Sequence record: MK047718.1
Source: Escherichia phage p000y
Direction: 5' to 3' (one strand)
DNA length: 64,000 nucleotides
Shown here: positions 1 through 64,000 of the stretch, piece by piece
How positions within the stretch are numbered: the first letter of the stretch is position 1
Layout: the number at the start of each line of letters is the position of its first letter
Notes under the pieces: generated by a model
Seen by the model: only the letters and a program-made list of their open reading frames with translations
What the model was told of the DNA's origin: nothing
The model's database searches: none
Program-made: the position numbers and the translations under genes

Positions 1-514
1 CATATGTTGGCAACACATGACGTTGGTTATCTAAATATGTCACCTGAAGTTTATTACCTTCGGATGGATGGTCTTTATAAGAAGAAATAGCGATTTGATT
101 AGCAATGGCTTCTTGTAAAGCTATACGAACTTGTGCAGTTAATTCGTTATCAGTCATACCTATTGTTGCTTTAACAGCAAGTCCAAATACGTTAATAACG
201 ACCGGCGTTCCAGGGGCCAAAGTATCGTCGAGAACATCACCAGAAAAAGTCCAATAATCAACTTGTGCTGTACCTTCAGGCGATATGCCTGAAGTGTTTG
301 TGACAACAGTACCAATATCAGCTCGTGCCATATTATGGACATCATTTATTGCAGATTCTACGTTAGCATCATAAAAACCGCGAGCTAACTGAGAAATAGT
401 CACGGAACCTACAGCTTGGTTGTTTAAAACATCAATTTGAGCTGGATTTTTTCTGTAATTCAAAAAATCGGCATGACGGGAAATAACTCCCGCCTTTGTA
501 TTAAGTACAGTCAT
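1..514 (-). CDS. 11: baseplate wedge subunit / short-tail-fiber attachment protein gp11, partial (C-terminus runs off window start)
   Basis: Minus-strand frame open from ATG at 514-512 (ATGA overlap with gene 10 stop) to position 1; translation [13 protein letters not shown]... resembles T4 gp11; synteny next to gene 10. Confidence 0.85.
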
Positions 515-2319
515 TATGCAATCCTTACCCAACGGTATACAGTTATAGATGGCTGAATATTAGTTATAGAACGCGCTGGAACATGAGATCCATTAGTCTT
601 TGCATGGTCTTCACGATATTTAGTGTAAATAGGACCTTCTTCATCCGGGTCATATTGGCAACCGCCTATAATTACTGTACCATTATCATCAGAAATAAGA
701 ACCTTTTCATCGGTTTGTGTAGCCGGTAAATCAGCATTTTCTAATGTGATGGTTGTTACACCAACGGTACCACCTGCGGTATGAGTAGGGTTACCATTGA
801 CGTCAAGGTCATTATTATTTAATGCAAAATTAGGATCGGATGCGTCGTCATTCCAACCTGCTAATACTTTGCCTTGCCCCCAAATTTTCCATGAACCAAA
901 ACCTAAATAAGTGGCCGGATTATTAGGGTTAACAGCATTTTCGTAAATAGTCCCAACAGGATAAATTGTGTCAAATATTGCTGAGATAGTCGAGAATTCA
1001 CGTTCATACTTAGGAACAGGTTCTACATTAGGCCATCCAATTTTATCGAAATCTGTTAATGCAACGTCACCAGTAATTTCAATGTTAGACCCTTGAGAAA
1101 CATATTTCTCATCAGCGACATCAAGAATTTCTTCCATTTCAAGAAGAGTTCCTAAATCGTTATTAAACCATGTTATGGTAATAATGTCTTGGTCTTCAAA
1201 TTGACGGTCAAACAGAATTGCGCTAGGGATATTATCAGTATATTCAATCGCATAATCTGTATACGATTGAGTCCATGTCCCACCGAGATTAGCGCATGAC
1301 TCTTCAGAATCAGCATCCACACCTTCACAACGGAAAATAGGAGTTCCAACAGTACCCGCTAATTCTTGGAGAATACCATTGAAGCGAACTTCTAATGAAT
1401 TCGGGTTAGGTGGTTCTGTAGGATTAATACCAAATGCTGTAAATGGAATAGACCGGAACGTACTCAAATCAGTGACGTAAATACTTCCGTCAATAGACTT
1501 TTTAGCAGTCAATTTACTATCTAAAATGCGAACTTGGCGACGAGTATATGAACTACGCCACTGAGAAACACCATCTAGGAATGTCTCAATTTGTACAGTG
1601 TCCCCAACATTACATGGTTGGCGTAATCTAATATTAAATCCATCAAGTGCAACCAGTTCACCAGGATTAGCGCCTGGGGAACCAAAATCACTATTATCAC
1701 TGAATACATCACCATAATACAATTCGTTGCCACGATGTTTTACGCGAATGTTGTTAACGTTATAAGAGGTACCGTTAAAAACATCCATGAAATCGGTCTG
1801 ACCTTGGGTTTCAACCAGATATTCTCTACGAGCAACATTACTAATGTCAGAGCTAACTATTTTATCAATTTGTTTGTTCTTGATGTATTCCCAACGTCCA
1901 GGAGCACAATAAACTAATTCTAAATCAGAGAACTGAACGTTAATTTCTACCGGAGATGAAGAACCTTTAATCGTGTCCCCGTTTGCCGGAATTAAAGTAA
2001 CAGGGTTAATGTTCCAAGTTGCAAATACGTCACGAGCACGAATAACTTTATTATAGTCTGCAATTGTCCCTTTAGGAAGATTTACCGAAACCCGTCCAGA
2101 AGTAGTATTAATTGCATAAGATTTACCCCAAGCGGCCTTAAGATTAAGACCATCAGCCGCATCATAGGTCTTCCATGCACCAGCGGCATAAGGAACTTCA
2201 CCGTCACCTAATTCATAATAGATTTCGTCAAAGTTCTCATTTATCTTTTCACCACCTCGACGAAGGTAATCGCCTTGTCCGTCATCAACGACGTTACCAA
2301 TTTTAATATTTTGTTTCAT
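514..2319 (-). CDS. 10: baseplate wedge subunit and tail pin gp10
   Basis: 601-aa ORF; size and position as T4 gp10 (602 aa); start overlaps gene 9 stop. Confidence 0.9.
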
Positions 2320-3191
2320 TATTGAGCGACCCCAATTTTCTGAGTTGAGATAATTTTAACTGCTGAACGTAATCCAATAATATCGGATGTAATCGTCATA
2401 GTAGCAAAGTTGTTAATAATACTAAAGCTAATATTAGCAATCTCGTCGGTTTCATCTACATTACCAACTCGCATTACTGCAAATTCGGTAGAAAGAACTT
2501 CTGAGTTAATTGTATCTATTAGAATATTTATTTCGCATGTTTTTATTTTTCTACCATCAGCGGATTGACATGTAACAAGCAATTTAGCCATGTTATAATC
2601 CGTGCGATAAAACAGAGGAATAGAAACTGTGTTTCCTGTAAGACTCCAAGTCCCATCAACAGGAGATTCTTTCTGTCCAAACATGCTATCAGTAGAATAA
2701 TTCCATACTGAAGTTGGCCCGTTAAGTTCAACACAACGAAGAACAACATGAGTATAAGGGGTGGAAATAACAAGATTATTAAGAACACCTTTAATTGAAC
2801 CGTCAGTTACTTGGATACTTAAAGGATTGTTAACAGAAATAGACCCATTAGAGTTTATGAATTCTACAGAGTCACCTAATTCAGGACGGTCAATAATAAC
2901 AATCACACCACCATCAGAAGCATCAATATCATGCATAGTGCCTGGTTTAATAGGAGTTTGATAATCGGCCGCCTTTCCTTTTTGATAATAACCTGTGGCA
3001 TGAATAGTTTGACCTGTAGGTCCGGTTCCATCTGCTACGGCCATTTTACGTTGATCGCCAAATGCATTGTAAATAGCGTTGATATCGTCATTTATTTTAT
3101 TACCACCGTCGAATAAGATATCACCTGTTGAGGCATTACCAATTTCGCCGGTATCGATTAATTGTTTAGGAGTTTGCTTAAAAAATGCCAT
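2319..3191 (-). CDS. 9: baseplate wedge / long tail fiber connector gp9
   Basis: 290-aa ORF; T4 gp9 is 288 aa; synteny between genes 8 and 10; own late promoter upstream. Confidence 0.88.
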   Translation of the reverse strand: MAFFKQTPKQLIDTGEIGNASTGDILFDGGNKINDDINAIYNAFGDQRKMAVADGTGPTGQTIHATGYYQKGKAADYQTPIKPGTMHDIDASDGGVIVIIDRPELGDSVEFINSNGSISVNNPLSIQVTDGSIKGVLNNLVISTPYTHVVLRCVELNGPTSVWNYSTDSMFGQKESPVDGTWSLTGNTVSIPLFYRTDYNMAKLLVTCQSADGRKIKTCEINILIDTINSEVLSTEFAVMRVGNVDETDEIANISFSIINNFATMTITSDIIGLRSAVKIISTQKIGVAQ

Positions 3192-3223
3192 AATTCTGCC
3201 TTTTGTTGTCCGATATTATATTC

Positions 3224-3231
3224 TATTTATA
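3224..3231 (-). promoter_or_regulatory. T4-type late promoter TATAAATA (minus strand) for gene 9
   Basis: Plus-strand TATTTATA at 3224-3231 = TATAAATA on minus strand, about 33 nt upstream of gene 9 ATG. Confidence 0.65.
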
Positions 3232-3235
3232 GATA

Positions 3236-3260
3236 CAAAAATGGGAGCCCGAAGGCTCCC
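3236..3260 (-). terminator. rho-independent terminator after gene 8
   Basis: GC-rich hairpin GGGAGCC-ttcg-GGCTCCC followed by T-run on minus strand, between gene 8 stop and gene 9 promoter. Confidence 0.6.
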
Positions 3261-3263
3261 TAA

Positions 3264-4268
3264 TTAAAACATAAACAAAATGTTAATTTCTTCTGTTTGG
3301 TCCATTGCCATAATAACAGGTGGTCGGTTTTCCATATAAATCATTTCACCTGAATGACGTTGCAGGTCTCTAGGGTCGTAATAATCCTTTTCTGCTTTAA
3401 CATTAGGGTCATTTGGATTTTTCTTAGCTTCTAATGGGTTTGCGATAATTGATATCTGTCTAAAACCCTTGTTACCAGGCAAAGCTGCCTCAGGGAAATA
3501 AACAGAATCAAAATATGCTTTAAACCGCATCGTATTGGCTTTAACACGGTAAATCAAACCGTAGTCATCTTGTTGCCAAGTTAAGTTATTTTCATATCCC
3601 CAACGGGTGGGGTCTTCTTTAATTTCTTCCGGCCATGGAACTACAAGATATTCATTAGTGCAACGGTTAATTGACACATCGGCAGGAATCTCATAAAGAT
3701 ATTCCCAAATGTATCCATCACCGGTTTCGATAACCCCATTAGCATCGCCTCTACCTTCAGGAGGAGACATAGAACGAACAGACGGGGTCCATTTACCACC
3801 CAATTTAAGACATTCATCTTTATTATCTAAAGATTCTATTGAACAGAGCCCTACGTCAGGGACATCTAAACAACGGTAAATTAACCAACCGGCTCCAACT
3901 TCTGTCGCGTTGTACGGAGCAGTATTACATGCGACTATATCGTTAATTCTAAACGTGTAAGGGTCTGGATATCGCACATCTCCCCAATCACGTCTAGGAA
4001 TAACAGAATCTAACATTGAAGGTAAAACTTTAACGGTACCCATCATATGGGTCCACATATCAGTAACACCAAGAACAGAATCTGTAGGATAAGGTGGGGC
4101 GAAGCCCACCTCATTTTCATTTGACGCCCAAGGCTCTGAACGTCCAAACGTAATATAAATGGAGTTCTTATCATCTCCATCCCCAACTGAATTATAAAAA
4201 TTCAGCATTTTCTCTGTTCTAAATTTTGATGTAACTATTGCACGATAGATAACACTTGAATCATTCAT
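3264..4268 (-). CDS. 8: baseplate wedge subunit gp8
   Basis: 334-aa ORF, identical length to T4 gp8; synteny. Confidence 0.9.
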   Translation of the reverse strand: MNDSSVIYRAIVTSKFRTEKMLNFYNSVGDGDDKNSIYITFGRSEPWASNENEVGFAPPYPTDSVLGVTDMWTHMMGTVKVLPSMLDSVIPRRDWGDVRYPDPYTFRINDIVACNTAPYNATEVGAGWLIYRCLDVPDVGLCSIESLDNKDECLKLGGKWTPSVRSMSPPEGRGDANGVIETGDGYIWEYLYEIPADVSINRCTNEYLVVPWPEEIKEDPTRWGYENNLTWQQDDYGLIYRVKANTMRFKAYFDSVYFPEAALPGNKGFRQISIIANPLEAKKNPNDPNVKAEKDYYDPRDLQRHSGEMIYMENRPPVIMAMDQTEEINILFMF

Positions 4269-7200
4269 CTAATTTAACCTGTGGTGGATTCACGGGGTCT
4301 CTTGGATTTCCTACATTATCGATTAACCGTTGTTCAACCAAATCTCTAAATCTAGAGAATGTTGTTCCGGACGCATCAAATAATGGGCTCATCAGTTTAC
4401 GTCGTTCCGATGGAAGTTGACCTTGAAATATGGAGTTATTGTTTTCAGCGTTATAATCTTCAGGCAATGGATAATCTTGTCCAGCCATAGGGCCTATTTC
4501 ATATATCGCTTTACCTGTAATAGGGTCAAACTCAACATTTCCTTGTGGGTCTAATTTAGCCACTCGGTCTGCATATTTAGTCGGTAATCCAGAATCCCAC
4601 TTATAGTTTTTGTATTTATTAATAATAGTTTCAACATGTTTAAGTGTTAATCCGGTGTTAATAAACATTGTGAGAAGGGTAATTGCGATAAATCCAAATC
4701 CAACCGGATGAACAAAACGTAATACGTCTGATTTCCAACGAGATGATGGAAGTTTAGATTTAATCTTCATTACGTAGTATGCTCTACCACGATTTATGTA
4801 ATCGATGTTGTTCTGAGAAAGCTCTTTACCTTTAATACCACGAACAATTTCACCTTCAAAACCCGGGAGTCTTTCAGCTTTAACTTCCTGTCCTTGGATT
4901 AAACGACCTAAGAGGTTGTGAATTGTTACAGTCCATTGTAATTTACCTTTAGAGTAACTTCTCTCGATATACGTCACATTACAACGTCCTGTCGCGGTGT
5001 ATATGGTTTGTCCGACCAAATCTTCTGTCAACGAATCAGATTCAATGATGATATCATATTCGGTCCCGGAACTAGATTCAATTTCAATTTCAACATCTTC
5101 GTTATAAAGCACTTTAAACAAGAATTTATATGATGCTTCAGTTCCTTTAGTTGAATAGAAGTCATAACTTCTTGATTCAAAGAAACGAGACACTAAGTCG
5201 CGTTTTTCGGCGTTTAAGTAAATGTTTCGTTTATAAATCTCAGACCATAAATATTCCCACGCATGTTCTTCTCGCGGATATTGATTTTTAATAAGATTTA
5301 AAAGGTTGTTATAATGGGTCCCATAACCGTCAGAAAGATACTGAATATAAGCCTCGCAGAATGCTTCGAAGTTTGTATTATCTAAAAGATAAGACTCCGG
5401 CATCATTGTAGTGAGCAATGGTCGTAAATCTGGGTCTGCAATACCGTCCTCTTCTACAGGAGTCCATGTGGTATCTTTTTCTTGGTTTTGTAATGATGCT
5501 GTTAAGAATATATTAGTAGGCTTCCAAATTATAGAAACATTATCTCTAACACGATAACTAAAATCATAATAAGAAATAATCTCACCCGATGCTTTATAGA
5601 AAATCATGCCGGACGCATATTTTTTAAATCCGGTGAAATCTACGTTAGGCATCACTATTGTACAGTCACCGTCCTTCCAATATTCATGAACTTCACGGTC
5701 TAAAGAACTAAGTGGACGATTCTCAATAACTTTAGTGTAAAGTAAATCAGAATAAATTACAACGGCCTTGTCTGAGTTATTAATCCAACATCGAGTACCA
5801 GACTTTCTAGAATAACTAAAGAATGGCTCAGCATAGTATTCCATCGGTTGAGGAGTGAACGATTCCCATTGAGAGTCTTCAGTTGAAATAAATGCCATCA
5901 TATGATAATGTTTATCAGCCAACCATTCGCGAGGATACTCATATTTAACAGCACCGATTAAACCGTACTTGATTTGTGTTTTTGGGTCATCAACAATATC
6001 CGATTCTAGAAATTTAAAATTACTAGATGAAATAGATAACTCAACACCATCAGTAGACATACTGGTGTACCCAGGTTCAATACGACGGCGTTCTTCTTCA
6101 GTATTACCAAACACACGTTTAAATGTGCCAGCATCATGGTCTAGAACGTAAACGCCCTTATCAGCAGAATCAACAATAGGAGTGGTCCTCGGGTCGTCAT
6201 TAAGATTAACAACTTCGCCGATAATCAGTGCAAATATTTTACCGCCAACAGAATCCATTTTATAGCAAACTGCCTTAGGGTTACCTGTGATGTTAAATGT
6301 TTCTTGTTCAAACAAACGTTCGGAATATGTCGGAGATAACGGGTCTGAATCAATAGGGGCATTACTAGTTTTAATAAAACGAACTTTATCTCGAGCAGCA
6401 ACGTATACATAATCGTCGTTGCAAACGATAGCTTCTGCAATACGTGATACGTTAGCAGGTAATGATGCGTAGTTACCAAATATTTCTACATCAAATCCTA
6501 AATTTAACTGGTCACCAATTTTAGCAAATGTTATATCTTGAGAACTAAATCTCACATCATCAGCAGACCAACGAACGTCAGTTGATTTACGGCCGTAAAA
6601 TAATTTATCATACCCAAGAACATACGTGGTATAACCTGTCTGGTAATACACTGTTCTTGATACAGGGTACCCTACACGGTCATTAAACAATTTAACCGAT
6701 TTCCAGGTTTGTCCCTTATCATTAGAGACTTTAACCACAGGCTGATACCGTTCAAACAAATAAAGAATTCCTTCAGATTCCATCAAATAAACACGGTTTA
6801 TATCATGACACACCTGTTGAATCGAACCTTGAATTTCATGATACTCATTTTCGCCAATAATGAAATTTTTAATAGATGAAATATCCGCATAAGCAGGGCT
6901 AAATTGGAACGATTCATTCATTAGAGCTGCCATTATAGTGTCGTTATTAAAATCGACATAAGCCGTGTTGTTATTTGTAAATTTTTCTCTAATAAAAGTG
7001 TTAGCCAATTGCATTTCAATCATATGTTGAAATGTATACGCGTTAGTCTGAAATGATTCAAATATTTCGGTGTATACCCAATCGGATCTCTCGAAGCCTT
7101 CAGCGGCAGTTGATACACGAATAATATAAGAAGTTAATGGGTCTAAGCTACTTTCGAACCAGTTGCTATTAGGAGTATATCCTAAATTTATCCATCTGTA

Positions 7201-7359
7201 GCTGGCAGGAGGAATTATTTCCCCGTCTGCCGTTTTAGTCTCAGCGATTTCTACGAAATAGTAGAAATTAGCACCAACGTCATCCCAGCGTATTTGAACT
7301 TGGTTAGCGGACAACTTGGATATTCTGAGACTTGTGACTGCTGGCGCTTTTACTGTCAT
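4261..7359 (-). CDS. 7: baseplate wedge initiator gp7
   Basis: 1032-aa ORF, identical length to T4 gp7; synteny. Confidence 0.92.
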   Translation of the reverse strand: MTVKAPAVTSLRISKLSANQVQIRWDDVGANFYYFVEIAETKTADGEIIPPASYRWINLGYTPNSNWFESSLDPLTSYIIRVSTAAEGFERSDWVYTEIFESFQTNAYTFQHMIEMQLANTFIREKFTNNNTAYVDFNNDTIMAALMNESFQFSPAYADISSIKNFIIGENEYHEIQGSIQQVCHDINRVYLMESEGILYLFERYQPVVKVSNDKGQTWKSVKLFNDRVGYPVSRTVYYQTGYTTYVLGYDKLFYGRKSTDVRWSADDVRFSSQDITFAKIGDQLNLGFDVEIFGNYASLPANVSRIAEAIVCNDDYVYVAARDKVRFIKTSNAPIDSDPLSPTYSERLFEQETFNITGNPKAVCYKMDSVGGKIFALIIGEVVNLNDDPRTTPIVDSADKGVYVLDHDAGTFKRVFGNTEEERRRIEPGYTSMSTDGVELSISSSNFKFLESDIVDDPKTQIKYGLIGAVKYEYPREWLADKHYHMMAFISTEDSQWESFTPQPMEYYAEPFFSYSRKSGTRCWINNSDKAVVIYSDLLYTKVIENRPLSSLDREVHEYWKDGDCTIVMPNVDFTGFKKYASGMIFYKASGEIISYYDFSYRVRDNVSIIWKPTNIFLTASLQNQEKDTTWTPVEEDGIADPDLRPLLTTMMPESYLLDNTNFEAFCEAYIQYLSDGYGTHYNNLLNLIKNQYPREEHAWEYLWSEIYKRNIYLNAEKRDLVSRFFESRSYDFYSTKGTEASYKFLFKVLYNEDVEIEIESSSGTEYDIIIESDSLTEDLVGQTIYTATGRCNVTYIERSYSKGKLQWTVTIHNLLGRLIQGQEVKAERLPGFEGEIVRGIKGKELSQNNIDYINRGRAYYVMKIKSKLPSSRWKSDVLRFVHPVGFGFIAITLLTMFINTGLTLKHVETIINKYKNYKWDSGLPTKYADRVAKLDPQGNVEFDPITGKAIYEIGPMAGQDYPLPEDYNAENNNSIFQGQLPSERRKLMSPLFDASGTTFSRFRDLVEQRLIDNVGNPRDPVNPPQVKLDE

Positions 7360-9329
7360 TGTGAAATAGGCTCCAAATCTATAGTTAAGTACTGAGGACG
7401 TAAGTCATTTTCGAATACGATTAACGAACCATCCTTTGTAAAAATAATATCATCTGCAGGGTCGGAATAAAGTTCAATTGTTTGAACTTCAAAACGGTCT
7501 GAAGTGAGGTCAATTTTAGCAATGTTCCAATAAATCGAATCGGCAGGATAATTCACTTCACCAATTGAATAGTATTTGTTTCGTCCGTCAGTAACAGTAA
7601 GTTTATTAAAATCATTACCTGTATAAGGTTGTATATTTTCGTTTTCAACAACATCACCGTCTGCAAATGGACCAATAATAACTTGACCTATGCCACGGTC
7701 ATTACGGTCAGAAGATACTATGCGAACACCGTATTTAATAGTTTCGTTTGCATTTTCTGGATTAGGTCTGTGCGAATCAAACGAGAATATATTAGATTCC
7801 ATCGATCTATCTTTAATCTGATTATTGTATTTAATACCGGCCTCAGGCGTTTTATAGAAGTTTTGTACTTCGCGAACCATTTGAATAGTAGCTGAAGAAC
7901 CAATAATAGAAATATCTGCATCATCGACATAAGTTAGCATTTTAGATTTTGCAAACGATGAGTTAAAAATTTCTACATCTTCAATATAATATCGGTCAAT
8001 TTTATTAATAATTTGCCCTTCAAGATATTGTTCTGATTCTTGGAGTTTATTCAACGCGTATGTAACTTTGATATTCATTTTGATAAACAAATAATCAGGC
8101 GAAATAACAACAGGTGTAATAGTCCCTAAGTTATAATCATTCAAATAGTTTTTGATATCATCGCGTTGGACAGAAGTCAAATACAATCCAGATTTAGGCT
8201 TAGCAGCAATATATGCGTACCCTGGTTTAGATGAATCTGTGAATGTTTGAACCGCTTGAATAATAGAACCAAACCGCTCAGAGACGAATGTGTCATAGTC
8301 GGAAGCGGTTACACAACGTTGTTGAGTTTCGCGTTTAATTGTGCCTAATTCTCTAATACGTTCAATATCTTCAGGGTCACCACCACCGTCGGCCCCAACA
8401 AAGTCTGGGTTATTGCTAGGGTTCTCGTTAATATCGATTACCGTGATATTAGCTAATGTATCAGCATAAGAAAATCCTACAGCACCGTTAGCATCTGCGC
8501 CATTAGTAGAAATATACTCAATTACGATTTTAGAACCCTGAACAGGTTTAAGGCCACCAATATAGTTAGATGTTAACGCACCTTCTGATGTGTTAATAGA
8601 GATTTCGCCTTCACCAAAATAAAATTCAGTGTTCCCATCAACTGTTTCACGCATATAATAGATTGTTGACGTAGAACCAGCGTGAACCATCGACTTACGA
8701 GTCCAGTTAATCCATTCTGCTCCGTCAACATACAACTTAACCAAATTACGGTCAATATTCTTATCACGAATAATGATAGGTTTTAATCTATCAAATGTTA
8801 ATTCAGTGCGAACAATACGTCCTTGAGCTAATCGAAGACGTGGAAAATATTGGTTATTTTTGTCTTTAACTACAATGACATCTTCAGTAGAAACAAAGTT
8901 ATACGGGTTAACAGAAGTATCTTTAGCGTATGCTAAGAAACGAGTGCCACGTGGAATGGTGATATAGTTTCTATTTAGTGCATCCGTACATGTGAGCATA
9001 ATTTCTGTTTGTGCTGCTGATTTAGATGAAGGCAGATATCCGTTATCTTGAGCCGCTTGTACAACAGAACTACGCAAGTTTGCAGTACGCATAAAACTTT
9101 CATACACTGCACTATTACTGAACTGTTGGATGTAAAGAGTGTTATATGCTAAAAGGTCGCACAATACGTTTAAGCGTGAACCTTCAAAATCATAATCAAG
9201 AAATTCATTCTGTCCATTGAGCCATTCAATAATGTTCTGTTTGATTTCGGCAAATGTGCCCCCGATAAAAATCTCGGGAATAGCATTCGCTGTTCGGGTT
9301 AATTGATAATTTACAGGAGTGTTTGCCAT
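7356..9329 (-). CDS. 6: baseplate wedge subunit gp6
   Basis: Track ORF 7356..9386; start moved to ATG at 9329 (MANTPVNY..., GGA Shine-Dalgarno, 657 aa; T4 gp6 is 660 aa). Confidence 0.88.
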   Translation of the reverse strand: MANTPVNYQLTRTANAIPEIFIGGTFAEIKQNIIEWLNGQNEFLDYDFEGSRLNVLCDLLAYNTLYIQQFSNSAVYESFMRTANLRSSVVQAAQDNGYLPSSKSAAQTEIMLTCTDALNRNYITIPRGTRFLAYAKDTSVNPYNFVSTEDVIVVKDKNNQYFPRLRLAQGRIVRTELTFDRLKPIIIRDKNIDRNLVKLYVDGAEWINWTRKSMVHAGSTSTIYYMRETVDGNTEFYFGEGEISINTSEGALTSNYIGGLKPVQGSKIVIEYISTNGADANGAVGFSYADTLANITVIDINENPSNNPDFVGADGGGDPEDIERIRELGTIKRETQQRCVTASDYDTFVSERFGSIIQAVQTFTDSSKPGYAYIAAKPKSGLYLTSVQRDDIKNYLNDYNLGTITPVVISPDYLFIKMNIKVTYALNKLQESEQYLEGQIINKIDRYYIEDVEIFNSSFAKSKMLTYVDDADISIIGSSATIQMVREVQNFYKTPEAGIKYNNQIKDRSMESNIFSFDSHRPNPENANETIKYGVRIVSSDRNDRGIGQVIIGPFADGDVVENENIQPYTGNDFNKLTVTDGRNKYYSIGEVNYPADSIYWNIAKIDLTSDRFEVQTIELYSDPADDIIFTKDGSLIVFENDLRPQYLTIDLEPISQ

Positions 9330-9337
9330 TTTAATTC

Positions 9338-9631
9338 CTATTTTATAAAGACTTTTGACGAGGCCTGAGAAACAGTATCCCCGCATGAAATTGGGTCAGC
9401 CATTTGAACGGCCTTTTTACCGGTGACGTATACTTTAGATGTACGAGGTTCAGTAACACCTCCATGAGTCTCGTATGGTTTTTTAATTTCTGTATGAGGT
9501 GTTATTTGGTCTCCTGCCACAAGAACAGGAATACCGCCGGTGAACACTTTAGATTGGGAAGCATTTATTACAGTAGGAGGCCATGCTTCATGACCTGCTG
9601 TAACGCACTTGTCGTAACTTAAGCCAGACAT
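9338..9631 (-). CDS. 5.4: PAAR-repeat spike-tip protein gp5.4
   Basis: Track ORF 9338..9685; start at internal [17 protein letters not shown] gives 97 aa as in T4 gp5.4. Confidence 0.85.
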
Positions 9632-9633
9632 TT

Positions 9634-10149
9634 TCACGGCCTCATATAAACATAGTTTCGTAATTGTTGTGCCCATTTGCTCCAATTTCCTACTATAGTT
9701 TTTGTATAAACCTTAGTAAGAGTTTTTTGTACTGGAGCCGGTGGAGGTTCTGCACCAGAGTCACTTCTAGAACCGCCTGATGAACTTTCTTCTTGGTAGT
9801 TATAAATCATTTCAACCGTATAACTAAACACTTTACGAAGATTCTGAGGAGCTCTCCACAAATATAACTGTGTGGATTCATCTTTTGGTAAATCATCCCA
9901 TGAAGATGCGGTTTCAAAATCATCATTTAATCGGTATTTCAATGCATCCGAAGAAAAGCTAAACACACTTTCATATGTCCCATATAAACGATTACCATCT
10001 ACCGTAATGCCTTGTGTCGGTTCATAATCTGTTATATTTATTGACACTAAAGTTTCGGTTGTTTCTAACTGTGGAGTAAAAAGGACGTCAATAGACGCCC
10101 CTTCCATGTCTTCTCCTAAGTCGGTATTTAAAGGAAGTATTTGTGCCAT
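9634..10149 (-). CDS. 5.1: gp5.1-like protein
   Basis: 171-aa ORF between gene 5 and 5.4; synteny with T4 5.1. Confidence 0.75.
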
Positions 10150-10152
10150 ATA

Positions 10153-11886
10153 TTACCCAATATCAATACGAGATCCATCAACAGTGTATTGTCCTGAAGC
10201 TACTGAGCTCATTGTAGACATTGTTTCTGCCCAATCACCGGCAACAGTCATATCAACATTACCATTAACAGTCCATTTAACGTTCCCGTTTACGGTGTAA
10301 TCATGATTCCCTTCGACCTGAGTTTTAGCATCACCTTTAACAAGAATATCTGCATTTCCGTCAACAACTATTTTGATATTACCCTTAACGTAAAGAGTTC
10401 CATCGCCTTCAACAGTTTTAGATTGGTTACCACGAATAAAGATTGTGTCATTGCCGTCTATTTGATGGAGGCGGTCTGCCATGTTATAATATATTTCATT
10501 AGCACCAACGTTAACAAGCTTATCGCCAGAAATCAAGAAGTTCCCATCGCCATTAGTGATGTCAAAAAGGTCTTCTACAGTTTTACGAGTACGACGCCCA
10601 GACGGAGAAACTTCCTCATATGACCCTGTTGGATGAACTAAGCGATAACGTTCATTACCTGGAGTGTCGTCAAATTCTTGGATATGACCACTTTCTGTTT
10701 CCATAGCATGAACGTATGGATACTCACCACGATAACTTGATTCAGGTTCTTTAAAAAGGATGCGTGAATCTAATGGAACAGGAGGACCAGCCGGGTCTTC
10801 TGGATCGGCATTTCTAGTAACTAAATCGGCACCAACTCCTGGTGAAGGCGGTGTTTTAACAGGAACGCCATATGATTCCATGTTACCGGTTAAAATAATT
10901 GTTGTTACACGTGAAGCACGCCCTTTAGTCTGTTGGAACCATAATGAATCGCGTCCAGATTTGTATGCGGTTTTCCAATCACCATCGGCCATTGCTTTAA
11001 GCATAGTATTGAATTTTGCTACACCACCAACGCCCATCTGGAAGCACATGTTTTCTAATGCCATTTGGCGAGATCTGTTCATTTTAGCGTAAACAGGACC
11101 TACTTTAGAATTAGAACGAATGTCTTTCTGCATCTTAGCAAGGTCTTTCTCAAATAACGCTGTTGCTTCTTCTAATGTAATAGTTCCGGGATTTCCTGTT
11201 ACTTCACGCCCTACTTGATCGGATAACAATTTATTAATTCGAGACATATCTCGGGTCTTTTCCATTACGATAAGGTGTCCAATACCTACTGTAGGATACC
11301 CGAGATGGTCCCAATACACTTTATCACGAAGTCCTTCGTCACGACGTAACATTTCTGTTATTGTAAAATTAGGGTCATCATCTTCTGGAATATTTGCTAA
11401 ATCTGTATCATCCGGGTTTATACCATAATCCAAGTTGTTATCTTGAATTACGTTAGAGTTCGAATAATAGCCAGCTTCACCACCTTGGTTTAATACGTTC
11501 GTATCATTACCTAAACGTCGTGGATACTGGCCAGTCGGGTCTGAAAAACCTTCAAGTCTATTAGGCTTTTCACGTACAATCCCGCCGTATGTACCAAGTA
11601 CAATCCCGTTTGTTTTCCATTTGTCTAAGAAATGACCATATACTCGAGTTCCTTCAACAGGACCTGTAACAGAACCACCAATACCTGACATTGATGCGGA
11701 CGTAATAGGTTGAATAACAGTCATCCATGGAAGTTTTTCTGTAGGAATACCTTGTACATCACCTTGTGCTCTCTGTGCTGGATGAAGACCAACGACTCGA
11801 ACTCGAACTCGCCCTTGTTTTAATGGGTCCATTCTGTCCTCGACAACACCCACGAACCAATTAAGGCTACTGCTAATCATTTCCAT
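10153..11886 (-). CDS. 5: baseplate hub subunit and tail lysozyme gp5 (cell-puncturing device)
   Basis: 577 aa; N-term MEMISSSLNWFVGVVEDRMDP..., central T4-lysozyme-like segment (DEGLRDKVYWDHLGYPTVGIGHLI), C-terminal VxGxxxxxV beta-helix repeats. Confidence 0.95.
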   Translation of the reverse strand: MEMISSSLNWFVGVVEDRMDPLKQGRVRVRVVGLHPAQRAQGDVQGIPTEKLPWMTVIQPITSASMSGIGGSVTGPVEGTRVYGHFLDKWKTNGIVLGTYGGIVREKPNRLEGFSDPTGQYPRRLGNDTNVLNQGGEAGYYSNSNVIQDNNLDYGINPDDTDLANIPEDDDPNFTITEMLRRDEGLRDKVYWDHLGYPTVGIGHLIVMEKTRDMSRINKLLSDQVGREVTGNPGTITLEEATALFEKDLAKMQKDIRSNSKVGPVYAKMNRSRQMALENMCFQMGVGGVAKFNTMLKAMADGDWKTAYKSGRDSLWFQQTKGRASRVTTIILTGNMESYGVPVKTPPSPGVGADLVTRNADPEDPAGPPVPLDSRILFKEPESSYRGEYPYVHAMETESGHIQEFDDTPGNERYRLVHPTGSYEEVSPSGRRTRKTVEDLFDITNGDGNFLISGDKLVNVGANEIYYNMADRLHQIDGNDTIFIRGNQSKTVEGDGTLYVKGNIKIVVDGNADILVKGDAKTQVEGNHDYTVNGNVKWTVNGNVDMTVAGDWAETMSTMSSVASGQYTVDGSRIDIG

Positions 11887-12461
11887 TATGCAATCTCCAT
11901 CTCACGAATCAAATCAGTAATAAACGAGTTTATATCTTCTTTTGCAACAATTTTTATTTTACGAAGTTTTTCGTTATCTAATACAGCCGCTTCATAAATA
12001 TCTACTGCAGCTAAAGGTCCTTTATATTGCGGATACTTACGAGCTTCATCACCTTTATCGTACCAAACTAAAGGCTCGTCTGGATATGAAACTAAATTGT
12101 AAAATTTCTCACGGTTCTCATTAATATGGTAAAGAATTTGGTCTCCACCAGCATTAGCATATTTCTGAATAGAAGCTTGATACGCGGCTTCCTGAGATGT
12201 AATCCAACCATAATACGGGTCGTAGTTATCGTTGCACATCAAAAGAACCCAGTATAATTGCGGGTTGCCATAAATGATATTCGCTAGTTCTTCAGGACGT
12301 GGAGAGCCTTTAATATAATAAGAACGTAATCTATAATTGGCAGCAACACGTTTAAAGTACTCTTTATAGTTACGAAATATGTCTGTCATAGGAATAGTAG
12401 GTGCATTCTTATCAACTGTTTTAGCACTATATCCTATTGGGTCGAAGAATGTAAATAACAA
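11886..12461 (-). CDS. 53: baseplate wedge subunit gp53
   Basis: 191-aa ORF, divergent from gene 4, T4 gp53 is 196 aa; synteny. Confidence 0.85.
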   Translation of the reverse strand: MLFTFFDPIGYSAKTVDKNAPTIPMTDIFRNYKEYFKRVAANYRLRSYYIKGSPRPEELANIIYGNPQLYWVLLMCNDNYDPYYGWITSQEAAYQASIQKYANAGGDQILYHINENREKFYNLVSYPDEPLVWYDKGDEARKYPQYKGPLAAVDIYEAAVLDNEKLRKIKIVAKEDINSFITDLIREMEIA

Positions 12462-12488
12462 AATAGTCTCCTTCCAATATGAAATTGG

Positions 12489-12496
12489 TATAAATA
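12489..12496 (+). promoter_or_regulatory. late promoter TATAAATA for gene 4
   Basis: Exact TATAAATA 27 nt upstream of gene 4 ATG in the 53/4 divergent intergenic region. Confidence 0.7.
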
Positions 12497-12503
12497 ATAA
12501 TAC

Positions 12504-12511
12504 TATTTATA
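12504..12511 (-). promoter_or_regulatory. late promoter TATAAATA (minus strand) for gene 53
   Basis: Plus-strand TATTTATA = TATAAATA on minus strand, about 43 nt upstream of gene 53 ATG. Confidence 0.6.
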
Positions 12512-12522
12512 AGGAGGACAAC

Positions 12523-12972
12523 ATGGCCTACTCTGGTAAATGGGTCCCGAAAAATTTAAAAAAATACCGTGGAGACCATACCAAAATAACGTATCGTTCA
12601 AACTGGGAAAAATTCTTTTTCGAATGGTTAGATAAAAATCCAGAAATTATTGCATGGGGCAGCGAAACGGCAGTAATTCCATATTTTTGTAATGCTGAAG
12701 GTAAGAAACGTCGATACTATATGGACATATGGATGAAAGATGCATCAGGTCAAGAGTTCTTTGTAGAAATAAAACCAAAGAAAGAAACTCAACCACCTAT
12801 TAAACCGGTGAATCTTACAACTGCGGCTAAGAAACGTTATATGAACGAGATCTACGTGTGGTCTGTGAACTGCGACAAATGGAAAGCTGCCTCAGCTGTT
12901 GCTGAAAAGAGAAATATAAAATTTCGAGTTCTAACCGAAGACGGACTTAGGAAACTCGGATACAAGGGGTAA
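12523..12972 (+). CDS. 4: head completion protein gp4
   Basis: Start at ATG 12523 (AAGGAGG SD) inside track ORF 12379..12972; [11 protein letters not shown]... near-identical to T4 gp4 by recall. Confidence 0.93.
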
Positions 12973-12974
12973 TT

Positions 12975-13796
12975 ATGAGCATATTCCAAATTATATCTGA
13001 AGGCGTACAAGCCCCTAAGATTGCTCAGTCTATGAATGAAAGAAAATGGATTGAGATAGGATTAGAATACAAGAAAGCTAAAGAGAAAGGAATCACTGCA
13101 AAAGCATTTGCAGAATCAAAAGGAATAAAATACTCGTCGTTTACATCTGCAATGTCTAGATATGCATCATCTATTAAGACTGCACAGAAAATTGAAACGC
13201 TTGAATCTAAACCTAAAAATAAACTCAATAAGCAAGAACGTCAACTTCTGATGATAAACTCGTTTCGCAGTTCAATACGAGAAAAGATTAGAAATGAAGG
13301 CGCAGCAGTAAACAACAAATCATCTAAGTGGTTTGTTGAAACAATTAAGAAAAGTGTAAAAGGTCATAAAGTAGTCAAGCCTACGCCAGGCAAAATTTAC
13401 ACTTACGTGTATGATGCTAAACATAAAGATACTCTGCCATACTGGGACAGATATCCTTTGATTATTTATTTAGGATTAGGTAAACATAATTTGATGTATG
13501 GGTTAAACTTGCACTATATCCCACCTAAAGCACGACAACAGTTTCTTGAAGAATTGCTGAAGCAATATGCTAGCACAACTACTATTACTAATAACACAAA
13601 GTTGAAGATAGACTGGAGCAAGGTGAAAGGATTTCAAGGTGCAGACAAAATGATTAAAGCATACCTGCCAGGCCACATTAGAGGAACGATAACAGAAATA
13701 GCTCCTAAAGACTGGGCTAACATAATCATGTTACCTACTCAGCAGTTTATGTCAAAAGGAAAACGTTTCTCTGCGAATACTGTTTGGAAATCTTAA
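12975..13796 (+). CDS. 2: DNA end protector protein gp2
   Basis: 273-aa ORF; T4 gp2 is 274 aa; synteny 4-2-3. Confidence 0.88.
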
Positions 13797-13898
13797 TTCT
13801 ATTCTCTTCCGTTCTTCCGATATTCTGTTGAACCAGATTAATGGAAGAGACCTAAAACCATTATACTGCATTTTTATTAAAGCGTTTTTGAGGTGCTT

Positions 13899-14483
13899 AT
13901 GACTCGTCCAGCGAGACAGATTTTTAACCAAACAAATATAACAAACTTTGTTGTGGATATCCCGGATAGTACACGAACTTCAGGTTTTGTGCTCAATGCC
14001 CAAACGGCTCCACTGCCAGGTGTGAGAATTCCTGTTGTTGAAACTGTGACAGGCACAATGGGGCTAGGTCGTGCAATGCGTGCAGGCACCACATTTGAAT
14101 ATGACCCTTTTATTGTACGATTTATAGTTGATGAAGACATGACGTCCTGGATGAACATGTATAAATGGATGCTCAGCACTAATAACTATATAACCGGACA
14201 TAATACGGCCCACTCTGATGGTCCTGAGTTTGTTACTTTGCACATTTTAAACAACAATAAGACTGAAGTAGTTTTGACGGCAAATTTCTATAAACCATGG
14301 ATTTCTGATTTGAGCGAAATTGAATTTAGTTACACTGAAGATTCTGATCCTGCCGTTACGTGCGTAGCAACTATTCACTACGCGTATATGACGATAGAAA
14401 AAGACGGTGAAGTCATTGTATCTCAACAGCCTCGTCAAGCAGCCGAATCTAAATCCATTTCTAGACACCCTTCCTTGCGTTAA
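13899..14483 (+). CDS. 3: tail completion / sheath stabilizer protein gp3
   Basis: ATG at 13899 with GAGG SD (track ORF begins at GTG 13893); assigned by synteny between 2 and 1. Confidence 0.75.
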   Translation: MTRPARQIFNQTNITNFVVDIPDSTRTSGFVLNAQTAPLPGVRIPVVETVTGTMGLGRAMRAGTTFEYDPFIVRFIVDEDMTSWMNMYKWMLSTNNYITGHNTAHSDGPEFVTLHILNNNKTEVVLTANFYKPWISDLSEIEFSYTEDSDPAVTCVATIHYAYMTIEKDGEVIVSQQPRQAAESKSISRHPSLR

Positions 14484-14537
14484 TCGCTTCTAGCTCCGTA
14501 TGTTATAATCACTCATAAATTATATGAGGAAAAACCT

Positions 14538-15272
14538 ATGGAGCTAATCTTTTTAAGTGGCATCAAACGTAGTGGTAAAGACACTACTGCTGATTACATC
14601 AATTCAAACTTTAAATCCGTAAAATACCAATTGGCATATCCGATTAAAGACGCTCTAGCAATAGCCTGGGGACGTAGGCATGCTGAAAACCCTGATGTAT
14701 TCACAGAGTTGAAATACGAATACTTTGAAGGCATTGGATACGACCGTGAAACACCATTAAATCTCAATAAGTTGGATGTTATTGAATTATTGGAAGAAGC
14801 GCTAATTTATTTGCAAAGTCAATATTTACCAATTAATAATGTTAAAGTATTATCATCGTTAGAAGGTGGATATTCATATCTAGATATTAAACCATATGAA
14901 GCCCTGCGTGAAGCTATAAATAATATCAACGACACATGGTCAATCCGCCGTCTTATGCAAGCCCTCGGTACGGATGTTGTCGTTAATTTATTTGACCGTA
15001 TGTATTGGGTTAAGCTTTTTGCATTAAACTATATGGATTATATTGGAAGTGATTTCGATTACTATGTTGTAACCGATACACGCCAAGTCCATGAAATGGA
15101 AACCGCTAGAGCGATGGGTGCTACAGTTATTCATGTGGTTCGCTCTGGTACGGAATCCACCGATAAACATATTACAGAAGCTGGGTTGCCTATTGAAGAA
15201 GGCGATTTAGTTATTACAAACGACGGCTCTTTAGAAGAGCTTTATTCTAAAATTGAAACAATCTTAAGGTAA
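14538..15272 (+). CDS. 1: deoxynucleoside monophosphate kinase gp1
   Basis: 244 aa; P-loop GIKRSGKDT; size and position as T4 gp1. Confidence 0.88.
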   Translation: MELIFLSGIKRSGKDTTADYINSNFKSVKYQLAYPIKDALAIAWGRRHAENPDVFTELKYEYFEGIGYDRETPLNLNKLDVIELLEEALIYLQSQYLPINNVKVLSSLEGGYSYLDIKPYEALREAINNINDTWSIRRLMQALGTDVVVNLFDRMYWVKLFALNYMDYIGSDFDYYVVTDTRQVHEMETARAMGATVIHVVRSGTESTDKHITEAGLPIEEGDLVITNDGSLEELYSKIETILR

Positions 15273-15276
15273 TAAA

Positions 15277-15962
<686 letters not shown>

Positions 15963-15975
15963 TTTTCACAAAACA

Positions 15976-16005
15976 GTTTACATAAGGATGGTGGTGTGTT
16001 ACTAT
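15976..16005 (+). promoter_or_regulatory. T4-type early promoter (GTTTACA -35, 17-nt spacer, TACTAT -10) upstream of ipI
   Basis: Hexamers read directly from sequence with sigma70 spacing. Confidence 0.55.
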
Positions 16006-16039
16006 CATCCTATCAAATAAACAACCTCAAGGAAATAAA

Positions 16040-16327
16040 ATGAAAACTTATAAAGAATTTATATCACCTGCTGCTAACGTTTCTACTCTGACCGAAGCAA
16101 CCCTTACTTCCGAAGTTATTAAAGCAAACAAAGGCCGTGAGGGTAAACCAATGATTAGTCTGGTTGACGGCGAAGAAGTAAAAGGTACTGTTTACTTAGG
16201 GGATGGATGGTCTGCTAAGAAAGATGGCGCTACTATTGTTATCTCTCCGGCTGAAGAGACTGCACTGTTTAAAGCTAAGCATATTTCTGTAGCTCAGCTT
16301 AAAATTATTGCAAAAACTCTTCTGTAA
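16040..16327 (+). CDS. ipI: internal protein I (IPI-type injected anti-restriction protein precursor)
   Basis: 95 aa; N-terminal capsid-targeting sequence MKTYKEFI followed by prohead-protease-type L-x-E sites; T4 IPI is 95 aa. Confidence 0.85.
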   Translation: MKTYKEFISPAANVSTLTEATLTSEVIKANKGREGKPMISLVDGEEVKGTVYLGDGWSAKKDGATIVISPAEETALFKAKHISVAQLKIIAKTLL

Positions 16328-16330
16328 GTA

Positions 16331-16360
16331 GTTTACACGCTGATAGGACTATGTTATAGT
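16331..16360 (+). promoter_or_regulatory. early promoter cassette (GTTTACA ... TGtTATAGT) with flanking inverted repeat ATAGGACT/AGTCCTAT
   Basis: -35/-10 with 17-nt spacer; 8-bp inverted repeat brackets the -10. Confidence 0.6.
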
Positions 16361-16397
16361 AGTCCTATCAAAACAAATGAGTAAATGGAGAAATAAA

Positions 16398-16583
16398 ATG
16401 AAACGCGCTGAACTGATTCGTAATGTTGCTGTAGTAATTGCTTCAATGGCTTTTAGTTTTTCGATGTTTGTAGGATTCATTTGCGGACTACTGACAACAA
16501 CCGAAAATTCTATCTCATTGGTAGTAGCATTTCTAATCGGCTTAATCGCTATCGTTATGGATAAAATTGCAAAAGGTGAATAG
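16398..16583 (+). CDS. small membrane protein, hypothetical
   Basis: Internal ATG with GGAG SD inside track ORF 16377..16583; hydrophobic core. Confidence 0.6.
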   Translation: MKRAELIRNVAVVIASMAFSFSMFVGFICGLLTTTENSISLVVAFLIGLIAIVMDKIAKGE

Positions 16584-16584
16584 A

Positions 16585-16965
16585 ATGTATAAAGTGTACG
16601 CGGATTATCAGGCTAATCCATCTGAAAAGCCAGGTTGTCAAATTGGATGGGCTCATGATACTTTGCTTGAAGCAGTAGATGCTGCTCAAAAATTAGGATA
16701 TAAATATGTAGAGATTGTTCAACCGACAGGAAAAGTTATTACTCTTGAAGAGTTCAATAATATTAAACCGAACTTTTTACTTTTTGCAGGTGATAATTAT
16801 TATCCTCGCGGTGGATATGCTGATTTAATCGCGAAAGCCGCTACTGAAGATGAACTCCGTGACATTATCAAAGAAAATGAGAACAACCTGATGTATGGTT
16901 CTAATCGCTTTGATTGGTGGCAAATTGTAAATGCCCATACTCATACTATTGTTGATGAAGGTTGA
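16585..16965 (+). CDS. hypothetical protein
   Basis: ATG 16585 with AAGGTG SD inside track ORF 16567..16965. Confidence 0.6.
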   Translation: MYKVYADYQANPSEKPGCQIGWAHDTLLEAVDAAQKLGYKYVEIVQPTGKVITLEEFNNIKPNFLLFAGDNYYPRGGYADLIAKAATEDELRDIIKENENNLMYGSNRFDWWQIVNAHTHTIVDEG

Positions 16966-16967
16966 TA

Positions 16968-17255
16968 ATGATTCTTTATGCTAAAGTATCGTCTATTGAA
17001 AATGGATATAAATATGATCAAGACGCGGCTAAAGCCTTGATTGATGATTATGGCATTTTAACATGTTTTGAAGTTGAAAAGGTTTACATTGACCGTTCAT
17101 CTTCTCAAATTAAATTAGTGAAGGAAGACCGTAAATTTAATACAGTAAATTTTGATTTCTTTATTGAAACGGAAAAAGGTCCTCTTGAATATGATATTTT
17201 CAAGAATCCTTTGGGTCTTGACTGCATCGTAAATATGTATTATCATAAATGGTAA
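16968..17255 (+). CDS. hypothetical protein
   Basis: ATG at 16968 inside track ORF 16962..17255. Confidence 0.6.
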   Translation: MILYAKVSSIENGYKYDQDAAKALIDDYGILTCFEVEKVYIDRSSSQIKLVKEDRKFNTVNFDFFIETEKGPLEYDIFKNPLGLDCIVNMYYHKW

Positions 17256-17352
17256 ATATGCTTTAAGAATTATTTGTTATTATTAACTCATATCGCACTG
17301 ATTAATACCCTCTATCATCAAGGGTTCTTGTTAGAGAGCCTTTGTTAATAAT

Positions 17353-17425
17353 TGGGAATTAGCCAAGTTGGTAAGGCACTGGATTTTGATTCCAGGATGC
17401 AAAGGTTCGAGTCCTTTATTCCCAG
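17353..17425 (+). tRNA. tRNA-Gln (anticodon UUG)
   Basis: Manual cloverleaf: acceptor TGGGAAT/ATTCCCA, anticodon loop TTTTGAT, T-arm AAAGG-TTCGAGT-CCTTT. Confidence 0.8.
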
Positions 17426-17426
17426 C

Positions 17427-17513
17427 GCGAGAATGGCCAAATTGGTAAAGGCACAGCACTTAAAATGCTGCGGAATGATTTCCTTGTGGGTTCGAGTCCC
17501 ACTTCTCGCACCA
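17427..17513 (+). tRNA. tRNA-Leu (anticodon UAA), long variable arm, CCA encoded
   Basis: Acceptor GCGAGAA/TTCTCGC, anticodon loop CTTAAAA, T-loop TTCGAGT. Confidence 0.8.
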
Positions 17514-17518
17514 AATTT

Positions 17519-17592
<74 letters not shown>

Positions 17593-17602
17593 ATTTAATT
17601 TA

Positions 17603-17676
17603 CTCCGTGTAGCTCAGTTTGGTAGAGCGCCTGATTTGGGATCAGGAGGTCCAAGGTTCAAATCCTTGTATGGAGA
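17603..17676 (+). tRNA. tRNA-Pro (anticodon UGG)
   Basis: Acceptor CTCCGTG/TATGGAG with G-U pairs, anticodon loop TTTGGGA, T-loop TTCAAAT. Confidence 0.75.
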
Positions 17677-17678
17677 CT

Positions 17679-17768
17679 GGAGGCGTGGCAGAGTGGTTTA
17701 ATGCACCGGTCTTGAAAACCGGCAGTCGCTCCGGCGACTCATAGGTTCAAATCCTATCGCCTCCGCCA
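17679..17768 (+). tRNA. tRNA-Ser (anticodon UGA), long variable arm, CCA encoded
   Basis: Acceptor GGAGGCG/CGCCTCC, anticodon loop CTTGAAA, T-loop TTCAAAT. Confidence 0.8.
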
Positions 17769-17773
17769 ATTTT

Positions 17774-17849
17774 GCTGATTTAGCTCAGTAGGTAGAGCAA
17801 CTCACTTGTAATGAGAAGGTCGGCGGTTCGATTCCGTCAATCAGCACCA
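17774..17849 (+). tRNA. tRNA-Thr (anticodon UGU), CCA encoded
   Basis: Acceptor GCTGATT/AATCAGC, anticodon loop CTTGTAA, T-loop TTCGATT. Confidence 0.8.
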
Positions 17850-17850
17850 A

Positions 17851-17925
17851 GGCCCTGTAGCTGGAAGGTTCAAGCAAGCGACTCATAATCGCCAGATGGT
17901 GGTTCAATTCCACCCAGGGCCACCA
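17851..17925 (+). tRNA. tRNA with anticodon CAU (Ile lysidine-type as in T4, or Met), CCA encoded
   Basis: Acceptor GGCCCTG/CAGGGCC, anticodon loop CTCATAA, T-loop TTCAATT. Confidence 0.7.
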
Positions 17926-17937
17926 AATTATGAATTA

Positions 17938-18024
17938 GGGGAGTTATCCCGTAGAGGTAGCGGTGTGGACTGTAAATCCATTGTCATTGCGACTCGGGTG
18001 GTTCGACTCCATCACTCCCAACCA
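17938..18024 (+). tRNA. tRNA-Tyr (anticodon GUA), long variable arm, CCA encoded
   Basis: Anticodon stem GTGGA/TCCAT with loop CTGTAAA, T-loop TTCGACT; acceptor has G-A at pair 1-72, so ends are approximate. Confidence 0.65.
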
Positions 18025-18028
18025 ATTT

Positions 18029-18103
18029 GGATGTGTAGCTCAATGGCAGAGCGATCGCCTGTTAAGCGATTGGTTATAGGTTCGAATCCTATCACGTCCG
18101 CCA
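18029..18103 (+). tRNA. tRNA-Asn (anticodon GUU), CCA encoded
   Basis: Acceptor GGATGTG/CACGTCC, anticodon stem ATCGC/GCGAT with loop CTGTTAA, T-loop TTCGAAT. Confidence 0.75.
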
Positions 18104-18107
18104 AATA

Positions 18108-18184
<77 letters not shown>

Positions 18185-18202
18185 ACTTTAAGTGAGGAAA
18201 AT

Positions 18203-18547
18203 ATGAAAGGCAATGTTTATCTGGTAGTTCATGATTTAACGTTTTATTTTAATGAATATGATACAGTTATTTCTCATCGATTGATTAATTCACTTTATCA
18301 GCATGCCGATTACATCTATGTTCAAAATGAATTCGGTCATTGGAAGTTCATTAAAAACCGTTCTGGGTTAACTAGTTTTGAATACTTTGACCGTAAAGAC
18401 CTTTTAAACGAAATTCCATTGCAACATCGGTTCCAGAAACGCGAATCATTATATTATTGCCGTCATATACCAAACGCAGAATGTGCCAATGAAGCGATTA
18501 ATCTATGGCGTAGACGTAGAGAACAAATTGATGATATGCCAAAATAA
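18203..18547 (+). CDS. hypothetical protein
   Basis: ATG 18203 with GAGGAA SD, immediately after tRNA-Arg; track ORF 18155 start overlaps the tRNA. Confidence 0.6.
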   Translation: MKGNVYLVVHDLTFYFNEYDTVISHRLINSLYQHADYIYVQNEFGHWKFIKNRSGLTSFEYFDRKDLLNEIPLQHRFQKRESLYYCRHIPNAECANEAINLWRRRREQIDDMPK

Positions 18548-18858
18548 GAAGCCGGGTCGCTACCGGTAAGTCGTCGGACTGATGTTCCCTGAGTAAGGAC
18601 TGGTCTTAATAAATCTTTATGATTCGTTAATATCCCCTTACATCACAGCAGAAACGGCGCACAGAATTATCGATTCGAGGAAATATCTTTGCCGTAAGCC
18701 GAGTAGCGTTTTTGACGGAACGTTCGGATATGGTCGAGATATGGCCTTTTAAAAATATTGAGTAGCGTCAACTGCTTAATAACCGGGTTCGAATCCCGGC
18801 GTTTCGTACAAACATTTGCCTTAGCAGGTGGGACCCCAACAAGGTTGCCGCAAGGCAT
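18548..18858 (+). ncRNA. putative stable small RNA region (position equivalent to T4 species 1/2 RNAs); contains a tRNA-like T-arm
   Basis: About 310 nt without a convincing plus-strand ORF between a CDS and a strong terminator; contains CCGGG-TTCGAAT-CCCGG T-arm-like hairpin. Confidence 0.3.
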
Positions 18859-18887
18859 AGCCCCTTCCGAAAGGTTGGGGCTTTTTT
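18859..18887 (+). terminator. rho-independent terminator (AGCCCC...GGGGCT + T6), copy 1 of a repeated stem-loop
   Basis: GC-rich hairpin followed by TTTTTT. Confidence 0.7.
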
Positions 18888-18931
18888 GCATAATAATAAA
18901 TAGATAAGTTAATTAACTTAGGAAAAGTAAC

Positions 18932-19396
18932 ATGAAGTCATATGCAGAATTTTTGACTGAACAATCTAGTTCAGATGTAAAAGCCGCAGCAATTGCAGCA
19001 ATTCAAGCAGGTAAATATTCTTATAAAGACGCCTCTGATGAAGAACGTTTCCGTTTTATTAGAGATTTTAAAGCTGAAGGTTTTACTAATGCTAATACTG
19101 TTAGCCGAGTTTTTAAAAGCCTAGCTGCATCAGGTGAATTGTTCCAGAAAGCTACAGGTAAAGCACCAGCACCAAAAGCGGACCCTAAAGCAGCTCAAGA
19201 AAAAAATATCGCCAAAGGAATTATTTCTAAGTATGAAGCAATTCTTAAAGAACTTTTGGTAATCAAAACTGAAGGTCAGAAACTAGCTCGAGCATATAGC
19301 TTCAAAGATAATCCTCACGCTCATAGCCTTGAGTATGTTGAAGATATCCAAAAACTTATTAAAGACCGTATCTGGTCTGCTAAGCAAATTAAATAG
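18932..19396 (+). CDS. internal-protein-like protein with capsid-targeting sequence
   Basis: 154 aa; N-term MKSYAEFLTEQ matches the IP capsid-targeting consensus MK(T/S)Y(Q/A)EF(I/L)xE. Confidence 0.65.
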   Translation: MKSYAEFLTEQSSSDVKAAAIAAIQAGKYSYKDASDEERFRFIRDFKAEGFTNANTVSRVFKSLAASGELFQKATGKAPAPKADPKAAQEKNIAKGIISKYEAILKELLVIKTEGQKLARAYSFKDNPHAHSLEYVEDIQKLIKDRIWSAKQIK

Positions 19397-19401
19397 TAGA
19401 A

Positions 19402-19429
19402 AGCCCCTTCCTTACGGTTGGGGCTTTTT
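19402..19429 (+). terminator. rho-independent terminator, copy 2 of the repeated stem-loop
   Basis: AAGCCCCTTCCTTACGGTTGGGGCTTTTT. Confidence 0.7.
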
Positions 19430-19462
19430 GGCATCTAGGGCATAAAAATATTTCATAAAGAT

Positions 19463-19491
19463 GTTTACTTCTTCCCTAGATGTGTTACTAT
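19463..19491 (+). promoter_or_regulatory. early promoter (GTTTACT -35, TACTAT -10)
   Basis: Follows terminator copy 2; 16-nt spacer. Confidence 0.55.
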
Positions 19492-19519
19492 AGACCTATC
19501 AAAACATGAGGAGAATATT

Positions 19520-20023
19520 ATGAGTCTTTACACTGAACTGAATAAAAAATCTGAAGAATCTGCTGAAACTATTTTTAAAAACGTGCAAAAGCGTATTTTA
19601 GAAAAGATGTATAACACTGCAGCTAAAGGTGAAAAATCTTGCCGGTTTCCGATGAGGTGTTCTTCCGATTTATGCGCAAATACTATTGAATGGCTGGAAA
19701 GTGAAGGTCTTACGGTAGAGAAAAACCCGGCGACTTCTATTGATAACGAATCATATATTAGTATTTCTTGGGATAAATCAAGGGTAGAAGAGAAAGATGG
19801 TGATTGGGTTGTAGATGTTAAAACTTCTGATGGTGGACGTTCTGTTGAAGTTTCAGCTGTAGTTAAAGGTACCCACGAACAAAGGACTTGGGGTTGGGGT
19901 GGTGAAGAAAAAGAAATTGTTCTTAGTGTGATTGCCAGGTCAACTAGTAATAAAATTGCACAAAGCATCATTGACGCTGCAATTGCTGAAGCAGAAAAAA
20001 TTTGCAAAATTAAAAATAAATGA
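19520..20023 (+). CDS. hypothetical protein
   Basis: 167-aa ORF with GAGGAG SD after early promoter. Confidence 0.65.
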   Translation: MSLYTELNKKSEESAETIFKNVQKRILEKMYNTAAKGEKSCRFPMRCSSDLCANTIEWLESEGLTVEKNPATSIDNESYISISWDKSRVEEKDGDWVVDVKTSDGGRSVEVSAVVKGTHEQRTWGWGGEEKEIVLSVIARSTSNKIAQSIIDAAIAEAEKICKIKNK

Positions 20024-20052
20024 TGTACAAGCACCAAGGATGGTGATACTAT
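20024..20052 (+). promoter_or_regulatory. early promoter (TGTACA -35, TACTAT -10)
   Basis: 17-nt spacer; spacer contains the shared AAGGATGG motif. Confidence 0.5.
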
Positions 20053-20082
20053 AGACTTATCAACTACAGAGGAGTAAACAAA

Positions 20083-20247
20083 ATGACTACTTTAATTATT
20101 TGGTTCGATGAAAATGAAGAAACATACTGTGTGAATATTGGTGAAAGTCCAATGCCTGAATTTGAATCCTCAGATAAAAACTCTGTTGTATCTTGGGCTG
20201 AAGGTTATAAAGCAGCTAAAGGTGACGTTGAAATAATTTACATCTAA
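20083..20247 (+). CDS. small hypothetical protein (54 aa)
   Basis: Below track cutoff; ATG with AGAGGAG SD directly after promoter. Confidence 0.45.
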   Translation: MTTLIIWFDENEETYCVNIGESPMPEFESSDKNSVVSWAEGYKAAKGDVEIIYI

Positions 20248-20265
20248 GTAAGTTTATGTTATAGT
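20237..20265 (+). promoter_or_regulatory. early promoter (TTTACA -35, TATAGT -10)
   Basis: 17-nt spacer. Confidence 0.5.
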
Positions 20266-20293
20266 AATCACATCAAATCAAGAGGAAAATAAA

Positions 20294-20521
20294 ATGGCTA
20301 AAGTTAGTATTGATGTCGTTGATTATGAATACACCGAAGAAGTTATTCGCAACCGACACCCTGAAGTTCATATCGATTCAGTCCAAGATTCCAAGTTCTG
20401 GACAACTGAGCTTAATCTGAGTGGTCCTTATGAAGCTGTTAAGAAGTTCATGGTTGAAGAATACTGCGAAGGCATGCACCCCGAAGACGCAGAGTTTTAT
20501 GTCAATTTGATTAAAAAATAA
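20294..20521 (+). CDS. hypothetical protein
   Basis: 75-aa ORF with SD. Confidence 0.6.
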   Translation: MAKVSIDVVDYEYTEEVIRNRHPEVHIDSVQDSKFWTTELNLSGPYEAVKKFMVEEYCEGMHPEDAEFYVNLIKK

Positions 20522-20556
20522 TTTACAAACTCTTGAGAGCAGAGTATAATGCTCTC
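20522..20556 (+). promoter_or_regulatory. early promoter (TTTACA, 17 nt, TATAAT) with 6-bp inverted repeat GAGAGC/GCTCTC bracketing the -10 (operator-like)
   Basis: Read from sequence; near-duplicate cassette at 50995-51029. Confidence 0.6.
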
Positions 20557-20590
20557 ATGGATAATAAACCACCAATTGAAAGGTAATAGT

Positions 20591-21184
20591 ATGAACACAC
20601 TGAAGAAACTTGTTGAATTCATCCGCACTAAACTGGGTACTGCTATGGCTAAAAATCTGACTGTCGAAGAACAGTATAACGCAGCTGCAGATAAGTTGAT
20701 TACCCAGATCAAAGAACTAAAAACGGCTTCTGTTAAATCTATTAATGAAGAAAAACGTATTCGCGAACTTGTTAATGAAAAGAACAAACAAGCCGCTTCT
20801 AAGGAACGTGAAATTCGTAAGCTCCTGGCTGAAGGACAAGATGTTACCATGCATGCTAAGCTTGGTCTTCTGTATCGTCGAACTGCCGAACAACTTAATA
20901 CAAAAGCTGACGGGTACGCCGCTATGCGAATTGAAATTGCTCGTAAGGTGGTTGAACTTGACGATGCTCGTCAGAACCTGGCAATCAAACTCGAATACAT
21001 TCGTGAAACTCGAGCAGCCAATGCCCTTGGTATCTCTACGGCTGATGATGTAATTGAAATCGCTGCACTGACTAAGGTTGATATCGAAGACACTCTGACT
21101 CGTGTTGAAACGTTCAATGGCACTCCAGCTGGCGTCGAAACCACTTCTGCTGATGTACAAGAATATATTAACTCTTTGAAATAA
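20591..21184 (+). CDS. coiled-coil protein, hypothetical
   Basis: ATG 20591 inside track ORF 20549..21184; heptad-rich. Confidence 0.65.
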
Positions 21185-21193
21185 AATAATACG

Positions 21194-21214
21194 GAGGACT
21201 CCGGTCCTCCTTTT
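21194..21214 (+). terminator. rho-independent terminator
   Basis: GGAGGACT-CCGG-TCCTCC hairpin followed by TTTT. Confidence 0.65.
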
Positions 21215-21233
21215 GGATAATAAAGGAGTTAAC

Positions 21234-21836
21234 ATGCGAAACCAAAATAATGATATTGACTCAATGTTCGAAGAGTTCCGAGATAAGGTAAATCCACCTA
21301 CGTCTTTAGTTGATTCATTACGATATGTTGCAACTGGACGTAAATGGTACTGGTCGTCTTCTTATGAGACTACTGAGAAAACGGCTAGCCATAGCAGAAA
21401 ATCTTTATTAGCCCCAGGTATTATGATTCATGATATCGGAGCTATTGCTAAACTAGTTGCAGACCATGATATTAGATTCACTGATTTCGTTGCTCCTACG
21501 TGGTCTGTTTGTTGTTTAAACACTGAATGGGAATATATCAGCGAACGCTCTGAAGATTATTATGGTTTTAGAGATAAGCTTTTAAGGTCTAACATGTTTT
21601 ATATCGATACTGAAGTTCTAGTCGATAATAAAAAATATTACTTTACGTTAATCATCGATTCCGAAACTATGTATGAAGGCAAGCCTTTGCTTAAAAGAGT
21701 TGATGCTTTAAGTGCTATTGATGCGCTTTATGAAACTATGGTTGTTAGTCCTAATTTCACTAACAATTTAATCCTTGAGCAATTTATTATGGAATGTAGA
21801 GAATATGTCAAAGCCAACCCTATACATGCCAAGTAA
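21234..21836 (+). CDS. hypothetical protein ending in FIMECR motif
   Basis: ATG 21234 with AAGGAG SD (track ORF begins at TTG 21213). Confidence 0.65.
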   Translation: MRNQNNDIDSMFEEFRDKVNPPTSLVDSLRYVATGRKWYWSSSYETTEKTASHSRKSLLAPGIMIHDIGAIAKLVADHDIRFTDFVAPTWSVCCLNTEWEYISERSEDYYGFRDKLLRSNMFYIDTEVLVDNKKYYFTLIIDSETMYEGKPLLKRVDALSAIDALYETMVVSPNFTNNLILEQFIMECREYVKANPIHAK

Positions 21837-22200
21837 GCCCTGGGCGTATGAATACAAGCGTAAATTAATCCCAAATGAAGTACTATTTGGCCCTATTTTA
21901 GCTTTAGCATTTTTAATCTTTATGATTATAGGAGCTGTTTTAGATTCTAGTGAAGTTATATCGTCTGATGCAGCATTTTCATTAATGTTCGTCGCACCAC
22001 TTATTGTACCGTTTTTATTAATGCCTATTAATTGGGTAGGATATTGGCACCAAGGCCGTCATCACAGAGCCCGATTAAGAGAATGGAAAGTTCAGTGCGC
22101 AAAAGCCCAAGCTCGGTATGATGAAGCTGTTAAAAAGTATGAATATGAAGAAGCTATGGAATTCGTTAAGGAAATAAGATGCAAAAGCCTCAACTCTTAA
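21805..22200 (+). CDS. membrane protein, hypothetical
   Basis: Hydrophobic segments; start uncertain (21805 or 21826), overlaps upstream gene. Confidence 0.5.
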   Translation: MSKPTLYMPSKPWAYEYKRKLIPNEVLFGPILALAFLIFMIIGAVLDSSEVISSDAAFSLMFVAPLIVPFLLMPINWVGYWHQGRHHRARLREWKVQCAKAQARYDEAVKKYEYEEAMEFVKEIRCKSLNS

Positions 22201-22538
22201 CCGTATGGCCTTCTCTTGGTGAGAACATTCTAATTTTTATTATGAGTATTGGCATGGGATTTGCCTTTGGATTAGTTGGATTTCTTATTGACGGCGTTGT
22301 GTTAGGATTTATAGGGAACACTGGTGGATTCACAGACCAATGGCAGGACTTACGGTATACCCAAGCCTTTGCATCCATCGCATCATTTTGTACTGTAGTC
22401 TATTTTTACTACGATTTTATAAACCACAACAAGAAAAATAAAAAGGTTTACGCTTCTCAAATGATTAGTTATAATGAACTCCTAGCTAGACGTGAAAATG
22501 AAACAATAGAAAACTTTATTAAGGAATGTAGAAAATGA
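22179..22538 (+). CDS. membrane protein with C-terminal FIKECR motif
   Basis: 119-aa ORF, two hydrophobic helices. Confidence 0.6.
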   Translation: MQKPQLLTVWPSLGENILIFIMSIGMGFAFGLVGFLIDGVVLGFIGNTGGFTDQWQDLRYTQAFASIASFCTVVYFYYDFINHNKKNKKVYASQMISYNELLARRENETIENFIKECRK

Positions 22539-22840
22539 GTAAGATTATTGAAATTAAAGTACCAGAGTTTAATGATGCCAAATCCGCTTCAGATGCAATT
22601 TATAAACTTCTGAATCAAGCTGAACGTATCGAAGAAGAAGCAACAAAGATCGCAGACCAATATGCAGTATCGTTTTCTGTAGGTGATTATGGTAGCGGTC
22701 GTACTTATTATCCTAAGGGTGAAATCGTATCCCAGTGGATGAAAGATGAAATTGAAAATAATGGCGGCGATGTTAAGCGTGAAGGTAATGGATACGTTAT
22801 TACTGAAGGTGCTTGGGTTTCGTCTTCTGCGTTGTGCTAA
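22535..22840 (+). CDS. tandem paralog 1 of 3, C-terminal WVSSSALC
   Basis: 101-aa ORF; shares C-terminal motif and junction sequence with the next two genes. Confidence 0.65.
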   Translation: MSKIIEIKVPEFNDAKSASDAIYKLLNQAERIEEEATKIADQYAVSFSVGDYGSGRTYYPKGEIVSQWMKDEIENNGGDVKREGNGYVITEGAWVSSSALC

Positions 22841-22849
22841 GGAATCATT

Positions 22850-23122
22850 ATGTCTAAAGAACAAACCGAACTGGCTGAAGCTGTAGCAAAAATCTATGCA
22901 GCTATTGAGGCTGCCAAAGAAATTGCTGATAAACAAAACACAACATTCAACTTGTACCCAGCTTATGGTATGGGTGGAACCTATCATTCACCCGGACATC
23001 TTAAAGCCGATCTTGAACGTTGTACAAAAAACGGCTATGCTGAATGGGCTGACGTTTACCAATACGACTACAACCTGAGCCTCGAAACCGGTGGTTGGGT
23101 CGCATCTTCTCACACTTGCTAA
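22850..23122 (+). CDS. tandem paralog 2 of 3, C-terminal WVASSHTC
   Basis: 90-aa ORF. Confidence 0.65.
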   Translation: MSKEQTELAEAVAKIYAAIEAAKEIADKQNTTFNLYPAYGMGGTYHSPGHLKADLERCTKNGYAEWADVYQYDYNLSLETGGWVASSHTC

Positions 23123-23131
23123 GGAAACAAT

Positions 23132-23329
23132 ATGTCTCGTGAATTAGATTGTGCTGTACGTACGGCAGTAGCTGCTCTGGAAAACCTGTTCCAAATTGCA
23201 ACAGAAGAACGCGAAGAAGTTACATTATGGATTGAAGATAACGCAGGTCTGAATCTCCAGGACGCGATCTCATTATCCCACAATAGTATTACTGTTCAAG
23301 GCTGGGTATCATCTAGTTATTCTTGCTAA
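23132..23329 (+). CDS. tandem paralog 3 of 3, C-terminal WVSSSYSC
   Basis: 65-aa ORF. Confidence 0.6.
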   Translation: MSRELDCAVRTAVAALENLFQIATEEREEVTLWIEDNAGLNLQDAISLSHNSITVQGWVSSSYSC

Positions 23330-23334
23330 AACAG

Positions 23335-23363
23335 TTTACAACAAGATAGGGCTATGTTATAGT
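23335..23363 (+). promoter_or_regulatory. early promoter cassette (TTTACA, 17 nt, TATAGT)
   Basis: Same cassette type as 16331. Confidence 0.55.
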
Positions 23364-23391
23364 AGTCCTATCAAATTAAATGGAGTCCACA

Positions 23392-23631
23392 ATGATTTAT
23401 TACGAAAGTATCGGAACTGAAGTAGTTGCTAAAACTATTAGTCGTGAAAAGTTTGCAAAGATATTCGATATGCGTTATAAAAAATCTGAACATAAAGGCA
23501 TCCGATTCGAAGATGCGCACTGTACAATTTGCCCTTATAATGAAGACATAAACGGTACAATCGTTCCATTGGTAGAGGCTTCACATGTTGACCTCTGGGA
23601 TGAATATAATATCGCATGTCGTGAAATTTAA
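23392..23631 (+). CDS. hypothetical protein
   Basis: ATG 23392 after GGAG SD (track ORF 23380). Confidence 0.55.
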   Translation: MIYYESIGTEVVAKTISREKFAKIFDMRYKKSEHKGIRFEDAHCTICPYNEDINGTIVPLVEASHVDLWDEYNIACREI

Positions 23632-23659
23632 GTTAATGAATTAATCCGAGGAAAATATT

Positions 23660-24616
23660 ATGATGTTAGTTATTGGTTCTCGTGCACTTCACTATCACGG
23701 TCTTATTGATTCTAGCGCTATTAAAAATAGTGATTGGGACTTTATTGCGGATCAATGTTCTTGGAATGCATTCAAAAATCAAATGATGGGTGTATATGTT
23801 CACCAAGATAACCCTGATGTCCAAGTTTTCAAATGCTTCCATAATGGACGCGAAACTCATTTTGAAGCATATATTGTTCCGGCAATCACTAATGTCCGTG
23901 AATTAGTCGGTGAACTCACTCCTGAAGATTTCACGTCTTCTTATGACCTTTTAAAATACGCCAAGAAAAATTTGACTAAAGACCGTTTGAACGGGTTTTA
24001 CTGGGCAACTCCCGAGATATGTCTTGCAATTAAGATGTCTCATCGTTTCAAGAAAAATAATCCATTCTTTTTAAAGACTATGAATCATATTCAGTATCTT
24101 CGTGGTAAAGGTGTTACACTGAACGATGAACTTACTGAAATTATGCTGAAACGCCAGAAAGAAACCTTGAATTATGCTCACCCAGTTCTTGACACTTCTA
24201 AAAGTGCGTTCTTTAAAGATGACATCTATACATATGACCATGATACTATTCATGAAGCCATTGCACTAACTGACCAGCCTGCTTATAAGTTTTATATGAA
24301 AGAAGGCTCAGAAGTTATGACATCACGCGAGAAGTTCGAATCATTACCAGAAATGGTTAAATTAGCCGGTGTATATGAAGAAGCTTGTGTATTAGCTCTT
24401 GAACGTTCACAGATTCCTAACGACTTTAAAATCCATCCACGTGATAGTTTTATGATGGCCCTTGAAAAGGTCTGTACATCAATCACATCAGGATGGTTCC
24501 GTGAGTTCGCTTGGGAAAATTATAGCAAAGTAGTAAGTATGTACCAAAGCTTAGGACACGACGATTACGTCAAGCGTTTCAAACAAAACTTTCATATGGT
24601 AAAACCTTTCAAATAA
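23660..24616 (+). CDS. predicted nucleotidyltransferase-fold protein (Pol-beta superfamily motif GS...SDxD)
   Basis: 318 aa; N-terminal VIGSRALHYHG...SDWDF fits the minimal NTase motif hG[GS]x(9-13)Dh[DE]. Confidence 0.55.
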   Translation: MMLVIGSRALHYHGLIDSSAIKNSDWDFIADQCSWNAFKNQMMGVYVHQDNPDVQVFKCFHNGRETHFEAYIVPAITNVRELVGELTPEDFTSSYDLLKYAKKNLTKDRLNGFYWATPEICLAIKMSHRFKKNNPFFLKTMNHIQYLRGKGVTLNDELTEIMLKRQKETLNYAHPVLDTSKSAFFKDDIYTYDHDTIHEAIALTDQPAYKFYMKEGSEVMTSREKFESLPEMVKLAGVYEEACVLALERSQIPNDFKIHPRDSFMMALEKVCTSITSGWFREFAWENYSKVVSMYQSLGHDDYVKRFKQNFHMVKPFK

Positions 24617-24629
24617 TTTCACAAAACAG

Positions 24630-24658
24630 TTTACAAGGTCTGTAGTTGTTGATACTAT
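24630..24658 (+). promoter_or_regulatory. early promoter cassette (TTTACA, 17 nt, TACTAT)
   Basis: Read from sequence. Confidence 0.55.
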
Positions 24659-24696
24659 AGACCTATCAAAACAAATGAGTGAATGGAGATATAAAA

Positions 24697-24897
24697 ATGA
24701 CTACTTTGAATAAACGTTTCGGTAAAGCTAAACCTGGTTGTGCAGCAGAACGTCGTTATGTTTTCGCTCAGTTAGAAGATGTAGAGTATCAGATTAATCA
24801 AGTTCACATTACTGGTATCGAGCCTATGTGTGGCCTTGAAGCTCTTCGTGAAGTTCGTGATGGGTATCGTCGTGACATCGAAGAAATGTCAAAATAA
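24697..24897 (+). CDS. hypothetical protein
   Basis: ATG 24697 after GGAG SD (track ORF 24679). Confidence 0.55.
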   Translation: MTTLNKRFGKAKPGCAAERRYVFAQLEDVEYQINQVHITGIEPMCGLEALREVRDGYRRDIEEMSK

Positions 24898-24898
24898 G

Positions 24899-24927
24899 TG
24901 TACAAACTGATAGGGCTATATTATAGT
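24899..24927 (+). promoter_or_regulatory. early promoter cassette (TGTACA, 17 nt, TATAGT)
   Basis: Read from sequence. Confidence 0.5.
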
Positions 24928-24955
24928 AGTCCTATTAAAACATGAGGAGAATATT

Positions 24956-25261
24956 ATGAAATTAGGCGAAACCAACCGAATTGGTCTTTTAACAATATTT
25001 GCATCACCTTTTTACGCAGCTCTTTCTGTTGCAGTATTACAAAAGGCTTACGATATGGATGGTGTTCCTGGTTTTGTATTCTTATCGCCGTTTTTGCTAT
25101 TCGTTGGAGCATTGTTATTATATGCCACGACTAGTTTCGACCATAATGTCTGGGTTAATTATAAATGTAAATTGTCTGAAGAAGAACATGCAGAAGCTCG
25201 TAAAAAAGCTATTGAATCTACCAATCTAGAAAATTTCATTAAAGAATGTCGAGGAAAATAA
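24956..25261 (+). CDS. membrane protein with C-terminal FIKECR motif
   Basis: 101 aa, two hydrophobic helices, GAGGAG SD. Confidence 0.65.
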   Translation: MKLGETNRIGLLTIFASPFYAALSVAVLQKAYDMDGVPGFVFLSPFLLFVGALLLYATTSFDHNVWVNYKCKLSEEEHAEARKKAIESTNLENFIKECRGK

Positions 25262-25262
25262 T

Positions 25263-25949
25263 ATGAATAGTTCTAAAACTTTTAATAGTCAAGCTCGTGC
25301 AGTTGGTAGTTTTGCACATAACGTACAAAATGACCGAATCAAAAATGAACCAATGTTCTTTAATTGTGATTTGGGTTTTGCTTGGGATAATGGTGGCTCA
25401 ATCACTCGTAGCTTTATTGCCAATCTCCCAATTGATTGGACTAATCAACATGTTGTATTTGATTCTCGGGTTCATATGCTGATGCCTGGTTGGTATCCTG
25501 CTATTCCTGGATACCACCATGACGATGTTCCTCGCCCTGATATTCCAGTTGGTCAACACTTTATTACTGCAGGACAACCTGACTATGACAACCCTCGTTA
25601 CCATTCTGAACATATTCTTGGTCTTGTTAACGCTGACGTGTGTCCTACTCATTTTGCAACAGGAACTGCAGAGTTCAGTCAGATTCCTGATGGCGAACTT
25701 ATCTATCGCCAGTGGCACAAAGAAGTCCTCGAAAAAATTGAAAAAGGTGAACTAGAGAAATGGGAAGCTCCAGATCGTACTCTTCTTCAGTTTGATTGGC
25801 AAACATGGCACACTGGTTCTCGTGCAATTAGTAATGGATGGCGTTGGTTCGGACGTGTATCTCGTAATACAGACCGAGTTAAAAAGATTACCAATGAAAT
25901 TCGTGTCAATGCTCAAGTTTATCTGGAATTCCCTATGGAAGGCTGGTAA
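25263..25949 (+). CDS. hypothetical protein
   Basis: 228-aa ORF. Confidence 0.65.
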   Translation: MNSSKTFNSQARAVGSFAHNVQNDRIKNEPMFFNCDLGFAWDNGGSITRSFIANLPIDWTNQHVVFDSRVHMLMPGWYPAIPGYHHDDVPRPDIPVGQHFITAGQPDYDNPRYHSEHILGLVNADVCPTHFATGTAEFSQIPDGELIYRQWHKEVLEKIEKGELEKWEAPDRTLLQFDWQTWHTGSRAISNGWRWFGRVSRNTDRVKKITNEIRVNAQVYLEFPMEGW

Positions 25950-26440
25950 TGATTAACAAAACATATTGGTCTAATATAGACGATGGCAATGAAGGTATTT
26001 CATACTATTCAGTAGATTGGACAGGATGTCCATCCTACTTAGTGAAACATATTTGCCAAGAATTTAAAATCGACCAGCCAGCAGGTATTATCGTGAACAG
26101 ATACATTAATGGATATCAACCTATCGATGAAGTAATACGAACAACTCAAGCTGAGCTTGAAAAGTTTTTCAATAAGTGCCAATGGATAACAGGATGGATT
26201 ATATTTGTACCGTCGGTATGGTTTTTTAGTACTAAGGTGAGTTCTTTCGGTTTTGTTGATATTATTGCTATCTTATTAGCATCTACTATCGTAAGTATTA
26301 TTGGTGGTATTATTGGTGGAGGTACTGTAGGCATCATTATTAATCTTGTTAAAAGTAGTTTACAGGAACGTAAAGACAAGATAAAGGCCAAGAATAATGA
26401 AGTTGAACGTTTTATTACCGAATGCAGGAATTTGAGATGA
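25949..26440 (+). CDS. membrane protein with C-terminal FITECR motif
   Basis: 163 aa, hydrophobic core with G-rich helix. Confidence 0.65.
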   Translation: MINKTYWSNIDDGNEGISYYSVDWTGCPSYLVKHICQEFKIDQPAGIIVNRYINGYQPIDEVIRTTQAELEKFFNKCQWITGWIIFVPSVWFFSTKVSSFGFVDIIAILLASTIVSIIGGIIGGGTVGIIINLVKSSLQERKDKIKAKNNEVERFITECRNLR

Positions 26441-26673
26441 GTATAGCAATTTACATTAAATCAGAATCATGTGATAGTTATCTGTACACATACGATAAAG
26501 ATGTGTCAGAAGAAAAAATCAAAGACGACCTTAATATGGACCTTGATATGTTCTGTCCTATTGCAGATTACAAACTTGCGGTCTCTAATAGTGAAAGTCC
26601 ATCTAAAGAAACGCGCATTGAAGAATTTATGTCCGAATTAATGGCCAAATCATGGGACCGAGATGATGAGTAA
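26437..26673 (+). CDS. hypothetical protein
   Basis: ATGA start/stop overlap with upstream gene (track ORF 26422). Confidence 0.55.
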   Translation: MSIAIYIKSESCDSYLYTYDKDVSEEKIKDDLNMDLDMFCPIADYKLAVSNSESPSKETRIEEFMSELMAKSWDRDDE

Positions 26674-27121
26674 GAAAAATAAAGTGAAAGAACTATCAGC
26701 CGGTATTATTTTCCTTACCGAAGATAAAGAATTATTCATGGGGCGTGTAACTGGTTCTCGTCCTAAAGGTGCATTAGCTCATCGGTGGGATATTCCTAAA
26801 GGACGTGTCGAGCCCGGTGAATCTCCTATTGAAGCCGCTATTCGCGAATGCGAAGAAGAAACTGGGTTTACACAATATGACCCTGCCTTCCTGAAAGACC
26901 TAGGTGAACATAATTACTCAGACAATAAGAATATTCATCTGTTCCTATATACCATCCCTGTAGAGCACGAGCAATTCAGAAACAGTGTTTGTAATTCATA
27001 TCATACATTCCCAGACGGACGACAGATTCCTGAATTTGATGCATTCGCTTTAATTAAACCTTCTCAATGGGAATATGTAATGGGCAAATCATTATATAAG
27101 GTGCTCACTACCCTCCTATAA
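26663..27121 (+). CDS. nudE: Nudix hydrolase NudE (e.1)
   Basis: 152 aa; Nudix box GRVEPGESPIEAAIRECEEETGF; position upstream of e as in T4. Confidence 0.85.
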   Translation: MMSKKNKVKELSAGIIFLTEDKELFMGRVTGSRPKGALAHRWDIPKGRVEPGESPIEAAIRECEEETGFTQYDPAFLKDLGEHNYSDNKNIHLFLYTIPVEHEQFRNSVCNSYHTFPDGRQIPEFDAFALIKPSQWEYVMGKSLYKVLTTLL

Positions 27122-27129
27122 GTAATAAA

Positions 27130-27153
27130 TACCTCCTATAAACGTGGGAGGTA
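27130..27153 (+). promoter_or_regulatory. hairpin sequestering the lysozyme SD, with late-promoter-like TATAAA in the loop
   Basis: Inverted repeat TACCTCC/GGAGGTA; 3' arm contains the e Shine-Dalgarno; same architecture as described for T4 e. Confidence 0.5.
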
Positions 27154-27155
27154 TT

Positions 27156-27644
27156 ATGAATATATTTGAAATGCTTCGTAATGACGAAGGTCTTAGACTG
27201 ACTTTATACAAAGACACCGAAGGCTTTTGGACGATTGGCATAGGCCATTTAGTAACAAAGAACCCGTCTTTAGCCGTAGCTAAAGCTGAACTTGACAGAA
27301 TGATCGGTCGTAAATGCAACGGTACAATTACCCTTGATGAGGCTGAAAAGCTATTTAATGAAGACGTTGATAAAGCCGTTCGCGGAATCTTGGGTAATGC
27401 TAAACTTAAACCGGTGTATGATTCTTTAGATGCGGTTCGTCGATGTGCATTGGTCAATATGGTCTTCCAAATGGGTGTAGCAGGCGTCGCCGGTTTTACT
27501 AATTCTCTTCGTATGCTTCAACAGAAACGTTGGGACGAAGCGGCAGTAAATCTAGCCCAATCTAAATGGTATCGTCAGACACCTAATCGCGCGAAACGCG
27601 TAATCTCAACATTTAAAACAGGAACTTGGAAAGCGTATATATGA
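27156..27644 (+). CDS. e: endolysin (T4-type lysozyme)
   Basis: [32 protein letters not shown]... near-identical to T4 lysozyme by recall; ATG 27156 inside track ORF 27144. Confidence 0.95.
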
Positions 27645-27922
27645 AAACATATAGTGAATTTTTATCAGAATCTATTCTTAACGAAGCTACCGACACATTT
27701 GCAACTAAGCTAGGTGCAGCTTTGGTTGAAGCTGAAAGTCTATTAGCACGTATTTCTGAACTTGCTAGTAAGATAGATACTCGCAAATTTGAACGTACCA
27801 GCGATATCGCTAAGCTTGAAGCCTTGTTGCGTATGTGCGATAAACCAGAAGAAATCGCTAAGAACGGCTCGCTGATGAAACAACGTCTTGAAAAATATAT
27901 TTCAGGCGCTTCAGAAAAATAG
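27641..27922 (+). CDS. internal-protein-like protein with capsid-targeting sequence
   Basis: [11 protein letters not shown]-terminus; ATGA overlap with e stop. Confidence 0.65.
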
Positions 27923-27924
27923 TG

Positions 27925-27953
27925 TTTACTTCCTCCAAGGATTTTGATACTAT
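27925..27953 (+). promoter_or_regulatory. early promoter (TTTACT, 17 nt, TACTAT) upstream of denV
   Basis: Read from sequence. Confidence 0.55.
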
Positions 27954-27980
27954 ACATTCATCAACTACTTGGAGGAAATT

Positions 27981-28394
27981 ATGACTCGTATCAATTTAAC
28001 ACTTGTTTCTGAACTGTCCGACCAACATCTTATGGCTGAGTATCGTGAATTACCACGCGTATTTGGTGCAGTCCGTAAACATGTTCAAAACGGTAAACGT
28101 GTAAAGGATTTTAAAATCTCTCCAACATTTATCTTAGGCACAGGTCACGTAACATTCTTTTACGACAAACTCGAATTTTTACGTTTACGTCAAATCGAGC
28201 TAATCGCTGAATGCTTGAAACGTGGTTTCAAAATCAAGGACACGACTGTCCAGGATATTTCCGACATTCCTGTAGAATTTCGTAATAATTACGTCCCGTC
28301 CGAAGCGTCCATTGCGATAAGTCAAGCACGCTTAGATGAAAAAATTGCTCAACGGCCGTCTTGGTACAAATACTATGGTAAATCAATTTACTAA
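27981..28394 (+). CDS. denV: endonuclease V (pyrimidine dimer DNA glycosylase)
   Basis: [12 protein letters not shown]...[16 protein letters not shown] near-identical to T4 DenV by recall; 137 aa. Confidence 0.93.
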
Positions 28395-28401
28395 GGAAAA
28401 A

Positions 28402-28662
28402 ATGAAAATGTATCAAGAATTTATCATTGAAGCAGATGCCAAAGACCCCAAATTTAAAGTTAAAGCTTTCATTGGTGATGCGGAAGACTTTGGCTCATTA
28501 AAACGTAATGGGTATTCTTTCTTAGGTGGCGATGGTAAAGAAATCAACACCTATGCAAAACGTAGTGAAATTGCTTATGTTGTAGTAAGTCCTAAAGTAG
28601 ATGTTGACGATATTGGATACGATTTTAACAACTTCGGAATTATTTCTGGCGGTAAAGCTTAA
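28402..28662 (+). CDS. internal-protein-like protein with capsid-targeting sequence
   Basis: MKMYQEFIIE N-terminus. Confidence 0.6.
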   Translation: MKMYQEFIIEADAKDPKFKVKAFIGDAEDFGSLKRNGYSFLGGDGKEINTYAKRSEIAYVVVSPKVDVDDIGYDFNNFGIISGGKA

Positions 28663-28666
28663 ATTG

Positions 28667-28695
28667 TTTACGCTTAAGTATTAATATGGTATAAT
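28667..28695 (+). promoter_or_regulatory. early promoter (TTTACG, 17 nt, TATAAT)
   Basis: Read from sequence. Confidence 0.55.
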
Positions 28696-28726
28696 TACTC
28701 TATCAAAACAAACAAGGAAACAAAAA

Positions 28727-29041
28727 ATGAAAACGTATAAAGAATTTATTGCAGAATCCGCCAACCAACGCGTTGAAGGTGGTTATATTTGGATTGAACA
28801 AGTTGAGCCACCGAGCCGCACTTCTACAGGTAAATGGAAAATTACTGTTGACGGTCCTGGTGGTAAACGTAGGACTCTTAAAGAAATTAATGGGTACTAT
28901 GAAGAAGCTCTTTCGGATGCAGGAACTTACATGATGCAAATCATGATTAAAAACCCTGAAAACCGTTTTGCAGCTAAAGTCTTCCGTCGTATTGGTAATA
29001 AACTTTATGATGCATACTCTAAAAACTTCCCTAAAGAATAA
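28727..29041 (+). CDS. internal-protein-like protein with capsid-targeting sequence
   Basis: MKTYKEFIAE N-terminus. Confidence 0.65.
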   Translation: MKTYKEFIAESANQRVEGGYIWIEQVEPPSRTSTGKWKITVDGPGGKRRTLKEINGYYEEALSDAGTYMMQIMIKNPENRFAAKVFRRIGNKLYDAYSKNFPKE

Positions 29042-29066
29042 CATAAATTAAAACAATAGGAACAAA

Positions 29067-29396
29067 ATGAAAACATATCAGGAGTTTATCACTGAAGTTA
29101 CATTATCTGCGGAACAGAAAGCTGCTATCGAAGAAGGTAAGAATCCCAAAGTAACATATAAAGTAAATAGTAAAGGCGTTTTTGATGGCTTGGTTCAAGA
29201 CCCTGAATTGAAAAAAGCTCTTTCTAAAACTAATGCGTACTTTGCTCCTAAATTTAACGCAGCCGGTGTACTTATTGGATTGGATGTATTCAACTCTAAA
29301 GGTGTTCTATCTAATGCCTTTGGTTATGCCGCTAACAAAATTACCAAAGCCGCATGGGAATCCAATACCAAACAAGCTCAAAAGCCTAGAGTATAA
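29067..29396 (+). CDS. internal-protein-like protein with capsid-targeting sequence
   Basis: MKTYQEFITE N-terminus. Confidence 0.65.
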   Translation: MKTYQEFITEVTLSAEQKAAIEEGKNPKVTYKVNSKGVFDGLVQDPELKKALSKTNAYFAPKFNAAGVLIGLDVFNSKGVLSNAFGYAANKITKAAWESNTKQAQKPRV

Positions 29397-29568
29397 TTCT
29401 TGCCTAATAAAGGGAAACGCAACCTCTCCTCATGAACGTCGAGTCCTCTGAGTGATGTACCTTTTCCAACCTGTAATAAGGTCGAGCGCAATGCGGTAAT
29501 GGGTTTACATAGCGAGTCGAAGGACCTAACATGTGCCACGGAATGGCCCAAACCTTAAGAGAAATAAT

Positions 29569-30108
29569 ATGAGAACATTTTTAACTGGACCTTATCTATC
29601 CCTGATGAATGCTTTTACACACCATTCTGATGCTAGAGTAGAAGAAATTTGTAAGAACGGTTATGTCCCACCATTTGAAGACGTACTCAAGCAGTACTGT
29701 ACACTTCGTTTAGACGGCGGCCGACAATCAGGTAAATCAATTGCTGTGACTAACTTTGCTGCTAATTGGCTGTATGATGGCGGAACAGTTATTGTTCTTT
29801 CTAATACTTCAGCTTATGCTAAAATTTCTGCTGGCAACATTGAAAAAGAATTTTCTCGTTATTCTAGCGACGATATTCGATTCCGTTTATTTACTGATTC
29901 TGTTCGTAGTTTTATTGGCAATGAAGGTTCTAAATTCCGTGGATTAACGCTTTCTCGTATTCTGTATATAATTGACGAGCCTATTAAAGCTCCTGATATG
30001 GATAAGATTTACAATGTACATATTAAAACAGTCCAACACTGTTGCAAAAGCAAATATTGCATCGGCGGTAATGCTCGTCCTCAATTTTTTGTGATTGGAA
30101 TGCAATGA
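29569..30108 (+). CDS. P-loop NTPase-like hypothetical protein
   Basis: Walker A GGRQSGKS and Walker B-like LYIIDEP; ATG 29569 inside track ORF 29533. Confidence 0.6.
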   Translation: MRTFLTGPYLSLMNAFTHHSDARVEEICKNGYVPPFEDVLKQYCTLRLDGGRQSGKSIAVTNFAANWLYDGGTVIVLSNTSAYAKISAGNIEKEFSRYSSDDIRFRLFTDSVRSFIGNEGSKFRGLTLSRILYIIDEPIKAPDMDKIYNVHIKTVQHCCKSKYCIGGNARPQFFVIGMQ

Positions 30109-30413
30109 TGACCACCATTGAAGTTTTTGAATATTGTTATAACAGCCCAGTATGCAATAAAAGGGCCCTTGTAGAAAATTACGAGATTTACCATTTTAAA
30201 CCTAAACGATATCGTTTGACTAAAGGTCCGTTCGCAGGGCAGCAGGTTCTTTGTACTGCTCCTAATGCACGACTGATGACTAGTATTCCACATTTCAAAA
30301 TGGAATTTATTGACGGGCCATTTAAGGGATTAATCACTCAAAGTTTAATGGCGTTTAATTCCGACCCATTTTTGATTAAAGAAAAAATTTGGATAAATTT
30401 ATTTTCTAATTGA
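30105..30413 (+). CDS. hypothetical protein
   Basis: 102-aa ORF. Confidence 0.6.
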   Translation: MMTTIEVFEYCYNSPVCNKRALVENYEIYHFKPKRYRLTKGPFAGQQVLCTAPNARLMTSIPHFKMEFIDGPFKGLITQSLMAFNSDPFLIKEKIWINLFSN

Positions 30414-30419
30414 GGTTAT

Positions 30420-30782
30420 ATGAAAGCATATCAAATTCTTGAAGGCACACACAAAGGCACTATTTATTTTGAAGACGGTACTCAAGCCCGGATTATTGTC
30501 TCTAAGACTTTTAAAGAAGACGCTATTGTAGACCCAGAAATTTTCTACGGTTTGAATGCCCGTGAAATTGAAATTGAACATCAACCTAAAGTTAAAATTG
30601 AAGGTGGTCAACACCTGAACGTTAATGTTCTGCGTCGTGAAACTCTGGAAGATGCAGTTAAGCATCCAGAAAAATATCCGCAGTTGACCATCCGTGTATC
30701 CGGTTATGCAGTTCGCTTTAACTCTCTGACTCCGGAACAGCAGCGTGACGTTATCGCTCGTACCTTTACTGAGAGTCTATAA
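30420..30782 (+). CDS. autonomous glycyl radical cofactor (GrcA/YfiD-like)
   Basis: 120 aa; C-terminal glycyl-radical motif RVSGYAV; C-terminal ~60 aa match my recollection of E. coli GrcA. Confidence 0.8.
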
Positions 30783-31006
30783 TGGCTAAATTGATTATAG
30801 AAGGGTCTGAAGATGTTTTAAAATGTTTTGCCGCCTGGTTTAGTTGCTCAGGCGAGCAATCATTCATTGAAGCATTTAGAATGGGTGATATTATTGGAAA
30901 CTATCCGGCAACTGATATCACTGTACGTGGATATGGTATTAATGAGCCTATCCAATTGGTCGAATATGACCTTGCCACCGATGAGGAAATTCCTTATGTC
31001 GATTGA
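30782..31006 (+). CDS. hypothetical protein
   Basis: 74-aa ORF. Confidence 0.55.
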   Translation: MAKLIIEGSEDVLKCFAAWFSCSGEQSFIEAFRMGDIIGNYPATDITVRGYGINEPIQLVEYDLATDEEIPYVD

Positions 31007-31262
31007 AGATATTAAAGGCTACAAGCCACATACCGACGATAAAATCGGTAAAGTGAACGCTATTAAAGATGCAGAAGTCCGTCTTGGATTGTTGTTTGAT
31101 GCTCTGATTGAAGAAGCATATATCTTGAAAGAAAATGAAACAGAGCAACAAACCAAAGAAGATATGGATGCAGTACAGGCTCTTAAGTATGCTAAGCAAC
31201 ATCTAAAAGAAGCCAGCATGTGGGCCTGTCGTGCAGTATTTCGACCTGAGGAAAAATACTAA
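30996..31262 (+). CDS. hypothetical small helical protein
   Basis: ATG 30996 inside track ORF 30828; overlaps upstream stop. Confidence 0.5.
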
Positions 31263-31561
31263 TGGCTCAAATCCTATCAGGCTTTGGAACTCATTATGAA
31301 GCATCTAGACGCATAACTGAAAGCAATCCTTTTGGCCTTGTTCCGAAGCACAAGAAAATTCAAAGCCTTGATGACTTTGAGAACCGCCTATGGGCCCTCT
31401 TTAATGAGTACAAGGCGTATCTGAAAGAAGACGCTGACGATTGTCTTGAAGAAGATGAGATTGCGTATTACGAACAACGCCTTGAACAGCTCAAGAACTT
31501 CCATCAGGTTCGTGACGAAGTATCTAAAGCAGTTAAAAAGTTAATTCCTTTCAAAGAGTAG
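31262..31561 (+). CDS. hypothetical small helical protein
   Basis: 99-aa ORF. Confidence 0.6.
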
Positions 31562-31611
31562 TTTACTTCTCCTCTAGTTGTGTTACTATAGACTTGTCAA
31601 CTAGAGGAGAA
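31562..31611 (+). promoter_or_regulatory. early promoter (TTTACT, 16 nt, TACTAT) embedded in a perfect 14-bp inverted repeat that contains the regB Shine-Dalgarno
   Basis: Arms TTCTCCTCTAGTTG (31567-31580) and CAACTAGAGGAGAA (31598-31611) flank the -10. Confidence 0.6.
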
Positions 31612-31617
31612 ATCAAA

Positions 31618-32076
31618 ATGACTATCAATTCGGAAGTTTTTATCCGCCGTAATAAACTCCGTCGAATCTTTGAAACGGAGTTCCGCAAAATAAATGCCAG
31701 TATAAAAGATGCTGCAAAGTCTCTTGGACTACCAGGCTTTCATATCAAGTATTCTCAACATCTCTTAGATCGTGCCATCCAGAGAGAAATAGATGAGAAT
31801 TACGTTTTTGAATTATTTCATAAAGTAAAAAATCACGTTAAAGAAGTTGCAGAATTTTTATCAATGCCGGCACGTCCAGATGTTGATGAAGATTTTGTCG
31901 AAGGTGTCGAGTATCGTCCAGGCCGTTTAGAAATAACTGACGGAAATCTTTGGTTAGGACTTACAGTTTGTCGCGAAAATCCGGCATTCAAAATGAAGAC
32001 TCTTCAATGTAGAATGGCTATTATTAACAGTAAACGACTACCAGGAAAAGCTTCTAAAGCAGTGATTAAAATCTAG
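31618..32076 (+). CDS. regB: endoribonuclease RegB
   Basis: MTINSEVFIRRNKLRR...KYSQHLLDRAIQREIDE closely matches T4 RegB by recall; 152 aa. Confidence 0.9.
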   Translation: MTINSEVFIRRNKLRRIFETEFRKINASIKDAAKSLGLPGFHIKYSQHLLDRAIQREIDENYVFELFHKVKNHVKEVAEFLSMPARPDVDEDFVEGVEYRPGRLEITDGNLWLGLTVCRENPAFKMKTLQCRMAIINSKRLPGKASKAVIKI

Positions 32077-32084
32077 AGGTAAAC

Positions 32085-32627
32085 ATGAGAAAAGCACTAC
32101 TCGCTGGTCTATTTGCTCTTTCGTTATCAGCACATAGCTCCGAGCATACTTTTAGTAATGTCCAACTCGATAACTTGAATTATGCTTATCAGTTTGGGGA
32201 ACAGTTTTCTAAGGATGGAAAATTTAAAACGCATGAAAATATGCATAAGAAAGGACTTGGATACATAATGGCCGCAATACTATGGCAGGAATCATCTGCC
32301 GGTATTAATCTTAAAGATAAGAAAGGTCACCATGCGTATGGAATGTTCCAAAATTATCTACCAACAATGAGGGCAAGAATTAACCAACTTGGTTATAATA
32401 TGACTGATGCCCAAATTAAGAAAATGCTATCTAAGCGGTCTAATTCAGCCAGATGGGCTTATATCGAATTTTCTTATTGGTTAAATATACATAACGGGGA
32501 TATAAGAAAAGCTATATCCTCATATAATGCGGGATGGAAGACAAGTGCCGGAAGTAAATATGCTTCTGAAGTCCTAGAAAAGGCTAATTACCTTAAATCA
32601 AATAAACTACTGGAAATAAAAGAATGA
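32085..32627 (+). CDS. secreted lytic transglycosylase-like protein (SLT motifs)
   Basis: Signal peptide MRKALLAGLFALSLSA; SLT motifs WQESS, YGMFQ, SYNAG. Confidence 0.65.
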   Translation: MRKALLAGLFALSLSAHSSEHTFSNVQLDNLNYAYQFGEQFSKDGKFKTHENMHKKGLGYIMAAILWQESSAGINLKDKKGHHAYGMFQNYLPTMRARINQLGYNMTDAQIKKMLSKRSNSARWAYIEFSYWLNIHNGDIRKAISSYNAGWKTSAGSKYASEVLEKANYLKSNKLLEIKE

Positions 32628-32971
32628 CCAAAATGTTGGCTTTAATAGTTAGCTTGGTTTCATTTAACGCTCTTGCTAATACTACATATACTGATGTAAC
32701 GGAGTATACAAACAGAACGGCGTCTGATTATTGTGGTAAAAGTCAAGAGTGTAAAGTAGATTTTTCACAAAAATTGTTATATGCGTATAAAGACGGAGAA
32801 AAAGACGGGGCGTCTAGTAGGTTCAAGGCGTCTACCTTAATTAAAAGATACTATAAAAAATGGCAAATATTAGAATGCTCGGTGGCGGAACCTAAAGATA
32901 AGGCAGCATGCAATTCTATGGTGGACCGTCTAGTTGACTCTTATAATAGAGGACTTGCAGCAAGTGATTAA
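32624..32971 (+). CDS. secreted hypothetical protein
   Basis: Signal peptide MTKMLALIVSLVSFNALA. Confidence 0.6.
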   Translation: MTKMLALIVSLVSFNALANTTYTDVTEYTNRTASDYCGKSQECKVDFSQKLLYAYKDGEKDGASSRFKASTLIKRYYKKWQILECSVAEPKDKAACNSMVDRLVDSYNRGLAASD

Positions 32972-33431
32972 AAACTATATCAAGGGCGATATTGTCGCCC
33001 TGTTTTCTAAAGGTAATAATATTGCTCATGGGTGTAATTGTTTTCATACAATGGGCGCCGGTGTAGCAGGCCAATTAGCAAAGGCTTATCCAAAAATTTT
33101 AGAAGCCGATAAACTTCAAACCGAATTCGGAGACAAGTCTAAACTCGGGACTTATTCGGTTTATGAAAAATATTTTAAGACCCATAAAGCTTATTGCTTT
33201 AATCTTTATACACAGTTTGAGCCGGGACCTAATTTTGAGTACTCTGCTTTAATGAATTGTATAATAGAATTAAATGAATTCGGAAAGAATAAGATAATAA
33301 AGCCTGTAATTTATATGCCAAGAATTGGTGCAGGTATTGGTGGTGGAAACTGGGATGTCATCGAAGAGATTTTAGATACGTATTCTACTAAACTAGAAAT
33401 TGTGATTGTTGATTGGGAACCGTTATTATGA
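32934..33431 (+). CDS. macro-domain-like protein (possible ADP-ribose binding/hydrolase); start uncertain
   Basis: Motifs NNIAHGCNCFHTMGAGVAGQL and PRIGAGIGGGNW resemble macro-domain glycine-rich loops; only non-ATG starts available (TTG 32934, GTG 32964). Confidence 0.45.
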   Translation: MTLIIEDLQQVIKNYIKGDIVALFSKGNNIAHGCNCFHTMGAGVAGQLAKAYPKILEADKLQTEFGDKSKLGTYSVYEKYFKTHKAYCFNLYTQFEPGPNFEYSALMNCIIELNEFGKNKIIKPVIYMPRIGAGIGGGNWDVIEEILDTYSTKLEIVIVDWEPLL

Positions 33432-33640
33432 ATATACATTATCCACATCCATATGACCCAAAGAATAAGGCAGTAATTATTCGTCAATGGGAACGCATTT
33501 GTCGTACCAAATGTCCAATTAATAGTCAACATGATGTAGATAAAGACTACATCGGAACATTCGTTGAATATACCTTTATTGATAAGAAAGGCCATAAACA
33601 ACATGTAGAAGAATATTGCTTAAAGGTGACATGGCTATGA
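33428..33640 (+). CDS. hypothetical protein
   Basis: ATGA overlap start inside track ORF 33413. Confidence 0.5.
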   Translation: MNIHYPHPYDPKNKAVIIRQWERICRTKCPINSQHDVDKDYIGTFVEYTFIDKKGHKQHVEEYCLKVTWL

Positions 33641-33843
33641 GTCAAACAAAAATTCTTACAGGTGCTAAATGCGAAAAATGCGAATGGCCTGTAGTTTTTG
33701 CTTTATGCAATGACGAAATGGCTTGTGATTTTGATTATTGGTGTTACTGTTCGAACAAAGGTTGTAGCAATCATAAAGGTGAAGGGTTTTACTCAGGGTT
33801 TTACCCTTACCCAGATTTCGTTAAAGAAGGTGAACCTAAATGA
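33631..33843 (+). CDS. Cys-rich small protein (putative zinc-binding)
   Basis: CEKCEW...CNDEMACDFDYWCYCSNKGC; AAGGTG SD. Confidence 0.55.
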   Translation: MAMSQTKILTGAKCEKCEWPVVFALCNDEMACDFDYWCYCSNKGCSNHKGEGFYSGFYPYPDFVKEGEPK

Positions 33844-34022
33844 AATTGACTAAAGAAGAGAAAACTAAACTGTTTGAACTTATCCATGACCTATTGGATG
33901 AGCAAGCAGCCACCAATGCGTATGATGAATATGCTCCTTTGACGGACGAAGAATATCAAGCATTGTTGGAATCATTTGACAGGAAAGAACAAGAACTCAT
34001 TGACTACGTGAATTCACTATAA
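33840..34022 (+). CDS. hypothetical protein
   Basis: 60-aa ORF. Confidence 0.5.
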   Translation: MKLTKEEKTKLFELIHDLLDEQAATNAYDEYAPLTDEEYQALLESFDRKEQELIDYVNSL

Positions 34023-34031
34023 GGGACTCTT

Positions 34032-34613
34032 ATGGCTAGTTTAATTTTTACCTATGCCGCTATGAACGCTGGTAAGTCTGCTTCATTACTTACTGCCGCA
34101 CATAACTATAAAGAACGTGGCATGGGTGTATTAGTTCTTAAACCGGCTATTGATACTCGCGATTCAAAAGGTGAAATAGTCTCTCGTATTGGTATTCGTC
34201 AGGACGCCAATATAATTACAAAAGACATGGATATCTTTGAATTTTATAAATGGGCTGCAGCACAAAAGGATATTCACTGCGTATTTGTTGACGAAGCTCA
34301 GTTCTTAACTACTGAAAAGGTGTATCAACTTAGTCGTATTGTTGACGTGTACAATGTGCCGGTAATGGCATATGGACTACGAACAGATTTTAAAGGTAAT
34401 CTATTTGAAGGTTCTCAAGCATTAATGGCTATTGCCGATAAGCTTGTTGAACTTAAAGGTGTCTGTCATTGTGGTAAAAAGGCCACAATGGTAGCTAGAG
34501 TCACGGAAGACGGACTTCCAATTACAGATGGCAGTCAAATTGAAATTGGTGATACCGATAGATATGTGTCATTATGCCGGAAGCATTGGAATGATTTGAC
34601 AGGGTTGTTATAA
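34032..34613 (+). CDS. tk: thymidine kinase
   Basis: 193 aa; MASLIFTYAAMNAGKSASLL P-loop; near-identical to T4 Tk by recall. Confidence 0.93.
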   Translation: MASLIFTYAAMNAGKSASLLTAAHNYKERGMGVLVLKPAIDTRDSKGEIVSRIGIRQDANIITKDMDIFEFYKWAAAQKDIHCVFVDEAQFLTTEKVYQLSRIVDVYNVPVMAYGLRTDFKGNLFEGSQALMAIADKLVELKGVCHCGKKATMVARVTEDGLPITDGSQIEIGDTDRYVSLCRKHWNDLTGLL

Positions 34614-34640
34614 ATACTAATATCTAACCAAGAGGTATAT

Positions 34641-34853
34641 ATGCAGCAATTAAACGAAAGACAACTTCGTAATCTTACTGTAACCCAATTAGATGAAATC
34701 CGAAGAGAATTAGGACATTCTATTTCTCATTTAAACGAGGATATCCGTCAAACTGGTTCTAAAGCTGATTATACACGCAAGCGCAAGCTGGAAAAATACC
34801 TCACAGATGTTAAGGCCGTCCAAAGGCGAAAAATAAATACTGGCCAAAATTAA
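34641..34853 (+). CDS. hypothetical protein
   Basis: 70-aa ORF between tk and rI. Confidence 0.6.
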
Positions 34854-34865
34854 CAGGAGGCCTAT

Positions 34866-35168
34866 ATGGCCTTAAGAGCGATAGCTGTCATAGCGATGCT
34901 GGGGTTTTTTGCAGCAACAACTCCTATCGTTGGTACTGCACATATCGACCCATATTTTGATAACTTTATGGAATCAGGGATTAAAAACGTATATACTTTG
35001 TTTGAAATTCAAAATGTCGAGAATTCTGAAAAATTCTATAAGTATATGGCAAAGCATTACAAAAATAGCCCCTGTGATGATGCATTTGAATGTCATGAAC
35101 AAGGCATAAAAACTGCCAGACAATTTGCCGAGTTCATGAAAATAAAATTAGAGCCTACATCTATCTAA
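34866..35168 (+). CDS. rI: lysis inhibition regulator rI (antiholin)
   Basis: 100 aa with signal-anchor; resembles T4 RI by recall (FMESGI...KNSPCDD...FEC). Confidence 0.85.
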   Translation: MALRAIAVIAMLGFFAATTPIVGTAHIDPYFDNFMESGIKNVYTLFEIQNVENSEKFYKYMAKHYKNSPCDDAFECHEQGIKTARQFAEFMKIKLEPTSI

Positions 35169-35174
35169 TTTACT

Positions 35175-35202
35175 AGCCCCTTCCGAAAGGTCGGGGCTTT
35201 TT
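35175..35202 (+). terminator. rho-independent terminator, copy 3 of the repeated stem-loop
   Basis: TAGCCCCTTCCGAAAGGTCGGGGCTTTTT. Confidence 0.7.
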
Positions 35203-35214
35203 GGCATCTATCAG

Positions 35215-35242
35215 TTTACTTCTCCTCAGGTTGTGTTATAGT
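35215..35242 (+). promoter_or_regulatory. early promoter (TTTACT, 16 nt, TATAGT)
   Basis: Immediately after terminator copy 3 (stem-loop + promoter cassette). Confidence 0.55.
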
Positions 35243-35269
35243 AAACCTTACTTACTAGAGGAGAACGTT

Positions 35270-35449
35270 ATGTCACGTAAAGAAAAAATTTCTAAGTTAA
35301 TGTTTTTGATTGAAGAGTACGCTAATGCGGTATCTGATTGGGAAAATGCTCATGGTTGCGAAGATGGAGACATCGACATTAACAGAGCTATGAAAAAGAT
35401 GGCCGAAGCCCACACCGAATTGCAAATGTATGTTAACGAGATTATGTGA
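35270..35449 (+). CDS. hypothetical protein (59 aa)
   Basis: ATG with GAGGAG SD inside track ORF 35201. Confidence 0.5.
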   Translation: MSRKEKISKLMFLIEEYANAVSDWENAHGCEDGDIDINRAMKKMAEAHTELQMYVNEIM

Positions 35450-35456
35450 GGATATT

Positions 35457-35663
35457 ATGCTTTACGATTATACTGGAAAATCTGAAGACGGTGTACTTGA
35501 ACTTTTACCTGAAAGCGCTGAAGATGATGATATGGTGGTGATGTTTTGTAAAAATGGCCCTGGGGATAAGGGATGGATTTATCTTCGTCAAGAAAATGAC
35601 TTAATTGTTTTGGACCCTAAACAAGTTGAAGAACTTTATCAACATTTAAAACACAATCGGTAG
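35457..35663 (+). CDS. hypothetical protein
   Basis: ATG with GAGGAT SD inside track ORF 35430. Confidence 0.5.
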   Translation: MLYDYTGKSEDGVLELLPESAEDDDMVVMFCKNGPGDKGWIYLRQENDLIVLDPKQVEELYQHLKHNR

Positions 35664-35692
35664 TTTACATCTTGGTAGGACTATGTTATAGT
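35664..35692 (+). promoter_or_regulatory. early promoter cassette (TTTACA, 17 nt, TATAGT) with inverted repeat ATAGGACT/AGTCCTAT
   Basis: Near-identical to cassette at 16331. Confidence 0.55.
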
Positions 35693-35720
35693 AGTCCTAT
35701 CAAAACAAACGGAGAACAAA

Positions 35721-35831
35721 ATGAAACTTTTGCTTATCGCTTATGTTGTAGTACAATACAATTATCCGATGTTTACTTATAACATGGTAAACGGCATAGT
35801 GAATCTTATTGAAACGAGTATGGTAAAATGA
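35721..35831 (+). CDS. small hydrophobic peptide (36 aa), hypothetical
   Basis: ATG after ACGGAG SD; ATGA-coupled to next ORF. Confidence 0.3.
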   Translation: MKLLLIAYVVVQYNYPMFTYNMVNGIVNLIETSMVK

Positions 35832-36007
35832 CCCGTGAACAAGCTAATAAATTGATGGAACTTATCCGTAACTTACGTGAAGCCGATTCAGATTTGAATG
35901 ATGTAGCTTATCATGCAGTAAATGATAACGAAGACTTTTATGAAAATCAGGTTGATGCTTGTCTGAATGATTTGGTGAATTTTGTTGAAACTTTAATTGG
36001 TGAATAA
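35828..36007 (+). CDS. hypothetical protein (59 aa)
   Basis: Below track cutoff; acidic helical. Confidence 0.4.
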   Translation: MTREQANKLMELIRNLREADSDLNDVAYHAVNDNEDFYENQVDACLNDLVNFVETLIGE

Positions 36008-36008
36008 T

Positions 36009-36539
36009 ATGAAAACTGTAATTGAAACAACCGAGTTGTTTGGCGATTTATGTATCGAAAAACGTGGTTATGCTTACGTTCTGACACAAGAAGATGATGC
36101 TGTTACTATTCTTCCTATGGAACTGGACAAGATTTTGAAACTCAATCCGCCCGGCCATGCATCTGTAATTAACATTGATGAAGACCTTCAAGTTCGTTTT
36201 TATCACGGTCTTTATAGTGGGGTTAATATCGAAACAGAAGATGAATGCCTTTCTATCAATAATTGGAAAACATTCGTCACTAAGGTGAAAGAATTAATGG
36301 AATCTGAAACAGCCAAAAAGGCCAAACTTCAATGGGCTAAATGCCGTAATGCTTTTATTACAAATCAGGACCGCCCTGACTATACAACAGTCCTAGGCGT
36401 TAATCCTTCTTATGAAGACGGTGATGTCGTAGTTATTCGCCAAATTGATGACCTTCGTCAACATATCATTACATTAGACAAAGATGAAGCAGTTGCTCTT
36501 AAAGCTTATCTTGATTCTATTATCCCAACCTTGAAATAA
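36009..36539 (+). CDS. hypothetical protein
   Basis: ATG 36009 inside track ORF 35997. Confidence 0.65.
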   Translation: MKTVIETTELFGDLCIEKRGYAYVLTQEDDAVTILPMELDKILKLNPPGHASVINIDEDLQVRFYHGLYSGVNIETEDECLSINNWKTFVTKVKELMESETAKKAKLQWAKCRNAFITNQDRPDYTTVLGVNPSYEDGDVVVIRQIDDLRQHIITLDKDEAVALKAYLDSIIPTLK

Positions 36540-36549
36540 GGAAATTATT

Positions 36550-37023
36550 ATGATTATCAATGAAAACTCTTGGCACTTTAAAATTTATGCCACGTTTAAT
36601 AGTACATGGAATCGTCCGAAAACGTTGTGTGCTTATTTTTGGAAAACGCTAATCCCGGTATTGGCTGCTTCAATTATTGGATTTGCGATTTTAGCAGCAG
36701 TCACAATCATTGGTCAGGAAATTTTAACTAAATTCTTTGTTTTTAGCAGTCTATGGACATTAGTTCCAGCTTCAATTGGTATAGGCATTTTAACAATATC
36801 AGTAATGGTTCTTATTGCTGTCGGGGCGGTAATTGGTCCATCTTGGTTATTAGACAAATATAACGACAGAAAATATTATAAAGAAATTGAGCTCATTGCA
36901 CAAAACCAAGAACGAATTAAAAATGGACTTGAGCCTATTGAACGTAAGAAATCATTAATAGGTGAATACATTAAAGCTCGTAAAGAAAAAGTCTGTCCTA
37001 CTCTTGAATATAAGGCTAAATGA
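36550..37023 (+). CDS. membrane protein, hypothetical
   Basis: 157 aa with multiple hydrophobic helices. Confidence 0.65.
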   Translation: MIINENSWHFKIYATFNSTWNRPKTLCAYFWKTLIPVLAASIIGFAILAAVTIIGQEILTKFFVFSSLWTLVPASIGIGILTISVMVLIAVGAVIGPSWLLDKYNDRKYYKEIELIAQNQERIKNGLEPIERKKSLIGEYIKARKEKVCPTLEYKAK

Positions 37024-38009
37024 TGAAAACAATTATGAAAGGCTACTTTGGTAGCCACCTTTATGGAACGTCTACTCCTGAATCTGACGTCGATTTTAAA
37101 GAAATTTATGTCCCTCATGCTCGTGATATCTTGACCGGTAACGTTAAAGAACACATGAGCAAGAACACTAACAACACTGCTTCTAAGAACACAAAAGACG
37201 ACGTGGACCATGAGTTGTATAGTCTCAAATATTTCTTTAAACTAGCTGCAGATGGTGAAACCGTCGCATTAGATATGCTTCACACCCCACAAAGTCTAGT
37301 AGTTAAATCTGATTTGCCTGATGTATGGAAGTATATTCAAGATAACAGGTCTCGTTTCTATACCACTAACATGAAATCTTATTTAGGGTATGTCCGTAAG
37401 CAAGCTTCTAAATATGGTGTCAAGGGTTCTCGACTGGCTGTTCTTCGTCAAGCCCTTAAACGTTCTAATGAATGGGGACAATACTTTGATAATGGTGCAG
37501 TAATTCGTTTATCACATATGAAGAACGTTCTGCCTGTAGGTGAATTTGCTTCATGGGTTGAAACCGAAAACGAGAAAACAGGTAAGCAAACATTCTATAA
37601 TCTGTTGGACCGTAAATTCCAAGACACGTTAACCAATAAAGAGTTCAATGCCATCCTGGTTAAACTGGAAGAGAACTATGGTGAACGTGCTCGTAAGGCG
37701 GAAGCCAACGAAGGTATTGACTGGAAAGCATTGAGTCATGCATGTCGTGGTGGACTTCAACTATTGGAAATTTATAAAACCGGTGACTTGGTTTACCCAC
37801 TTCAGGATGCTCCATTTATTCTCGATGTTAAGCTTGGTAAACATACGTTTAAAACTGTACAAGAATTCCTAGAAGATATTGTTGACCAAGTTGAACATGC
37901 GTCAGAACAAGCTGCCAAGAATGGTATGCAACAAAAAGTAGATATGAGTTTCTGGGATGATTTCCTTGAGCAAGTCTATCTCGAAAATCATAATTCTTAC
38001 TATAAATAA
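37020..38009 (+). CDS. predicted nucleotidyltransferase-fold protein (GS...SDVDF motif)
   Basis: 329 aa; N-terminal YFGSHLYGTSTPESDVDF fits the Pol-beta-type NTase motif. Confidence 0.6.
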   Translation: MMKTIMKGYFGSHLYGTSTPESDVDFKEIYVPHARDILTGNVKEHMSKNTNNTASKNTKDDVDHELYSLKYFFKLAADGETVALDMLHTPQSLVVKSDLPDVWKYIQDNRSRFYTTNMKSYLGYVRKQASKYGVKGSRLAVLRQALKRSNEWGQYFDNGAVIRLSHMKNVLPVGEFASWVETENEKTGKQTFYNLLDRKFQDTLTNKEFNAILVKLEENYGERARKAEANEGIDWKALSHACRGGLQLLEIYKTGDLVYPLQDAPFILDVKLGKHTFKTVQEFLEDIVDQVEHASEQAAKNGMQQKVDMSFWDDFLEQVYLENHNSYYK

Positions 38010-38040
38010 ATAGATAAATAACCATTCACTTGAGGTAAAT

Positions 38041-38307
38041 ATGAAAAAATTAGTAATTGGTTTATTCGCAGTAATGATGGCGTTCTCTGTTGGTGCTACC
38101 ACGGGTGCAGGAGCTGGTGGTAACCAGTCTTCTGGGCCTTCCAATGGTTCGGTAAATGCATCACATTCTCAGGGTATTGAGAATATCAAATCAAGCTATA
38201 TTAATAGCACGGCTGGACAAGCAACTGAAGCATGGTCAAAGGGCCGAGTAGTTACTCACTCTGTATTCTGTGATATGCCTAATTATGTTGCTAAGTGCGA
38301 TAAGTAA
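38041..38307 (+). CDS. small secreted protein, hypothetical
   Basis: Signal peptide MKKLVIGLFAVMMAFSVGA; Gly/Ser-rich. Confidence 0.6.
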   Translation: MKKLVIGLFAVMMAFSVGATTGAGAGGNQSSGPSNGSVNASHSQGIENIKSSYINSTAGQATEAWSKGRVVTHSVFCDMPNYVAKCDK

Positions 38308-38312
38308 ATGTG

Positions 38313-38331
38313 GGGACCTTCGGGTCCCTTT
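38313..38331 (+). terminator. rho-independent terminator
   Basis: GGGACC-TTCG-GGTCCC followed by TTT. Confidence 0.6.
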
Positions 38332-38359
38332 AGGGGGTTAAAATATTTTAAAAAAGTAG

Positions 38360-38387
38360 TGTACATGCTTTTAGGATATGTTATTAT
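38360..38387 (+). promoter_or_regulatory. early promoter (TGTACA, 16 nt, TATTAT)
   Basis: Read from sequence. Confidence 0.5.
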
Positions 38388-38425
38388 AGACCTATCGAAA
38401 CGAAATGAGTAAATTGGAGAATAAA

Positions 38426-39406
38426 ATGTTCAACGTTCAAATCAAAAAAGGTATCTATCGTAATAACGAAATCTCTGGATCTTATGTCGCCACAAAGACA
38501 TGGTTCCCAGCAAAGCTTAATCCTGAATGTTCCCACTTAGGTGATGGTAAAATTTTCGTTATGATTGATGGTTCTGAACGTGGAGTATGGGTCTTCAAAT
38601 CAGACATCGTAATGGAAGGAGTTGAGACATCACCAGTTGCAGTTGTTGAAAGCACTGAAGATATGAAAACTCGTATCAACAAACGCTTTAAAGTAATGAA
38701 CATGATGACGAATGGCATTATCGATGGCAAAATTCGTTCACTCATCATTTCAGGTGCAGCCGGTATTGGTAAGACGTATTCTCTGGATAAAGCACTTAAT
38801 AATGCTAATGATAATGGTTTCATCAAATACAAAAGCATTAATGGTAAAATCTCTGGTATCGGCCTTTACGAACAACTTTGGCTCAACCGTGATGCAGACA
38901 GCGTTCTCTTAATCGACGATGTTGATGTATTCTCTGATATGGATATCTTGAACCTTCTTAAAGCAGCATTAGATACCGGAGATAAACGCAAAGTTTGTTG
39001 GAGCACTGCGTCATCTTATCTTGATGATAAGGGTATTGATAAAGAATTTGAGTTTGAAGGTACTATCGTTTTCATTACAAACGTTGATATCGATAAAGAG
39101 TTAGAACGTGGTTCGAAACTTGCCCCACACCTTCAAGCTTTAGTATCTCGTTCAGTGTATCTCGACCTTGGAGTACACTCTAATGAAGAGATTATGGTTC
39201 GAGTTGAAGACGTAATATTATCTACTGACATGATGCAGAAACGTGGTCTGACTGATGCTGAAACGTACAAAGCATTGTCCTGGATGAAGGCTAACGTATC
39301 TCGTCTTCGCAATGTATCATTACGTACGGCTCTTTATGTAGCAGATTTTATTTCAACTGATAAAGATGGTTGGGAGGAAATCTCCGAAGTAACTTTACTG
39401 AAATAA
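38426..39406 (+). CDS. P-loop ATPase (AAA-like), hypothetical
   Basis: Walker A SGAAGIGKTYS and Walker B LLIDDVD; ATG 38426 inside track ORF 38405. Confidence 0.65.
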   Translation: MFNVQIKKGIYRNNEISGSYVATKTWFPAKLNPECSHLGDGKIFVMIDGSERGVWVFKSDIVMEGVETSPVAVVESTEDMKTRINKRFKVMNMMTNGIIDGKIRSLIISGAAGIGKTYSLDKALNNANDNGFIKYKSINGKISGIGLYEQLWLNRDADSVLLIDDVDVFSDMDILNLLKAALDTGDKRKVCWSTASSYLDDKGIDKEFEFEGTIVFITNVDIDKELERGSKLAPHLQALVSRSVYLDLGVHSNEEIMVRVEDVILSTDMMQKRGLTDAETYKALSWMKANVSRLRNVSLRTALYVADFISTDKDGWEEISEVTLLK

Positions 39407-39543
39407 GCTTATAGGAAGTTCTGAGGTAACAAAAGCCATAAAGATGAATAATCATATGGCTTACCTCAAAGAAGGACACCAGGAACCTACTGAGGGCATA
39501 GAAATATTTAAAATAATGATGTACAAATCAAAGAGGATATGTT

Positions 39544-39831
39544 ATGGATTTTATGCAAAAAATTAAAGCCGCAGTCGAACTCTATGCTCATCGTATAGTT
39601 AGTTCTACGATGCAATATAGCGAGGAGGTTCGCCAGGACTCTTCCTTGAAAGGAAAAACTAAAGCCTTAATTACCTTAGATCGTTTGCAAAAGAATGCCA
39701 TAGAGATGCTCCAGTACGACAAGGGTGTATATAAGAAAGAACAGGAAGAGAAACTTAAATCTGAAAAATTACAAAAAATCCCGAAGTCTGTTTGGTTCAG
39801 TGGAAAAAATACCGAAAAAAGTTTCTTTTAG
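39544..39831 (+). CDS. hypothetical protein
   Basis: 95-aa ORF. Confidence 0.55.
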   Translation: MDFMQKIKAAVELYAHRIVSSTMQYSEEVRQDSSLKGKTKALITLDRLQKNAIEMLQYDKGVYKKEQEEKLKSEKLQKIPKSVWFSGKNTEKSFF

Positions 39832-39834
39832 TTG

Positions 39835-39862
39835 TTTACAAGGTCTATGGTTATGTTATTAT
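39835..39862 (+). promoter_or_regulatory. early promoter (TTTACA, 16 nt, TATTAT)
   Basis: Read from sequence. Confidence 0.5.
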
Positions 39863-39889
39863 AGACCTATCAACTACTGGAGGTAAAAC

Positions 39890-40417
39890 ATGAACGCTAA
39901 AGATATTTTCAACCTGGTAAATTATAACGACGGTAAATTTAAATCTGAAGCACAAAGCAAGTTCTTTAACGATGTTGCTTATGGTAACGAGATTACCGTG
40001 GATGGAGGTCAGATTTTCAAATCTCGCTGGAATTGGATTGTTATCATCGATTCAGTTGGAATTGTGGAAGTCTACAAAAACACTAACAAAAAACGTACAT
40101 TATTCTGGTCTCGTGAAACTAACGAGCAGTACAAAAAGGATAAAGCATCTCGTTTATCCAAAGTAACCCAGGAAGATATCGACTTCATCAAGAAAGATAT
40201 CGAGATGTACGAAAATTTAATTGCTGAAGACCAGGCAGTACTCGATAAGTTTGATGAAATTAAAGCTTCTCGTGAAATCCCTGACTTCATGAAAGAAACA
40301 GTAAACGAACGATACGCTCTCACTTCAGAACGTATTGCAAACTACACAAAACAGAAAGCAGAACGTATTAGTACTCTTCGGAAATTTGAAGAACGTTTAA
40401 AGACGGTTCACGCATAA
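39890..40417 (+). CDS. hypothetical protein
   Basis: 175-aa ORF with GGAGG SD. Confidence 0.65.
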   Translation: MNAKDIFNLVNYNDGKFKSEAQSKFFNDVAYGNEITVDGGQIFKSRWNWIVIIDSVGIVEVYKNTNKKRTLFWSRETNEQYKKDKASRLSKVTQEDIDFIKKDIEMYENLIAEDQAVLDKFDEIKASREIPDFMKETVNERYALTSERIANYTKQKAERISTLRKFEERLKTVHA

Positions 40418-40479
40418 ACGCTTTACCCAAGGACGGGTTATAATGGTTTTGAGTTCCAATTCAATCTGAGGAAATAGTT

Positions 40480-41475
40480 ATGAGCATTACATCTGATGCG
40501 ATAAAACATGAAATTAACGGTTTATGTGCTTCACAGATTAAAGTGTGGTTTAAAGACCATAATGATCGCAGAGCGCTTAATTATGAACGAATTGCTATCC
40601 AAGTTCATCAATTACTGGTTAGTAAATTTGATTTTCATATGCCGTCTGAAATCTATACTAATCTACCGCAAGCGCTTATTAAAGCGTGTAAAGGCTACGG
40701 AAAATCAATGGCTGATGGAATCTTCAGCGCGCTGAATAAACTTAACGTTCTGTCGATGATTAACTCTAACAATATCCTGCGTAATCTAGGACGTACTGAT
40801 TTGTTCGGTCGTGAACAGTGTAAAATGCCTTTGAAATGGATTGTTGCTCATCTTAACGAGAACCAAACACGTTTTATGGCCGTAACAGCACGTTTACAAA
40901 TGGGCCTAGATCGTCAGATGAACTTTAAAACTCATCCACGTTATTCAGGTTCAACTGACTTTTATAAATGTGAGCTTCAAAAGATTGCAGGCAAAACTGT
41001 CTTAGTAGTTCGTGTAACGTTTGAAGGACGTCGTCAAGGATATTTTGACCTAATCGGCTCTGGTCTCAAACATTGTGGATTTATCGACGAAGTTGATATC
41101 AAGCGAGACGGCACTGGATACCGTATTGGGTATGTTTGTACTCTTAAAGAAGAGATTTCAGGACCAGCACCAGGACTAAAAGACGTTAGATATAAAGACG
41201 AGCTAGTTGAAGAAATAAAAGAAGTTGAATACGATATCAACCAAGAAGATGCTCTTAAAGACCTTATTGACGAACTAAACCAAGACGTTATTCCGGTTCA
41301 GAAATTTGAATCAAAACATGCTGAGCAAATCAAATACTTTGAAGCTTTGATTAACGAACTTAATGTAACTATTCAACAGACTGACGATGAAATCTCACGA
41401 TTAGCAGGCTTAAATGGTAAAAATAAAACAGAACGAGCTAATCTTATTCAAGTAGTAAAACTTCTTAAGGAATGA
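40480..41475 (+). CDS. hypothetical protein with C-terminal coiled coil
   Basis: 331-aa ORF. Confidence 0.65.
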   Translation: MSITSDAIKHEINGLCASQIKVWFKDHNDRRALNYERIAIQVHQLLVSKFDFHMPSEIYTNLPQALIKACKGYGKSMADGIFSALNKLNVLSMINSNNILRNLGRTDLFGREQCKMPLKWIVAHLNENQTRFMAVTARLQMGLDRQMNFKTHPRYSGSTDFYKCELQKIAGKTVLVVRVTFEGRRQGYFDLIGSGLKHCGFIDEVDIKRDGTGYRIGYVCTLKEEISGPAPGLKDVRYKDELVEEIKEVEYDINQEDALKDLIDELNQDVIPVQKFESKHAEQIKYFEALINELNVTIQQTDDEISRLAGLNGKNKTERANLIQVVKLLKE

Positions 41476-41504
41476 TGTACAACCAAGGATGGTTGGAGTA
41501 TAAT
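41476..41504 (+). promoter_or_regulatory. early promoter (TGTACA, 17 nt, TATAAT), copy A of duplicated promoter
   Basis: Spacer CCAAGGATGGTTGGAG identical to copy at 42496. Confidence 0.55.
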
Positions 41505-41530
41505 AAATTTTTCAACATGAGGAATATAAA

Positions 41531-42490
41531 ATGGCTTTTATTACACGTAGAGAACTTATCAAAGAATTTACCTCGAACGCATATACCCCAGGACCTAATC
41601 CTATCCGTATGCCTGTAAAGACTCCTGAAGAGATTGAGGAAATCTGTTCATATTATGGGATTACTTCTCGTAAGTTTACTCAATTTGAATGCGTTACTAA
41701 CACACCCGTTAAAGAGTTCATTAAAAATGGTGAGTTCAGCCGTTTATTAGCCAAACAGAAACTTCGTAATTTTTGTATCGGCGGTGAAGGACAATATTTC
41801 GCTAAACAGTTCCGAAATAACCTTAACAATCTGATGGCCATTGCTTCTCGTATTCGTCCTCAAGCAATTAACATGAAACATTTGAAATATACTTATGATA
41901 AGTTAGAAATCATGGTTATCAGTGAGAATGAGTTCACTCTTACATATAAACCTAAGAATGATAACGTTGCTCGTGTATTCCACCAAGCGTTGGAAGTTTT
42001 AGGTGATAATATCCACCAGATTAAAGCGATTTATTCTCGTGAGCTTAATATTATCAACCCTATCAAGAATAAGGGCCATATCGCTATCCAGGCTCGTGTA
42101 TCTATTGGTAAAAAGGTTCCTGCGCCGTGGTGGCACAAAGACTCTGAATACTATCAAAATCTTAAAAAGGAAAATGCAACGTTTGAAGCATCGCTTACTG
42201 GGACCCCAATTGAACAGGCCGAAGTCCTAAGTGCTTATTCTACTTCGGGTAAATCAATGTTTAAAGGTTTGCCAAATGTGTGCAAACTGTCTGCAGTAAA
42301 ACTAAATGTTTCTAATGACCTTCTTCCGGCCGAAGATTACCATTACAATCAAATCAAGGCCACTATGGACCAACTGTCTGTTGAACTTGACAAAGCACAA
42401 GCTAAGCTTCGTGATGCTCAACAAGTAGTTACCAATCTCCAGTTGCAGTACTCTAAACTTTTTAACGCAATGAATGCATTAAAATCATAA
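41531..42490 (+). CDS. hypothetical protein with C-terminal coiled coil
   Basis: 319-aa ORF. Confidence 0.65.
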   Translation: MAFITRRELIKEFTSNAYTPGPNPIRMPVKTPEEIEEICSYYGITSRKFTQFECVTNTPVKEFIKNGEFSRLLAKQKLRNFCIGGEGQYFAKQFRNNLNNLMAIASRIRPQAINMKHLKYTYDKLEIMVISENEFTLTYKPKNDNVARVFHQALEVLGDNIHQIKAIYSRELNIINPIKNKGHIAIQARVSIGKKVPAPWWHKDSEYYQNLKKENATFEASLTGTPIEQAEVLSAYSTSGKSMFKGLPNVCKLSAVKLNVSNDLLPAEDYHYNQIKATMDQLSVELDKAQAKLRDAQQVVTNLQLQYSKLFNAMNALKS

Positions 42491-42495
42491 ATCAG

Positions 42496-42524
42496 TTTAC
42501 AACCAAGGATGGTTGGAGTATAAT
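42496..42524 (+). promoter_or_regulatory. early promoter (TTTACA, 17 nt, TATAAT), copy B
   Basis: Near-identical to 41476-41504. Confidence 0.55.
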
Positions 42525-42552
42525 GAATCTATCTTAACGAGAGGAAAATATT

Positions 42553-43497
42553 ATGACACGTTCACATTACATTGATTATTTTGCAGGTCTTATCGCTAAT
42601 GTTCATGCCCAACGTGCTTCTGGTTCATTAGGATTTGATGTTCCACACCGAGATGTAGTAAGTGGTATTCTTCGCGATTTTGGTACATATACCGGCCAAG
42701 AAAATCATATCTGTAAAGATACTCAAAATGCGTATTCTCATTCATTAGGGACACTGCTTCAATGGTTCAAACGTTCTCGTTTATTATCTTCTACTGTAGC
42801 TCGCGATAACATTAAAAACTTTATGAAACCGAGCTTTATTAAATCTGTGACATCTAAAACCGATTTGGTTGAATTCACTATTGTTAATGATGTTAAAAAG
42901 ACTCATTTAGCTGATTGGTTATCTACCATTCCTGAAACTAAATTTGCTGATAAATTTGCTTGTGAATTCAATAACCAAGTGAATATGCTTTTTAAACATT
43001 CTCGTAAATTATTCACTGGCGGTGATGGTCGTACAAATAAAGTTCATGTTAAAGATTGGGTTACTGCAGTATTCAAACCAACCGGTAATGGTAACGCATC
43101 ATTATCAATTGATATCCAGGTTCCTTATTACTACTCACGTAATCTCGGTACCATGAAAGCCGAAGAAATTAAGAAGCACAATAAAACCGTTCGTTCGCTG
43201 TCTTATAAACTTCGTATGATGTTACAGACTATGGATGTTGTTGAAATGTTCGACGAAACCGAAGATAACGGTTCAATGTTATTCAGTTCTCGAATTAAAA
43301 TTAAACTGAAGAACCCTAATGTGTTTAAGCCTATTAAAGAACCTAAAGCAGAAAAGGTTGATATCATGGCTGAAGAACGTGAGTACCTCAAATCTCGTCT
43401 GAAAGAAGTCGAAGCCCAGATTGCAGAACAAACTAAATCGTTAAAAGCTCTGAATGCGAAAGCGGATGGTTTACGAAATGCCATTGAGGTGTTATAA
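42553..43497 (+). CDS. hypothetical protein with C-terminal coiled coil
   Basis: 314-aa ORF. Confidence 0.65.
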   Translation: MTRSHYIDYFAGLIANVHAQRASGSLGFDVPHRDVVSGILRDFGTYTGQENHICKDTQNAYSHSLGTLLQWFKRSRLLSSTVARDNIKNFMKPSFIKSVTSKTDLVEFTIVNDVKKTHLADWLSTIPETKFADKFACEFNNQVNMLFKHSRKLFTGGDGRTNKVHVKDWVTAVFKPTGNGNASLSIDIQVPYYYSRNLGTMKAEEIKKHNKTVRSLSYKLRMMLQTMDVVEMFDETEDNGSMLFSSRIKIKLKNPNVFKPIKEPKAEKVDIMAEEREYLKSRLKEVEAQIAEQTKSLKALNAKADGLRNAIEVL

Positions 43498-43802
43498 TGA
43501 AACTACGTCTTCTAGAGGATATTGATATGAGCACTAATCATGGCTTGGTTAAGTTTATTGACGATAGTTCAAAGATTGAATTTGTTCAGCGAGATAAAAT
43601 CCACGGTGAAGAAGAGTTCGTTCCTCCGGCATGGAACGAAATAATGAAAATGGTTGAACGACGTGAAAATGCTGCCAAATCGGCAGCAAAACATCCATGC
43701 CCGGAATGTGGAACTATCCAAGTCCAACTGGTTAACTGGACCACTGATAACTTGAAATTGAAATGCCGTAAATGCTTCCACAAATTTGAGAGAACATTAT
43801 AA
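43497..43802 (+). CDS. zinc-ribbon protein, hypothetical
   Basis: CPEC...CRKC motif pair; start may be internal ATG. Confidence 0.55.
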   Translation: MKLRLLEDIDMSTNHGLVKFIDDSSKIEFVQRDKIHGEEEFVPPAWNEIMKMVERRENAAKSAAKHPCPECGTIQVQLVNWTTDNLKLKCRKCFHKFERTL

Positions 43803-44215
43803 TGAGATATAGCCTTCGTTGTTTTATCGCAGCTTTAGTTTTTGCTATTATTCCATTCATTTGGAACAGCCAGAATACTTACATGGAAACTAAAGTAATT
43901 CCTGTGGAGGTAGTGGAATTAATCTCAGGTCAATCTACAGGAAAATATTCTAAATTAGAATTTATTGCAGTCTATAAAGATGAGCAAGGACGAGTTTTTG
44001 ACAGGCATGTATCACCATCGTTTTATACGCTTCTGAATAAAGGTGATACGATAGCTATAGAAATTCGTGAGATGGATATCAAACAAACTACTAAAGATAA
44101 CTTGATTTGGTTCTTTGGTACGGTGTTGTTGGTTTCTATCTGTATCACAGGTTTTATTACATGTATTGTATTTGGCATTGCATATTTAATCGATGAAAGG
44201 AAAAATAATGTTTAA
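43802..44215 (+). CDS. membrane protein, hypothetical
   Basis: 137 aa, N- and C-terminal hydrophobic helices. Confidence 0.6.
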   Translation: MRYSLRCFIAALVFAIIPFIWNSQNTYMETKVIPVEVVELISGQSTGKYSKLEFIAVYKDEQGRVFDRHVSPSFYTLLNKGDTIAIEIREMDIKQTTKDNLIWFFGTVLLVSICITGFITCIVFGIAYLIDERKNNV

Positions 44216-44471
44216 AGTGTACGGGTACGACTCTACTATTCATAAATGCATTTATTGTGATAATGCGAAACGATTGCTGACTGTTAAGAAACAGCCATTT
44301 GAATTCATTAATGTTATGCCAGAAAAAGGTGTTTTTGATGATGAGAAAATTGCTGAGCTTCTGGTTAAGCTTGGACGTGAATCACAAGTCGGATTGACTA
44401 TGCCCCAAGTGTTTGCTCCTGATGGAACTTCGATTGGTGGCTTTGACCAACTACGAGAATATTTTAAATGA
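44208..44471 (+). CDS. nrdC: glutaredoxin NrdC
   Basis: MFKVYGYDSTIHKCIYCDNAKRLL... near-identical to T4 NrdC by recall; 87 aa. Confidence 0.92.
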   Translation: MFKVYGYDSTIHKCIYCDNAKRLLTVKKQPFEFINVMPEKGVFDDEKIAELLVKLGRESQVGLTMPQVFAPDGTSIGGFDQLREYFK

Positions 44472-44824
44472 CATATTCATTAAATCTTAAAGATTTCCAA
44501 GATGTATACGAAGTTTGTGCCAATGAACTTGGTCCTGATGCTCCAACTATTATTGAAGTTTTAAATGTGCTCCCTTCGTCATTAGCTTACGAAGCCAAAT
44601 CATGGGGTTGGAACGACACTGTCGTTCGTGATGACCTTTACGTCCTGATGAACGATATGATGGTTAAAAAGGCAGAACCGGTTGCACCAATGGTTACCAT
44701 TACCGTTGAAGAATATAATCGCCTGCAAGCCATTGAAGAGCTTCTGTGGAACATTGAATGTGACCTGCCATCAGGGCTAGAATCCTGGATTGATTATGAA
44801 GAGCTCAATAAACTCCGGGGTTAA
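44468..44824 (+). CDS. hypothetical protein
   Basis: 118-aa ORF. Confidence 0.6.
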   Translation: MTYSLNLKDFQDVYEVCANELGPDAPTIIEVLNVLPSSLAYEAKSWGWNDTVVRDDLYVLMNDMMVKKAEPVAPMVTITVEEYNRLQAIEELLWNIECDLPSGLESWIDYEELNKLRG

Positions 44825-44874
44825 ACCGTGGTATTCTGCTCGATGGGAGACTGTCGAGCCAGACGTCGAAACAG

Positions 44875-44903
44875 TTTACAACGACGAAGAAACATGTTAT
44901 GAT
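44875..44903 (+). promoter_or_regulatory. early promoter (TTTACA, 17 nt, TATGAT)
   Basis: Preceded by a short hairpin. Confidence 0.5.
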
Positions 44904-44952
44904 GAACCTTCAATAAATGAATTAATTGATATGGAGATGGGAAGAGATTATT

Positions 44953-45123
44953 ATGCAAGTTAAATTATTGTACCGTTTATTAAAAAATGGCAAGCACGAT
45001 TGGTATTTGCTTATTAAAACCGATCCGAATTTTTTCTCTGGGCAACCATTTACAGTTCGTCCTACTAAACGTCAGCTTCGCAAAGCTAAACGTTCTCATC
45101 GTAACTTTTATAGAGAATATTGA
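44953..45123 (+). CDS. small basic protein, paralog of 45548..45727
   Basis: C-terminal RPTKRQLRKAKRSHRNFYREY. Confidence 0.5.
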   Translation: MQVKLLYRLLKNGKHDWYLLIKTDPNFFSGQPFTVRPTKRQLRKAKRSHRNFYREY

Positions 45124-45124
45124 T

Positions 45125-45538
45125 ATGAATATTTCTGAAACTCGCGGTAAATGGTTCAAGATTGTTAAAGAAGATGAAGAACTACAAGTCAAGTTTCCTG
45201 AATTAAAGAAAGGAACAATCATCAAGGTAATTGGTACTACTACCGAAGATGGTTATGGCGACCATGGCATTATCGAAGTGATGTTGAACACAGGTGAGAA
45301 ACTTTGCATCTATGACCGTGATACTTGTCTTTGGTGCTTCTGGGAATCCCATTCAATAGATGAACTCGAAGAAATTGACCAAGTAGTTTGTGACAGTGAA
45401 CTTGGCAAATTTGAAGGTGAACGTATTTCTTATGCTTTAGCTAAATTAGCCGCCCAAGAAAATAATGACGGTTATGAAGGTAATCTGATGCAAGCCGCAG
45501 CGGAATACATTGAATATTTAGAAAGACGTTTAAGTTAA
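45125..45538 (+). CDS. hypothetical protein
   Basis: 137 aa; ATG 45125 inside track ORF 44987. Confidence 0.6.
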   Translation: MNISETRGKWFKIVKEDEELQVKFPELKKGTIIKVIGTTTEDGYGDHGIIEVMLNTGEKLCIYDRDTCLWCFWESHSIDELEEIDQVVCDSELGKFEGERISYALAKLAAQENNDGYEGNLMQAAAEYIEYLERRLS

Positions 45539-45547
45539 AGGTTTATT

Positions 45548-45727
45548 ATGAAAACTGAATTATTTTATGGTGAAAGAAAAAATGGGCAAAAATCCTGGAA
45601 ATTTATTATGATTGGGGCCCCAAACAATCCAAATATGAGGACTTCAATTATTTCAGTAACACGTCCTACTAAGAAAATGATTCGTCAATATAAACGTTTT
45701 CATCGAGACTTTTATAACGTTTACTAA
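45548..45727 (+). CDS. small basic protein (59 aa), paralog of 44953..45123
   Basis: Below track cutoff; C-terminal RPTKKMIRQYKRFHRDFYNVY. Confidence 0.45.
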   Translation: MKTELFYGERKNGQKSWKFIMIGAPNNPNMRTSIISVTRPTKKMIRQYKRFHRDFYNVY

Positions 45728-45729
45728 AT

Positions 45730-45737
45730 TATAAATA
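45730..45737 (+). promoter_or_regulatory. late promoter TATAAATA upstream of gene 49
   Basis: Exact TATAAATA 30 nt upstream of the ATG. Confidence 0.6.
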
Positions 45738-45766
45738 CCCTTATCTATTTAAGGTAAGGGTTTATC

Positions 45767-46240
45767 ATGTTATTATCAGGCGCAAAATATAAAGAAGAAA
45801 AACAAAAATTTTATGATGCACAGAACGGTAAGTGTCCTATTTGCCACCGTGAATTAGACCCTGATGTTCAAGGTAACCATCTTGACCATGACCACGAATT
45901 AAATGGGCCAAAAGCCGGTAGAGTTCGTGGATTACTCTGTAATCTGTGCAACGCAGCAGAAGGTCAAATGAAGCATAAGTTCAACCGTTCCGGTTTGAAA
46001 GGTCAAAACGTTGACTACTTAGAATGGCTTGAAGCTCTTCTTGCTTATTTGAAACAAGATTATTCTGATAATAATATCCATCCTAATTTTGTTCCAGACA
46101 AAACTAAAGAGTTCTCAAGACTAGGTAAAGAGGAAATGATGGCCGAGATGCTTCAAAGAGGATTTGAATATAATGAATCTGATACTAAAACACAATTAAT
46201 AGCTTCATTCAAAAAGCAACTTAGAAAGAGTTTAAAATGA
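45767..46240 (+). CDS. 49: endonuclease VII (Holliday junction resolvase) gp49
   Basis: 157 aa; near-identical to T4 EndoVII by recall (CPICHRELDP...HLDHDHELNGPKAG). Confidence 0.93.
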   Translation: MLLSGAKYKEEKQKFYDAQNGKCPICHRELDPDVQGNHLDHDHELNGPKAGRVRGLLCNLCNAAEGQMKHKFNRSGLKGQNVDYLEWLEALLAYLKQDYSDNNIHPNFVPDKTKEFSRLGKEEMMAEMLQRGFEYNESDTKTQLIASFKKQLRKSLK

Positions 46241-48054
46241 AAATTGAAAAAGAAATTGAAGGATTAATTCGTAAAACTAATAAAGATCTTTTGAACGAGA
46301 ATGCTAATAAAGATTCTCGTGTTTTTCCAACTCAACGGGACCTTATGGCTGGTATTGTGTCTAAGCACATTGCCAAAAATATGGTCCCGTCTTTTATTAT
46401 GAAAGCGCATGAAAGTGGAATTATCCATTTTCATGATATTGATTATTCCCCTGCTCTTCCATTTACTAATTGCTGTTTAGTAGATTTAAAAGGAATGCTT
46501 GAGAACGGGTTTAAGCTTGGTAATGCGCAGATTGAAACACCTAAATCAATCGGTGTTGCTACTGCAATTATGGCACAAATTACTGCGCAAGTTGCTTCTC
46601 ATCAATATGGCGGAACGACTTTTGCGAATGTAGATAAAGTACTTTCTCCTTATGTTAAACGCACCTATGCAAAACATATCGAGGACGCGGAAAAATGGCA
46701 AATCGCTGATGCACTGAATTATGCTCAATCTAAAACAGAAAAAGATGTATATGATGCATTCCAAGCTTATGAATATGAAGTAAATACTCTCTTTAGTTCA
46801 AACGGGCAAACGCCTTTTGTAACGATTACATTTGGTACAGGAACTGACTGGGCTGAGCGAATGATTCAGAAGGCAATTCTTAAAAACCGCATTAAAGGTC
46901 TCGGCCGTGATGGAATAACTCCTATTTTCCCTAAGCTTGTTATGTTCGTTGAAGAAGGCGTTAATCTTTACAAAGACGATCCGAACTATGATATTAAACA
47001 GCTTGCTCTAGAGTGCGCAAGCAAAAGGATGTATCCTGATATTATTTCAGCTAAGAATAATAAAGCTATCACCGGTTCATCTATTCCTGTTTCTCCGATG
47101 GGTTGCCGTAGTTTCTTGAGCGTATGGAAAGATTCGACTGGTAATGAAATTCTTGATGGACGTAATAATCTTGGTGTTGTAACGCTGAATCTTCCTCGCA
47201 TTGCGTTAGATTCTTATATTGGAACACAATTTAACGAACAGAAATTTGTTGAATTATTCAATGAACGAATGGATTTGTGTTTTGAAGCTTTGATGTGTAG
47301 AATTAGTTCTTTAAAAGGAGTTAAAGCAACTGTTGCTCCTATTCTTTACCAAGAAGGTGCATTCGGGGTTCGTCTTAAACCGGATGATGATATAATTGAG
47401 TTATTTAAAAACGGTAGAAGTTCAGTGTCCCTAGGATACATTGGTATTCACGAATTGAATATTCTTGTTGGTCGTGATATTGGACAAGAAATTTTATCTA
47501 AAATGAATGCTCGTCTTAAGCAGTGGACTGAAAGAACCGGATTTGCTTTTAGCTTGTATTCTACTCCTGCTGAAAACTTGTGTTATCGCTTCTGTAAACT
47601 TGATACCGAAAAATATGGAAGTGTAAAGGATGTTACTGATAAAGGCTGGTACACTAACAGTTTCCATGTTTCAGTAGAAGAAAATATTACTCCGTTTGAA
47701 AAGATTTCCCGCGAAGCCCCATATCATTTCATTGCGACAGGTGGTCACATTTCTTATGTTGAACTTCCTGATATGAAAAATAACCTAAAAGGTCTTGAGG
47801 CTGTATGGGATTATGCTGCACAACATTTAGATTATTTTGGTGTTAATATGCCAGTAGATAAATGTTTTACATGTGGAAGTACCCATGAAATGACTCCGAC
47901 TGAAAACGGATTTGTTTGTTCAGTTTGTGGAGAAACTGATCCTAAAAAGATGAACACAATAAGAAGAACATGCGGCTACCTGGGAAATCCGAACGAACGC
48001 GGATTTAATCTCGGTAAAAATAAAGAAATAATGCATAGGGTTAAACACCAATGA
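46237..48054 (+). CDS. nrdD: anaerobic ribonucleoside-triphosphate reductase NrdD
   Basis: 605 aa as T4 NrdD; C-terminal glycyl-radical and Cys-cluster region; uninterrupted. Confidence 0.93.
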   Translation: MKIEKEIEGLIRKTNKDLLNENANKDSRVFPTQRDLMAGIVSKHIAKNMVPSFIMKAHESGIIHFHDIDYSPALPFTNCCLVDLKGMLENGFKLGNAQIETPKSIGVATAIMAQITAQVASHQYGGTTFANVDKVLSPYVKRTYAKHIEDAEKWQIADALNYAQSKTEKDVYDAFQAYEYEVNTLFSSNGQTPFVTITFGTGTDWAERMIQKAILKNRIKGLGRDGITPIFPKLVMFVEEGVNLYKDDPNYDIKQLALECASKRMYPDIISAKNNKAITGSSIPVSPMGCRSFLSVWKDSTGNEILDGRNNLGVVTLNLPRIALDSYIGTQFNEQKFVELFNERMDLCFEALMCRISSLKGVKATVAPILYQEGAFGVRLKPDDDIIELFKNGRSSVSLGYIGIHELNILVGRDIGQEILSKMNARLKQWTERTGFAFSLYSTPAENLCYRFCKLDTEKYGSVKDVTDKGWYTNSFHVSVEENITPFEKISREAPYHFIATGGHISYVELPDMKNNLKGLEAVWDYAAQHLDYFGVNMPVDKCFTCGSTHEMTPTENGFVCSVCGETDPKKMNTIRRTCGYLGNPNERGFNLGKNKEIMHRVKHQ

Positions 48055-48521
48055 ATTATGATAGATTTTATCCTTGCGATTTTGTGAATGGCCCTGGTTG
48101 CAGGGTCGTTCTTTTCGTTACAGGTTGTTTGCATAAATGCGAAGGGTGTTATAATAAATCAACATGGAATGCTAGAAATGGTATTCAATTCACTGGTGAA
48201 ACACTAGAACAATTAATTGAATGTTTGAATAATGATTATATAGAAGGATTAACTATAACTGGAGGTGACCCTCTTTATCCTGATAACAGAGACGTGATTC
48301 ACTCTGTGGTACAAACTATTAAAAATCTTTATCCCAATAAAAGCATTTGGTTGTGGACAGGATATAAGTTTGAAGATATTAAACAACTAGAAATGCTTAA
48401 ATATGTTGATGTTATTATTGATGGTAAGTATGAGAAAAATCTTCCGACCAAAAAGTTGTGGCGAGGATCAGATAATCAGCGACTTTGGTCAAATACCAAC
48501 GGGGTGTGGAAACATGATTAA
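48051..48521 (+). CDS. nrdG: anaerobic RNR activating enzyme NrdG (radical SAM)
   Basis: 156 aa; Cys cluster GCLHKCEGC. Confidence 0.9.
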   Translation: MNYDRFYPCDFVNGPGCRVVLFVTGCLHKCEGCYNKSTWNARNGIQFTGETLEQLIECLNNDYIEGLTITGGDPLYPDNRDVIHSVVQTIKNLYPNKSIWLWTGYKFEDIKQLEMLKYVDVIIDGKYEKNLPTKKLWRGSDNQRLWSNTNGVWKHD

Positions 48522-48635
48522 ATTGAATTATATTATGGATACTATAAATGATATGATTTTTCATTTTGGTCCAGAATTTTATTCACAGTGTAGTTTAGTG
48601 CTTATCAATGCTTGGTTAACCAATTAAGGGTAAAT

Positions 48636-48851
48636 ATGTATAAATTTCGTAAAGGTTTAGCTGATTTTCTTACAACTGTAACGTTCTTTTTGTTTATGGC
48701 AGTTGGAGCTATTTTTCTTATTCCTTTTACTGTTGTATTTTTCTTGATTAGTTTAATTTCTCCGGAAAAGGGTTTATCCTCCAGCGAATTCAATGAACGT
48801 TTGGACAAAATTACTAATAAACTGAATTCTGTTCTTGATAAAAAGGCTTAA
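48636..48851 (+). CDS. small membrane protein, hypothetical
   Basis: ATG 48636 inside track ORF 48612. Confidence 0.55.
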   Translation: MYKFRKGLADFLTTVTFFLFMAVGAIFLIPFTVVFFLISLISPEKGLSSSEFNERLDKITNKLNSVLDKKA

Positions 48852-48853
48852 TT

Positions 48854-49171
48854 ATGATTAGTTTTGAGCGGTATGTGGTAGAGAGTTGGAAGGGGTTTGA
48901 TATGTTCGGTAATGACTATTATTTTTACGAATGTAGTCTAAATCCTAGTTTTTGGGCTGGACGTGAACGAGATCTCGAAGAAATTAATGCTCGTGCCGAA
49001 TTGTTAGGTGAACTGCCTACGGTTTATTTTACCTTTGATGCATCTGGATTTGTTATCCAGGTTTATTTTCCTGAAGAAAACTCTGGTGAGGATTCTGTTA
49101 ATCCTCCTTATTGGGCTTATCAAGGAATTATTTCTCGTGGAACAAAACTCGAACTTAAAGAACAAGATTGA
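48854..49171 (+). CDS. hypothetical protein
   Basis: 105-aa ORF. Confidence 0.6.
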   Translation: MISFERYVVESWKGFDMFGNDYYFYECSLNPSFWAGRERDLEEINARAELLGELPTVYFTFDASGFVIQVYFPEENSGEDSVNPPYWAYQGIISRGTKLELKEQD

Positions 49172-49460
49172 AATCTATGGCATCCCTGAAGAAGTTGGAC
49201 GTTGTCCAGGATGTTATACTGTTACAAAACTTTTAAAGGAGCTCAATGCTCCTTATACATTTTATAAAGTCCTCACTAATAATGGTAAGATTGAATATGA
49301 CCGTCCTTTAATCGTATCTCTTGCTAAACGTGCAGGATTCACTTCACTTAATATTCGTTATCCTGTCATATTTTTAAATGGTAAGAAACAAAAGAATATT
49401 GCAGAGTTTAAAAAGTCCTTGATTTCATTAGGATACGACTCTGATATCATAGAAGATTGA
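49137..49460 (+). CDS. glutaredoxin/NrdH-like redoxin (CPGC motif); GTG start inferred
   Basis: Redoxin-like IEIYGIPEEVGRCPGCY; no in-frame ATG upstream of the motif; overlaps previous ORF. Confidence 0.5.
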   Translation: MEQNSNLKNKIEIYGIPEEVGRCPGCYTVTKLLKELNAPYTFYKVLTNNGKIEYDRPLIVSLAKRAGFTSLNIRYPVIFLNGKKQKNIAEFKKSLISLGYDSDIIED

Positions 49461-49483
49461 CCAGGTGCCGCCTGGTCTTCTTT
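49461..49483 (+). terminator. rho-independent terminator
   Basis: CCAGG-TGCCG-CCTGG followed by T-rich run. Confidence 0.55.
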
Positions 49484-49803
49484 ATCCCATTTCTAATATA
49501 ATCTATTGGAACCCTCACTTCACTATCTCCTTGTGCCCCTCTCAAATCAAAAATATTTTCATAAAACAGTTTACATCCTCAATAGATGTGTTAAGATTAA
49601 ACCATCTACTATAGAGGAAAATAAAATGACAATTGAAGATAAAGAATTAAGGTCGACCAGTACTATTCTGTCAACGGTAATGCAGTACAGATAACCAGAG
49701 TTTCAAGCCTGGATGTTTGGTACCGTTCAATCAAATATCCAGAAATTGGTGAAATGCTTTGTGACCGTGGTATCTTCTGTTCAATTGCGAAGGAAATTAA
49801 GCC

Positions 49804-50052
49804 ATGATTAGTTTAGACTCAAAGAAAGTTGTTCTAACCCTTAAAGTTAATGACGAGCGACTGGTATTCATTACCATTTCCGATTTACATGTTGAAATTG
49901 CTAATGGCGTCCGTACTTATCAAACGACTAAAACACAATGGGATTATATCCCGATGTTGACGCTTACTCAGCGTTTAGAATCAATCGGTCTTAAAGACCT
50001 TTCAGTAAGTGAAGTGAATTTTATCAAACGTGTCGTATCAATCAACCTCTGA
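49804..50052 (+). CDS. hypothetical protein
   Basis: 82-aa ORF. Confidence 0.6.
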   Translation: MISLDSKKVVLTLKVNDERLVFITISDLHVEIANGVRTYQTTKTQWDYIPMLTLTQRLESIGLKDLSVSEVNFIKRVVSINL

Positions 50053-50059
50053 GGTACTT

Positions 50060-50353
50060 ATGGGTAAAACATATCGTCGTAAAGATTTGAAAGTTCGCGA
50101 TTACGACTATTTTGGTAAGCGTAAAGCTCCTGACGGTGTTAGCCACAAAGACATGGTTGAAAACATTTTCCGCTCAGATAAATGGAAACGTATGAAAGGC
50201 GTTGATTCTGAAGTCAAGAATGAAATGAATCGACAACTCCGCAAAGAAGTTCGTAAGTTGAAAAAAGATGTTTACAGTAAAGAAGAGTATGATTATAATA
50301 CTTCTCATACTGAAGCCAAACGTAAAGCTAACGAATGTTATCGTTACAGTTGA
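50060..50353 (+). CDS. basic hypothetical protein
   Basis: ATG 50060 with GAGGT SD inside track ORF 50030. Confidence 0.6.
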   Translation: MGKTYRRKDLKVRDYDYFGKRKAPDGVSHKDMVENIFRSDKWKRMKGVDSEVKNEMNRQLRKEVRKLKKDVYSKEEYDYNTSHTEAKRKANECYRYS

Positions 50354-50360
50354 GGAAATT

Positions 50361-50495
50361 ATGAATATCAAACGAATGCTTTTTAAGCAGGGATTATATA
50401 CTTTAAATGTTAATCCAAAGGGTGATACAACTAAATGGTCTGTAAATGACTGGATTAAGTTCATCGATGAAAATGGGGCGTGGAACACAAAATGA
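50361..50495 (+). CDS. small hypothetical protein (44 aa)
   Basis: ATG with GAGGAA SD; ATGA-coupled to next gene. Confidence 0.4.
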   Translation: MNIKRMLFKQGLYTLNVNPKGDTTKWSVNDWIKFIDENGAWNTK

Positions 50496-50692
50496 ATCCT
50501 GAAAATATTGTGTCATGGCAACTTCGTGAAGAACGTGCCGAATTCTTTGCCAATATGAAACTCAACGGTGTTGAGGATGAAGACTTTTTACGCTGGTTCT
50601 GGATTTACAAATACAAAGAATGTCAACATGCTGTGCTATTGACTTGTGCAGCTATGTACGAAGGCTGGAAAGGCGCTAAAAAGTTCGGTTAA
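50492..50692 (+). CDS. hypothetical protein
   Basis: ATG 50492 inside track ORF 50480. Confidence 0.55.
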   Translation: MNPENIVSWQLREERAEFFANMKLNGVEDEDFLRWFWIYKYKECQHAVLLTCAAMYEGWKGAKKFG

Positions 50693-50755
50693 TAGTTTAC
50701 AATGGTAGGAAGATAATAACATGTCTTCCTATCGTCTTAAAATGAGGAAAATATC

Positions 50756-50995
50756 GTGGCCCAAGAATTAGATTTTATCAAATTCAAAAAACACCTCGAC
50801 GTTAAAATTGGGGATTCAATTGTTAGGATTGAGTATGACATTTTAACAGATGCTATTACTGTTAGATGTGATGGAAATAGTTTCAGCTTCGATACAACCG
50901 AAAACAAATACCCAATCTATAAAGGCATCTTTGATATGGGTGTTGATATTACTCCGCGTGATACAAATTACTTACTTTTCATGCTTAAAAAATAG
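50756..50995 (+). CDS. hypothetical protein (GTG start)
   Basis: GAGGAA SD then GTG. Confidence 0.5.
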   Translation: MAQELDFIKFKKHLDVKIGDSIVRIEYDILTDAITVRCDGNSFSFDTTENKYPIYKGIFDMGVDITPRDTNYLLFMLKK

Positions 50996-51029
50996 TATAC
51001 AAACTCTTGAGAGATGAGTATAATTCTCT
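50995..51029 (+). promoter_or_regulatory. early promoter (TATACA, 17 nt, TATAAT) with inverted repeat GAGAGA/TCTCTC bracketing the -10; duplicate of cassette at 20522
   Basis: Shares ACAAACTCTTGAGAG...GAGTATAAT...CTCTC...GGATAATAAA with 20522-20565. Confidence 0.6.
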
Positions 51030-51061
51030 CGTTGGATAATAAAATAACCGAGGAAAATAAT

Positions 51062-51394
51062 ATGTCTACTAAAATCAAAAACGTAGTTAATTCTTTCGCT
51101 TTCGATAAAGTTGTTACTCTTCTGGAATCCGGCAATATTGTTACTCCTCAAGTTCTTGACGCGTGGGAATTCCGTCTTTATGAAATCATGCAAAAACACG
51201 ACCAGAAAATTGGACGTAATTCTATTCGTGAAATTCTAGTACAATATATTCTTTCCGAATTTGACGTTGCTGCATTTGGTGTTGAATCTAAAGCTTATCA
51301 GAAACATGAAATCTCTGAAAAAACTATCCGTCGTATGAAAAATCAACGTAAGAAAAAATTCGCTGACTTGAAAATTGTTAAGGCGGTAAAATGA
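51062..51394 (+). CDS. hypothetical protein
   Basis: ATG 51062 with GAGGAA SD inside track ORF 51014. Confidence 0.6.
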   Translation: MSTKIKNVVNSFAFDKVVTLLESGNIVTPQVLDAWEFRLYEIMQKHDQKIGRNSIREILVQYILSEFDVAAFGVESKAYQKHEISEKTIRRMKNQRKKKFADLKIVKAVK

Positions 51395-51618
51395 GCGTAT
51401 TAACAGAAACTTTGATTAATGACCTGCGTCTAGCTGGTTACGAAGTTGGTACAAATAGTCTAGGTCTTCCTCAGATTGAAGGTCCTGGATTTATTCTAGA
51501 ATACGAATTCAAACAATGGTGGTTATATGCTACGGTTGACGATGCGTTGAATATTGATTTCGTTGACCAATTTGATTCGCTGGATGCTGCTCTTGAAGCG
51601 GCAAAGGAACTAGAATGA
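51391..51618 (+). CDS. hypothetical protein
   Basis: 75-aa ORF. Confidence 0.55.
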   Translation: MSVLTETLINDLRLAGYEVGTNSLGLPQIEGPGFILEYEFKQWWLYATVDDALNIDFVDQFDSLDAALEAAKELE

Positions 51619-51884
51619 AATTAACTCGAATCAGTATAACTGAAGAAAAGCTGGGCGAATTTTATGTTGACGAATACATGAAAGTCACGTATTTTCCATT
51701 CGTTAAAGGTGTTGGTTTTTGGGAAACTCATGTATCTCAATTAAACGAAGGCGACTATAACGAAACGCATGAGAACTTTTTAGATTTTCTTTATAATGCC
51801 GGTCTTACTGAGCTTTATATCGATATCCATGAGTTCAAACGTTTAATGGAAAAAGTATTCCAGGCTTATTGTTTGCTCCGATAG
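51615..51884 (+). CDS. hypothetical protein
   Basis: 89-aa ORF. Confidence 0.55.
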   Translation: MKLTRISITEEKLGEFYVDEYMKVTYFPFVKGVGFWETHVSQLNEGDYNETHENFLDFLYNAGLTELYIDIHEFKRLMEKVFQAYCLLR

Positions 51885-51956
51885 TATCTCGTGCTTTAAG
51901 ATAGGTCTCTAAATATTATGATATAATAGACCTATGAATTGAGCCAAGAGGTACTT

Positions 51957-52514
51957 ATGACTGAACAAAAACCTAAAAATAACTATGTGAATAATAAAGA
52001 GCTTCTCGCCGCTATAATCGAGTGGAAAAAGGAGCTCTTAAATAATAAAGACCCAAACAAAATTATTCGTCAGAATGATACCATCGGTTTAGCAATTATG
52101 CTTATCGCCGAAGGCCTGTCCAAACGTTTCAACTTTTCAGGATATACCCAGTCTTGGAAGCAGGAGATGATTGCAGATGGGATTGAAGCCTCTATTAAGG
52201 GACTTCATAATTTCGACGAAACTAAGTACAATAACCCACATGCATACATAACTCGAGCTTGTTTTAATGCTTTTGTCCAACGTATCAAAAAAGAACGTAA
52301 GGAAGTTGCAAAGAAATATAGTTACTTCGTTCATAATGTCTACGACAGTCATGACGATGATATGGTAGCGTTGGTAGATGAAACGTTTATTCAAGACATC
52401 TACGATAAAATGACGCATTATGAAGAATCCGCTTATAAAGCTCCTGGGGCTGAAAAGAAGGAAGTTGTTAGCGATTCGCCTAGTTTGGATTTTTTATATG
52501 AGGATGACAATTGA
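51957..52514 (+). CDS. 55: late-transcription sigma factor gp55
   Basis: 185 aa; [20 protein letters not shown]...[24 protein letters not shown] near-identical to T4 gp55 by recall. Confidence 0.93.
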
Positions 52515-52713
52515 CATCTCTAACTACTTAGAAGAACCTTTTGACGAAGCAATCCCTTATTTGGTAAAACTGTTGGGTCGAGAATTTAAAATTAATTTTG
52601 ACATCGACCCTTTGAACCCGCATGACGTGTCATTTTCGATAAATGGGACTCCAGTTGAGTACGAGTTCTGTATTGAAGAGGACGGACGTTTTTATTTTAA
52701 TTTAATGAGATAA
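52498..52713 (+). CDS. hypothetical protein
   Basis: Start uncertain (52498 or 52504); overlaps 3' end of gene 55. Confidence 0.4.
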
Positions 52714-52714
52714 T

Positions 52715-53038
52715 ATGACTACCGAGATTATTGAAAATAAAGAAGCAGAAGATGCAGTAGCTAAAATGCTACAAGAAATCCAAAAGAAAAATGAAGCTGA
52801 AGCACGTAAAAAATCCGAAAAGATTCTTAAAAAGAATCGTTTTGAACTAAACCGTCTTTATGCACATGCTCAAGAAGCAGCAATTCAAAACAACTTCGAA
52901 GCTTACGAATATGCTATTAAGAAATCTCGGGATATTCTACGACAACCGTATAATGACAAGTTAATTAAAATACAGTGGGTTACTACTCGTCAGGCTATTG
53001 AGGACATCATTAATGGCGCTAGTTCAAACAAAGTTTAA
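52715..53038 (+). CDS. hypothetical coiled-coil protein
   Basis: 107-aa ORF. Confidence 0.6.
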   Translation: MTTEIIENKEAEDAVAKMLQEIQKKNEAEARKKSEKILKKNRFELNRLYAHAQEAAIQNNFEAYEYAIKKSRDILRQPYNDKLIKIQWVTTRQAIEDIINGASSNKV

Positions 53039-53219
53039 ACGTCTGAAGCTGAACGCAGGGTTCACCGTTAAATTGGGTGGTCCTCTTTGTGTTAAAATTT
53101 CTGAAAAGGAATATCACGACGGTTCTATTACAGAAATTTGTCCGCCTATTGTAAAGGCAGACCCAAAACAACTCGTGTGGGTTGATTCATTTCAAGTTAA
53201 GAAATGGTGGAAACGATGA
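53013..53219 (+). CDS. hypothetical protein
   Basis: ATG 53013 inside track ORF 52998. Confidence 0.5.
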   Translation: MALVQTKFKRLKLNAGFTVKLGGPLCVKISEKEYHDGSITEICPPIVKADPKQLVWVDSFQVKKWWKR

Positions 53220-53258
53220 GAGAAATCGATTTAGGCATTTTCTGAGAGGTGCTTATGC

Positions 53259-53432
53259 ATGACGAACATCCCGACTTCTGAAAATTTCGATAAAATCCGT
53301 AAAGGCAAAGCAGAAAGAATGAGACGTTTTAAAGAGTCTTATGATAAAGCTAAAGCCGAAGGAACTATTACGTACAAGCCCATTCGATTTAAAAGTTCAA
53401 ATGAGCCTCTGTACGGTGTACTATGTGGATAG
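53259..53432 (+). CDS. small hypothetical protein (57 aa)
   Basis: Below track cutoff; GAGAGGTG SD; followed by terminator. Confidence 0.45.
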   Translation: MTNIPTSENFDKIRKGKAERMRRFKESYDKAKAEGTITYKPIRFKSSNEPLYGVLCG

Positions 53433-53456
53433 GAACTCTTCGGAGTTCCTTTTTTG
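53431..53456 (+). terminator. rho-independent terminator
   Basis: AGGAACTC-TTCG-GAGTTCCT followed by TTTTTT. Confidence 0.7.
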
Positions 53457-53478
53457 CTTTATAAACGGATGATAGAAT
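53455..53478 (+). promoter_or_regulatory. MotA-dependent middle promoter candidate for gene 47 (MotA box TGCTTTA, 11-nt gap, -10 TAGAAT)
   Basis: T4 middle promoter consensus (a/t)(a/t)TGCTT(t/c)A about 12 bp upstream of TAnnnT. Confidence 0.5.
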
Positions 53479-53501
53479 GAATTAACTAATGAGGAAATAA
53501 T

Positions 53502-54521
53502 ATGAAAATTTTGCACTTAGGCGACTTCCATATCGGAGTCAAACAAGACGACCCATGGGTTCAAGATATTCAACGTGATGGTATTCGACAAGCAATTGAA
53601 TACTCTAAGAAACACGGGATTAAAACTTGGATTCAGTACGGTGATTGGTTTGACGTTCGTAAAGCAATAACACATCGTACAATGGAATTCAATCGTGAAA
53701 TCGTTGATATGATTTCTAAAGCAGGCATTCACGTTCATGTCACGATAGGAAACCATGACATGGCGTTTAAGAATACAATAACACCTAACACTGTTTCTGA
53801 ATTGTTAACTCAATTTGAAAACTTTACTATTTACGAGCATCCAACTACTGTAGATTTTGACGGATGTCTGATTGATATCGTTCCATGGATGTGTGAAGAA
53901 AATACAGGTGAAATCTTAGAGCACATCAAGACTTCTTCTGCTGCGTATTGTGTTGGTCACTGGGAACTGAACGGCTTTTATTTCTATAAAGGAATGAAGT
54001 CCCATGGGCTTGAACCTGATTTCTTAAAGACCTATAAACAAGTCTGGTCCGGCCACTTCCACACAATCTCTGAAGCTGCTAACGTCAAATATATTGGGAC
54101 ACCATGGACCCTTACTGCAGGTGACGAGAACGACCCACGTGGATTCTGGGTATTTGACACTGATGTTGAACGTATGGAATTTATTCCTAATGAAACAACA
54201 TGGCATCGACGAATCACTTATCCATTTAAAGGCAAAATCAATTATTCTGATTATACTAATCTAGCCGTACGTGTTATAGTATCAGAAATTGATTCAGAGT
54301 TGACTAAGTTTGAATCTGAACTTGAAAAAGTAGTTCACTCTCTTCGTATGGTTTCTAAAGTTGATAACAGTGTTGAATCTGATGACGACCAGGAAATCGA
54401 GATTAAATCACTTCAAGATATCATTAAAGAATATATTGACGCGATTCCAGATATCTCAGACGAAGACAGAGAAGCGCTGGTCAAATATTCCAACGAACTT
54501 TATATTGAGGCAACACAATGA
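53502..54521 (+). CDS. 47: recombination endonuclease subunit gp47 (Mre11-like)
   Basis: 339 aa as T4 gp47; phosphoesterase motifs GDFH, GNHD, GHWE, GHFH. Confidence 0.93.
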   Translation: MKILHLGDFHIGVKQDDPWVQDIQRDGIRQAIEYSKKHGIKTWIQYGDWFDVRKAITHRTMEFNREIVDMISKAGIHVHVTIGNHDMAFKNTITPNTVSELLTQFENFTIYEHPTTVDFDGCLIDIVPWMCEENTGEILEHIKTSSAAYCVGHWELNGFYFYKGMKSHGLEPDFLKTYKQVWSGHFHTISEAANVKYIGTPWTLTAGDENDPRGFWVFDTDVERMEFIPNETTWHRRITYPFKGKINYSDYTNLAVRVIVSEIDSELTKFESELEKVVHSLRMVSKVDNSVESDDDQEIEIKSLQDIIKEYIDAIPDISDEDREALVKYSNELYIEATQ

Positions 54522-54775
54522 CTTTAGATGAATTTAATAATGCTGGGCTCGGGCTTGAAGTTGAAATAGACGTTAAAGATGATGATGGATTCGAGAACAC
54601 TATCAAGTATTGGATTGAGCCATTACGCGTTGAAGGCAATGAAGTTAAAGCCGTTCATGTCTGTACCGACTGGGCTATTGAATTTAGCTTTAATATAATG
54701 GACAACGATACTCCTAGCTCTATTCTTAAAATGGCTGAAGCGTGTATTGAGGATGCGTATAATGACGAAGACTGA
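54518..54775 (+). CDS. hypothetical protein
   Basis: 85-aa ORF between 47 and 46. Confidence 0.6.
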   Translation: MTLDEFNNAGLGLEVEIDVKDDDGFENTIKYWIEPLRVEGNEVKAVHVCTDWAIEFSFNIMDNDTPSSILKMAEACIEDAYNDED

Positions 54776-55001
54776 CTATGAAATCCATCGTCACGAATTT
54801 AGTATTGGCGACGGTTATATTGGTATCGTTGAATGGACTGAGAATTACGAGGAATCAACTCCTCGTTTCTTTGGAACAATGTATGTTACCTGTGAGTACG
54901 CACCAGGTGTTGTTATGTATGCAGAACTAGATGAATATTTTGCTGATAGAGATGACATGTTAAAATATGTAGAGGACTTCATTCGAAGAGAATACATATG
55001 A
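54762..55001 (+). CDS. hypothetical protein
   Basis: ATG 54762 inside track ORF 54747. Confidence 0.5.
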   Translation: MTKTDYEIHRHEFSIGDGYIGIVEWTENYEESTPRFFGTMYVTCEYAPGVVMYAELDEYFADRDDMLKYVEDFIRREYI

Positions 55002-56686
55002 AATCATTTAAATTAAATCGTGTTCGTTATCAAAACATCATGTCGGTAGGTGGGAATCCTATTGATATCCAATTAGATAAAGTCCAAAAGACATTAATCA
55101 CTGGTAAAAATGGCGGTGGTAAATCTACGATGTTAGAAGCCATTACTTTCGGACTTTTCGGTAAACCATTTCGTGATGTTAAGAAAGGACAAATCATTAA
55201 TAGCACGAACAAGAAAGAGCTCTTAGTTGAGCTTTGGATGGAATTCGATGATAAAAAATACTTCATTAAACGTGGCCAAAAGCCCAATATTTTCGAAATC
55301 TCCGTTGACGGTGTTCGTCTTGATGAATCTGCCAGCAGTCGCGACTTCCAAGAAGAATTTGAACGTAGCATCGGAATGTCATACGCGTCTTTTAAACAGA
55401 TCGTTGTGCTTGGGACGGCAGGGTATACCCCTTTCATGGCTCTTAGCACCCCTGCTCGCAGAAAGCTTGTTGAAGACTTATTAGAAGTTGGAACACTCGC
55501 TGAAATGGATAAAATCAATAAGTCTCAAGTTCGAGAACTTAATTCCCAGGGGCAAGTTCTCGATGCCAAGAAAGATGGTATTATCCAACAAATTAAGATT
55601 TATAACGAGAATATCGAACGTCAAAAGAAATTATCTGGCGATAATGTAGCGCGTCTACAGAATATGTATGACGACCTAGCCAAAGAAGCTCGTTCATTAA
55701 AAGCAGAAATCGAAGAAGCTAATGAGCGACTACTTAATATCGTTCTTGATGAAGACCCTACTGAGGCATTCAATAAGATAGGACAAGAAGCATTCTTGAT
55801 TAAATCTAAAATTGACTCATATAACAAAGTTATTAAGATGTATCATGATGGCGGTACATGTCCTACTTGCGCATCACAGTTGCACCAGGGTGATCCTATT
55901 GTCTCTAAGATTACCGATAAGCTTCATGAATGTAATCACTCATTCGAGCAACTTACCTGCCACAGAGATAATCTGAGTGTCCTAGTGGACGAATATAGAG
56001 CTAATGTTAAGACTAAGCAGGACCTTGCATCTGATATTCGTACCAAGAAACAAGCAATGATTGCCACTATTGATAAAGCTAAGAAAGTTAAAGCTGCAAT
56101 AGAGCAAGCCTCGGCAGAATTTATCGACCATGCCGATGAGATAGCTTTGCTTCAAAAAGAACTTGATAAAATCATTAAAACAAAATCAGATATCGTTCTT
56201 GAAAAATACCATCGTGGTATTATCACAGATATGTTAAAAGATTCTGGTATTAAAGGTGCTATCATTAAAAAATATGTGCCTCTGTTCAACAAGCAGATTA
56301 ACCATTACCTTAAAATCATGGAAGCTGATTACGTGTTTTCTATTGATGAAGAATTCAATGAATCTATAAAATCACGTGGCCGTGAAGAGTTCAGTTATGC
56401 TTCATTTAGTCAAGGTGAAAAGGCACGTATCGATATCGCATTGTTGTTTACATGGCGAGATATTGCTGAAAAAGTTTCCGGTGTTAAAATCAACACGTTG
56501 ATTCTTGATGAGGTTTTTGATGGGGCAGTTGATTCTGAAGCTGTTAAGGCTATAGATACCATTCTTGGAAGTTTACAAAATACTAACGTGTTCATTATCT
56601 CTCATCGAGACCATGACCCTCAACGTTATGGACAACATCTTCAGATGAGTAAAGTTGGACGATTTACTGTGATGACTGTTTCATAA
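54998..56686 (+). CDS. 46: recombination endonuclease subunit gp46 (Rad50-like ATPase)
   Basis: 562 aa; Walker A GKNGGGKST, central coiled coil with CPTC hook, C-terminal signature/Walker B. Confidence 0.93.
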   Translation: MKSFKLNRVRYQNIMSVGGNPIDIQLDKVQKTLITGKNGGGKSTMLEAITFGLFGKPFRDVKKGQIINSTNKKELLVELWMEFDDKKYFIKRGQKPNIFEISVDGVRLDESASSRDFQEEFERSIGMSYASFKQIVVLGTAGYTPFMALSTPARRKLVEDLLEVGTLAEMDKINKSQVRELNSQGQVLDAKKDGIIQQIKIYNENIERQKKLSGDNVARLQNMYDDLAKEARSLKAEIEEANERLLNIVLDEDPTEAFNKIGQEAFLIKSKIDSYNKVIKMYHDGGTCPTCASQLHQGDPIVSKITDKLHECNHSFEQLTCHRDNLSVLVDEYRANVKTKQDLASDIRTKKQAMIATIDKAKKVKAAIEQASAEFIDHADEIALLQKELDKIIKTKSDIVLEKYHRGIITDMLKDSGIKGAIIKKYVPLFNKQINHYLKIMEADYVFSIDEEFNESIKSRGREEFSYASFSQGEKARIDIALLFTWRDIAEKVSGVKINTLILDEVFDGAVDSEAVKAIDTILGSLQNTNVFIISHRDHDPQRYGQHLQMSKVGRFTVMTVS

Positions 56687-56740
56687 ACGCTTTAACACGA
56701 TGTGGTTATAATGACCACATCAAATTAAATGGAGAACAAC

Positions 56741-56929
56741 ATGGAGTATTCAACCGGACAACATCTTCTTGTTGTCCCTGAAATTAAAAAATATGTTTTG
56801 ACCAATACGTTTTCAGGTGAAGAACATATTGTTACTGAACAAATGCTCAAATCTGCTTTTAAAGATGAGTATAATAAAATAATGTCTAATCGCAATTCCG
56901 CATGGACAGTTACTGACTTCTACGAATAA
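56741..56929 (+). CDS. hypothetical protein
   Basis: ATG 56741 after GGAG SD inside track ORF 56729. Confidence 0.55.
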   Translation: MEYSTGQHLLVVPEIKKYVLTNTFSGEEHIVTEQMLKSAFKDEYNKIMSNRNSAWTVTDFYE

Positions 56930-56941
56930 GAGAGAAATAAT

Positions 56942-57358
56942 ATGTTTACTACTGCTAAAGGTTTCACTGCTGCTGATCTGAAAGTTACTTCTATCCGTAC
57001 TGACGCTAACCCGCATAACCATAATCGTGTTCGTAAAGCATGGGTCCTGCATTGTGATGACGCAAGTGCTAAAAAGCTTCAATCTTTGCCACAAGAAACT
57101 CGTTTTATGATTTATGGTTTTATTGATAACGATGTATCTGATATGTGGATTCATCTGATGCGTAAGCACTATAAAGATTCTATTGAAGCCGGTGGAAAAA
57201 TCGTTCTTGATAAAGATGGTTCTGAGCGTCTGGAAGATTTCTACTGTGTTGATGCCGACGAACAATTAATTGCAGCTGGCGAAATTGTTGCTTCTAAAAT
57301 TCCAGAATATATTGAATCACTGCCTGAAGCTATTAAAAAGCAGATGGTTGCTGCATAA
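56942..57358 (+). CDS. rpbA: RNA polymerase binding protein RpbA-like
   Basis: 138 aa immediately upstream of gene 45 as in T4; assigned by synteny and size. Confidence 0.65.
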   Translation: MFTTAKGFTAADLKVTSIRTDANPHNHNRVRKAWVLHCDDASAKKLQSLPQETRFMIYGFIDNDVSDMWIHLMRKHYKDSIEAGGKIVLDKDGSERLEDFYCVDADEQLIAAGEIVASKIPEYIESLPEAIKKQMVAA

Positions 57359-57400
57359 TAAATTTGTTATAAACTTTGAATTGTCTTGAAAGGAAATAAA

Positions 57401-58087
57401 ATGAAACTGTCTAAAGATACTATCGCTATTCTGAAAAACTTTGCCTCTATTAACTCCGGTATTCTGCTGAGTCAAGGTAAATTTATTATGACCCGTGCAG
57501 TTAATGGCACCACTTATGCGGAAGCAAATATCTCTGATGAAATTGATTTTGACGTAGCACTTTATGATTTGAATAGCTTCTTAAGCATTTTGAGTCTAGT
57601 GTCTGACGATGCTGAAATTTCAATGCACACTGATGGCAATATTAAAATTGCAGATACACGTTCCACAGTTTATTGGCCTGCTGCCGACAAGAGCACTATT
57701 GTTTTTCCTAATAAGCCAATTCAATTCCCGGTGGCTTCTGTGATTACTGAAATTAAAGCTGAAGACCTTCAACAATTGCTTCGAGTTTCACGTGGTCTCC
57801 AAATTGATACAATTGCTATTACAAATAAAGATGGTAAAATTGTTATCAATGGTTACAATAAAGTTGAAGATTCTGGCTTGACTCGTCCTAAGTATTCTTT
57901 GACTCTTACCGATTATGATGGTTCTAACAACTTTAACTTCGTAATCAATATGGCTAATATGAAAATCCAGCCAGGTAACTATAAAGTAATGCTGTGGGGA
58001 GCTGGTGATAAAGTTGCAGCCAAGTTTGAAAGCTCTCAAGTAAGTTATGTTATTGCAATGGAAGCCGATTCTACTCACGACTTCTAA
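57401..58087 (+). CDS. 45: sliding clamp gp45
   Basis: 228 aa; MKLSKDTIAILKNFASINSGI... near-identical to T4 gp45 by recall. Confidence 0.95.
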   Translation: MKLSKDTIAILKNFASINSGILLSQGKFIMTRAVNGTTYAEANISDEIDFDVALYDLNSFLSILSLVSDDAEISMHTDGNIKIADTRSTVYWPAADKSTIVFPNKPIQFPVASVITEIKAEDLQQLLRVSRGLQIDTIAITNKDGKIVINGYNKVEDSGLTRPKYSLTLTDYDGSNNFNFVINMANMKIQPGNYKVMLWGAGDKVAAKFESSQVSYVIAMEADSTHDF

Positions 58088-58162
58088 GTCAAAGCTTTAA
58101 GTTTATTGTGATACGATTACGGAGGAGAAATCCTCCAGTTTAATGATAATGAGGAAAATTAC

Positions 58163-59125
58163 ATGATTACTATCAATTCCAAAGAACACATTCTAGAACA
58201 GAAATATCGTCCTTCTTCCATTGACGAATGTATTCTGCCTGCGTATGACCATGAAACATTCAAGTCTTTAGTATCTAAAGGAAAACTTCCTCATATTATT
58301 TTACACTCTCCTTCTCCTGGTACAGGTAAAACAACCGTAGCAAAAGCATTATGTAATGATATCAATGCCGAAATGATGTTCGTCAACGGTTCTGATTGTA
58401 AGATTGATTTTGTGCGTGGTCCGTTAACTGCATTCGCTCGTTCAGTCTCAATGGAAGGCAAGCCGAAAGTTATTGTTATTGATGAATTTGACCGTAGTGG
58501 CCTTGCTGAATCACAACGGCACCTTCGTACATTCATGGAAGAATTCTCTAGTAACTGTTCTATTATTATTACTGCTAACAACATCGATGGAATTATTGAA
58601 CCATTACGTAGTCGTTGTCGAGTTATCGAATTCGGACGTCCAACCGAAGAAGATAAAATCTCGATGATGAAGAAAATGATTCATCGTATGGTTGAAATCT
58701 GTAAGAATGAAAATATCGAAATCGCTGATATGAAAGTTGTTGCAGCTCTGGTTAAAAAGAATTTCCCGGACTTTCGACGTACAATTGGCCAATTAGACCA
58801 GTACTCGTCTAAAGGTGTTCTTGATGCAGGTATTCTGTCTATCGTAACTAATGACCGTGGCACAGTCTCTGATGTTATCGAAGCAATGAAGAACAAAGAT
58901 ATCAAACAACTTCGTGCATTAGCTCCAAAATATGCTGCAGATTATTCATGGTTCATCGATAAATTAGTTTCAGAATGTTATGACCAAGTTGCACCTGGTA
59001 AAAGTATTATTTCGCTTTACGAAATTGCAGGCGAAAATAATAAGTTTCATGGACTAGCAAGTAATATTGAATTACATGTTATGTATATGCTTCTTCAACT
59101 GACCTGCGAACTGACTTGGAAATAA
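58163..59125 (+). CDS. 44: clamp loader large subunit gp44
   Basis: 320 aa; Walker [15 protein letters not shown] Walker B; matches T4 gp44. Confidence 0.95.
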
Positions 59126-59126
59126 T

Positions 59127-59690
59127 ATGAACTTATTCGATGATGACGTCCAGCTTAACGAGCACCAAATTGCATGGAAGTCTAATGACGCTGATGCGAT
59201 TCAAAAATGTGCTGATATGTTTAAAGAAAAACCTGAGAATGAATTCTTTAAAATCATTAATGCTATTAATGAAAAGAAATCTATGTCAATTGCTCAGGTC
59301 GACTACTCAAAATTTATGGTTGAGAACTCATTATCCCAGTTCCCGGAATGTATGCCAGCCGTTTACATGATGAACTTAGTCGGTTCTGAATTAAGCGATG
59401 AAGCGCACTTCAACTATATGATGGCGGCAATTCCACGTGGCCGACGATTCTCTAAATGGGCTAAACTAGTCGAAGACACTTCAGAGTTACTAGTTATCAA
59501 ACTGTTGATGAAACATTACACAATCAACATGAATGATGCTACCGAGTATAAGCGGCTCCTTGAAAAAAATAACAAGTTGCCAATAGTCCTTAAAGAACTG
59601 AAGGCCATGGTCACTGATGAGTTTCTCAAAGAAGTTACAAAAAATGTGAAAGAACAAAAACAATTTAAAAAATTAGCATTGGAATGGTAA
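59127..59690 (+). CDS. 62: clamp loader small subunit gp62
   Basis: 187 aa; synteny between 44 and regA. Confidence 0.9.
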
Positions 59691-59692
59691 AA

Positions 59693-60061
59693 ATGATTGA
59701 AATTAAATTGAAGAACCCTGAAGATTTTCTGAAAGTCAAAGAGACTTTGACCCGTATGGGCATCGCTAATAACAAGGATAAAGTCCTTTACCAGTCTTGT
59801 CATATCCTCCAAAAGCAGGGTAAATATTACATCGTCCACTTTAAAGAAATGTTGCGTATGGACGGACGTCAGGTTGATATTGACGGTGAAGACTATCAGC
59901 GACGTGATTCGATTGCCCAGTTGCTTGAAGACTGGGGATTGATTGTTATTGAAGACTCTGCTCGTGAAGATCTGTTTGGCCTGACTAATAACTTCCGTGT
60001 TATCTCTTTTAAACAGAAAGATGACTGGACTTTGAAAGCAAAATACACAATTGGTAATTAA
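59693..60061 (+). CDS. regA: translational repressor RegA
   Basis: 122 aa; MIEIKLKNPEDFLKVKETLTRMGIANNKDKVLYQSCHILQK near-identical to T4 RegA by recall. Confidence 0.93.
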   Translation: MIEIKLKNPEDFLKVKETLTRMGIANNKDKVLYQSCHILQKQGKYYIVHFKEMLRMDGRQVDIDGEDYQRRDSIAQLLEDWGLIVIEDSAREDLFGLTNNFRVISFKQKDDWTLKAKYTIGN

Positions 60062-60065
60062 AGCA

Positions 60066-60085
60066 ATGGGACTTCGGTCCCATTT
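60066..60085 (+). terminator. stable hairpin between regA and gene 43 (terminator or part of gene 43 translational operator)
   Basis: ATGGGAC-TTCG-GTCCCAT with UUCG tetraloop, followed by TT. Confidence 0.5.
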
Positions 60086-60142
60086 GGAGTATAATAAGTT
60101 CATCAACAAACAAAAGACAATAACTCGTCTAAAGGAAATTAA

Positions 60143-62854
60143 ATGAAAGAATTTTACTTAACGGTTGAACAGATTGGTGATTCAATTTTTGAACGTTACA
60201 TCGATTCTAATGGCCGTGAACGTACTCGTGAAGTAGAATATAAACCATCACTGTTTGCTCATTGTCCAGAAAGTCAGGCTACGAAATATTTCGATATCTA
60301 CGGTAAGCCGTGTACTCGTAAGTTGTTCGCTAATATGCGTGATGCCTCCCAATGGATTAAACGCATGGAAGATATCGGACTTGAAGCACTTGGCATGGAC
60401 GATTTCAAATTGGCGTATTTGTCTGACACTTATAACTATGAAATCAAATACGACCATACAAAAATTCGTGTGGCTAACTTCGACATCGAAGTAACATCTC
60501 CGGACGGGTTCCCTGAGCCGGCACAAGCAAAGCATCCGATTGATGCTATCACCCATTATGACTCAATTGACGACAGGTTCTATGTATTTGATCTATTGAA
60601 TTCTCCATACGGCAATGTGGAAGAATGGTCTATCGAAATTGCGGCTAAGCTTCAAGAACAAGGTGGTGATGAAGTTCCATCCGAAATTATCGACAAAATT
60701 GTTTATATGCCGTTTGATAATGAAAAAGAATTATTGATGGAATATCTCAACTTCTGGCAACAGAAAACTCCTGTCATTTTGACTGGATGGAACGTTGAGT
60801 CATTTGATATTCCATATGTGTATAACCGAATCAAGAATATTTTTGGCGAATCTACTGCGAAACGTTTATCACCACATCGTAAAACTCGTGTTAAAGTTAT
60901 CGAAAACATGTATGGTTCTCGTGAAATCATTACATTGTTCGGTATCTCTGTTCTTGATTACATTGACCTTTACAAAAAGTTCTCTTTCACGAACCAACCG
61001 TCGTATTCTCTGGATTACATTTCAGAATTTGAATTGAACGTTGGTAAACTGAAATATGACGGCCCTATTTCTAAACTTCGTGAAAGCAATCACCAACGAT
61101 ATATTTCTTATAACATTATCGATGTGTATCGTGTATTGCAAATTGATGCTAAGCGTCAGTTCATCAACTTGAGTTTGGACATGGGTTATTATGCTAAAAT
61201 TCAGATTCAATCTGTGTTCAGTCCAATTAAAACATGGGATGCTATTATTTTTAATAGCCTTAAAGAGCAGAACAAGGTGATTCCACAAGGTCGTTCTCAC
61301 CCGGTTCAACCTTATCCTGGCGCTTTTGTTAAGGAACCTATTCCAAATCGATACAAATATGTAATGAGTTTCGACCTTACATCTCTGTATCCAAGTATTA
61401 TTCGCCAAGTGAATATTAGCCCTGAAACAATAGCAGGAACGTTTAAAGTAGCTCCACTGCATGATTATATTAACGCAATCGCTGAACGTCCTTCAGATGT
61501 GTACAGTTGCTCTCCTAACGGCATGATGTATTATAAAGACCGTGATGGTGTAGTTCCAACTGAAATCACTAAGGTCTTTAATCAACGTAAAGAACATAAA
61601 GGTTACATGCTTGCAGCTCAACGTAATGGTGAAATAATTAAAGAGGCATTGCATAATCCTAATCTTTCTGTTGACGAACCATTAGATGTTGATTATCGTT
61701 TTGACTTCACTGACGAGATTAAAGAAAAGATTAAAAAGTTGTCTGCTAAATCTCTTAATGAAATGTTGTTTAGAGCTCAACGTACTGAAGTTGCAGGTAT
61801 GACTGCACAAATTAACCGTAAATTGCTTATCAACTCACTTTATGGTGCACTTGGCAACGTTTGGTTCCGTTATTATGATTTGCGTAATGCTACTGCAATC
61901 ACAACATTTGGTCAAATGGCTTTACAGTGGATTGAACGTAAAGTTAATGAATATCTGAATGAAGTTTGTGGTACAGAAGGTGAAGCTTTCGTTCTTTATG
62001 GTGATACAGACTCTATTTACGTATCTGCTGATAAAATTATCGATAAGGTTGGTGAATCTAAATTCCGTGATACCAACCATTGGGTAGACTTCTTAGATAA
62101 GTTTGCTCGTGAACGTATGGAACCTGCTATTGATAGAGGTTTCCGTGAAATGTGTGAATACATGAACAATAAACAACACTTAATGTTCATGGACCGAGAA
62201 GCTATCGCTGGGCCTCCGCTTGGTTCTAAAGGTATTGGCGGATTTTGGACTGGTAAGAAACGTTATGCATTAAACGTGTGGGATATGGAAGGTACTCGTT
62301 ACGCTGAGCCTAAACTCAAAATCATGGGTCTCGAAACACAGAAATCTTCGACTCCTAAAGCAGTACAGAAAGCTCTTAAAGAATGTATTCGTCGTATGCT
62401 TCAAGAAGGTGAAGAATCATTACAAGAATATTTTAAAGAGTTTGAAAAAGAATTCCGTCAATTGAATTATATTAGCATCGCGTCGGTATCTTCTGCGAAT
62501 AACATTGCTAAATATGATGTAGGTGGATTCCCGGGTCCTAAATGCCCGTTCCATATTCGTGGAATTCTGACATATAACCGAGCTATCAAAGGTAATATTG
62601 ATGCACCACAAGTTGTAGAAGGTGAAAAAGTATATGTTCTGCCTTTACGTGAAGGAAACCCATTCGGTGATAAATGTATCGCATGGCCTTCTGGTACTGA
62701 AATCACAGATTTAATTAAAGACGATGTACTTCATTGGATGGACTACACTGTTCTCCTTGAGAAGACATTTATTAAACCACTTGAAGGATTCACATCAGCA
62801 GCTAAACTCGATTACGAGAAGAAAGCATCTCTGTTCGATATGTTTGATTTTTGA
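60143..62854 (+). CDS. 43: DNA polymerase gp43 (family B, RB69-type)
   Basis: 903 aa; exo motifs FDIEV and YNIIDVYRV; pol motifs DxxSLYPS, KxxxNSxYG, YGDTDS; matches recalled RB69 gp43 sequence. Confidence 0.97.
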   Translation: MKEFYLTVEQIGDSIFERYIDSNGRERTREVEYKPSLFAHCPESQATKYFDIYGKPCTRKLFANMRDASQWIKRMEDIGLEALGMDDFKLAYLSDTYNYEIKYDHTKIRVANFDIEVTSPDGFPEPAQAKHPIDAITHYDSIDDRFYVFDLLNSPYGNVEEWSIEIAAKLQEQGGDEVPSEIIDKIVYMPFDNEKELLMEYLNFWQQKTPVILTGWNVESFDIPYVYNRIKNIFGESTAKRLSPHRKTRVKVIENMYGSREIITLFGISVLDYIDLYKKFSFTNQPSYSLDYISEFELNVGKLKYDGPISKLRESNHQRYISYNIIDVYRVLQIDAKRQFINLSLDMGYYAKIQIQSVFSPIKTWDAIIFNSLKEQNKVIPQGRSHPVQPYPGAFVKEPIPNRYKYVMSFDLTSLYPSIIRQVNISPETIAGTFKVAPLHDYINAIAERPSDVYSCSPNGMMYYKDRDGVVPTEITKVFNQRKEHKGYMLAAQRNGEIIKEALHNPNLSVDEPLDVDYRFDFTDEIKEKIKKLSAKSLNEMLFRAQRTEVAGMTAQINRKLLINSLYGALGNVWFRYYDLRNATAITTFGQMALQWIERKVNEYLNEVCGTEGEAFVLYGDTDSIYVSADKIIDKVGESKFRDTNHWVDFLDKFARERMEPAIDRGFREMCEYMNNKQHLMFMDREAIAGPPLGSKGIGGFWTGKKRYALNVWDMEGTRYAEPKLKIMGLETQKSSTPKAVQKALKECIRRMLQEGEESLQEYFKEFEKEFRQLNYISIASVSSANNIAKYDVGGFPGPKCPFHIRGILTYNRAIKGNIDAPQVVEGEKVYVLPLREGNPFGDKCIAWPSGTEITDLIKDDVLHWMDYTVLLEKTFIKPLEGFTSAAKLDYEKKASLFDMFDF

Positions 62855-62894
62855 TATAATGCCAAGGACGGCCAACTAATTAAATGAGAGAAAT

Positions 62895-63530
62895 ATGAAA
62901 ACTACACCAATCACTATCGCTATTGACGCAATCGTAAAACAAGCTTCATCTCTTGCCACTATGGCTAAAGTAATTAGTCAAAACCCTGCTCGTTATAATG
63001 CTATTCTAGAAACTCTTCGACGCCCGGGACTTAGTAATTATGAAAGCCGAGTAATTATTACAGGTGTTGGTAAGAACGCTAATATCGCAACTAAAGCTTC
63101 CGAGACTTTTGCTTCACTCGGTATCCCAAGTATGTACTTGAACACTGGGCATTATTCTCATGGTGACGCAGGATTTATTGCACCTAATGATGTATTAGTT
63201 CACATCAGTCGTTCTGGTAAGACTGAAGAAATGATAGGTGTTGCTAAACATCTTCGTATGATTCGTCCTCAGGTTAAACAGATTCTGTTACATTGTAACC
63301 CTGACATTCCACAAGAATACGAAGCTCTTTTTGATTATACGTTCTGTACCGGTATCGCGGTAGAAGTTGACGAGAACTCTTTAGCTCCGACAATGTCTAC
63401 TACATTGTTGTTAGCGCTTATCGATACGTTCGCTATCAACCTTTCGTCTGAACGTGGATTTACCTCTAATGACTTCCTTAAGTTCCATCCAGGCGGTGCA
63501 CTAGGTGCCATGTTACGAGGCGAACAATGA
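62895..63530 (+). CDS. SIS-domain sugar-phosphate isomerase-like protein (KdsD/GutQ-type arabinose-5-phosphate isomerase fold)
   Basis: 211 aa; SIS hallmarks GVGKNANIATKASETF...HGDAGFI...VLVHISRSGKTEE. Confidence 0.75.
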   Translation: MKTTPITIAIDAIVKQASSLATMAKVISQNPARYNAILETLRRPGLSNYESRVIITGVGKNANIATKASETFASLGIPSMYLNTGHYSHGDAGFIAPNDVLVHISRSGKTEEMIGVAKHLRMIRPQVKQILLHCNPDIPQEYEALFDYTFCTGIAVEVDENSLAPTMSTTLLLALIDTFAINLSSERGFTSNDFLKFHPGGALGAMLRGEQ

Positions 63531-63670
63531 AAGCAATAACAATAGGACTTTTACTATTGATGCTTGTCATGACTATCTACTGGAGCTTAACGGCTCCAGT
63601 AATGATTCCAACACTTGTAATTGGATGGATTATGATTGGACTACAAGCAAAGTATGAATGCTTTAACTAG
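63527..63670 (+). CDS. small membrane peptide (47 aa), hypothetical
   Basis: ATGA overlap with SIS gene stop; single hydrophobic helix. Confidence 0.4.
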   Translation: MKAITIGLLLLMLVMTIYWSLTAPVMIPTLVIGWIMIGLQAKYECFN

Positions 63671-63711
63671 AATAGTGTACAATACTCCTACTTACCAATG
63701 AGGACTTCAAC

Positions 63712-64000
63712 ATGAAAAAAGCTGTTATTCTTGGTGCTGGATTGGCAACTCGTTTATATCCAATAACGCATCATATTCCTAAGGTGCTTGTTAACTATAA
63801 ACAAGACACTATTCTGAGCAATTTGTATACAATTTATTCTGACCTTGGCGCAGATGAAATTATTGTAGTAGTTCATTCAAAATTTGCTGAAACTGTTCGA
63901 GCTTATTGTGAGCAAGAAGGGTTCAATGTGACTATTCGTACAGTTGATGAAGCATACGGTTCTGCTTATGCTCTTGCTAAATTACACAAAGATTTAGACG
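63712..64000 (+). CDS. sugar-phosphate nucleotidyltransferase-like protein, partial (3' end beyond window)
   Basis: N-terminal MKKAVILGAGLATRLYPIT matches the G-x-G-T-R-L-x-P-x-T signature of NDP-sugar pyrophosphorylases; open to window end. Confidence 0.7.
   Translation, partial: MKKAVILGAGLATRLYPITHHIPKVLVNYKQDTILSNLYTIYSDLGADEIIVVVHSKFAETVRAYCEQEGFNVTIRTVDEAYGSAYALAKLHKDLD

Follow-up and report, generated by a model that had tools for sequence, protein, structure and literature searches.

In the RB69-like Escherichia phage p000y, the early promoter of regB, whose product is a nuclease that shuts down many early mRNAs of T4, overlaps a perfect inverted repeat, one arm of which lies in the spacer between the promoter hexamers and the other of which carries the regB Shine-Dalgarno sequence. 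With a probability of roughly two in three, the RNA hairpin specified by this repeat gates regB translation in a transcript-specific manner. The repeat overlaps both promoter and ribosome-binding site; in computed folds it covers the latter in only one of two kinds of transcript; and its pairing is conserved through compensatory changes. Most likely it constitutes a real, selected switch, which would limit RegB translation to transcripts initiated at the gene's own (proximal) promoter and would shield read-through RNA, initiated further upstream, from RegB. Hairpins of this kind are already known from other T4 genes; regB adds the case in which the embedded promoter is an early one.

The dose of RegB is already known to be limited both by promoter shut-off and by self-cleavage; if the interpretation given here is true, then a conserved, cis-acting gate constitutes a third layer of RegB control. 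It would explain the immediate-early-burst expression of a gene located inside a long early/middle transcription unit, and it would predict which GGAG sites escape RegB on long transcripts. No link between regB and a ribosome-site hairpin was found in the accessible literature; an earlier description may exist. The abstract of Valerie et al. (1986) reportedly mentions potential stem-loops before ipIII, ipII, denV and 'orf61.9', the last of which is presumably regB.

In what follows, the window denotes the whole stretch of DNA that was analysed, that is, 64,000 nucleotides of sequence record MK047718.1. The features within and around the repeat are as follows:

31262..31561, + strand: upstream open reading frame (ORF) of 99 aa, vs.3-like, from the ORF list; its C-terminus resembles T4 vs.3
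31561-31566, + strand: -35 hexamer GTTTAC of a T4-type early promoter, a sequence motif adjoining the 5' arm
31567-31580, + strand: 5' arm, TTCTCCTCTAGTTG, in the promoter spacer and complementary to the Shine-Dalgarno; confined to RNA from upstream promoters
31581-31597, + strand: loop of 17 nt, holding the extended -10 and the predicted start site near G31596
31581-31582 and 31584-31589, + strand: extended -10 (TG and TACTAT, respectively), in the hairpin loop
31598-31611, + strand: 3' arm, CAACTAGAGGAGAA, in the regB 5' UTR; carries the Shine-Dalgarno GAGGAG and the RegB tetranucleotide GGAG
31604-31609, + strand: Shine-Dalgarno GAGGAG, followed by 8 nt and then by the ATG at 31618-31620
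31606-31609, + strand: RegB tetranucleotide GGAG, inside the 3' arm
31606..31616, + strand: candidate 11-nt RegB/S1 target, GGAGAAATCAA, the first 6 nt of which are paired in the read-through hairpin
31618..32076, + strand: regB coding sequence, 152 aa plus stop, from the ORF list and protein comparison

A first-pass annotation of this DNA had described a perfect 14-bp inverted repeat around the -10 of the regB promoter, with the GAGGAG Shine-Dalgarno in its 3' arm 8 nt before the ATG, and both statements can be read directly from these coordinates. A repeat finder extends the pairing to 19 nt with 89% complementarity (31562-31580 and 31598-31616). When the 64-kb window was searched for perfect inverted repeats (12 bp or longer, loop 3-40 nt), the regB repeat was the sole one returned and is also the longest. 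Simulated windows (100 first-order Markov runs based on the window) held a mean of 0.23 repeats of at least 12 bp each, and none of the 100 reached 14 bp, which rules out a chance origin. A search of Rfam gave no match at E ≤ 1.

The promoter layout--GTTTAC, 17 nt, TGn-TACTAT--is that of the T4-type early motif, and the promoter assignment is based on this motif together with its conservation among T4-like regB loci, in which the GTTTAC hexamer is nearly invariant (it is GTGTAC in lineage L062) and in the structural alignment of which the -10 is likewise conserved. A generic sigma-70 scan did not list this promoter, 8 of whose 12 positions match the E. coli consensus. The late promoter motif TATAAATA is absent near 31560-31620. 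By homology with T4, whose regB has an early promoter (PMC3014915), the promoter is presumed to be active, with a predicted start at about 31596, the seventh nucleotide after the -10 and 2 nt before the 3' arm; the predicted proximal RNA has a 22-nt leader without the 5' arm. The protein encoded downstream is 99.3% identical to RB69 RegB and 78% identical to T4 RegB. Upstream, the vs.3-like ORF ends in a TAG stop codon (31559-31561) whose last base is also the first of the -35 hexamer, and this ORF would supply the presumed read-through context for regB. Early transcripts commonly run on into downstream genes (PMC2988021), and between the upstream early promoters and regB the only terminator-like site on the + strand is a weak 5-pair match inside a coding region. 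An intrinsic terminator at the regB stem itself was considered for either strand and rejected: there is no T-run and the scans gave no call.

The asymmetry between transcripts that the first-pass annotation had proposed, with read-through RNA folding the hairpin over the ribosome site and proximal RNA leaving the Shine-Dalgarno free, was reproduced when the two 5' ends were folded. The cost of opening the ribosome site, defined as that of unpairing positions -14 to +6 around the start codon, is 17.3 kcal/mol for the read-through RNA versus 3.1 kcal/mol for the RNA beginning at the predicted start, in thermodynamic folds that leave out ribosomes and co-transcriptional kinetics. The hairpin is the minimum-energy structure of the read-through RNA (z = -3.46; 0 of 200 shuffles as stable), and by itself amounts to -20.7 to -21.6 kcal/mol. 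Among 91 putative + strand genes, the bulk of which have opening costs of about 2-9 kcal/mol, the regB read-through value ranks third. It equals that of the lysozyme gene e of the same window (17.5 kcal/mol), the established example of such a hairpin, for which a similar hairpin had been noted at 27130-27153 and is indeed present, at 27128-27155.

The mechanism proposed on this basis would operate as follows. A polymerase arriving from upstream early promoters (denV and the vs.8-vs.3 region) would copy the promoter spacer and, 17 nt further on, the 5' UTR; these would pair immediately, and the resulting 14-bp helix (about -21 kcal/mol) would hide the regB Shine-Dalgarno, so that 30S subunits would be unable to bind. 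RNA from regB's own promoter would start about 2 nt before the 3' arm, and its 22-nt leader would keep the Shine-Dalgarno open because the 5' arm is missing. RegB would be made solely from the immediate-early burst of its own promoter. Self-cleavage would be restricted to the proximal, translatable transcripts, because RegB/S1 needs an 11-nt single-stranded GGAG site, and polycistronic RNA that reads through from upstream would neither yield RegB nor be open to cleavage at the regB GGAG.

Comparison of regB loci points to the pairing itself as an object of selection. A plain MAFFT alignment of promoter-to-ATG regions left the arms out of register, and a covariance-model alignment was used instead. 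In the resulting structural alignment of 25 regB loci (23 distinct), which is fitted to the structure, 9 of the 14 stem pairs change on both sides and 93.1% of cells are paired, whereas shuffles reach 76.9% (none of 500 was as high) and sliding the pairing partner gives 40-53%. The covariation score is 0.377 as against 0.109. RNAalifold, applied to the alignment, independently predicts 12 pairs, 8 of them compensatory. An alignment-free swap test of spacer against leader over 15 lineages gave duplex energies of -15.9 kcal/mol for cognate and -10.0 kcal/mol for non-cognate combinations; none of 100,000 permutations was as good (p < 1e-5), and in 8 lineages the cognate partner came first both ways. 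The Shine-Dalgarno segment covaries as well, being TCCTCA/TGAGGA in L056, CCTCC/GGAGG in L059 and TCTCC/GGAGA elsewhere. Gaprivervirus and Tegunavirus present a case of convergence: in these genera it is instead the -10 region that pairs, with both the Shine-Dalgarno and the AUG (16.3 and 13.8 kcal/mol, respectively).

The difference in opening cost between read-through and proximal RNA is at least 7 kcal/mol in 12 of 18 promoter-bearing regB lineages, but in only 2 of 25 other early-promoter genes from the window and from T4 1-50 kb (Fisher p = 7e-5). Sequestration is weak in the Karamvirus CC31-like and Jiaodavirus lineages (a difference of 2-4 kcal/mol), and folding reveals none in L064, L065 and L070. 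Lineages without a proximal promoter (RB49-like and PspYZU05) lack the promoter-spacer pairing; their opening costs are 2.7-4.1 kcal/mol for RB49-like regB and, depending on the region opened, 3.1 or 9.4 kcal/mol for PspYZU05, which has a tetraloop hairpin just upstream of the GGAG. These comparative data strongly support selection for the regB pairing. Some of the 'compensatory' variation may nevertheless reflect replacement of whole cassettes rather than change in place, because cassettes have been exchanged between genes.

The closest known counterpart is the translation-initiation hairpin of T4 e, a class whose other reported members, according to the summary in PMC3014915, are soc, 49 and I-TevI (McPheeters et al. 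1986). In these genes, as in regB, a helix takes up the Shine-Dalgarno, and its 5' strand is encoded upstream of an embedded promoter, such that long transcripts are untranslatable and proximal ones, which lack the 5' strand, are not so constrained; the same behaviour is predicted for regB. For regB, the structure is also conserved in relatives (9/14 pairs, 93% of cells, and p < 1e-5 in the swap test). The embedded promoters differ, however: that of regB is a sigma-70 early promoter (GTTTAC, 17 nt, TACTAT), whereas that of the T4 e type is a late, gp55-dependent promoter of the form TATAAATA. The T4 e gate delays translation to the late period; the regB gate would confine expression to the first minutes of infection because its embedded promoter is early. 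Unlike in T4 e, moreover, the 5' arm of regB is the promoter spacer itself, and the gate would control a nuclease for which this very Shine-Dalgarno is a candidate cleavage target. Ribosome-site hairpins of mobE in Aeromonas phage Aeh1 and of I-TevI (Gibb & Edgell 2009, 2010, cited in PMC3014915) resemble the gate proposed for regB in limiting a potentially harmful nuclease from upstream-initiated transcripts; these nucleases are homing endonucleases, and the promoters differ from that of regB in class and position.

The suggestion that the GGAG within the hairpin might be an autoregulatory target of RegB is established for T4 and less clear for the local site. In T4, RegB cleaves the Shine-Dalgarno of its own mRNA, efficiently when the GGAG is accessible, and this cleavage is reported as conserved in T4 relatives (PMC3014915, which traces the autoregulation to Sanson & Uzan 1993 and Piesiniene et al. 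2004). The window shares with T4 the gene, the early promoter and a Shine-Dalgarno GGAG followed by an A-rich tail; its site deviates, however, from the T4 RegB/S1 consensus GGAGRAYARAA, which GGAGAAATCAA matches at 8 of 11 positions; position 9 is a C, a base never found there in good T4 substrates (PMC1702504). RegB/S1 requires an 11-nt single-stranded site and is readily inhibited by structure, and 16 structured GGAG sites in T4 resist RegB (PMC1702504). By folding, GGAGAAATCAA is single-stranded in the proximal RNA only. In the modelled hairpin the GGAG is double-stranded and so should be RegB-resistant, which would limit autoregulation to proximal transcripts. Known RegB autoregulation is control by a trans-acting nuclease; the regB hairpin would be a cis-acting element that exempts read-through RNA from it.

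The regB element also belongs, as one variant, to a class of early promoter/stem-loop (PeSL-like) cassettes found throughout the genome. The PeSL consensus of the T4 group consists of TTTACW, about 17 nt and TAYWAT, followed by a Shine-Dalgarno and a start codon in intergenic space (PMC4122927); the regB element fits this layout, with TTTACT, 16 nt, TACTAT and then GAGGAG and ATG within 60 nt, and has the associated stem-loop. [quoted passage not shown] Like PeSL cassettes, which occur in many genomic copies, regB elements are found at gene-replacement junctions and as near-identical cassettes before different genes: the sequence 5' of the regB -35 differs between the window, RB69 and ESCO47, and 49 of 51 positions of the T4 denV cassette match the regB cassette of Bp7, the denV cassette being almost the one found at regB in Dhakavirus. 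Published PeSL stems have been read as terminators or attenuators and as recombination sites, and one RB49 stem cut expression of a downstream lacZ like a strong terminator (PMC2839356; PMC4122927). The regB stem, in contrast, spans the spacer and the Shine-Dalgarno, has no U-run after it and is not called terminator-like. Ribosome-site sequestration is not discussed in the PeSL papers of Arbiol et al. 2010 (PMC2839356) and Comeau et al. 2014 (PMC4122927).

Because most early-promoter repeats in the window miss the Shine-Dalgarno, the stem-loops of such cassettes evidently serve another general purpose, and the ribosome-site overlap at regB could be secondary. In its strongest form--a generic PeSL stem-loop selected for attenuation of upstream transcription and/or for recombination, the Shine-Dalgarno overlap being incidental--this explanation is unlikely. 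It would account for the inverted repeats around the -10 of nearly every GTTTAC promoter in the window, for the covariance-model matches, for the terminator-like RB49 stem, and for the signs of exchange seen upstream of the -35 among close relatives and in the denV/Bp7 pair. The missing U-tract and terminator call weigh against it, as does the geometry: generic stems reach no further than about +3 and, despite the same 21-22 nt leader, do not cover the ribosome site, so that read-through and proximal costs differ by about 0, whereas the regB stem is shifted outward over the Shine-Dalgarno. Coverage of the ribosome site, moreover, is the property that sets regB lineages apart from other genes (12/18 versus 2/25), and it extends to non-homologous arms. 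In Karamvirus and Jiaodavirus an inner stem of the generic type coexists with an outer pairing over the Shine-Dalgarno, which shows the two kinds of pairing to be separable. A role at the DNA level, in which the palindrome would control the early promoter either as the operator of a dimeric protein or by forming a cruciform (for example, by aiding early-promoter shut-off), is very improbable. The repeat does overlap the promoter, many early promoters carry repeats, the cause of T4 early-promoter shut-off is not understood (PMC3014915; PMC2988021), and a G-U comparison of the two strands is split between lineages (mean sense minus antisense -0.25 kcal/mol; the sense strand comes out ahead in T4 and ESCO47, the antisense strand in L062 and L041). 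Arm sequences differ completely across lineages and promoters while complementarity is kept, however, which is the signature of a nucleic-acid helix rather than of a protein site; a 17-nt loop is unfavourable to cruciform extrusion; the T4 and ESCO47 stems hold G-U pairs that are A-C mismatches on the other strand; and the 3' arm is always the ribosome site.

Two further explanations accept the RNA helix but assign it another purpose. A device for translational coupling or re-initiation, which would tie a low level of regB translation to vs.3 on long RNAs, is decidedly improbable. Once folded, the hairpin brings the upstream stop codon (31559-31561) within about 11 single-stranded nucleotides of the regB AUG, so that ribosomes finishing vs.3 could start again on regB or melt the base of the stem. 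In many lineages 5-10 nt separate this stop from the 5' arm, and often it overlaps the -35, giving TAGTTTAC; between the 3' arm and the AUG there are 3-6 nt. A ribosome unwinds RNA at about +11 from its P site; with the stop codon in the A site this point falls at 31566, just before the stem, so that the helix need not open. A specific coupled pair is further disfavoured because the gene upstream of regB is not conserved: it is vs.3-like in the window, ORF117c in RB69 and vs.4-like in ESCO47. It is possible, though doubtful, that the hairpin serves primarily to shield long polycistronic RNA from RegB and so to keep the downstream genes (vs.1, vs, tk.4 and others) expressed, loss of regB translation being a side effect. 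The 11-nt single-stranded requirement and the 16 resistant T4 sites (PMC1702504), the efficient cutting of T4 regB mRNA at an accessible GGAG (PMC3014915), and the location of the first 6 nt of the RegB site within the stem are all as this explanation would have them. Against it, the Gaprivervirus and Tegunavirus pairing reaches the AUG and first codons, which fits a translation block and not protection of GGAG; lineage L056 has a Shine-Dalgarno, GAGGAU, without GGAG and yet keeps an 11-bp helix; and the RegB site of the window is sub-optimal, with its C at position 9. The RegB shield and the translation gate are not mutually exclusive.

Returning to the gate, the regB hairpin may, somewhat tentatively, be viewed as the clearest case of a hitherto unrecognised sub-class of T-even early-promoter cassettes, which are portable and use the promoter spacer as an anti-Shine-Dalgarno. 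On being shuffled to another gene or phage, a cassette would then bring with it the rule 'translate only from my own promoter', and would create two mRNA pools at GGAG sites. If this is true, then at ribosome sites containing GGAG the helix splits the mRNA into a translatable, RegB-sensitive form and a silent, RegB-resistant form, and some PeSL cassettes, so far seen as terminators or recombination sites, acquire a functional reading. Other candidates for the sub-class are denV, T4 modB, in part motB.2, and the window cassettes at 35214 and 49569.

The inverted repeat in front of regB (CDS 31618..32076, + strand) is best explained, at odds that we put near two to one, as a transcript-specific translational gate: within long RNAs made from upstream promoters, the promoter spacer would fold onto the Shine-Dalgarno sequence and leave regB untranslated; within RNAs started at regB's own early promoter, the spacer would be absent and regB translated. 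The components, all on the + strand, are:

31561-31566, -35 hexamer GTTTAC, a T4-type early promoter motif, 17 nt from the -10
31567-31580, 5' arm TTCTCCTCTAGTTG
31584-89, -10 hexamer TACTAT, preceded by TG at 31581-82
31598-31611, 3' arm CAACTAGAGGAGAA, with a 17-nt loop between the arms
31604-31609, GAGGAG, followed by 8 nt and then the ATG at 31618

Arms, loop and GAGGAG-ATG spacing agree exactly with the first-pass annotation. The 5' arm occupies the spacer of the promoter, starting right after the -35, the -10 lies inside the loop, and the start site is expected near G31596 (7 nt past the -10 and 2 nt before the 3' arm), which would give a 22-nt leader. According to a repeat finder, the repeat reaches 19 nt at 89% complementarity. 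Among perfect inverted repeats with loops of 3-40 nt, it is the longest in the whole 64 kb and the sole one of 12 bp or more; chance origin is ruled out by first-order Markov simulations of the window, 0 of 100 of which yielded a perfect repeat of 14 bp or more. A generic sigma-70 scan did not pick up the promoter (8/12 matches); its hexamers and their spacing are nearly invariant across the collected Tevenvirinae regB loci, and the window's + strand carries 19 similar early promoters.

Folding of the 121-nt read-through context gives the hairpin as minimum-energy structure and also as centroid (z-score -3.46; 0 of 200 shuffled contexts fold as well), and in isolation the hairpin has a free energy of about -21 kcal/mol; for RNA beginning at 31596 no significant structure is predicted at the ribosome site. 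The opening cost, that is, the computed equilibrium free energy required to make positions -14 to +6 single-stranded, is predicted to be 17.3 kcal/mol in read-through versus 3.1 kcal/mol in proximal RNA, which bears out the folding asymmetry proposed earlier. This cost ranks third among the 91 putative + strand genes of the window, the majority of which require about 2-9 kcal/mol. The proposed analogy to the lysozyme gene e, whose hairpin is experimentally established in T4 (PMC3014915), likewise holds quantitatively: for the window's e (hairpin 27128-27155, arms AATACCTCCTAT / GTGGGAGGTATT) the equilibrium prediction is 17.5 kcal/mol. Near that hairpin (27100-27160) occur a late-promoter-like TAATAAATA and TATAAAC, not an exact TATAAATA.

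Across the collected regB loci (49 distinct upstream sequences, drawn from annotated phage genomes and IMG/VR), the -35 and -10 are kept and the spacer and leader vary in concert.

Arms of the regB hairpin by lineage (5' arm / 3' arm; L numbers are collected phage sequences)
Mosigvirus: TTCTCCTCTAGTTG / CAACTAGAGGAGAA
T4: TTTTCCTCTTGACTG / CAGTTAAGAGGAGAA, two G-U pairs
S16-like: TTTCTCCTCTTTATG / CATAAAGAGGAGAAA
Dhakavirus: ATCTCCTGTAG / CTACAGGAGAT
L012-type: TCTCCTGTAAG / CTTACAGGAGA
L046-type: ATCTCCTTTTAGT / ACTAAAAGGAGAT
L056: ATCCTCATTTG / CAAATGAGGAT
L059: CCTCCTTT / AAAGGAGG

In an alignment-free swap test, each of 15 lineages' pre-start segments was paired against all lineages' leaders: cognate pairs average -15.9 versus -10.0 kcal/mol for non-cognate pairs, none of 100,000 permutations is as good as the cognate pairing, and the cognate pair comes first in both directions for 8/15 lineages. 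A covariance-model alignment of 25 loci, which is fitted to the structure and in which cells do not count as independent evolutionary events, pairs 93.1% of them versus 76.9% in column shuffles (0/500 as high) and 40-53% with the partner slid, with both-side changes at 9/14 pairs; RNAalifold independently finds 12 pairs, 8 of them compensatory. A comparison of the two strands by their G-U pairs gives a mean sense minus antisense difference of -0.25 kcal/mol, with T4 and ESCO47 leaning to the sense strand and L062 and L041 to the antisense one. Between the related Salmonella phages L009 and L010 (S16-like / CGG4-1), a TT to GG change within the 5' arm removes two pairs and lowers the opening cost from 21 to 13.6 kcal/mol; the sequence upstream of the promoter differs as well, which may mark a recombination junction inside the cassette.

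Other lineages depart from this arrangement. Gaprivervirus and Tegunavirus regB lack spacer/Shine-Dalgarno complementarity; there the -10 region pairs with the Shine-Dalgarno, AUG and first codons (opening costs 16.3 and 13.8 kcal/mol, respectively, in read-through and about 3-4 in proximal RNA). Karamvirus (CC31-like) and Jiaodavirus have both an inner stem about the -10 and a short Shine-Dalgarno pairing outside it, to weak effect (a read-through minus proximal difference of 2-4 kcal/mol), and one further group (L064, L065, L070) has just a stem around the -10, with no sequestration. RB49-like phages and PspYZU05 have neither a proximal promoter nor promoter-spacer pairing at regB; opening costs 2.7-4.1 kcal/mol in the former and, depending on the region opened, 3.1 or 9.4 in the latter, because a hairpin lies just upstream of its GGAG. 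With sequestration defined as a read-through cost that exceeds the proximal one by 7 kcal/mol or more, it is present in 12 of 18 promoter-bearing regB lineages versus 2 of 25 other early-promoter genes from the window and T4 1-50 kb (Fisher p = 7e-5).

RegB with S1 requires its target, GGAGRAYARAA, to be single-stranded over 11 nucleotides, and structure inhibits it (PMC1702504); hence the helix should shield long RNAs from cleavage there. Self-cleavage, documented for T4 RegB (PMC3014915), would be confined to proximal regB RNAs. The selected consequence could be either the translation gate or this protection. Because the local candidate site GGAGAAATCAA (31606..31616) agrees with the consensus at 8 of 11 positions and carries, at position 9, a C that is disfavoured, autoregulation in this phage is plausible at most. 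regB has one other GGAG (31677-31680), inside a hairpin with a perfect 8-bp stem, AACTCCGT/ACGGAGTT (31655-31682); T4 regB has three internal GGAGs, in agreement with reports of three weak cuts that RegB makes within it.

Inverted repeats surround the -10 at nearly all GTTTAC promoters of the window's + strand (starts 15976, 16331, 23334, 24629, 35663, 39834, 50270 and 50695; for 16331, GATAGGACTAT/ATAGTCCTATC at 16341-16370, + strand). In most, the 3' arm stops near +3 and leaves the ribosome site open, so that both arms are present only in read-through RNA. These repeats look like the stem-loops of promoter-early stem-loop (PeSL) cassettes, which the passages searched of Arbiol et al. 2010 and Comeau et al. 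2014 interpret as terminators or attenuators and recombination sites, and which they do not discuss as sequestering ribosome sites (PMC2839356, PMC4122927). The regB element fits this family; as a role for its repeat, termination is less likely than gating, as is service as a DNA operator or as a translational coupling device. A scan of the + strand between the upstream early promoters (27924, 28666) and regB found no convincing terminator.

The window belongs to an RB69-like phage of the genus Mosigvirus: in the regB region it shares 99.6% identity with phages vB_EcoM_NBG1 and JK36, and its RegB is 99.3% identical to that of RB69 and 78% to that of T4; of 157 near-identical records, only 74 span at least 80% of 31200-32100. 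The stop codon (31559-31561) of an upstream vs.3-like ORF overlaps the -35. Sequence 5' of the -35 is not the same in the window and its close Mosigvirus relatives RB69 and ESCO47, where mutually unrelated genes (vs.3-like, ORF117c and vs.4-like, respectively) directly precede regB; homology restarts at the -35 hexamer or immediately ahead of it (segments compared: window 31500-31566, RB69 (L018) 1380-1444, ESCO47 (L019) 480-544), a pattern that recombination at a promoter cassette would produce. The T4 denV and Dhakavirus (Bp7) regB cassettes are identical at 49 of 51 positions. Since cassettes are exchanged between genes, part of the 'compensatory change' at regB may be cassette replacement; replaced or not, a Shine-Dalgarno-covering type is retained there.

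Textbook examples of such gating are T4 e, soc, 49 and I-TevI, which use late promoters, whereas the regB gate would use an early one (PMC3014915). What appears new at regB is thus an early-promoter variant of a known T4 design, well supported by covariation; it is easy to test and would not surprise a T4 specialist. The searchable regB literature covers only the early promoter and self-cleavage, key primary papers lying outside that search. The abstract of Valerie et al. 1986 reportedly mentions potential stem-loops before ipIII, ipII, denV and 'orf61.9', the last of which we take to be probably regB.

A minority of cassettes bury the Shine-Dalgarno: those of denV (window and T4), 35214, 49569 and T4 modB. 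The window's, all on the + strand, are:

27930-27939 / 27968-27977, perfect 10-bp denV repeat TTCCTCCAAG / CTTGGAGGAA, early promoter embedded (27924-27983)
35214-35272, spacer/Shine-Dalgarno pairing TTCTCCTC/GAGGAGAA plus AGGTT/AACCT, preceding an ORF of 59 aa
49569-49638, spacer/Shine-Dalgarno pairing TCCTC/GAGGA plus TAGATG/CATCTA, preceding an ORF of 22 aa

Opening the window's denV site costs 11.9 in read-through versus 3.9 kcal/mol in proximal RNA; T4 denV (L079) has a different yet equivalent stem, TCTCCTGTAG/CTACAGGAGA (12.4 kcal/mol). The 35214 spacer is nearly identical to that of regB. In T4 (L080), the modB leader (around 13186) is sequestered in read-through context (difference 10.7 kcal/mol) by pairing of the -10 TATGAT with ATCATG at the start codon, and that of motB.2 (around 8218) partly so (5.6); PMC1702504 names the two genes among RegB substrates on which structure has an effect. 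Away from early promoters, 55531-55563 contains an inverted repeat of 10 perfect base pairs, TCGAGAACTT/AAGTTCTCGA, around a 13-nt loop. Ribosome sites strongly sequestered in upstream-initiated RNA also occur at starts 14538, 51957, 45767 and 34866 (19.7, 16.1, 13.8 and 12.9 kcal/mol, respectively); a late-promoter motif, TATAAATA, lies at 45730, shortly before the 45767 start, and suggests that this gene has a late gate of the e/soc type.

Follow-up and report, generated by a model that had tools for sequence, protein, structure and literature searches.

Lytic transglycosylases of family 1 (Slt70, MltE/EmtA, MltD and Neisseria LtgA; PF01464, GH23) are marked by a common motif set, ES, GxxQ (G-L-M-Q), YNxG (A-Y-N-x-G) and a downstream Tyr, carried on a lysozyme-like helical fold in the periplasm. 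A minimal architecture, consisting of a signal peptide and an SLT domain of ~160 amino acids, is found in EtgA, VirB1, IpgF and P19; EtgA/VirB1-type enzymes open local gaps in the murein for the assembly of trans-envelope machines. Among phage proteins, the GH23 fold occurs in phi6 P5 and in the N-terminal domain of T7 gp16, while the endolysin e and the gp5 lysozyme of T4 are GH24 enzymes, the latter having Spackle as its periplasmic inhibitor. The closest described relative of the protein considered here is T4 Vs.1 (NP_049725, UniProt P13311; phrog_600), a member of a family spread over about 2,000 phage records. A marginal SLT match of vs.1 was described by Nolan et al. (2006), who cited an earlier PSI-BLAST report for T4, and several databases name Vs.1 as SLT-like, although PHROGs lists phrog_600 under "unknown function". 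With the resemblance published in 2006 and these names in place, the core of the finding on Vs.1 was already known; no report of muralytic activity of Vs.1, and nothing beyond Nolan et al. (2006), was found in the searchable literature. Vs.1 thus stands as a widely conserved, uncharacterised, predicted exported murein enzyme of T4-like phages, of small practical value, whose early timing separates it from the endolysin and the tail lysozyme.

The window analysed here, a stretch of 64,000 nucleotides from Escherichia phage p000y (MK047718.1), belongs to an RB69-like (Mosigvirus), T4-type phage. It carries the conserved T4-type gene order regB, vs.1, vs, tk.4, the last being a macrodomain gene, with tk and rI as further neighbours. 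The sequence-only reading had picked out two consecutive genes for signal-peptide proteins without recognising them as T4 vs.1 and vs; it likewise missed the published SLT resemblance of the first and the valyl-tRNA synthetase modifier annotation of the second. All features described below lie on the plus strand. The block begins with regB, encoding an endoribonuclease (31618-32076; Pfam REGB_T4, E 1.7e-69; start codon position adopted from the JK36 annotation), whose end is separated by 8 nt from the start of vs.1 (32085-32627; phrog_600, E 3.7e-67). The latter encodes a precursor of 180 amino acids, 82% identical to T4 Vs.1, whose mature form is predicted to be an SLT/GH23 lytic transglycosylase of the periplasm; the two orthologs are equal in length, share the signal peptide, the motifs and the position between regB and vs, and show no difference of substance. 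The product of vs (32624-32971; phrog_1256, E 3.3e-35), annotated as a "valyl-tRNA synthetase modifier", is a 115-amino-acid precursor, 65% identical to T4 Vs and encoded, as in T4, between vs.1 and tk.4. Reading the sequence at the junction reveals that the stop codon of vs.1 and the start codon of vs overlap in an ATGA (32624-32627; junction -4 nt), which implies translational coupling. Searches of NCBIfam yielded no family for Vs.1 or for Vs, and a search of Rfam with positions 31000-34000 gave no match.

An early-type promoter lies 5' of regB (31561-31589), with a -35 element GTTTAC (31561-31566), a 17-nt spacer and a -10 element TACTAT (31584-31589). Both hexamers are kept in T4 (GTTTAC/TATAAT) and in Klebsiella phage KpnM6E1 (a Jiaodavirus), that is, in three genera. 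This promoter is the likely source of a regB-vs.1-vs transcript; the spaces before vs.1 and before vs are too small to accommodate another one. In T4, omics data place vs.1 and vs in the same class, early RNA and middle protein. The suggestion that the pair is expressed early is reasonable in light of the conserved promoter and of the T4 early RNA class. A generic scan for sigma-70 promoters and terminators was uninformative, returning 21 promoter-like sites against 21.6 expected.

The three SLT motifs that had been read in the 32085 protein are present as written. Motif I, W-Q-E69-S-S71 (WQESS, residues 67-71), is encoded at 32283-32297, with the codon of E69, the predicted catalytic acid, at 32289-32291. 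Motif II, Y-G86-M-F-Q89 (YGMFQ, residues 85-89), maps at 32337-32351 and motif III, S-Y147-N148-A-G150 (SYNAG, residues 146-150), at 32520-32534, while alignment identifies an invariant Tyr159 (32559-32561) as the probable motif IV. An alignment of 54 sequences, which share 40-83% identity with the window protein, shows residues E69, S71, G86, Q89, N90, Y147, N148, G150 and Y159 to be invariant throughout, so the motifs are not a product of chance. Two acidic columns in all are conserved in the family, E69 and E128, the latter also invariant. The N-terminal helix bears a motif of its own, FSxxQxxNLxYAYxFG, which is family-specific.

Profile comparisons point in the same direction. The window protein scores against Pfam SLT, the sole family matched, with an E-value of 0.0013 (18.8 bits, under the 21.3-bit cut-off); 46 of the 54 family members match the same model at E<0.01, the best at 1.3e-7, and no competing family is matched by the homologs, many of which carry a precomputed PF01464 match. 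When the Vs.1 family was aligned with E. coli MltE by hhalign, E69 fell opposite the Glu of "AIES", in an alignment that is weak (E 0.14) and indicates a remote relationship. A search of PDB with the single sequence found nothing. With the profile, full-domain alignments were obtained to goose-type lysozymes, E69 facing the Glu of "RES" (again a weak alignment), and to EtgA, all of them non-significant (E 0.91 for EtgA). Metacaspase matches that ranked above these in the profile search are spurious.

Both genes had been proposed to encode proteins with signal peptides, and this is borne out by our own rule-based scan and by conservation, on which the calls are based. Each N-terminus displays a basic n-region, a hydrophobic core and a small-x-small site. 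In Vs.1, the predicted signal peptide spans residues 1-18 (32085-32138), MRKALLAGLFALSLSAHS followed by SEH, with cleavage predicted between AHS and SEH; an alternative site (between LSA and HS) would cut after residue 16. In Vs, it likewise covers residues 1-18 (32624-32677), MTKMLALIVSLVSFNALA followed by NTT, with predicted cleavage between ALA and NTT. The pattern recurs in 112 of 119 Vs.1 homologs and in 30 of 36 Vs homologs, those that lack it being truncated gene calls or sequences of borderline hydrophobicity. The signal region drifts faster than the mature part (27% versus 50% identity in Vs.1; 41% versus 60% in Vs), and in the AF2 models it stands out by lower confidence (pLDDT 72-76 for residues 1-20 of Vs.1 versus >90 for the rest; about 50 for residues 1-19 of Vs). 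One Vs lineage has instead a lipobox (ALSGC) in this segment, so that an export signal of one kind or the other is found in every full-length member of the Vs family. From these sequence features we infer that Vs.1 and Vs are both exported and cleaved. A loose version of the signal rule flags 16 of the 165 ORFs of at least 60 amino acids in the 64 kb; the hydrophobic core begins within the first few residues in three of the 16, two of which are the adjacent vs.1 and vs.

The SLT fold envisaged for the 32085 protein is corroborated by structure prediction. The AF2 model of Vs.1 has a pLDDT of 91.8 and, when compared with PDB by Foldseek, its best 20 matches are all GH23 enzymes. They include a GH23 chitinase (3w6e, the single best match), MltD (8rhi), Slt (6fcq), LtgA (5o2n), phi6 P5 (4dq5) and Slt70 (1sly), with scores that are modest: probabilities of mostly 0.84-1.0 (0.54 for one phi6 P5 chain), TM values of 0.34-0.63 and a best E-value of 6.8e-3. 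Vs.1 shares with the family-1 transglycosylases the four motifs, the fold and, by prediction, the periplasmic location. Unlike them, it is a bare catalytic domain with an N-terminal helix of its own and the extra invariant Glu128; it is a soluble protein, not one anchored by a lipid, and an early product of a lytic phage. Its architecture is that of the EtgA/VirB1 type, but no genes for a trans-envelope machine lie next to vs.1. Phi6 P5 and T7 gp16 are virion or lysis proteins, whereas Vs.1 combines a Sec signal with early timing, and the two GH24 enzymes of T4 are distinct from it.

Taken together, we consider it probable that Vs.1 is a single-domain, exported SLT/GH23 protein, encoded in a coupled pair with Vs, that acts as a lytic transglycosylase. 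The same GH23 fold is common to goose-type lysozymes and to the chitinase that tops the Foldseek matches and, along with the full-domain goose-type alignments of the profile search and the invariant second acid E128, might suggest a hydrolytic muramidase, or a secreted accessory endolysin working at lysis. This seems improbable to us: the Asp used by hydrolytic goose-type lysozymes in the hairpin following the catalytic Glu is not conserved in the Vs.1 family, the motifs agree with those of family-1 transglycosylases, and the timing of expression in T4, where the RNA is classed as early and the protein as middle, is at odds with a role at lysis. Moreover, T4-type phages already possess endolysin e, whose gene is nearly free of transposon insertions in T4, unlike vs.1. 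As for a catalytically silent, murein-binding relative of SLT, the sub-threshold Pfam score of the window protein would fit, yet the invariance of every catalytic-motif residue down to 40% identity points to selection on catalysis and makes such a protein very improbable. Under the transglycosylase reading, the Vs.1 precursor would be exported by the Sec route and cleaved after about residue 18 to yield a soluble, basic periplasmic protein of ~18.7 kDa (predicted pI ~9.6) made up of one SLT/GH23 domain. With Glu69 as its lone catalytic acid, it would start, within a few minutes of infection, to cut host murein at the MurNAc-GlcNAc bond, most probably leaving 1,6-anhydroMurNAc ends. Its gene would be transcribed together with regB and vs from the early promoter, and coupled to vs through the ATGA. 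That the protein remodels murein during infection is a plausible hypothesis. Against this reading stands the danger that an early, exported murein-cutting enzyme should pose to the infected cell, unless its activity is low or kept in check.

After removal of the predicted signal peptide, Vs would consist of 97 amino acids (11.0 kDa, pI 8.3). The AF2 model (pLDDT 86.5) shows four helices (residues 20-37, 41-64, 69-85 and 90-114). Four Cys codons (spanning 32732-32911) specify C37 (32732-32734), C43 (32750-32752), C85 (32876-32878) and C96 (32909-32911), invariant in the alignment of the family (alignment A4); among 56 distinct family ORFs, all 54 that are full-length have exactly four Cys in the mature region. 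Judging from the helix boundaries of the model, these residues flank the turns between helices 1 and 2 and between helices 3 and 4, where two disulfides would probably staple the helices together. In the probable reading given above, mature Vs would be an exported 11-kDa four-helix bundle with a pair of Cys at each of these two turns. The family looked narrow in an exhaustive HMM search, which retrieved seven cluster representatives; its Jiaodavirus and Acinetobacter-phage branch was recognised from the neighbours of vs.1. The sole match of Vs in the single-sequence PDB search, an antibody, is attributable to chance.

Across most T4-like phages, vs travels with vs.1. The two genes overlap or abut, with junctions of -8 to +7 nt, in 56 of 70 diverse phage contigs; vs lies within 1.2 kb of vs.1 in eight more, and vs.1 occurs without vs in the remaining six. 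Conversely, all 33 independently found Vs loci are on contigs that also bear vs.1. Given the broad collinearity of T4-like genomes, being neighbours is in itself no proof of a functional linkage, and regB, located directly 5' of vs.1 in 51 of the 70 contigs, is nearly as tightly linked. In seven Acinetobacter-phage contigs (L052-L055 and L058-L060) the overlapping vs.1-vs pair is kept with regB undetected within the 3-kb flanks.

Transposon mutagenesis data are available for T4. Both vs.1 and vs are non-essential, and insertion mutants in either gene have ~10-fold fewer counts than those in neighbouring genes; gene e, in contrast with vs.1, has almost no insertions. In minimal medium, vs mutants fall further (log2FC -2.19, adjusted p 0), and to a lesser extent so do vs.1 mutants (log2FC -0.87, p 0.0055, adjusted p 0.155). 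The similarity in fitness between the two might stem from polar effects of vs.1 insertions on vs.

The annotation of Vs, uniform over hundreds of records (phrog_1256, PF26829), designates a modifier of a cytoplasmic enzyme, valyl-tRNA synthetase (ValRS), and an export signal therefore represents a contradiction that needs explaining; this clash is the interesting residue of the finding. Our tentative explanation, which we put forward as possible though doubtful, is that Vs works together with Vs.1 in the periplasm, as its inhibitor, chaperone or targeting factor, and is produced in stoichiometric amounts by virtue of coupling. It would be an exported four-helix envelope protein, lipid-anchored in one lineage, most likely restraining or directing Vs.1, and the 50-year-old ValRS label would come from assigning the genetically defined vs locus to the wrong ORF, or refer to a secondary, possibly artefactual, activity. 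Such a role is consistent with the export signal of all full-length members, with the invariant Cys at the helix turns, with the overlapping or abutting junction, maintained even where regB is undetected nearby, and with the near-constant co-occurrence of the two genes. The under-representation of both mutants in the T4 data also agrees with it, and the fact that the vs defect exceeds that of vs.1 fits an antidote or regulator. The size of processed Vs is, in addition, close to that of the tau factor, which Muller and Marchin reportedly put at ~10 kDa in 1977. On the other hand, the mature forms of Vs and Vs.1 are both basic, adjacency is explicable by genome collinearity, and classical genetics linked vs to the rescue of temperature-sensitive ValRS in vivo, implying cytoplasmic action. 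That Vs is a cytoplasmic modifier of ValRS as annotated, with an N-terminus used for export in part or not at all and an inherited gene order, strikes us as rather unlikely. The minimal-medium phenotype could indeed reflect translation or amino-acid supply and, to judge from the model, the four Cys, located at the same end of the bundle, might in principle serve as metal ligands in the cytoplasm. However, the uniform annotations are transfers from one assignment made in the 1980s; the n-h-c architecture is retained at 41% identity in the signal region, the N-terminus is unpacked in the model, and a lipobox would have no function in a cytoplasmic protein.

If Vs is truly periplasmic, the textbook annotation is wrong or incomplete, and the problem of ValRS modification, along with the minimal-medium phenotype, becomes testable by simple genetics; if export of Vs does not hold up, the finding is an ordinary one. 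Should Vs restrain or direct Vs.1, the recently reported requirement for vs in minimal medium would be a matter of cell-envelope biology rather than translation. Comparison of Vs with the known periplasmic inhibitors Spackle, Ivy, PliG and MliC detected no similarity in sequence or fold. The likeness is one of functional analogy, in that Vs may, under this hypothesis, be a small exported early protein restraining a murein-cutting enzyme; the T4 transposon dataset lists one of these inhibitors as "sp spackle periplasmic protein".

Two neighbouring genes of the window encode proteins with predicted export signals. Their reading frames, which coincide exactly with those drawn in the sequence-only reading, are the orthologs of T4 vs.1 (32085-32627, plus strand; phrog_600, E = 3.7e-67; 82% identity to T4 Vs.1) and vs (32624-32971, plus strand; phrog_1256, "valyl tRNA synthetase modifier", E = 3.3e-35; 65% identity to T4 Vs). 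The surrounding 2 kb are 99.5% identical to Shigella phage JK36 and other Mosigvirus (RB69-like) genomes, and nucleotide comparison of this stretch matched 656 phage records. The gene order on one strand in JK36 and T4 is regB, vs.1, vs, tk.4 (macro domain), tk.3, tk.2, (tk.1), tk, rI.1, rI. In the window, regB occupies 31618-32076 and tk.4 (32964-33431, plus strand; Pfam Macro, E = 1.7e-6) overlaps the 3' end of vs. The T4 ortholog of the tk.4 product was named AdfM, anti-DarTG2 factor, in a 2025 preprint; many records still label its homologs "phosphatase". About 2 kb downstream of vs.1-vs, on the same strand, lie rI.1 (34641-34853) and the lysis-inhibition gene rI (34866-35168; phrog_1246, E = 2.6e-30), so that several envelope-directed genes cluster in this region.

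The signal peptides initially noticed on both proteins are borne out by a rule-based scan. Vs.1 and Vs each have an n-region of net positive charge, a hydrophobic core 8 residues long and small amino acids at positions -3 and -1, with predicted cleavage between MRKALLAGLFALSLSAHS and SEH (Vs.1) or between MTKMLALIVSLVSFNALA and NTT (Vs). The pattern is kept in 112 of 119 Vs.1 homologs and 30 of 36 Vs homologs, the exceptions being 5'-truncated gene calls or sequences of marginal hydrophobicity. Among the neighbours, RegB does not pass the scan, nor do Tk.4 and Tk, which are not hydrophobic enough or lack charge in the n-region. A looser rule flags 16 of the 165 ORFs of the window, only three of which have a hydrophobic core that begins within the first few residues: vs.1, vs and 38041-38307 (plus strand), the latter encoding a third classical signal-peptide protein (88 aa, phrog_2243, function unknown; predicted cleavage after MKKLVIGLFAVMMAFSVGA, before TT). 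Pairwise identity is 27% in the signal segment of Vs.1 versus 50% in the mature part, and 41% versus 60% in Vs: the signal segments evolve faster than the mature parts while retaining their architecture. Structural models of both proteins show the signal segments as low-confidence stretches that do not pack on the domain.

The Vs family appeared narrow at the outset, with 8 close matches, 40 matches by profile and 7 representatives among 1.8 billion proteins. A divergent branch emerged when the ORFs that follow vs.1 in a Jiaodavirus and an Acinetobacter phage were read; hhalign joins it to the family (98.4% probability, E = 6e-15), and it is present in 385 further phage records. Among 56 distinct Vs-family ORFs examined, all the full-length ones carry an export signal at the N-terminus, and each of their mature parts contains exactly four cysteines. 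One lineage of viral contigs (L036-L038, L040 and L061) carries a lipobox variant of the signal (...ALSGC); its Vs-family ORF, at about 3549-3875 on these contigs, starts MKKLFVLLVVFALSGC, and the lipobox replaces the signal-peptidase-I site. A switch between signal-peptidase-I and lipoprotein sites among homologs is sensible only for an exported protein. On sequence grounds, export of Vs is strongly supported. Mature Vs is modelled as a confident four-helix bundle (helices 20-37, 41-64, 69-85 and 90-114; pLDDT >90 from residue 21), in which C37 and C43 lie either side of the first turn and C85 and C96 either side of the third; we read these pairs as two putative disulfide staples. Structure comparison of the Vs model found no informative PDB neighbour.

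The three SLT motifs ascribed to Vs.1 in the sequence-only reading (WQESS, YGMFQ, SYNAG) were located at the positions noted. An alignment of 54 homologs from phages of Escherichia, Klebsiella, Serratia, Acinetobacter and Aeromonas (40-83% identity to the window protein) leaves E69, S71, G86, Q89, N90, Y147, N148, G150 and Y159 invariant. Pfam SLT is the sole family match; the window protein alone scores below its 21.3-bit cut-off (18.8 bits, E = 0.0013), and 46 of the 54 family members match at E<0.01 (best, 1.3e-7). The AlphaFold2 model built from the homolog alignment is confident (pLDDT 91.8, pTM 0.84), and its best Foldseek neighbours in the PDB are all GH23 enzymes: Ralstonia GH23 chitinase, P. 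aeruginosa MltD and Slt, Neisseria LtgA, phage phi6 P5 and E. coli Slt70 (probability 0.84-1.0, TM-score 0.4-0.6, E-values only 7e-3 to 0.5). Sequence-only comparison of the family with solved structures is non-significant, but pairs E69 with the catalytic Glu of MltE and with that of goose-type lysozyme. As judged from the model, interpretation of Vs.1 as an SLT-type protein is sound. The only conserved acidic columns are E69 and E128, and the family alignment has no conserved Asp after E69. We infer that this pattern agrees better with lytic transglycosylases, which rely on single-acid chemistry, than with hydrolytic g-type lysozymes. Glu128 (32466-32468), the second invariant acidic residue, falls in the helix AYIE(F/L)SYW; no counterpart was identified in the family-1 transglycosylase motifs.

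The observation on Vs.1 is real, but the prediction had already been published for this well-known gene family. Nolan et al. described a marginal SLT match of Vs.1 and cite an earlier PSI-BLAST match for T4 (PMC1524935). Homologs already appear in UniRef and in several GenBank records as "Transglycosylase SLT domain-containing protein", "lytic transglycosylase" or "SLT transglycosylase". A literature search found no experimental work on Vs.1 and, among the papers examined, none discussing a Vs signal peptide; a further phage genome report contains both terms. Public records matching 31500-33500 also propagate annotation errors: many label vs.1 homologs "endoribonuclease", "RegB" or "site-specific RNA endonuclease", vs is labelled "valyl-tRNA synthetase" (the enzyme itself), and the vs.6 homolog "pyruvate formate-lyase".

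Linkage of the two genes was assessed in 70 viral contigs with a vs.1 homolog (protein identity down to 26%). A Vs-family ORF starts at -8 to +7 nt from the vs.1 stop in 56 of them and 0.5-1.2 kb downstream in 8; it is absent from 6, four with an Aeromonas-phage-like vs.1 and two of about 310 kb. By comparison, regB lies directly 5' of vs.1 in 51 contigs and tk.4 directly follows vs in only 27. Seven Acinetobacter-phage contigs (L052-L055, L058-L060) keep the overlapping pair with no regB within the 3-kb flanks. A search of the same collection with the two Vs alignments found 33 loci, all on contigs also carrying vs.1; hence vs was never seen without vs.1, while vs.1 does occur without vs. Since T4-like genomes are broadly collinear, this linkage is suggestive, not proof, of a functional pair. 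In 19 contigs some 400 nt are inserted between vs and tk.4. Klebsiella phage KpnM6E1 (L004, 2309-2707) and Acinetobacter phage Mokit (L003, 2282-2707) encode, after vs, a third protein with a signal peptide, about 130-140 aa long, for which the window has no gene. In Mokit the next gene product has a hydrophobic segment at its N-terminus, and rI comes after it.

In T4, transposon sequencing classes both genes as non-essential (preprint, 10.1101/2025.11.20.689424). Insertions hit 46 of 52 TA sites in vs.1 and 30 of 32 in vs, with mean counts in LB liquid of 22.6 and 26.6, as against 179 for regB, 290 for tk.4 and 652 for vs.3. The log2 change in M9-glucose is -0.87 for vs.1 (p = 0.0055, adjusted p = 0.155) and -2.19 for vs (adjusted p = 0). 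The authors, who take vs as the ValRS modifier, confirmed poorer plaque formation of a vs knockout on M9-glucose. The similar under-representation of vs.1 and vs mutants fits a shared function; a polar effect of vs.1 insertions on vs would also produce it.

Most probably, Vs.1 is exported by Sec, processed, and attacks host murein from early infection onward as a lytic transglycosylase of family 1, small and soluble, and Vs is co-produced and co-exported with it. Candidate roles of the putative murein remodelling include loosening the sacculus locally, preparing the cell for lysis, turning over murein when nutrients are limiting, and an interplay with superinfection or lysis inhibition (rI lying 2 kb downstream). 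The most attractive open hypothesis for Vs, albeit a tentative one that we consider rather unlikely, is that it regulates Vs.1: a murein enzyme acting early and without restraint would be dangerous, and the genes are paired. The classical view of vs as the gene for ValRS modification speaks against this; it derives from genetics in a temperature-sensitive valS host and from the purification of a factor of about 10 kDa, a figure close to the processed size predicted for both window and T4 Vs, 11.0 kDa. For the specialist, interest lies in the conflict between the strongly supported, predicted export of Vs and the universal ValRS annotation, together with the tight pairing with vs.1.

The early expression proposed for the pair agrees with a promoter upstream of regB (GTTTAC, 31561-31566; 17 nt; TACTAT, 31584-31589), both hexamers of which are conserved in T4 (with TATAAT) and phage KpnM6E1, and with the T4 class of vs.1 and vs, "early-RNA_middle-Protein", in the supplement of a time-resolved omics study (PMC9697503), which implies that both proteins were detected in infected cells. 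With only 8 nt between regB and vs.1, and the vs.1 stop and vs start codons overlapping (ATGA, 32624-32627), the three genes most simply form one early transcription unit. A GC-rich stem-loop, GGGCGAUAUUGUCGCCC followed by UGUUUUCU (32983-33010, plus strand), lies 12 nt past the vs stop, inside the start of tk.4; its stem is identical in T4 despite diverged surrounding DNA. It may partly terminate the regB-vs.1-vs transcript, or merely reflect conserved codons. In at least one record (H3) a terminator is marked at some point within the 2 kb that match. Upstream of regB, an 11-bp inverted repeat without mismatches (CTCCTCTAGTT / AACTAGAGGAG) is predicted to fold into a hairpin (31567-31611, plus strand; -21.6 kcal/mol, z = -4.2) that buries the regB Shine-Dalgarno sequence GGAG; the loop contains the promoter -10 hexamer. 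RNAs initiated at this promoter should therefore carry no left arm and be open to translation, and upstream read-through transcripts should be masked. A similar arrangement is visible in T4.

Follow-up and report, generated by a model that had tools for sequence, protein, structure and literature searches.

The macrodomain gene of Escherichia phage p000y is the orthologue of T4 tk.4 (adfM) and a probable eraser of DarT2 marks on phage DNA

DarTG systems block phages by ADP-ribosylation of DNA, and T-even phages carry an eraser for each DarT type, guanine marks being the target of AdfN, a NADAR protein, and thymine marks that of AdfM, a macrodomain. Earlier work had found that T2 and T4 without adfN, as well as T4 without both adfA and adfN, are still resistant to DarTG2, which led to the prediction of a further factor. 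A HIDEN-SEQ transposon screen for T4 genes that become conditionally essential on a DarTG2 host gave one significant gene, tk.4, and a clean tk.4 knockout left T4 sensitive to DarTG2; the gene was named adfM, for anti-DarT factor Macrodomain (bioRxiv 10.1101/2025.11.20.689424). The evidence on T4 tk.4 is genetic only, and the authors of that preprint write that enzymatic removal 'seems likely' (bioRxiv 10.1101/2025.11.20.689424). Erasure of DarT2 marks by a phage macrodomain has a precedent in phage PhiKZ, whose AdfM clears DarT2 marks in vitro (PMC13309987) and has N23 and K78 in its active site (Cell Rep 2026, PMC13309987).

A lysine is essential for the activity of DarG and TARG1. SCO6735 of Streptomyces coelicolor, a cellular, non-phage macrodomain that is 54% identical to Bt_1257 of Bacteroides thetaiotaomicron, has a glutamine (Gln85) and acts on thymidine-ADP-ribose DNA at a higher rate than either DarG or TARG1; it rescues E. 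coli from DarT and does not cleave guanine-linked marks (PMC9411070). The Q85A mutant of SCO6735 is dead and the N27S mutant nearly so, and the mechanism proposed for it is water-mediated, with an Asn-locked Gln that arranges a water network (PMC9411070). Its mobile loop is 5 residues longer than that of DarG and TARG1, carries Lys89 and Lys93, and was proposed as the cause of its efficiency on DNA (PMC9411070).

We compared these systems with a locus of Escherichia phage p000y (MK047718.1), of which a stretch of 64,000 nucleotides, hereafter the window, was analysed. On its + strand, an ORF runs from TTG 32934 to a TGA stop at 33429-33431, and our analysis established the fold, class, orthology, start position and active-site residues of its product. 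The genes of this region are the following:

31594-32076, + strand: regB (Pfam REGB_T4)
32085-32627, + strand: vs.1-like ORF, 180 aa
32624..32971, + strand: vs, annotated as valyl-tRNA synthetase modifier (PHROG 1256, annotations); its stop overlaps the macrodomain start
32964..33431, + strand: CDS of a stand-alone macrodomain protein, orthologue of T4 Tk.4 / AdfM, 155 aa
33428..33640, + strand: tk.3 (DUF7202; Pfam, annotation)
between tk.3 and tk.1, + strand: tk.2 (Phage_zn_bind; Pfam)
33840-34022, + strand: tk.1
34032-34613, + strand: tk

The region from 31.5 to 34.7 kb of the window was 99.4% identical to Mosigvirus phages of the RB69-like T4 type, among them vB_EcoM_G53 and Shigella phage JK36. 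By tblastn, the macrodomain protein was present in 2841 phage records, with identities of 95% or more in Mosigvirus relatives and of 85% over the full length (100% coverage) in T4, where the gene is tk.4, and in RB27. The gene order vs / tk.3 / tk.2 / tk.1 / tk is common to T4 and the window. Like the p000y protein, T4 Tk.4 has 155 residues, is encoded between vs and tk.3, overlaps the end of vs and shares all of the family-invariant residues. The two differ in their start codon (ATG in T4, GTG in p000y), in the length of the vs overlap (4 nt against 8 nt) and in 23 amino acids, for example GIGKGNW in T4 and GIGGGNW in p000y. Judged from sequence and gene order, the p000y macrodomain gene is the orthologue of T4 tk.4 (adfM). 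An anti-DarTG2 macrodomain is already known, having been published for this T4 orthologue.

The absence of an ATG start and the overlap with the upstream gene, both pointed out in the original prediction, were confirmed by inspection. After TAG 32931, the in-frame start candidates are TTG 32934, TTG 32955 and GTG 32964; the 5' end of the ORF lacks an ATG, the earliest in-frame one being ATG 33051 (residue 30). Two features define the start:

32964..32966, + strand: predicted start codon GTG, from alignment with orthologue starts; predicted strand 1 (residues 2-8) comes directly after it
32949..32953, + strand: Shine-Dalgarno-like GAGGA, 10 nt 5' of the GTG; invariant in the alignment of the window, T4 and Lutter, and found also in VR26 and RB6

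GTG 32964 aligned exactly on the ATG start of T4, Lutter, VR26, RB6 and phiR1-RT, and Gelderlandvirus CGG4-1 has a GTG at this position, as the p000y window does. As read from this alignment, GTG 32964 is the translation start, and the non-ATG start is real but ordinary. A start at TTG 32934 was rejected: it has no Shine-Dalgarno sequence, and the 10 additional residues are precluded in T4, where a stop lies in that region of the frame and the start is the aligned ATG. Also rejected was ATG 33051, to which the CDS is shortened in the record of phage NBG1 (1752-2132 of the retrieved NBG1 segment); that annotation is wrong, since a protein starting there would be missing two core strands as well as the invariant H22-G23-C24-N25-C26 motif.

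The stop of vs (TAA 32969-32971) produces an 8-nt overlap with the macrodomain gene counted from GTG 32964. In T4, VR26, RB6, phiR1-RT and CGG4-1, the upstream gene ends 4 nt past the tk.4 start, and in the first four of these the start/stop overlap reads ATGA. The ATG of tk.3 and the TGA stop of the macrodomain gene also overlap as ATGA. Since the overlap with vs is conserved, coupling of macrodomain translation to the end of vs is plausible. Such overlaps are what the densely packed early genes of T4 normally show, and no expression level can be read from them. A promoter scan found no excess of sigma-70-like sites (11, against 12.9 expected from shuffled sequence).

Shortly after the start, a terminator scan returned one more feature:

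32983..33008, + strand: GC-rich 8-bp hairpin AGGGCGAT-ATT-GTCGCCCT followed by GTTTTCT, over codons 7-15 of the macrodomain gene

The scan classes this hairpin as terminator-like, its RNA fold has a z of -2.5, and the NBG1 record carries a 'terminator' at the same place. The same hairpin, letter for letter, occurs in T4, Lutter, VR26 and RB6, although the RB6 and VR26 proteins have an overall identity of only about 59%, and codons 1-20 display a synonymous identity above that of the rest of the gene. It may act in transcription termination or in the tuning or coupling of translation, or it may mark a recombination boundary. In the minimum-energy folds, the U-rich stretch after the hairpin sequesters the Shine-Dalgarno sequence in the window, Lutter and RB6, and does not do so in T4 and VR26. 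With this pairing missing from T4 and VR26 and the hairpin itself from CGG4-1 and phiR1-RT, we make no claim of a conserved regulatory structure.

The original prediction had recognised a macro-domain-like protein from two glycine-rich loops, and this was confirmed. Both NNIAHGCNCFHTMGAGVAGQL and PRIGAGIGGGNW lie in the ORF, which matched the Pfam profile PF01661 (Macro) over positions 2-117 of 118 with 28.4 bits (gathering cut-off 22, E 1.7e-6). Among PDB sequences, phmmer found Bt_1257 (E 2.4e-10) and also Poa1p, SCO6735, DarG and TARG1. An AlphaFold2 model built with 117 homologues reached a mean pLDDT of 95.9 and a pTM of 0.91. Searched with Foldseek against the PDB, the best 50 matches of this model were all macrodomains or scaffolds designed from a macrodomain, and the top ones were TARG1, Poa1p (TM 0.80), DarG, Bt_1257 and SCO6735. 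Yeast Poa1p is characterised as an ADP-ribose-1''-phosphate phosphatase. The p000y protein is built as a three-layer alpha/beta macro fold whose ADP-ribose cleft is flanked by two glycine-rich loops, and in the model this fold extends throughout its 155 residues, with no extra domain. Its nearest neighbours in both structure and sequence belong to the ALC1-like class rather than to the MacroD, PARG or macroH2A types. The macro-domain assignment is correct, and the resemblance goes well beyond chance.

The functional positions are listed below, with residue numbers counted from GTG 32964:

33015..33077, + strand: glycine-rich loop region 1, residues 18-38, NNIAHGCNCFHTMGAGVAGQL, including the invariant N25 (33036-33038)
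33213..33215, + strand: codon of Q84, the aligned counterpart of the catalytic lysine, as placed by hhalign comparisons of the family profile with TARG1, Taq DarG and Bt_1257
33318..33353, + strand: glycine-rich (diphosphate-binding) loop 2, residues 119-130, PRIGAGIGGGNW

Across the 117 aligned homologues, whose identity goes down to about 37%, G23, N25, C26, G33 and A35 of loop region 1 are invariant and H22, C24, M30 and G31 nearly so. In loop 2, P119, I121, G122 and G124 are invariant, and I125, G127, G128 and W130 nearly invariant. Loop 2 aligned with PRIGCGLDRLQW of TARG1, which places G126 opposite TARG1 D125 (hhalign).

The catalytic lysine of DarG and TARG1 was not found in the p000y protein, where the aligned residue is Q84. 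By hhalign, Q84 is aligned with DarG K80, TARG1 K84 and the Gln of Bt_1257, and SCO6735 has Q85 at that position. N25, which lies within an H-x-C-N motif, is aligned with DarG N22 and is equivalent to SCO6735 N27. Both N25 and Q84 are invariant (117/117 homologues). The loss of the lysine is compatible with activity, since the Gln-type SCO6735 is active on thymidine-ADP-ribose DNA, and we would not take the missing lysine as evidence against activity. The presence of the same Asn/Gln pair as in SCO6735 suggests the same type of chemistry. The scaffold around this pair is more compact, as the mobile loop of SCO6735 and Bt_1257 is absent: the phage family has a 6-residue hhalign gap opposite Bt_1257 YKDSKG, and the p000y protein has QFEPGPNFEY at this site, with no lysine. 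By our own reading of the sequences, it also has an Ala where SCO6735 has K34. A Gln-type mechanism in the p000y protein would be an extrapolation, because this protein has neither the lysine of DarG and TARG1 nor the lysine-bearing loop of SCO6735. The Q84/N25 site in T4-type AdfM goes beyond the literature that we consulted.

Set against the characterised enzymes, the p000y protein resembles SCO6735 and Bt_1257, which form the Gln-type subclass of ALC1-like macrodomains, in having a Gln at the position of the catalytic lysine together with its locking Asn. It differs from them in lacking the roughly 5-6 residues by which their Lys89/Lys93 loop, the hallmark of the subclass, is longer, and the identity to the phage family is only about 30%. 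In comparison with human TARG1 (OARD1), K84 and D125 are replaced by Q84 and G126. DarG (DarG2), the antitoxin macrodomain of DarTG2 systems (Thermus aquaticus, M. tuberculosis), has its catalytic lysine (K80 in T. aquaticus) where p000y has Q84, and its sequence similarity to the p000y protein is marginal (phmmer E 1e-3). The p000y protein has no C-terminal domain for binding DarT, and its gene lies between vs and tk.3 with no darT beside it. ICP1 AdfB was considered as a related macrodomain and rejected; it contacts DarT directly, which is also how the C-terminal domain of DarG works. CmdTAC is a strong defence against T4, and the CmdTAC paper contains nothing relevant on macrodomain reversal of mRNA ADP-ribosylation.

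A functional parallel in phages is the AdfM of the chimallivirus PhiKZ (gp104), which is likewise a stand-alone macrodomain that counters DarTG2 and has the name in common. We compared its gene with window positions 32964-33431:

12518-13006 of the retrieved PhiKZ segment: PhiKZ gp104 gene

PhiKZ gp104 is DarG-like (E 9e-25 to Mtb DarG), and the p000y protein does not share its DarG-like N23/K78 site. The sole BLASTP match between the two proteins scored 24 bits over 23 residues. Against the family profile, hhalign gave gp104 a probability of 95.7% with its lysine unmatched, which is weaker than the matches of Bt_1257, TARG1 and DarG. Since PhiKZ gp104 is DarG-like and yet barely matches the p000y protein, the T4-type and PhiKZ AdfM look like separate recruitments from different ALC1-like branches. 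We tentatively suggest, at somewhat less than even odds, that T4-type AdfM represents a third ALC1-like active-site architecture, in which the Asn/Gln pair is held on a compact scaffold without the lysine loop, and that phages recruited it independently of the chimallivirus AdfM. If so, two proteins named AdfM would reach anti-DarT2 activity by different chemistry, and the substrate range of the T4-type enzyme might differ or widen to other ADP-ribose marks on nucleic acids or proteins.

Based on these findings, we consider it likely that the p000y protein is an AdfM that clears thymidine ADP-ribose placed by DarT2, using Asn/Gln chemistry of the SCO6735 type and starting at GTG 32964. According to this proposal, Mosigvirus Tk.4 / AdfM would be a single-domain, 155-residue ALC1-like macrodomain enzyme, expressed from the regB-vs-tk block of genes during early infection and translated from GTG 32964, probably in coupling with the end of vs. 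It would remove the ADP-ribose that host DarT2 (DarTG2) puts on thymidine of single-stranded phage DNA, so that replication continues. In the active site, N25 would hold Q84, and Q84 would organise a water network at the thymine-ribose bond. From the T4 and SCO6735 work we infer that the p000y protein acts against DarTG2, that it removes ADP-ribose enzymatically and that it uses the Gln/water mechanism. Other substrates are possible, including ADP-ribose-1''-phosphate, O-acetyl-ADP-ribose, Asp/Glu-linked protein marks and RNA ends.

The original prediction had left open which mark would be erased, that of a host defence on phage DNA or the phage's own marks on host proteins. The former is supported by the genetics of the T4 tk.4 orthologue (DarTG2 screen and knockout), while nothing supports the latter. 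Reversal or tuning of the host-protein ADP-ribosylation performed by the phage's Alt, ModA and ModB is very improbable: the marks made by these enzymes are arginine-linked, a linkage that ARH/DraG-type enzymes remove and that ALC1-like macrodomains are not known to cleave. The T4 screen reports tk.4 solely as a conditional hit, on the DarTG2 host. What speaks for such a role is that T-even phages carry these transferases (PMC9503650) and that Asp/Glu-linked marks on proteins are further substrates of SCO6735 and TARG1 (PMC9411070). The main substrates might instead be small soluble ADP-ribose derivatives, such as ADP-ribose-1''-phosphate (as for Poa1p), O-acetyl-ADP-ribose or immune signals based on ADP-ribose, as the structural similarity to Poa1p and a general argument (PMC9503650) would have it. 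We regard this as unlikely, given that the lone known phenotype of the T4 orthologue is specific to DarTG2, a DNA modifier, that the 'phosphatase' label is a transferred annotation, and that N25 and Q84 are the residues critical in SCO6735, a proven thymidine-ADP-ribose DNA hydrolase. Roles on soluble derivatives and on DNA are not mutually exclusive and could coexist.

A block of DarT2 without catalysis, by binding of the toxin or shielding of ADP-ribosylated DNA in the manner of AdfB or the DarG C-terminal domain, would be in keeping with the partial inhibition of DarT by catalytically dead DarG, with the direct interaction through which ICP1 AdfB works, and with the fact that the T4-type protein is known from genetics and not from enzymology. 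It is nevertheless distinctly improbable for a protein whose 155 residues form a macrodomain and nothing else, and in which the residues unchanged throughout the 117 homologues belong to the ADP-ribose pocket and the catalytic positions, as expected under selection for enzyme activity. Next to negligible is the idea of a decaying gene, or of one translated only from the internal ATG 33051 into a truncated, non-functional product. The lack of a 5' ATG would suit it, as would the NBG1 record, with its CDS from residue 30 and a terminator over codons 4-17. Against it stand the position of GTG 32964, which coincides with the ATG start of five orthologues and follows a conserved GAGGA; the presence within residues 1-29 of two core strands and of the invariant HGCNC motif; and an identity of 96% or more of the full-length protein across many Mosigvirus records.

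With catalytic removal of thymidine marks as the preferred reading, the p000y window holds the Mosigvirus copy of the thymine-mark eraser and opens no new question. What our analysis adds is the start by orthology, the correction of mis-annotations, the Gln site on a short-loop scaffold and the distance from PhiKZ AdfM. In GenBank, tk.4 is labelled 'macro domain protein', 'phosphatase' (PHROG 335), 'O-acetyl-ADP-ribose deacetylase' or 'hypothetical protein', and the name adfM was absent from the records examined. We advise annotation as adfM / tk.4 from GTG 32964, and neither as 'phosphatase' nor as the internal-ATG truncation. For T4-type AdfM, enzymological work should be planned around a Gln-based site of the SCO6735 kind rather than a DarG-like lysine. 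The single name AdfM covers two distantly related phage macrodomains, one with a DarG-like catalytic Lys and one closer to Bt_1257/SCO6735 with a Gln.

Two allelic families of tk.4 occur in the T-even phages of E. coli, one in T4 and Mosigvirus (85% to p000y) and the other in RB6, VR26 and slur13 (about 58-60%). The first ~45 codons are near-identical in both families and the remaining two thirds diverge, a pattern that suggests mosaic exchange within tk.4.

The original prediction also placed two secreted proteins beside the macrodomain gene, and a crude hydropathy check bore this out to the extent that such a check can: the ORFs at 32085-32627 and 32624-32971 both have signal-peptide-like N-termini, with a basic start, about 12 hydrophobic residues and an AxA-like site. 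The vs product has the signal-peptide-like segment MTKMLALIVSLVSFNALA, followed by NT, and four cysteines in its mature part. T4 Vs has five cysteines in total, one of which lies within the signal-like segment. From these sequence features, Vs resembles an exported protein with disulfide bonds, a poor match for a modifier of a cytoplasmic enzyme. In HIDEN-SEQ, vs was the most strongly depleted gene in minimal medium (bioRxiv 10.1101/2025.11.20.689424). The vs.1-like ORF gave a weak match to SLT lytic transglycosylases, below the cut-off (18.8 vs 21.3 bits), and is mislabelled as 'endoribonuclease' in JK36. A few genes upstream of regB, the window encodes at 30420-30782 (+ strand) a stand-alone protein of 120 aa with a glycyl-radical domain (Pfam Gly_radical, E 2e-18), which is labelled 'pyruvate formate-lyase' in JK36 and resembles small spare-part glycyl radical cofactors.

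Follow-up and report, generated by a model that had tools for sequence, protein, structure and literature searches.

DSAD1, a phage inhibitor of DSR2, blocks this defence-associated sirtuin by direct binding. In phage T4, nrdC.5 overcomes the sirtuin (SIR2-domain) defence Dsr1, and a T4 deletion mutant regained the ability to plate on MG1655 with dsr1 from ECOR17 when nrdC.5 of T4 was supplied on a plasmid (Srikant et al. 2022, eLife, PMC9391042). T4-type phages are also known for promoter-early stem-loop (PeSL) elements, in which a small hairpin lies between the -35 and -10 boxes (PMC2839356, PMC4122927), the early promoter consensus for T4/PST being TTTACW-N17-TAYWAT (PMC4122927). Here, we describe a block of three genes within a 64,000-nt stretch of Escherichia phage p000y DNA (MK047718.1; the window) that can be compared with both systems.

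Gene identities and genomic context

The block comprises three open reading frames on the + strand, for which an earlier, sequence-only reading had given exact coordinates and sizes. Each carries a GAGGAA Shine-Dalgarno sequence 6-8 nt upstream of its ATG.

40480..41475, + strand: nrdC.6 homolog (ORF1), 331 aa, Mosigvirus allele class; assigned from the ORF, phrog_2257, and synteny
41531..42490, + strand: nrdC.5 homolog (ORF2), 319 aa, RB69-type allele, Pfam DUF7235; assigned from the family HMM
42553..43497, + strand: nrdC.3 homolog (ORF3), 314 aa, paralog of nrdC.4 by BLAST/HMM assignment

Judged from sequence, the window belongs to the early region of an RB69-like Mosigvirus, and the block is nrdC.6-nrdC.5-nrdC.3 of the non-essential 'nrdC-mobD' hyperplastic region. 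The DNA of the window is 97-99% identical to that of more than 130 sequenced phages, among which taxonomy was looked up for ST0 (NC_041990) alone, a Mosigvirus. The local gene order (nrdC.11,.10,.9,.8,.6,.5,.3,.2, nrdC, 49) parallels that of T4 and VR7, with nrdC.4 absent from the window. Among the neighbours, NrdC.10 is ATPase-like and NrdC.11 resembles a nucleotidyltransferase.

ORF1 matched phrog_2257 (E = 3e-127) and the NrdC.6 HMM (E = 1e-142), and PF26899 is annotated (precomputed) on its homologs. It is 31-35% identical to T4 and VR7 NrdC.6 over about 236-261 aa and occupies the equivalent map position, next to nrdC.8 on its downstream side. ORF1 and the T4 and VR7 proteins have the tail motif NVTIQQxDDEIxRLxGLN...LLK in common, whereas the N-terminus of ORF1 is longer (331 vs 275-295 aa in total, the first ~66 residues being unmatched) and the C-terminal end of the T4 reference NrdC.6 is shorter and divergent.

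ORF2 matched the DUF7235 HMM over its full length (profile positions 1-307 of 307; 411 bits at a cut-off of 30, E = 4.5e-123), and T4 NrdC.5 belongs to the same family (420.6 bits, E = 5e-126). Its identity is 95% to RB69 NrdC.5 and 24-25% to T4 NrdC.5; the RB69-type allele class includes 132 phage records. Besides DUF7235 membership, ORF2 and T4 NrdC.5 have in common their map position, early expression context, and size, and the coiled coils of both end in ...L.NA(L/M)NAL(N/K). The position of nrdC.5 between nrdC.6 and nrdC.4/.3 is kept in the window, in T4, in VR7, and in at least 15 IMG/VR loci.

ORF3 was assigned to phrog_1435 (E = 9e-102), PF26897 is present on 34 of 34 database relatives, and its counterpart in RB32 is annotated nrdC.3. 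Position would have allowed ORF3 to be taken for nrdC.4, with which it has 29-32% local identity, but this was ruled out by 57% identity to T4 NrdC.3 across all 314 aa (E = 4e-123), which identifies ORF3 as the nrdC.3 ortholog. At least three NrdC.3 allele classes can be distinguished (>90%, ~75%, and ~56% identity).

Divergence, distribution, and a probable role in counter-defence

Identity to the T4 proteins was 24-57% for the three genes, compared with 77-90% for NrdC.11, NrdC.10, NrdC.8, NrdC, and gp49, and the allele classes are discrete. Paralog content differs by lineage, the arrangements found being.6-.5-.3,.6-.5-.4-.3, and.6-.5-.4. In T4-like loci that are more remote (L020-L030), the genes preceding nrdC are different ones, and members of the NrdC.3-.6 families were not found there. 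Searching a NrdC.3 profile HMM against 1.84 billion representatives returned five matches, all of them T-even NrdC.3 or NrdC.4, and no relatives outside the T-even phages. NrdC.3, NrdC.4, NrdC.5, and NrdC.6 thus form a T-even-restricted set of proteins of ~300 aa, to which the three genes of the block belong. The region is partly deleted in a genome-reduced T4 clone (MZ375356) and also in the T4 that Srikant et al. obtained by evolution (PMC9391042).

The overall explanation that we consider probable is that this T-even nrdC segment holds diverged tandem paralogs that act as early counter-defence proteins. A unit of gene plus promoter would have been tandemly duplicated and would then have diverged under host pressure. 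Going by the differences in gene content, genes may also have been swapped or lost via recombination at the repeated promoter cassettes, and such recombination would explain the three paralog contents listed above. The three proteins would each act as early counter-defence proteins, with the N-terminal alpha/beta region as the specificity part that binds the host defence protein. The C-terminal coiled coil, going by heptad patterns only (and these are poor in NrdC.6), may bring the inhibitor into a dimer or higher oligomer, and each paralog or allele class may be directed at its own defence protein or variant. For NrdC.5, the proposed mechanism is of the type described for DSAD1, which stems from different phages, acts on a different target (DSR2), and is likened to NrdC.5 as an analogy only. 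The window allele is ~24% identical to T4 NrdC.5, so that an anti-Dsr1 role here would be an extension from T4, and the RB69-type and T4-type alleles are too diverged to presume the same target. A wider suggestion, which we put forward tentatively, is that NrdC.3-.6 might represent a tandemly duplicated T-even superfamily of oligomeric early counter-defence proteins, each paralog and allele class tuned to its own host defence protein, with new specificities passed on as units of gene plus promoter through recombination at PeSL repeats with the AAGGAY hairpin; Dsr1 and T4 NrdC.5 could then, with the same hesitation, be regarded as the first known pair.

Alternatively, the proteins might be diverged paralogs of which most have no part in counter-defence but act early in host takeover or in regulation, such as by binding a nucleic-acid or metabolic machine of host or phage; the effect of NrdC.5 on Dsr1 would then be indirect or T4-specific. 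We consider this unlikely. Genetics are available for one T4 paralog only, a published mechanism was not found in the literature searched, comparison with anti-defence and defence families revealed no resemblance, and NrdC.10 and NrdC.11 suggest that other activities exist in the region. Against this, laboratory hosts do not require the genes for phage growth, divergence between close relatives is extreme and falls into discrete allele classes, paralogs come and go from phage to phage, and the family has been found in T-even phages only. Together, dispensability, divergence, patchy presence, and T-even restriction typify genes for host range or an arms race.

Current views are not overturned by the locus, and the finding is mostly ordinary. 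The sequence-only reading had described the block as uncharacterised, a claim that is partly outdated, as T4 nrdC.5 has been published as acting against Dsr1. The genes belong to known families, one of them with a known function, and what is new, to a modest extent, is the link between the families. If true, the paralogy would provide (i) through T4 NrdC.5/Dsr1, a handle on three further, uncharacterised T-even families with many allele classes; (ii) a short list of candidate inhibitors against E. coli defence systems; and (iii) a natural series on how an inhibitor scaffold gets retargeted.

C-terminal helices

All three proteins end in a helical segment, and the last proline lies 48-59 residues before the end in each.

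41296..41469, + strand: helical tail at the C-terminus of NrdC.6, residues 273-330; heptads 284-308, GLNGKNK break, terminal helix ...ERANLIQVVKLLKE
42329..42484, + strand: C-terminal coiled-coil helix of NrdC.5 (residues 267-318), from the AlphaFold2 helix and heptad scoring
43345..43494, + strand: C-terminal helix of NrdC.3 (~residues 265-314); heptad run 279-314, end ...GLRNAIEVL

Coiled coils were scored as hydrophobic a and d positions sustained through four or more heptads of a helix lacking Pro and Gly, and were tested against shuffled sequences. The heptad pattern was strong in ORF2, with 16 consecutive a/d positions at residues 265-317 (0/200 and 0/500 shuffles), and moderate to borderline in ORF3, with 11 positions at residues 279-314 (4/500 shuffles by one score, 22/200 by the other). 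In ORF1 it was weak, as eight positions at residues 284-308 are followed by the GLNGKNK break (21/500 shuffles; second test not significant), and with this Gly-rich break one continuous coil is not supported. AlphaFold2 predicted a helix in ORF2 (H267-318), which was the sole part of that model at a pLDDT of 54-73, and broken helices at residues 256-330 in ORF1. The tail of the NrdC.3/4 profile weakly matched parallel coiled coils (a GCN4/M-protein chimera at E = 0.012, keratin, and geminin). The proposal that each protein ends in a coiled coil was partly borne out: a proline-free helix is present in all three, and its heptads are long and regular in ORF2, moderate to borderline in ORF3, and short and interrupted in ORF1.

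An end motif, L-x-x-[AV]-[ILMN]-x-x-L-K, whose pattern was defined post hoc, is present in three of the three ORFs and, among the remaining 113 window ORFs of 80 aa or more, in one. The view that the three proteins belong together was upheld.

Relationship among the three proteins

The sequence-only reading had taken the N-terminal domains as unrelated, which is correct at the BLASTP level, where pairwise comparisons among the three proteins gave nothing significant, but did not hold at the profile level. NrdC.3 and NrdC.4 aligned over residues 2-230 (hhalign 97.9%, E = 3e-13; HMM E = 1e-12 to 1e-15); in T4, the N-terminal region and the C-terminal helix are common to both, and on these profiles the two are clear paralogs. 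The N-terminal region of NrdC.5 matched the NrdC.3/4 profile (hhalign 90.6-94.5%, E = 1.3e-6 to 8e-8), as did NrdC.6 (68.7-93.9% across alignments, E = 4.5e-5 to 1.6e-7), at a low alignment diversity (Neff ~2-3) and with helical low-complexity tails that can inflate profile scores. A motif helix, K-x-(G/S)-R-L-L-S-R..A...L.NF, is common to the profile alignments. Direct profile comparison of NrdC.6 with NrdC.5 was not significant.

On these comparisons, NrdC.3-.6 are best read as diverged tandem paralogs of one ancestral gene. The sequence-only reading had instead proposed a modular family that combines a common C-terminal oligomerisation helix with N-terminal effector domains of unrelated origin. 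Such fusions would agree with the lack of BLASTP similarity, with the placement of the three proteins in separate families by PHROGs and Pfam, and with the tail and end motif being, by eye, the best conserved common feature; furthermore, the N-terminal region of NrdC.6 alone was not significantly similar to the others (E = 0.024 and z = 2.2 against NrdC.3/4), so that its link depends on the helical tail. However, the N-terminal region of NrdC.5 alone matched that of NrdC.3/4 (85%, E = 6e-6, z = 12.5), the homology of NrdC.3 and NrdC.4 lies within the supposed head, and the alignment of NrdC.6 with NrdC.3/4 is collinear over 213-221 columns, from about residue 70 to the end with the tail included. 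Head profile comparisons also outscored those with the tail only. The AlphaFold2 models of ORF1 and ORF2, built on shallow alignments, have mean pLDDT values of 47.6 and 39.7, so that statements at the level of the fold are weak; both low-confidence models display the same order of N-terminal helices, beta-hairpin(s), a helix, two strands, a linker, and a long C-terminal helix. As modelled, this order would be easier to reconcile with entire genes having been duplicated in tandem and having diverged than with domain shuffling. We regard unrelated heads on a common helix as rather improbable.

That the three proteins are unrelated ORFans with a chance likeness in length and generic amphipathic helices, their profile matches being artefacts of helical composition, would suit the low Neff, the hhalign probabilities below 95%, and the poor AlphaFold2 models, but is very improbable given that column-shuffled controls of identical composition reached a maximum score of 22 compared with 44-54 observed, that the homology of NrdC.3 and NrdC.4 is unambiguous, that a divergent independent member (L017, 324 aa) also matches the NrdC.3/4 profile at 90.7%, and that the end motif is so unevenly distributed among the ORFs of the window.

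Further searches for relatives of the presumed paralogs were conducted with structures and databases. In BFVD, Foldseek with the NrdC.6 model retrieved its own family, followed by ~300-aa proteins of other, mostly T4-like phages, namely Enterobacter phage IME523 (E = 7.5e-5), Yersinia phage fPS-65 (308 aa), and Acinetobacter phages Acj61 and 133, with TM-scores of 0.2-0.34; the ORF2 model retrieved RB69 NrdC.5 only. Foldseek matches in the PDB (de novo designs and DesK) had TM-scores below 0.36 and were discarded as meaningless. Neither shallow nor diverse alignments revealed a homolog in sequence and profile searches of the PDB, where the tails matched coiled coils weakly, and Pfam, NCBIfam, and PADLOC contributed nothing informative besides DUF7235, apart from weak sub-threshold coiled-coil families.

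Promoter and hairpin cassettes

Upstream of the three genes lie related elements.

40422..40444, + strand: collapsed PeSL-like element before nrdC.6; TTTACC, hairpin ACCC-AAGGAC-GGGT, TATAAT
41476..41504, + strand: PeSL-type cassette before nrdC.5; TGTACA-N17-TATAAT, with hairpin CAACC-AAGGAT-GGTTG at 41480-41495 in the spacer
42496..42524, + strand: PeSL-type cassette before nrdC.3; TTTACA-N17-TATAAT, with hairpin CAACC-AAGGAT-GGTTG at 42500-42515

The near-identical promoters noted before ORF2 and ORF3 were confirmed as a direct repeat of 36 nt (41478-41513 and 42498-42533, 92% identical), the longest within 39500-44500 and one for which no matches are expected by chance. Its first 27 nt (41478-41504 upstream of ORF2) are identical at both sites: TACAACCAAGGATGGTTGGAGTATAAT. 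Among sigma-70-like sites on the + strand between 36 and 46.5 kb, these two scored best (10/12 for ORF2 and 11/12, the top score, for ORF3). By these features, nrdC.5 and nrdC.3 are each predicted to have their own strong PeSL-type early promoter with a hairpin in the spacer. T4 nrdC.5, in contrast, directly abuts nrdC.6 and has no promoter of its own.

The cassettes resemble described PeSLs in being intergenic, in fitting the early promoter consensus, in having a stem-loop between the boxes followed by a Shine-Dalgarno sequence and start codon, and in being repeated in the hyperplastic region, where they flank variable accessory genes. They would illustrate clearly, at one locus, how PeSL-type promoter cassettes border putative host-range genes. 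The hairpin of the window differs in being short (4-6 bp); its loop is conserved as AAGGAY and its stem is variable but covaries, and this stem is neither the G-run/C-run of RB49 nor the AGNA/TCNT reported for PST/T4. A search of the intergenic hairpins against Rfam found no family.

The hairpin was also considered as an intrinsic terminator, which is unsupported. No U-tract follows it, the terminator scan does not list the hairpins, and intergenic folds did not exceed shuffled sequences in stability (z = -0.5 to -0.7); with the U-tract lacking and predicted stability low, terminator activity is doubtful.

The minimum free energy fold includes the hairpin as CAACC(A)-AGGA-(T)GGTTG. Across loci, ten sequence versions of the hairpin, from instances selected for at least three closing pairs, had 90% of cells paired, and four of the five pairs changed on both sides. 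The element before nrdC.6 was missing from the promoter scan and is, by its geometry, probably not a working sigma-70 promoter, since its spacer is merely 11 nt. This element, its stem covarying, also precedes nrdC.6 in T4-like and VR7-like loci.

Gene content and origin of the block

Three consecutive genes were found in the early region, all on the strand that carries early transcription in the window (+):

40480-41475, + strand: ORF1, nrdC.6 homolog, 331 aa
41531-42490, + strand: ORF2, nrdC.5 homolog, 319 aa
42553-43497, + strand: ORF3, nrdC.3 homolog, 314 aa

Starts and sizes were exactly those of the sequence-only reading, whose observation was largely correct. In each ORF, GAGGAA lies 6-8 nt upstream of the ATG. 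The opposite strand of the block contains only short ORFs and no convincing feature, and an Rfam search of 40300-43700 returned no match. More than 130 sequenced coliphages carry this 3.4-kb block at 96-99% identity. ST0 (NC_041990; Straboviridae, Tevenvirinae, Mosigvirus, RB69 group) is 97.5% identical, and its annotation lists all three genes as 'hypothetical protein'.

ORF1 matched phrog_2257 (E 3e-127) and shares both map position and 31-35% identity with NrdC.6 of T4 and VR7. ORF2 belongs over its full length to Pfam DUF7235 (E 4.5e-123), as does T4 NrdC.5 (E 5e-126); it is 95% identical to RB69 NrdC.5 and only 24-25% to T4 NrdC.5. The position of ORF3 suggested nrdC.4, which was ruled out: ORF3 is an nrdC.3 ortholog, with full-length 57% identity to T4 NrdC.3 and the annotation nrdC.3 in RB32. 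This assignment is among the modest new points of the analysis. In T4, nrdC.6,.5,.4, and.3 are consecutive (275, 340, 333, and 308 aa); RB69-like phages carry the set.6-.5-.3 and VR7/JS98-like contigs.6-.5-.4.

The block follows homologs of nrdC.11,.10,.9, and.8 and precedes nrdC.2, an nrdC.7-like membrane ORF, nrdC, pin, and gene 49. The nrdC.7-like ORF (43802-44215, +; 137 aa, predicted membrane protein, 41% identity to T4 NrdC.7) lies between nrdC.2 and nrdC; T4 nrdC.7 lies between nrdC.8 and nrdC.6. The gene has thus been relocated locally, inside the hyperplastic region. In many deposited genomes (e.g. OR525701, OQ076693, MN850622), the homologs of nrdC.3,.5, and.6 are called 'thioredoxin', which looks like a name taken over from the neighbouring nrdC gene; no thioredoxin similarity was found in any of the three ORFs.

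Identity to T4 is 31% for ORF1, 24% for ORF2, and 57% for ORF3, and 77-90% for NrdC.11,.10,.8, NrdC, and gp49. In the phage database, the alleles of each of the three genes form discrete classes. A search of 1.84 billion representatives with the NrdC.3 profile retrieved only five clusters, all T-even NrdC.3 or NrdC.4. The genes are dispensable; both a genome-reduced T4 clone and an experimentally evolved T4 lack part of them.

Relatedness of the three proteins

The three proteins had been read as a modular family with unrelated N-terminal heads on a common helix. The heads indeed appear unrelated by BLASTP among the three proteins, but not when profiles of the families, based on 30 related loci, are compared. 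NrdC.3 and NrdC.4 are clearly paralogous, with a match that spans residues 2-230 (hhalign 97.9%, E 3e-13; HMM E 1e-12 to 1e-15). NrdC.5 matched the merged NrdC.3/4 profile at 91.6-94.5% (hhalign, E 8e-7 to 8e-8), and its N-region alone at 85% (E 6e-6). For NrdC.6, the match to the NrdC.3/4 profile was 69-78% in one set of runs and 93.9% (E 1.6e-7) with other alignments; it runs collinearly over 213 columns, starting near residue 70 and reaching the C-terminus. The observed scores were 44-54; in column-shuffled controls with the same composition the highest score was 22. A conserved helix, K-x-(G/S)-R-L-L-S-R..A...L.NF, was aligned in all three comparisons. Neither the NrdC.6 N-region alone nor the direct comparison of NrdC.6 with NrdC.5 gave a significant profile match; the NrdC.6 link is therefore probable, not proven.

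Judged from these profile matches, NrdC.3,.4, and.5, and probably.6, would form one superfamily, again a modest new point. The modular reading was half right. The three proteins do belong to one family, but they are better read as tandem paralogs, duplicated as whole genes, than as heads of separate origin joined to one helix. A 324-aa protein with a C-terminal helix (L017:5212-6186, on a more distant T4-like IMG/VR contig whose NrdC is 75% identical) gave a 90.7% match (E 1.3e-6) to the NrdC.3/4 profile and is a further divergent member. Element order is identical in the AlphaFold2 models of ORF1 and ORF2, which are unreliable. Foldseek of BFVD with the NrdC.6 model retrieved, after its own family, proteins of about 300 aa from other phages, mostly T4-like, with low TM-scores.

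C-terminal helices

C-terminal coiled coils had been proposed for all three proteins. A helix-prone tail is present in each, and in the T4 and VR7 relatives, after a last proline 48-59 residues from the end; heptad regularity differs. NrdC.5 shows excellent regularity (16 a/d positions in a row; 0/200 and 0/500 shuffles as good), NrdC.3 fair regularity (11 positions; 4/500 shuffles by one score, 22/200 by the other), and NrdC.6 poor regularity (8 positions before a GLNGKNK break). AlphaFold2 predicted a single helix for ORF2 residues 267-318, the sole part of that model with pLDDT >50, and broken helices for ORF1 256-330. The NrdC.3/4 profile tail gave weak matches to classical parallel coiled coils.

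The last residues of the three tails are alike (...LIQVVKLLKE in ORF1, ...LFNAMNALKS in ORF2, ...LRNAIEVL in ORF3), and an end motif defined post hoc was found in 3/3 of these ORFs and in 1/113 other window ORFs of at least 80 aa. The sole other such ORF with L..[AV][ILM]..LK lies at 36009-36539 (+; 176 aa) and ends in ...AYLDSIIPTLK. NrdC.6 of the T4 reference (L003, NC_000866, 52066-52893; 275 aa) ends in ...EELIFLFNNMMMKFSDYLD, and the 295-aa NrdC.6 of very close T4 relatives (L006:4958-5845) continues ...EELNISIQQYDDEIFRLSGL...LLKS; the reference tail seems to be frameshifted or truncated, without the terminal helix of the family.

Promoter cassettes

Near-identical promoters had been noted before the second and third ORFs, and they correspond to a direct repeat of 36 nt (41478-41513 and 42498-42533; 92% identical, first 27 nt identical), the longest within 39.5-44.5 kb. 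The copies contain TGTACA-N17-TATAAT (before ORF2) and TTTACA-N17-TATAAT (before ORF3), the best sigma-70-like + strand sites of the region in a promoter scan, and both fit the T4/PST early-promoter consensus TTTACW-N17-TAYWAT (Comeau et al. 2014). A small hairpin, CAACC-AAGGAT-GGTTG, lies in the spacer and is present in the MFE fold. The cassettes match the description of PeSLs, early promoters with a stem-loop mostly between -35 and -10, which recur in hyperplastic regions and are proposed drivers of cassette shuffling (Arbiol et al. 2010; Comeau et al. 2014).

The same arrangement precedes nrdC.6,.4, and.3 in T4-, VR7-, and JS98-like genomes, with a constant AAGGAY loop and compensatorily altered stems (ATACC/GGTAT, GCCAC/GTGGT, ACCC/GGGT, AGCC/GGCT, CATCC/GGATG, CTTCC/GGAGG, GCACC/GGTG). 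Across ten hairpin versions, 90% of cells were paired and four of the five pairs changed on both sides, figures that carry the caveat that instances were collected by demanding at least three closing pairs. This AAGGAY hairpin with covarying stems, common to the local PeSLs, is a modest new point. Terminator activity is not claimed for the hairpin of these two copies, because it is short, lacks a U-tract, and shows no unusual stability.

The element upstream of ORF1, with a spacing of only 11 nt between the -35-like box and the -10 box, is probably not a functional promoter; transcription of nrdC.6 may therefore start at the promoter upstream of nrdC.8 (39835-39862).

Function

Neither the genes nor the promoter cassettes are of a new kind, and for one of the families a function has already been published. 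A T4 deletion mutant does not plate on ECOR17 or on MG1655 with ECOR17 dsr1, a SIR2-domain defence gene, and expression of T4 nrdC.5 restored its plating (Srikant et al. 2022, PMC9391042). This is the sole experimental datum on function. A literature search returned no mechanism and nothing for nrdC.3,.4, or.6, and no solved or recognisable homolog of the three proteins was found; the best explanation is therefore partly inference. The three would be early counter-defence proteins in which a variable N-terminal region serves recognition and the C-terminal coiled coil oligomerisation, and their diversity would come from duplication, fast divergence, and the exchange of cassettes at the PeSL repeats. 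It is uncertain whether the anti-Dsr1 role would carry over to the 24%-identical NrdC.5 allele of the window.

Further hairpin copies in the window

We also noted two further AAGGAY hairpins. The first, at about 20031 (20020-20060, +; GCACC-AAGGAT-GGTG), lies inside a promoter-like site, TGTACA-N17-TACTAT. An upstream promoter half, AATGATGTACAA, is common to the + strand sites at 39502-39526 (before nrdC.9), 41458-41482 (before nrdC.5), and about 20015-20030, which points to a small group of related early-promoter cassettes spread over the window.

The second, at about 62859 (62850-62880, +; GCC-AAGGAC-GGC), lies directly 3' of a TATAAT box and upstream of a 211-aa ORF (62895-63530, +) that directly follows the RB69-type DNA polymerase gene (60143-62854). 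By eye, we take this ORF to resemble a SIS-type sugar-phosphate isomerase (GVGKN...SRSGKTEE). RB69 arabinosylates its own hydroxymethylcytosine, and on this by-eye reading the ORF could belong to that pathway.
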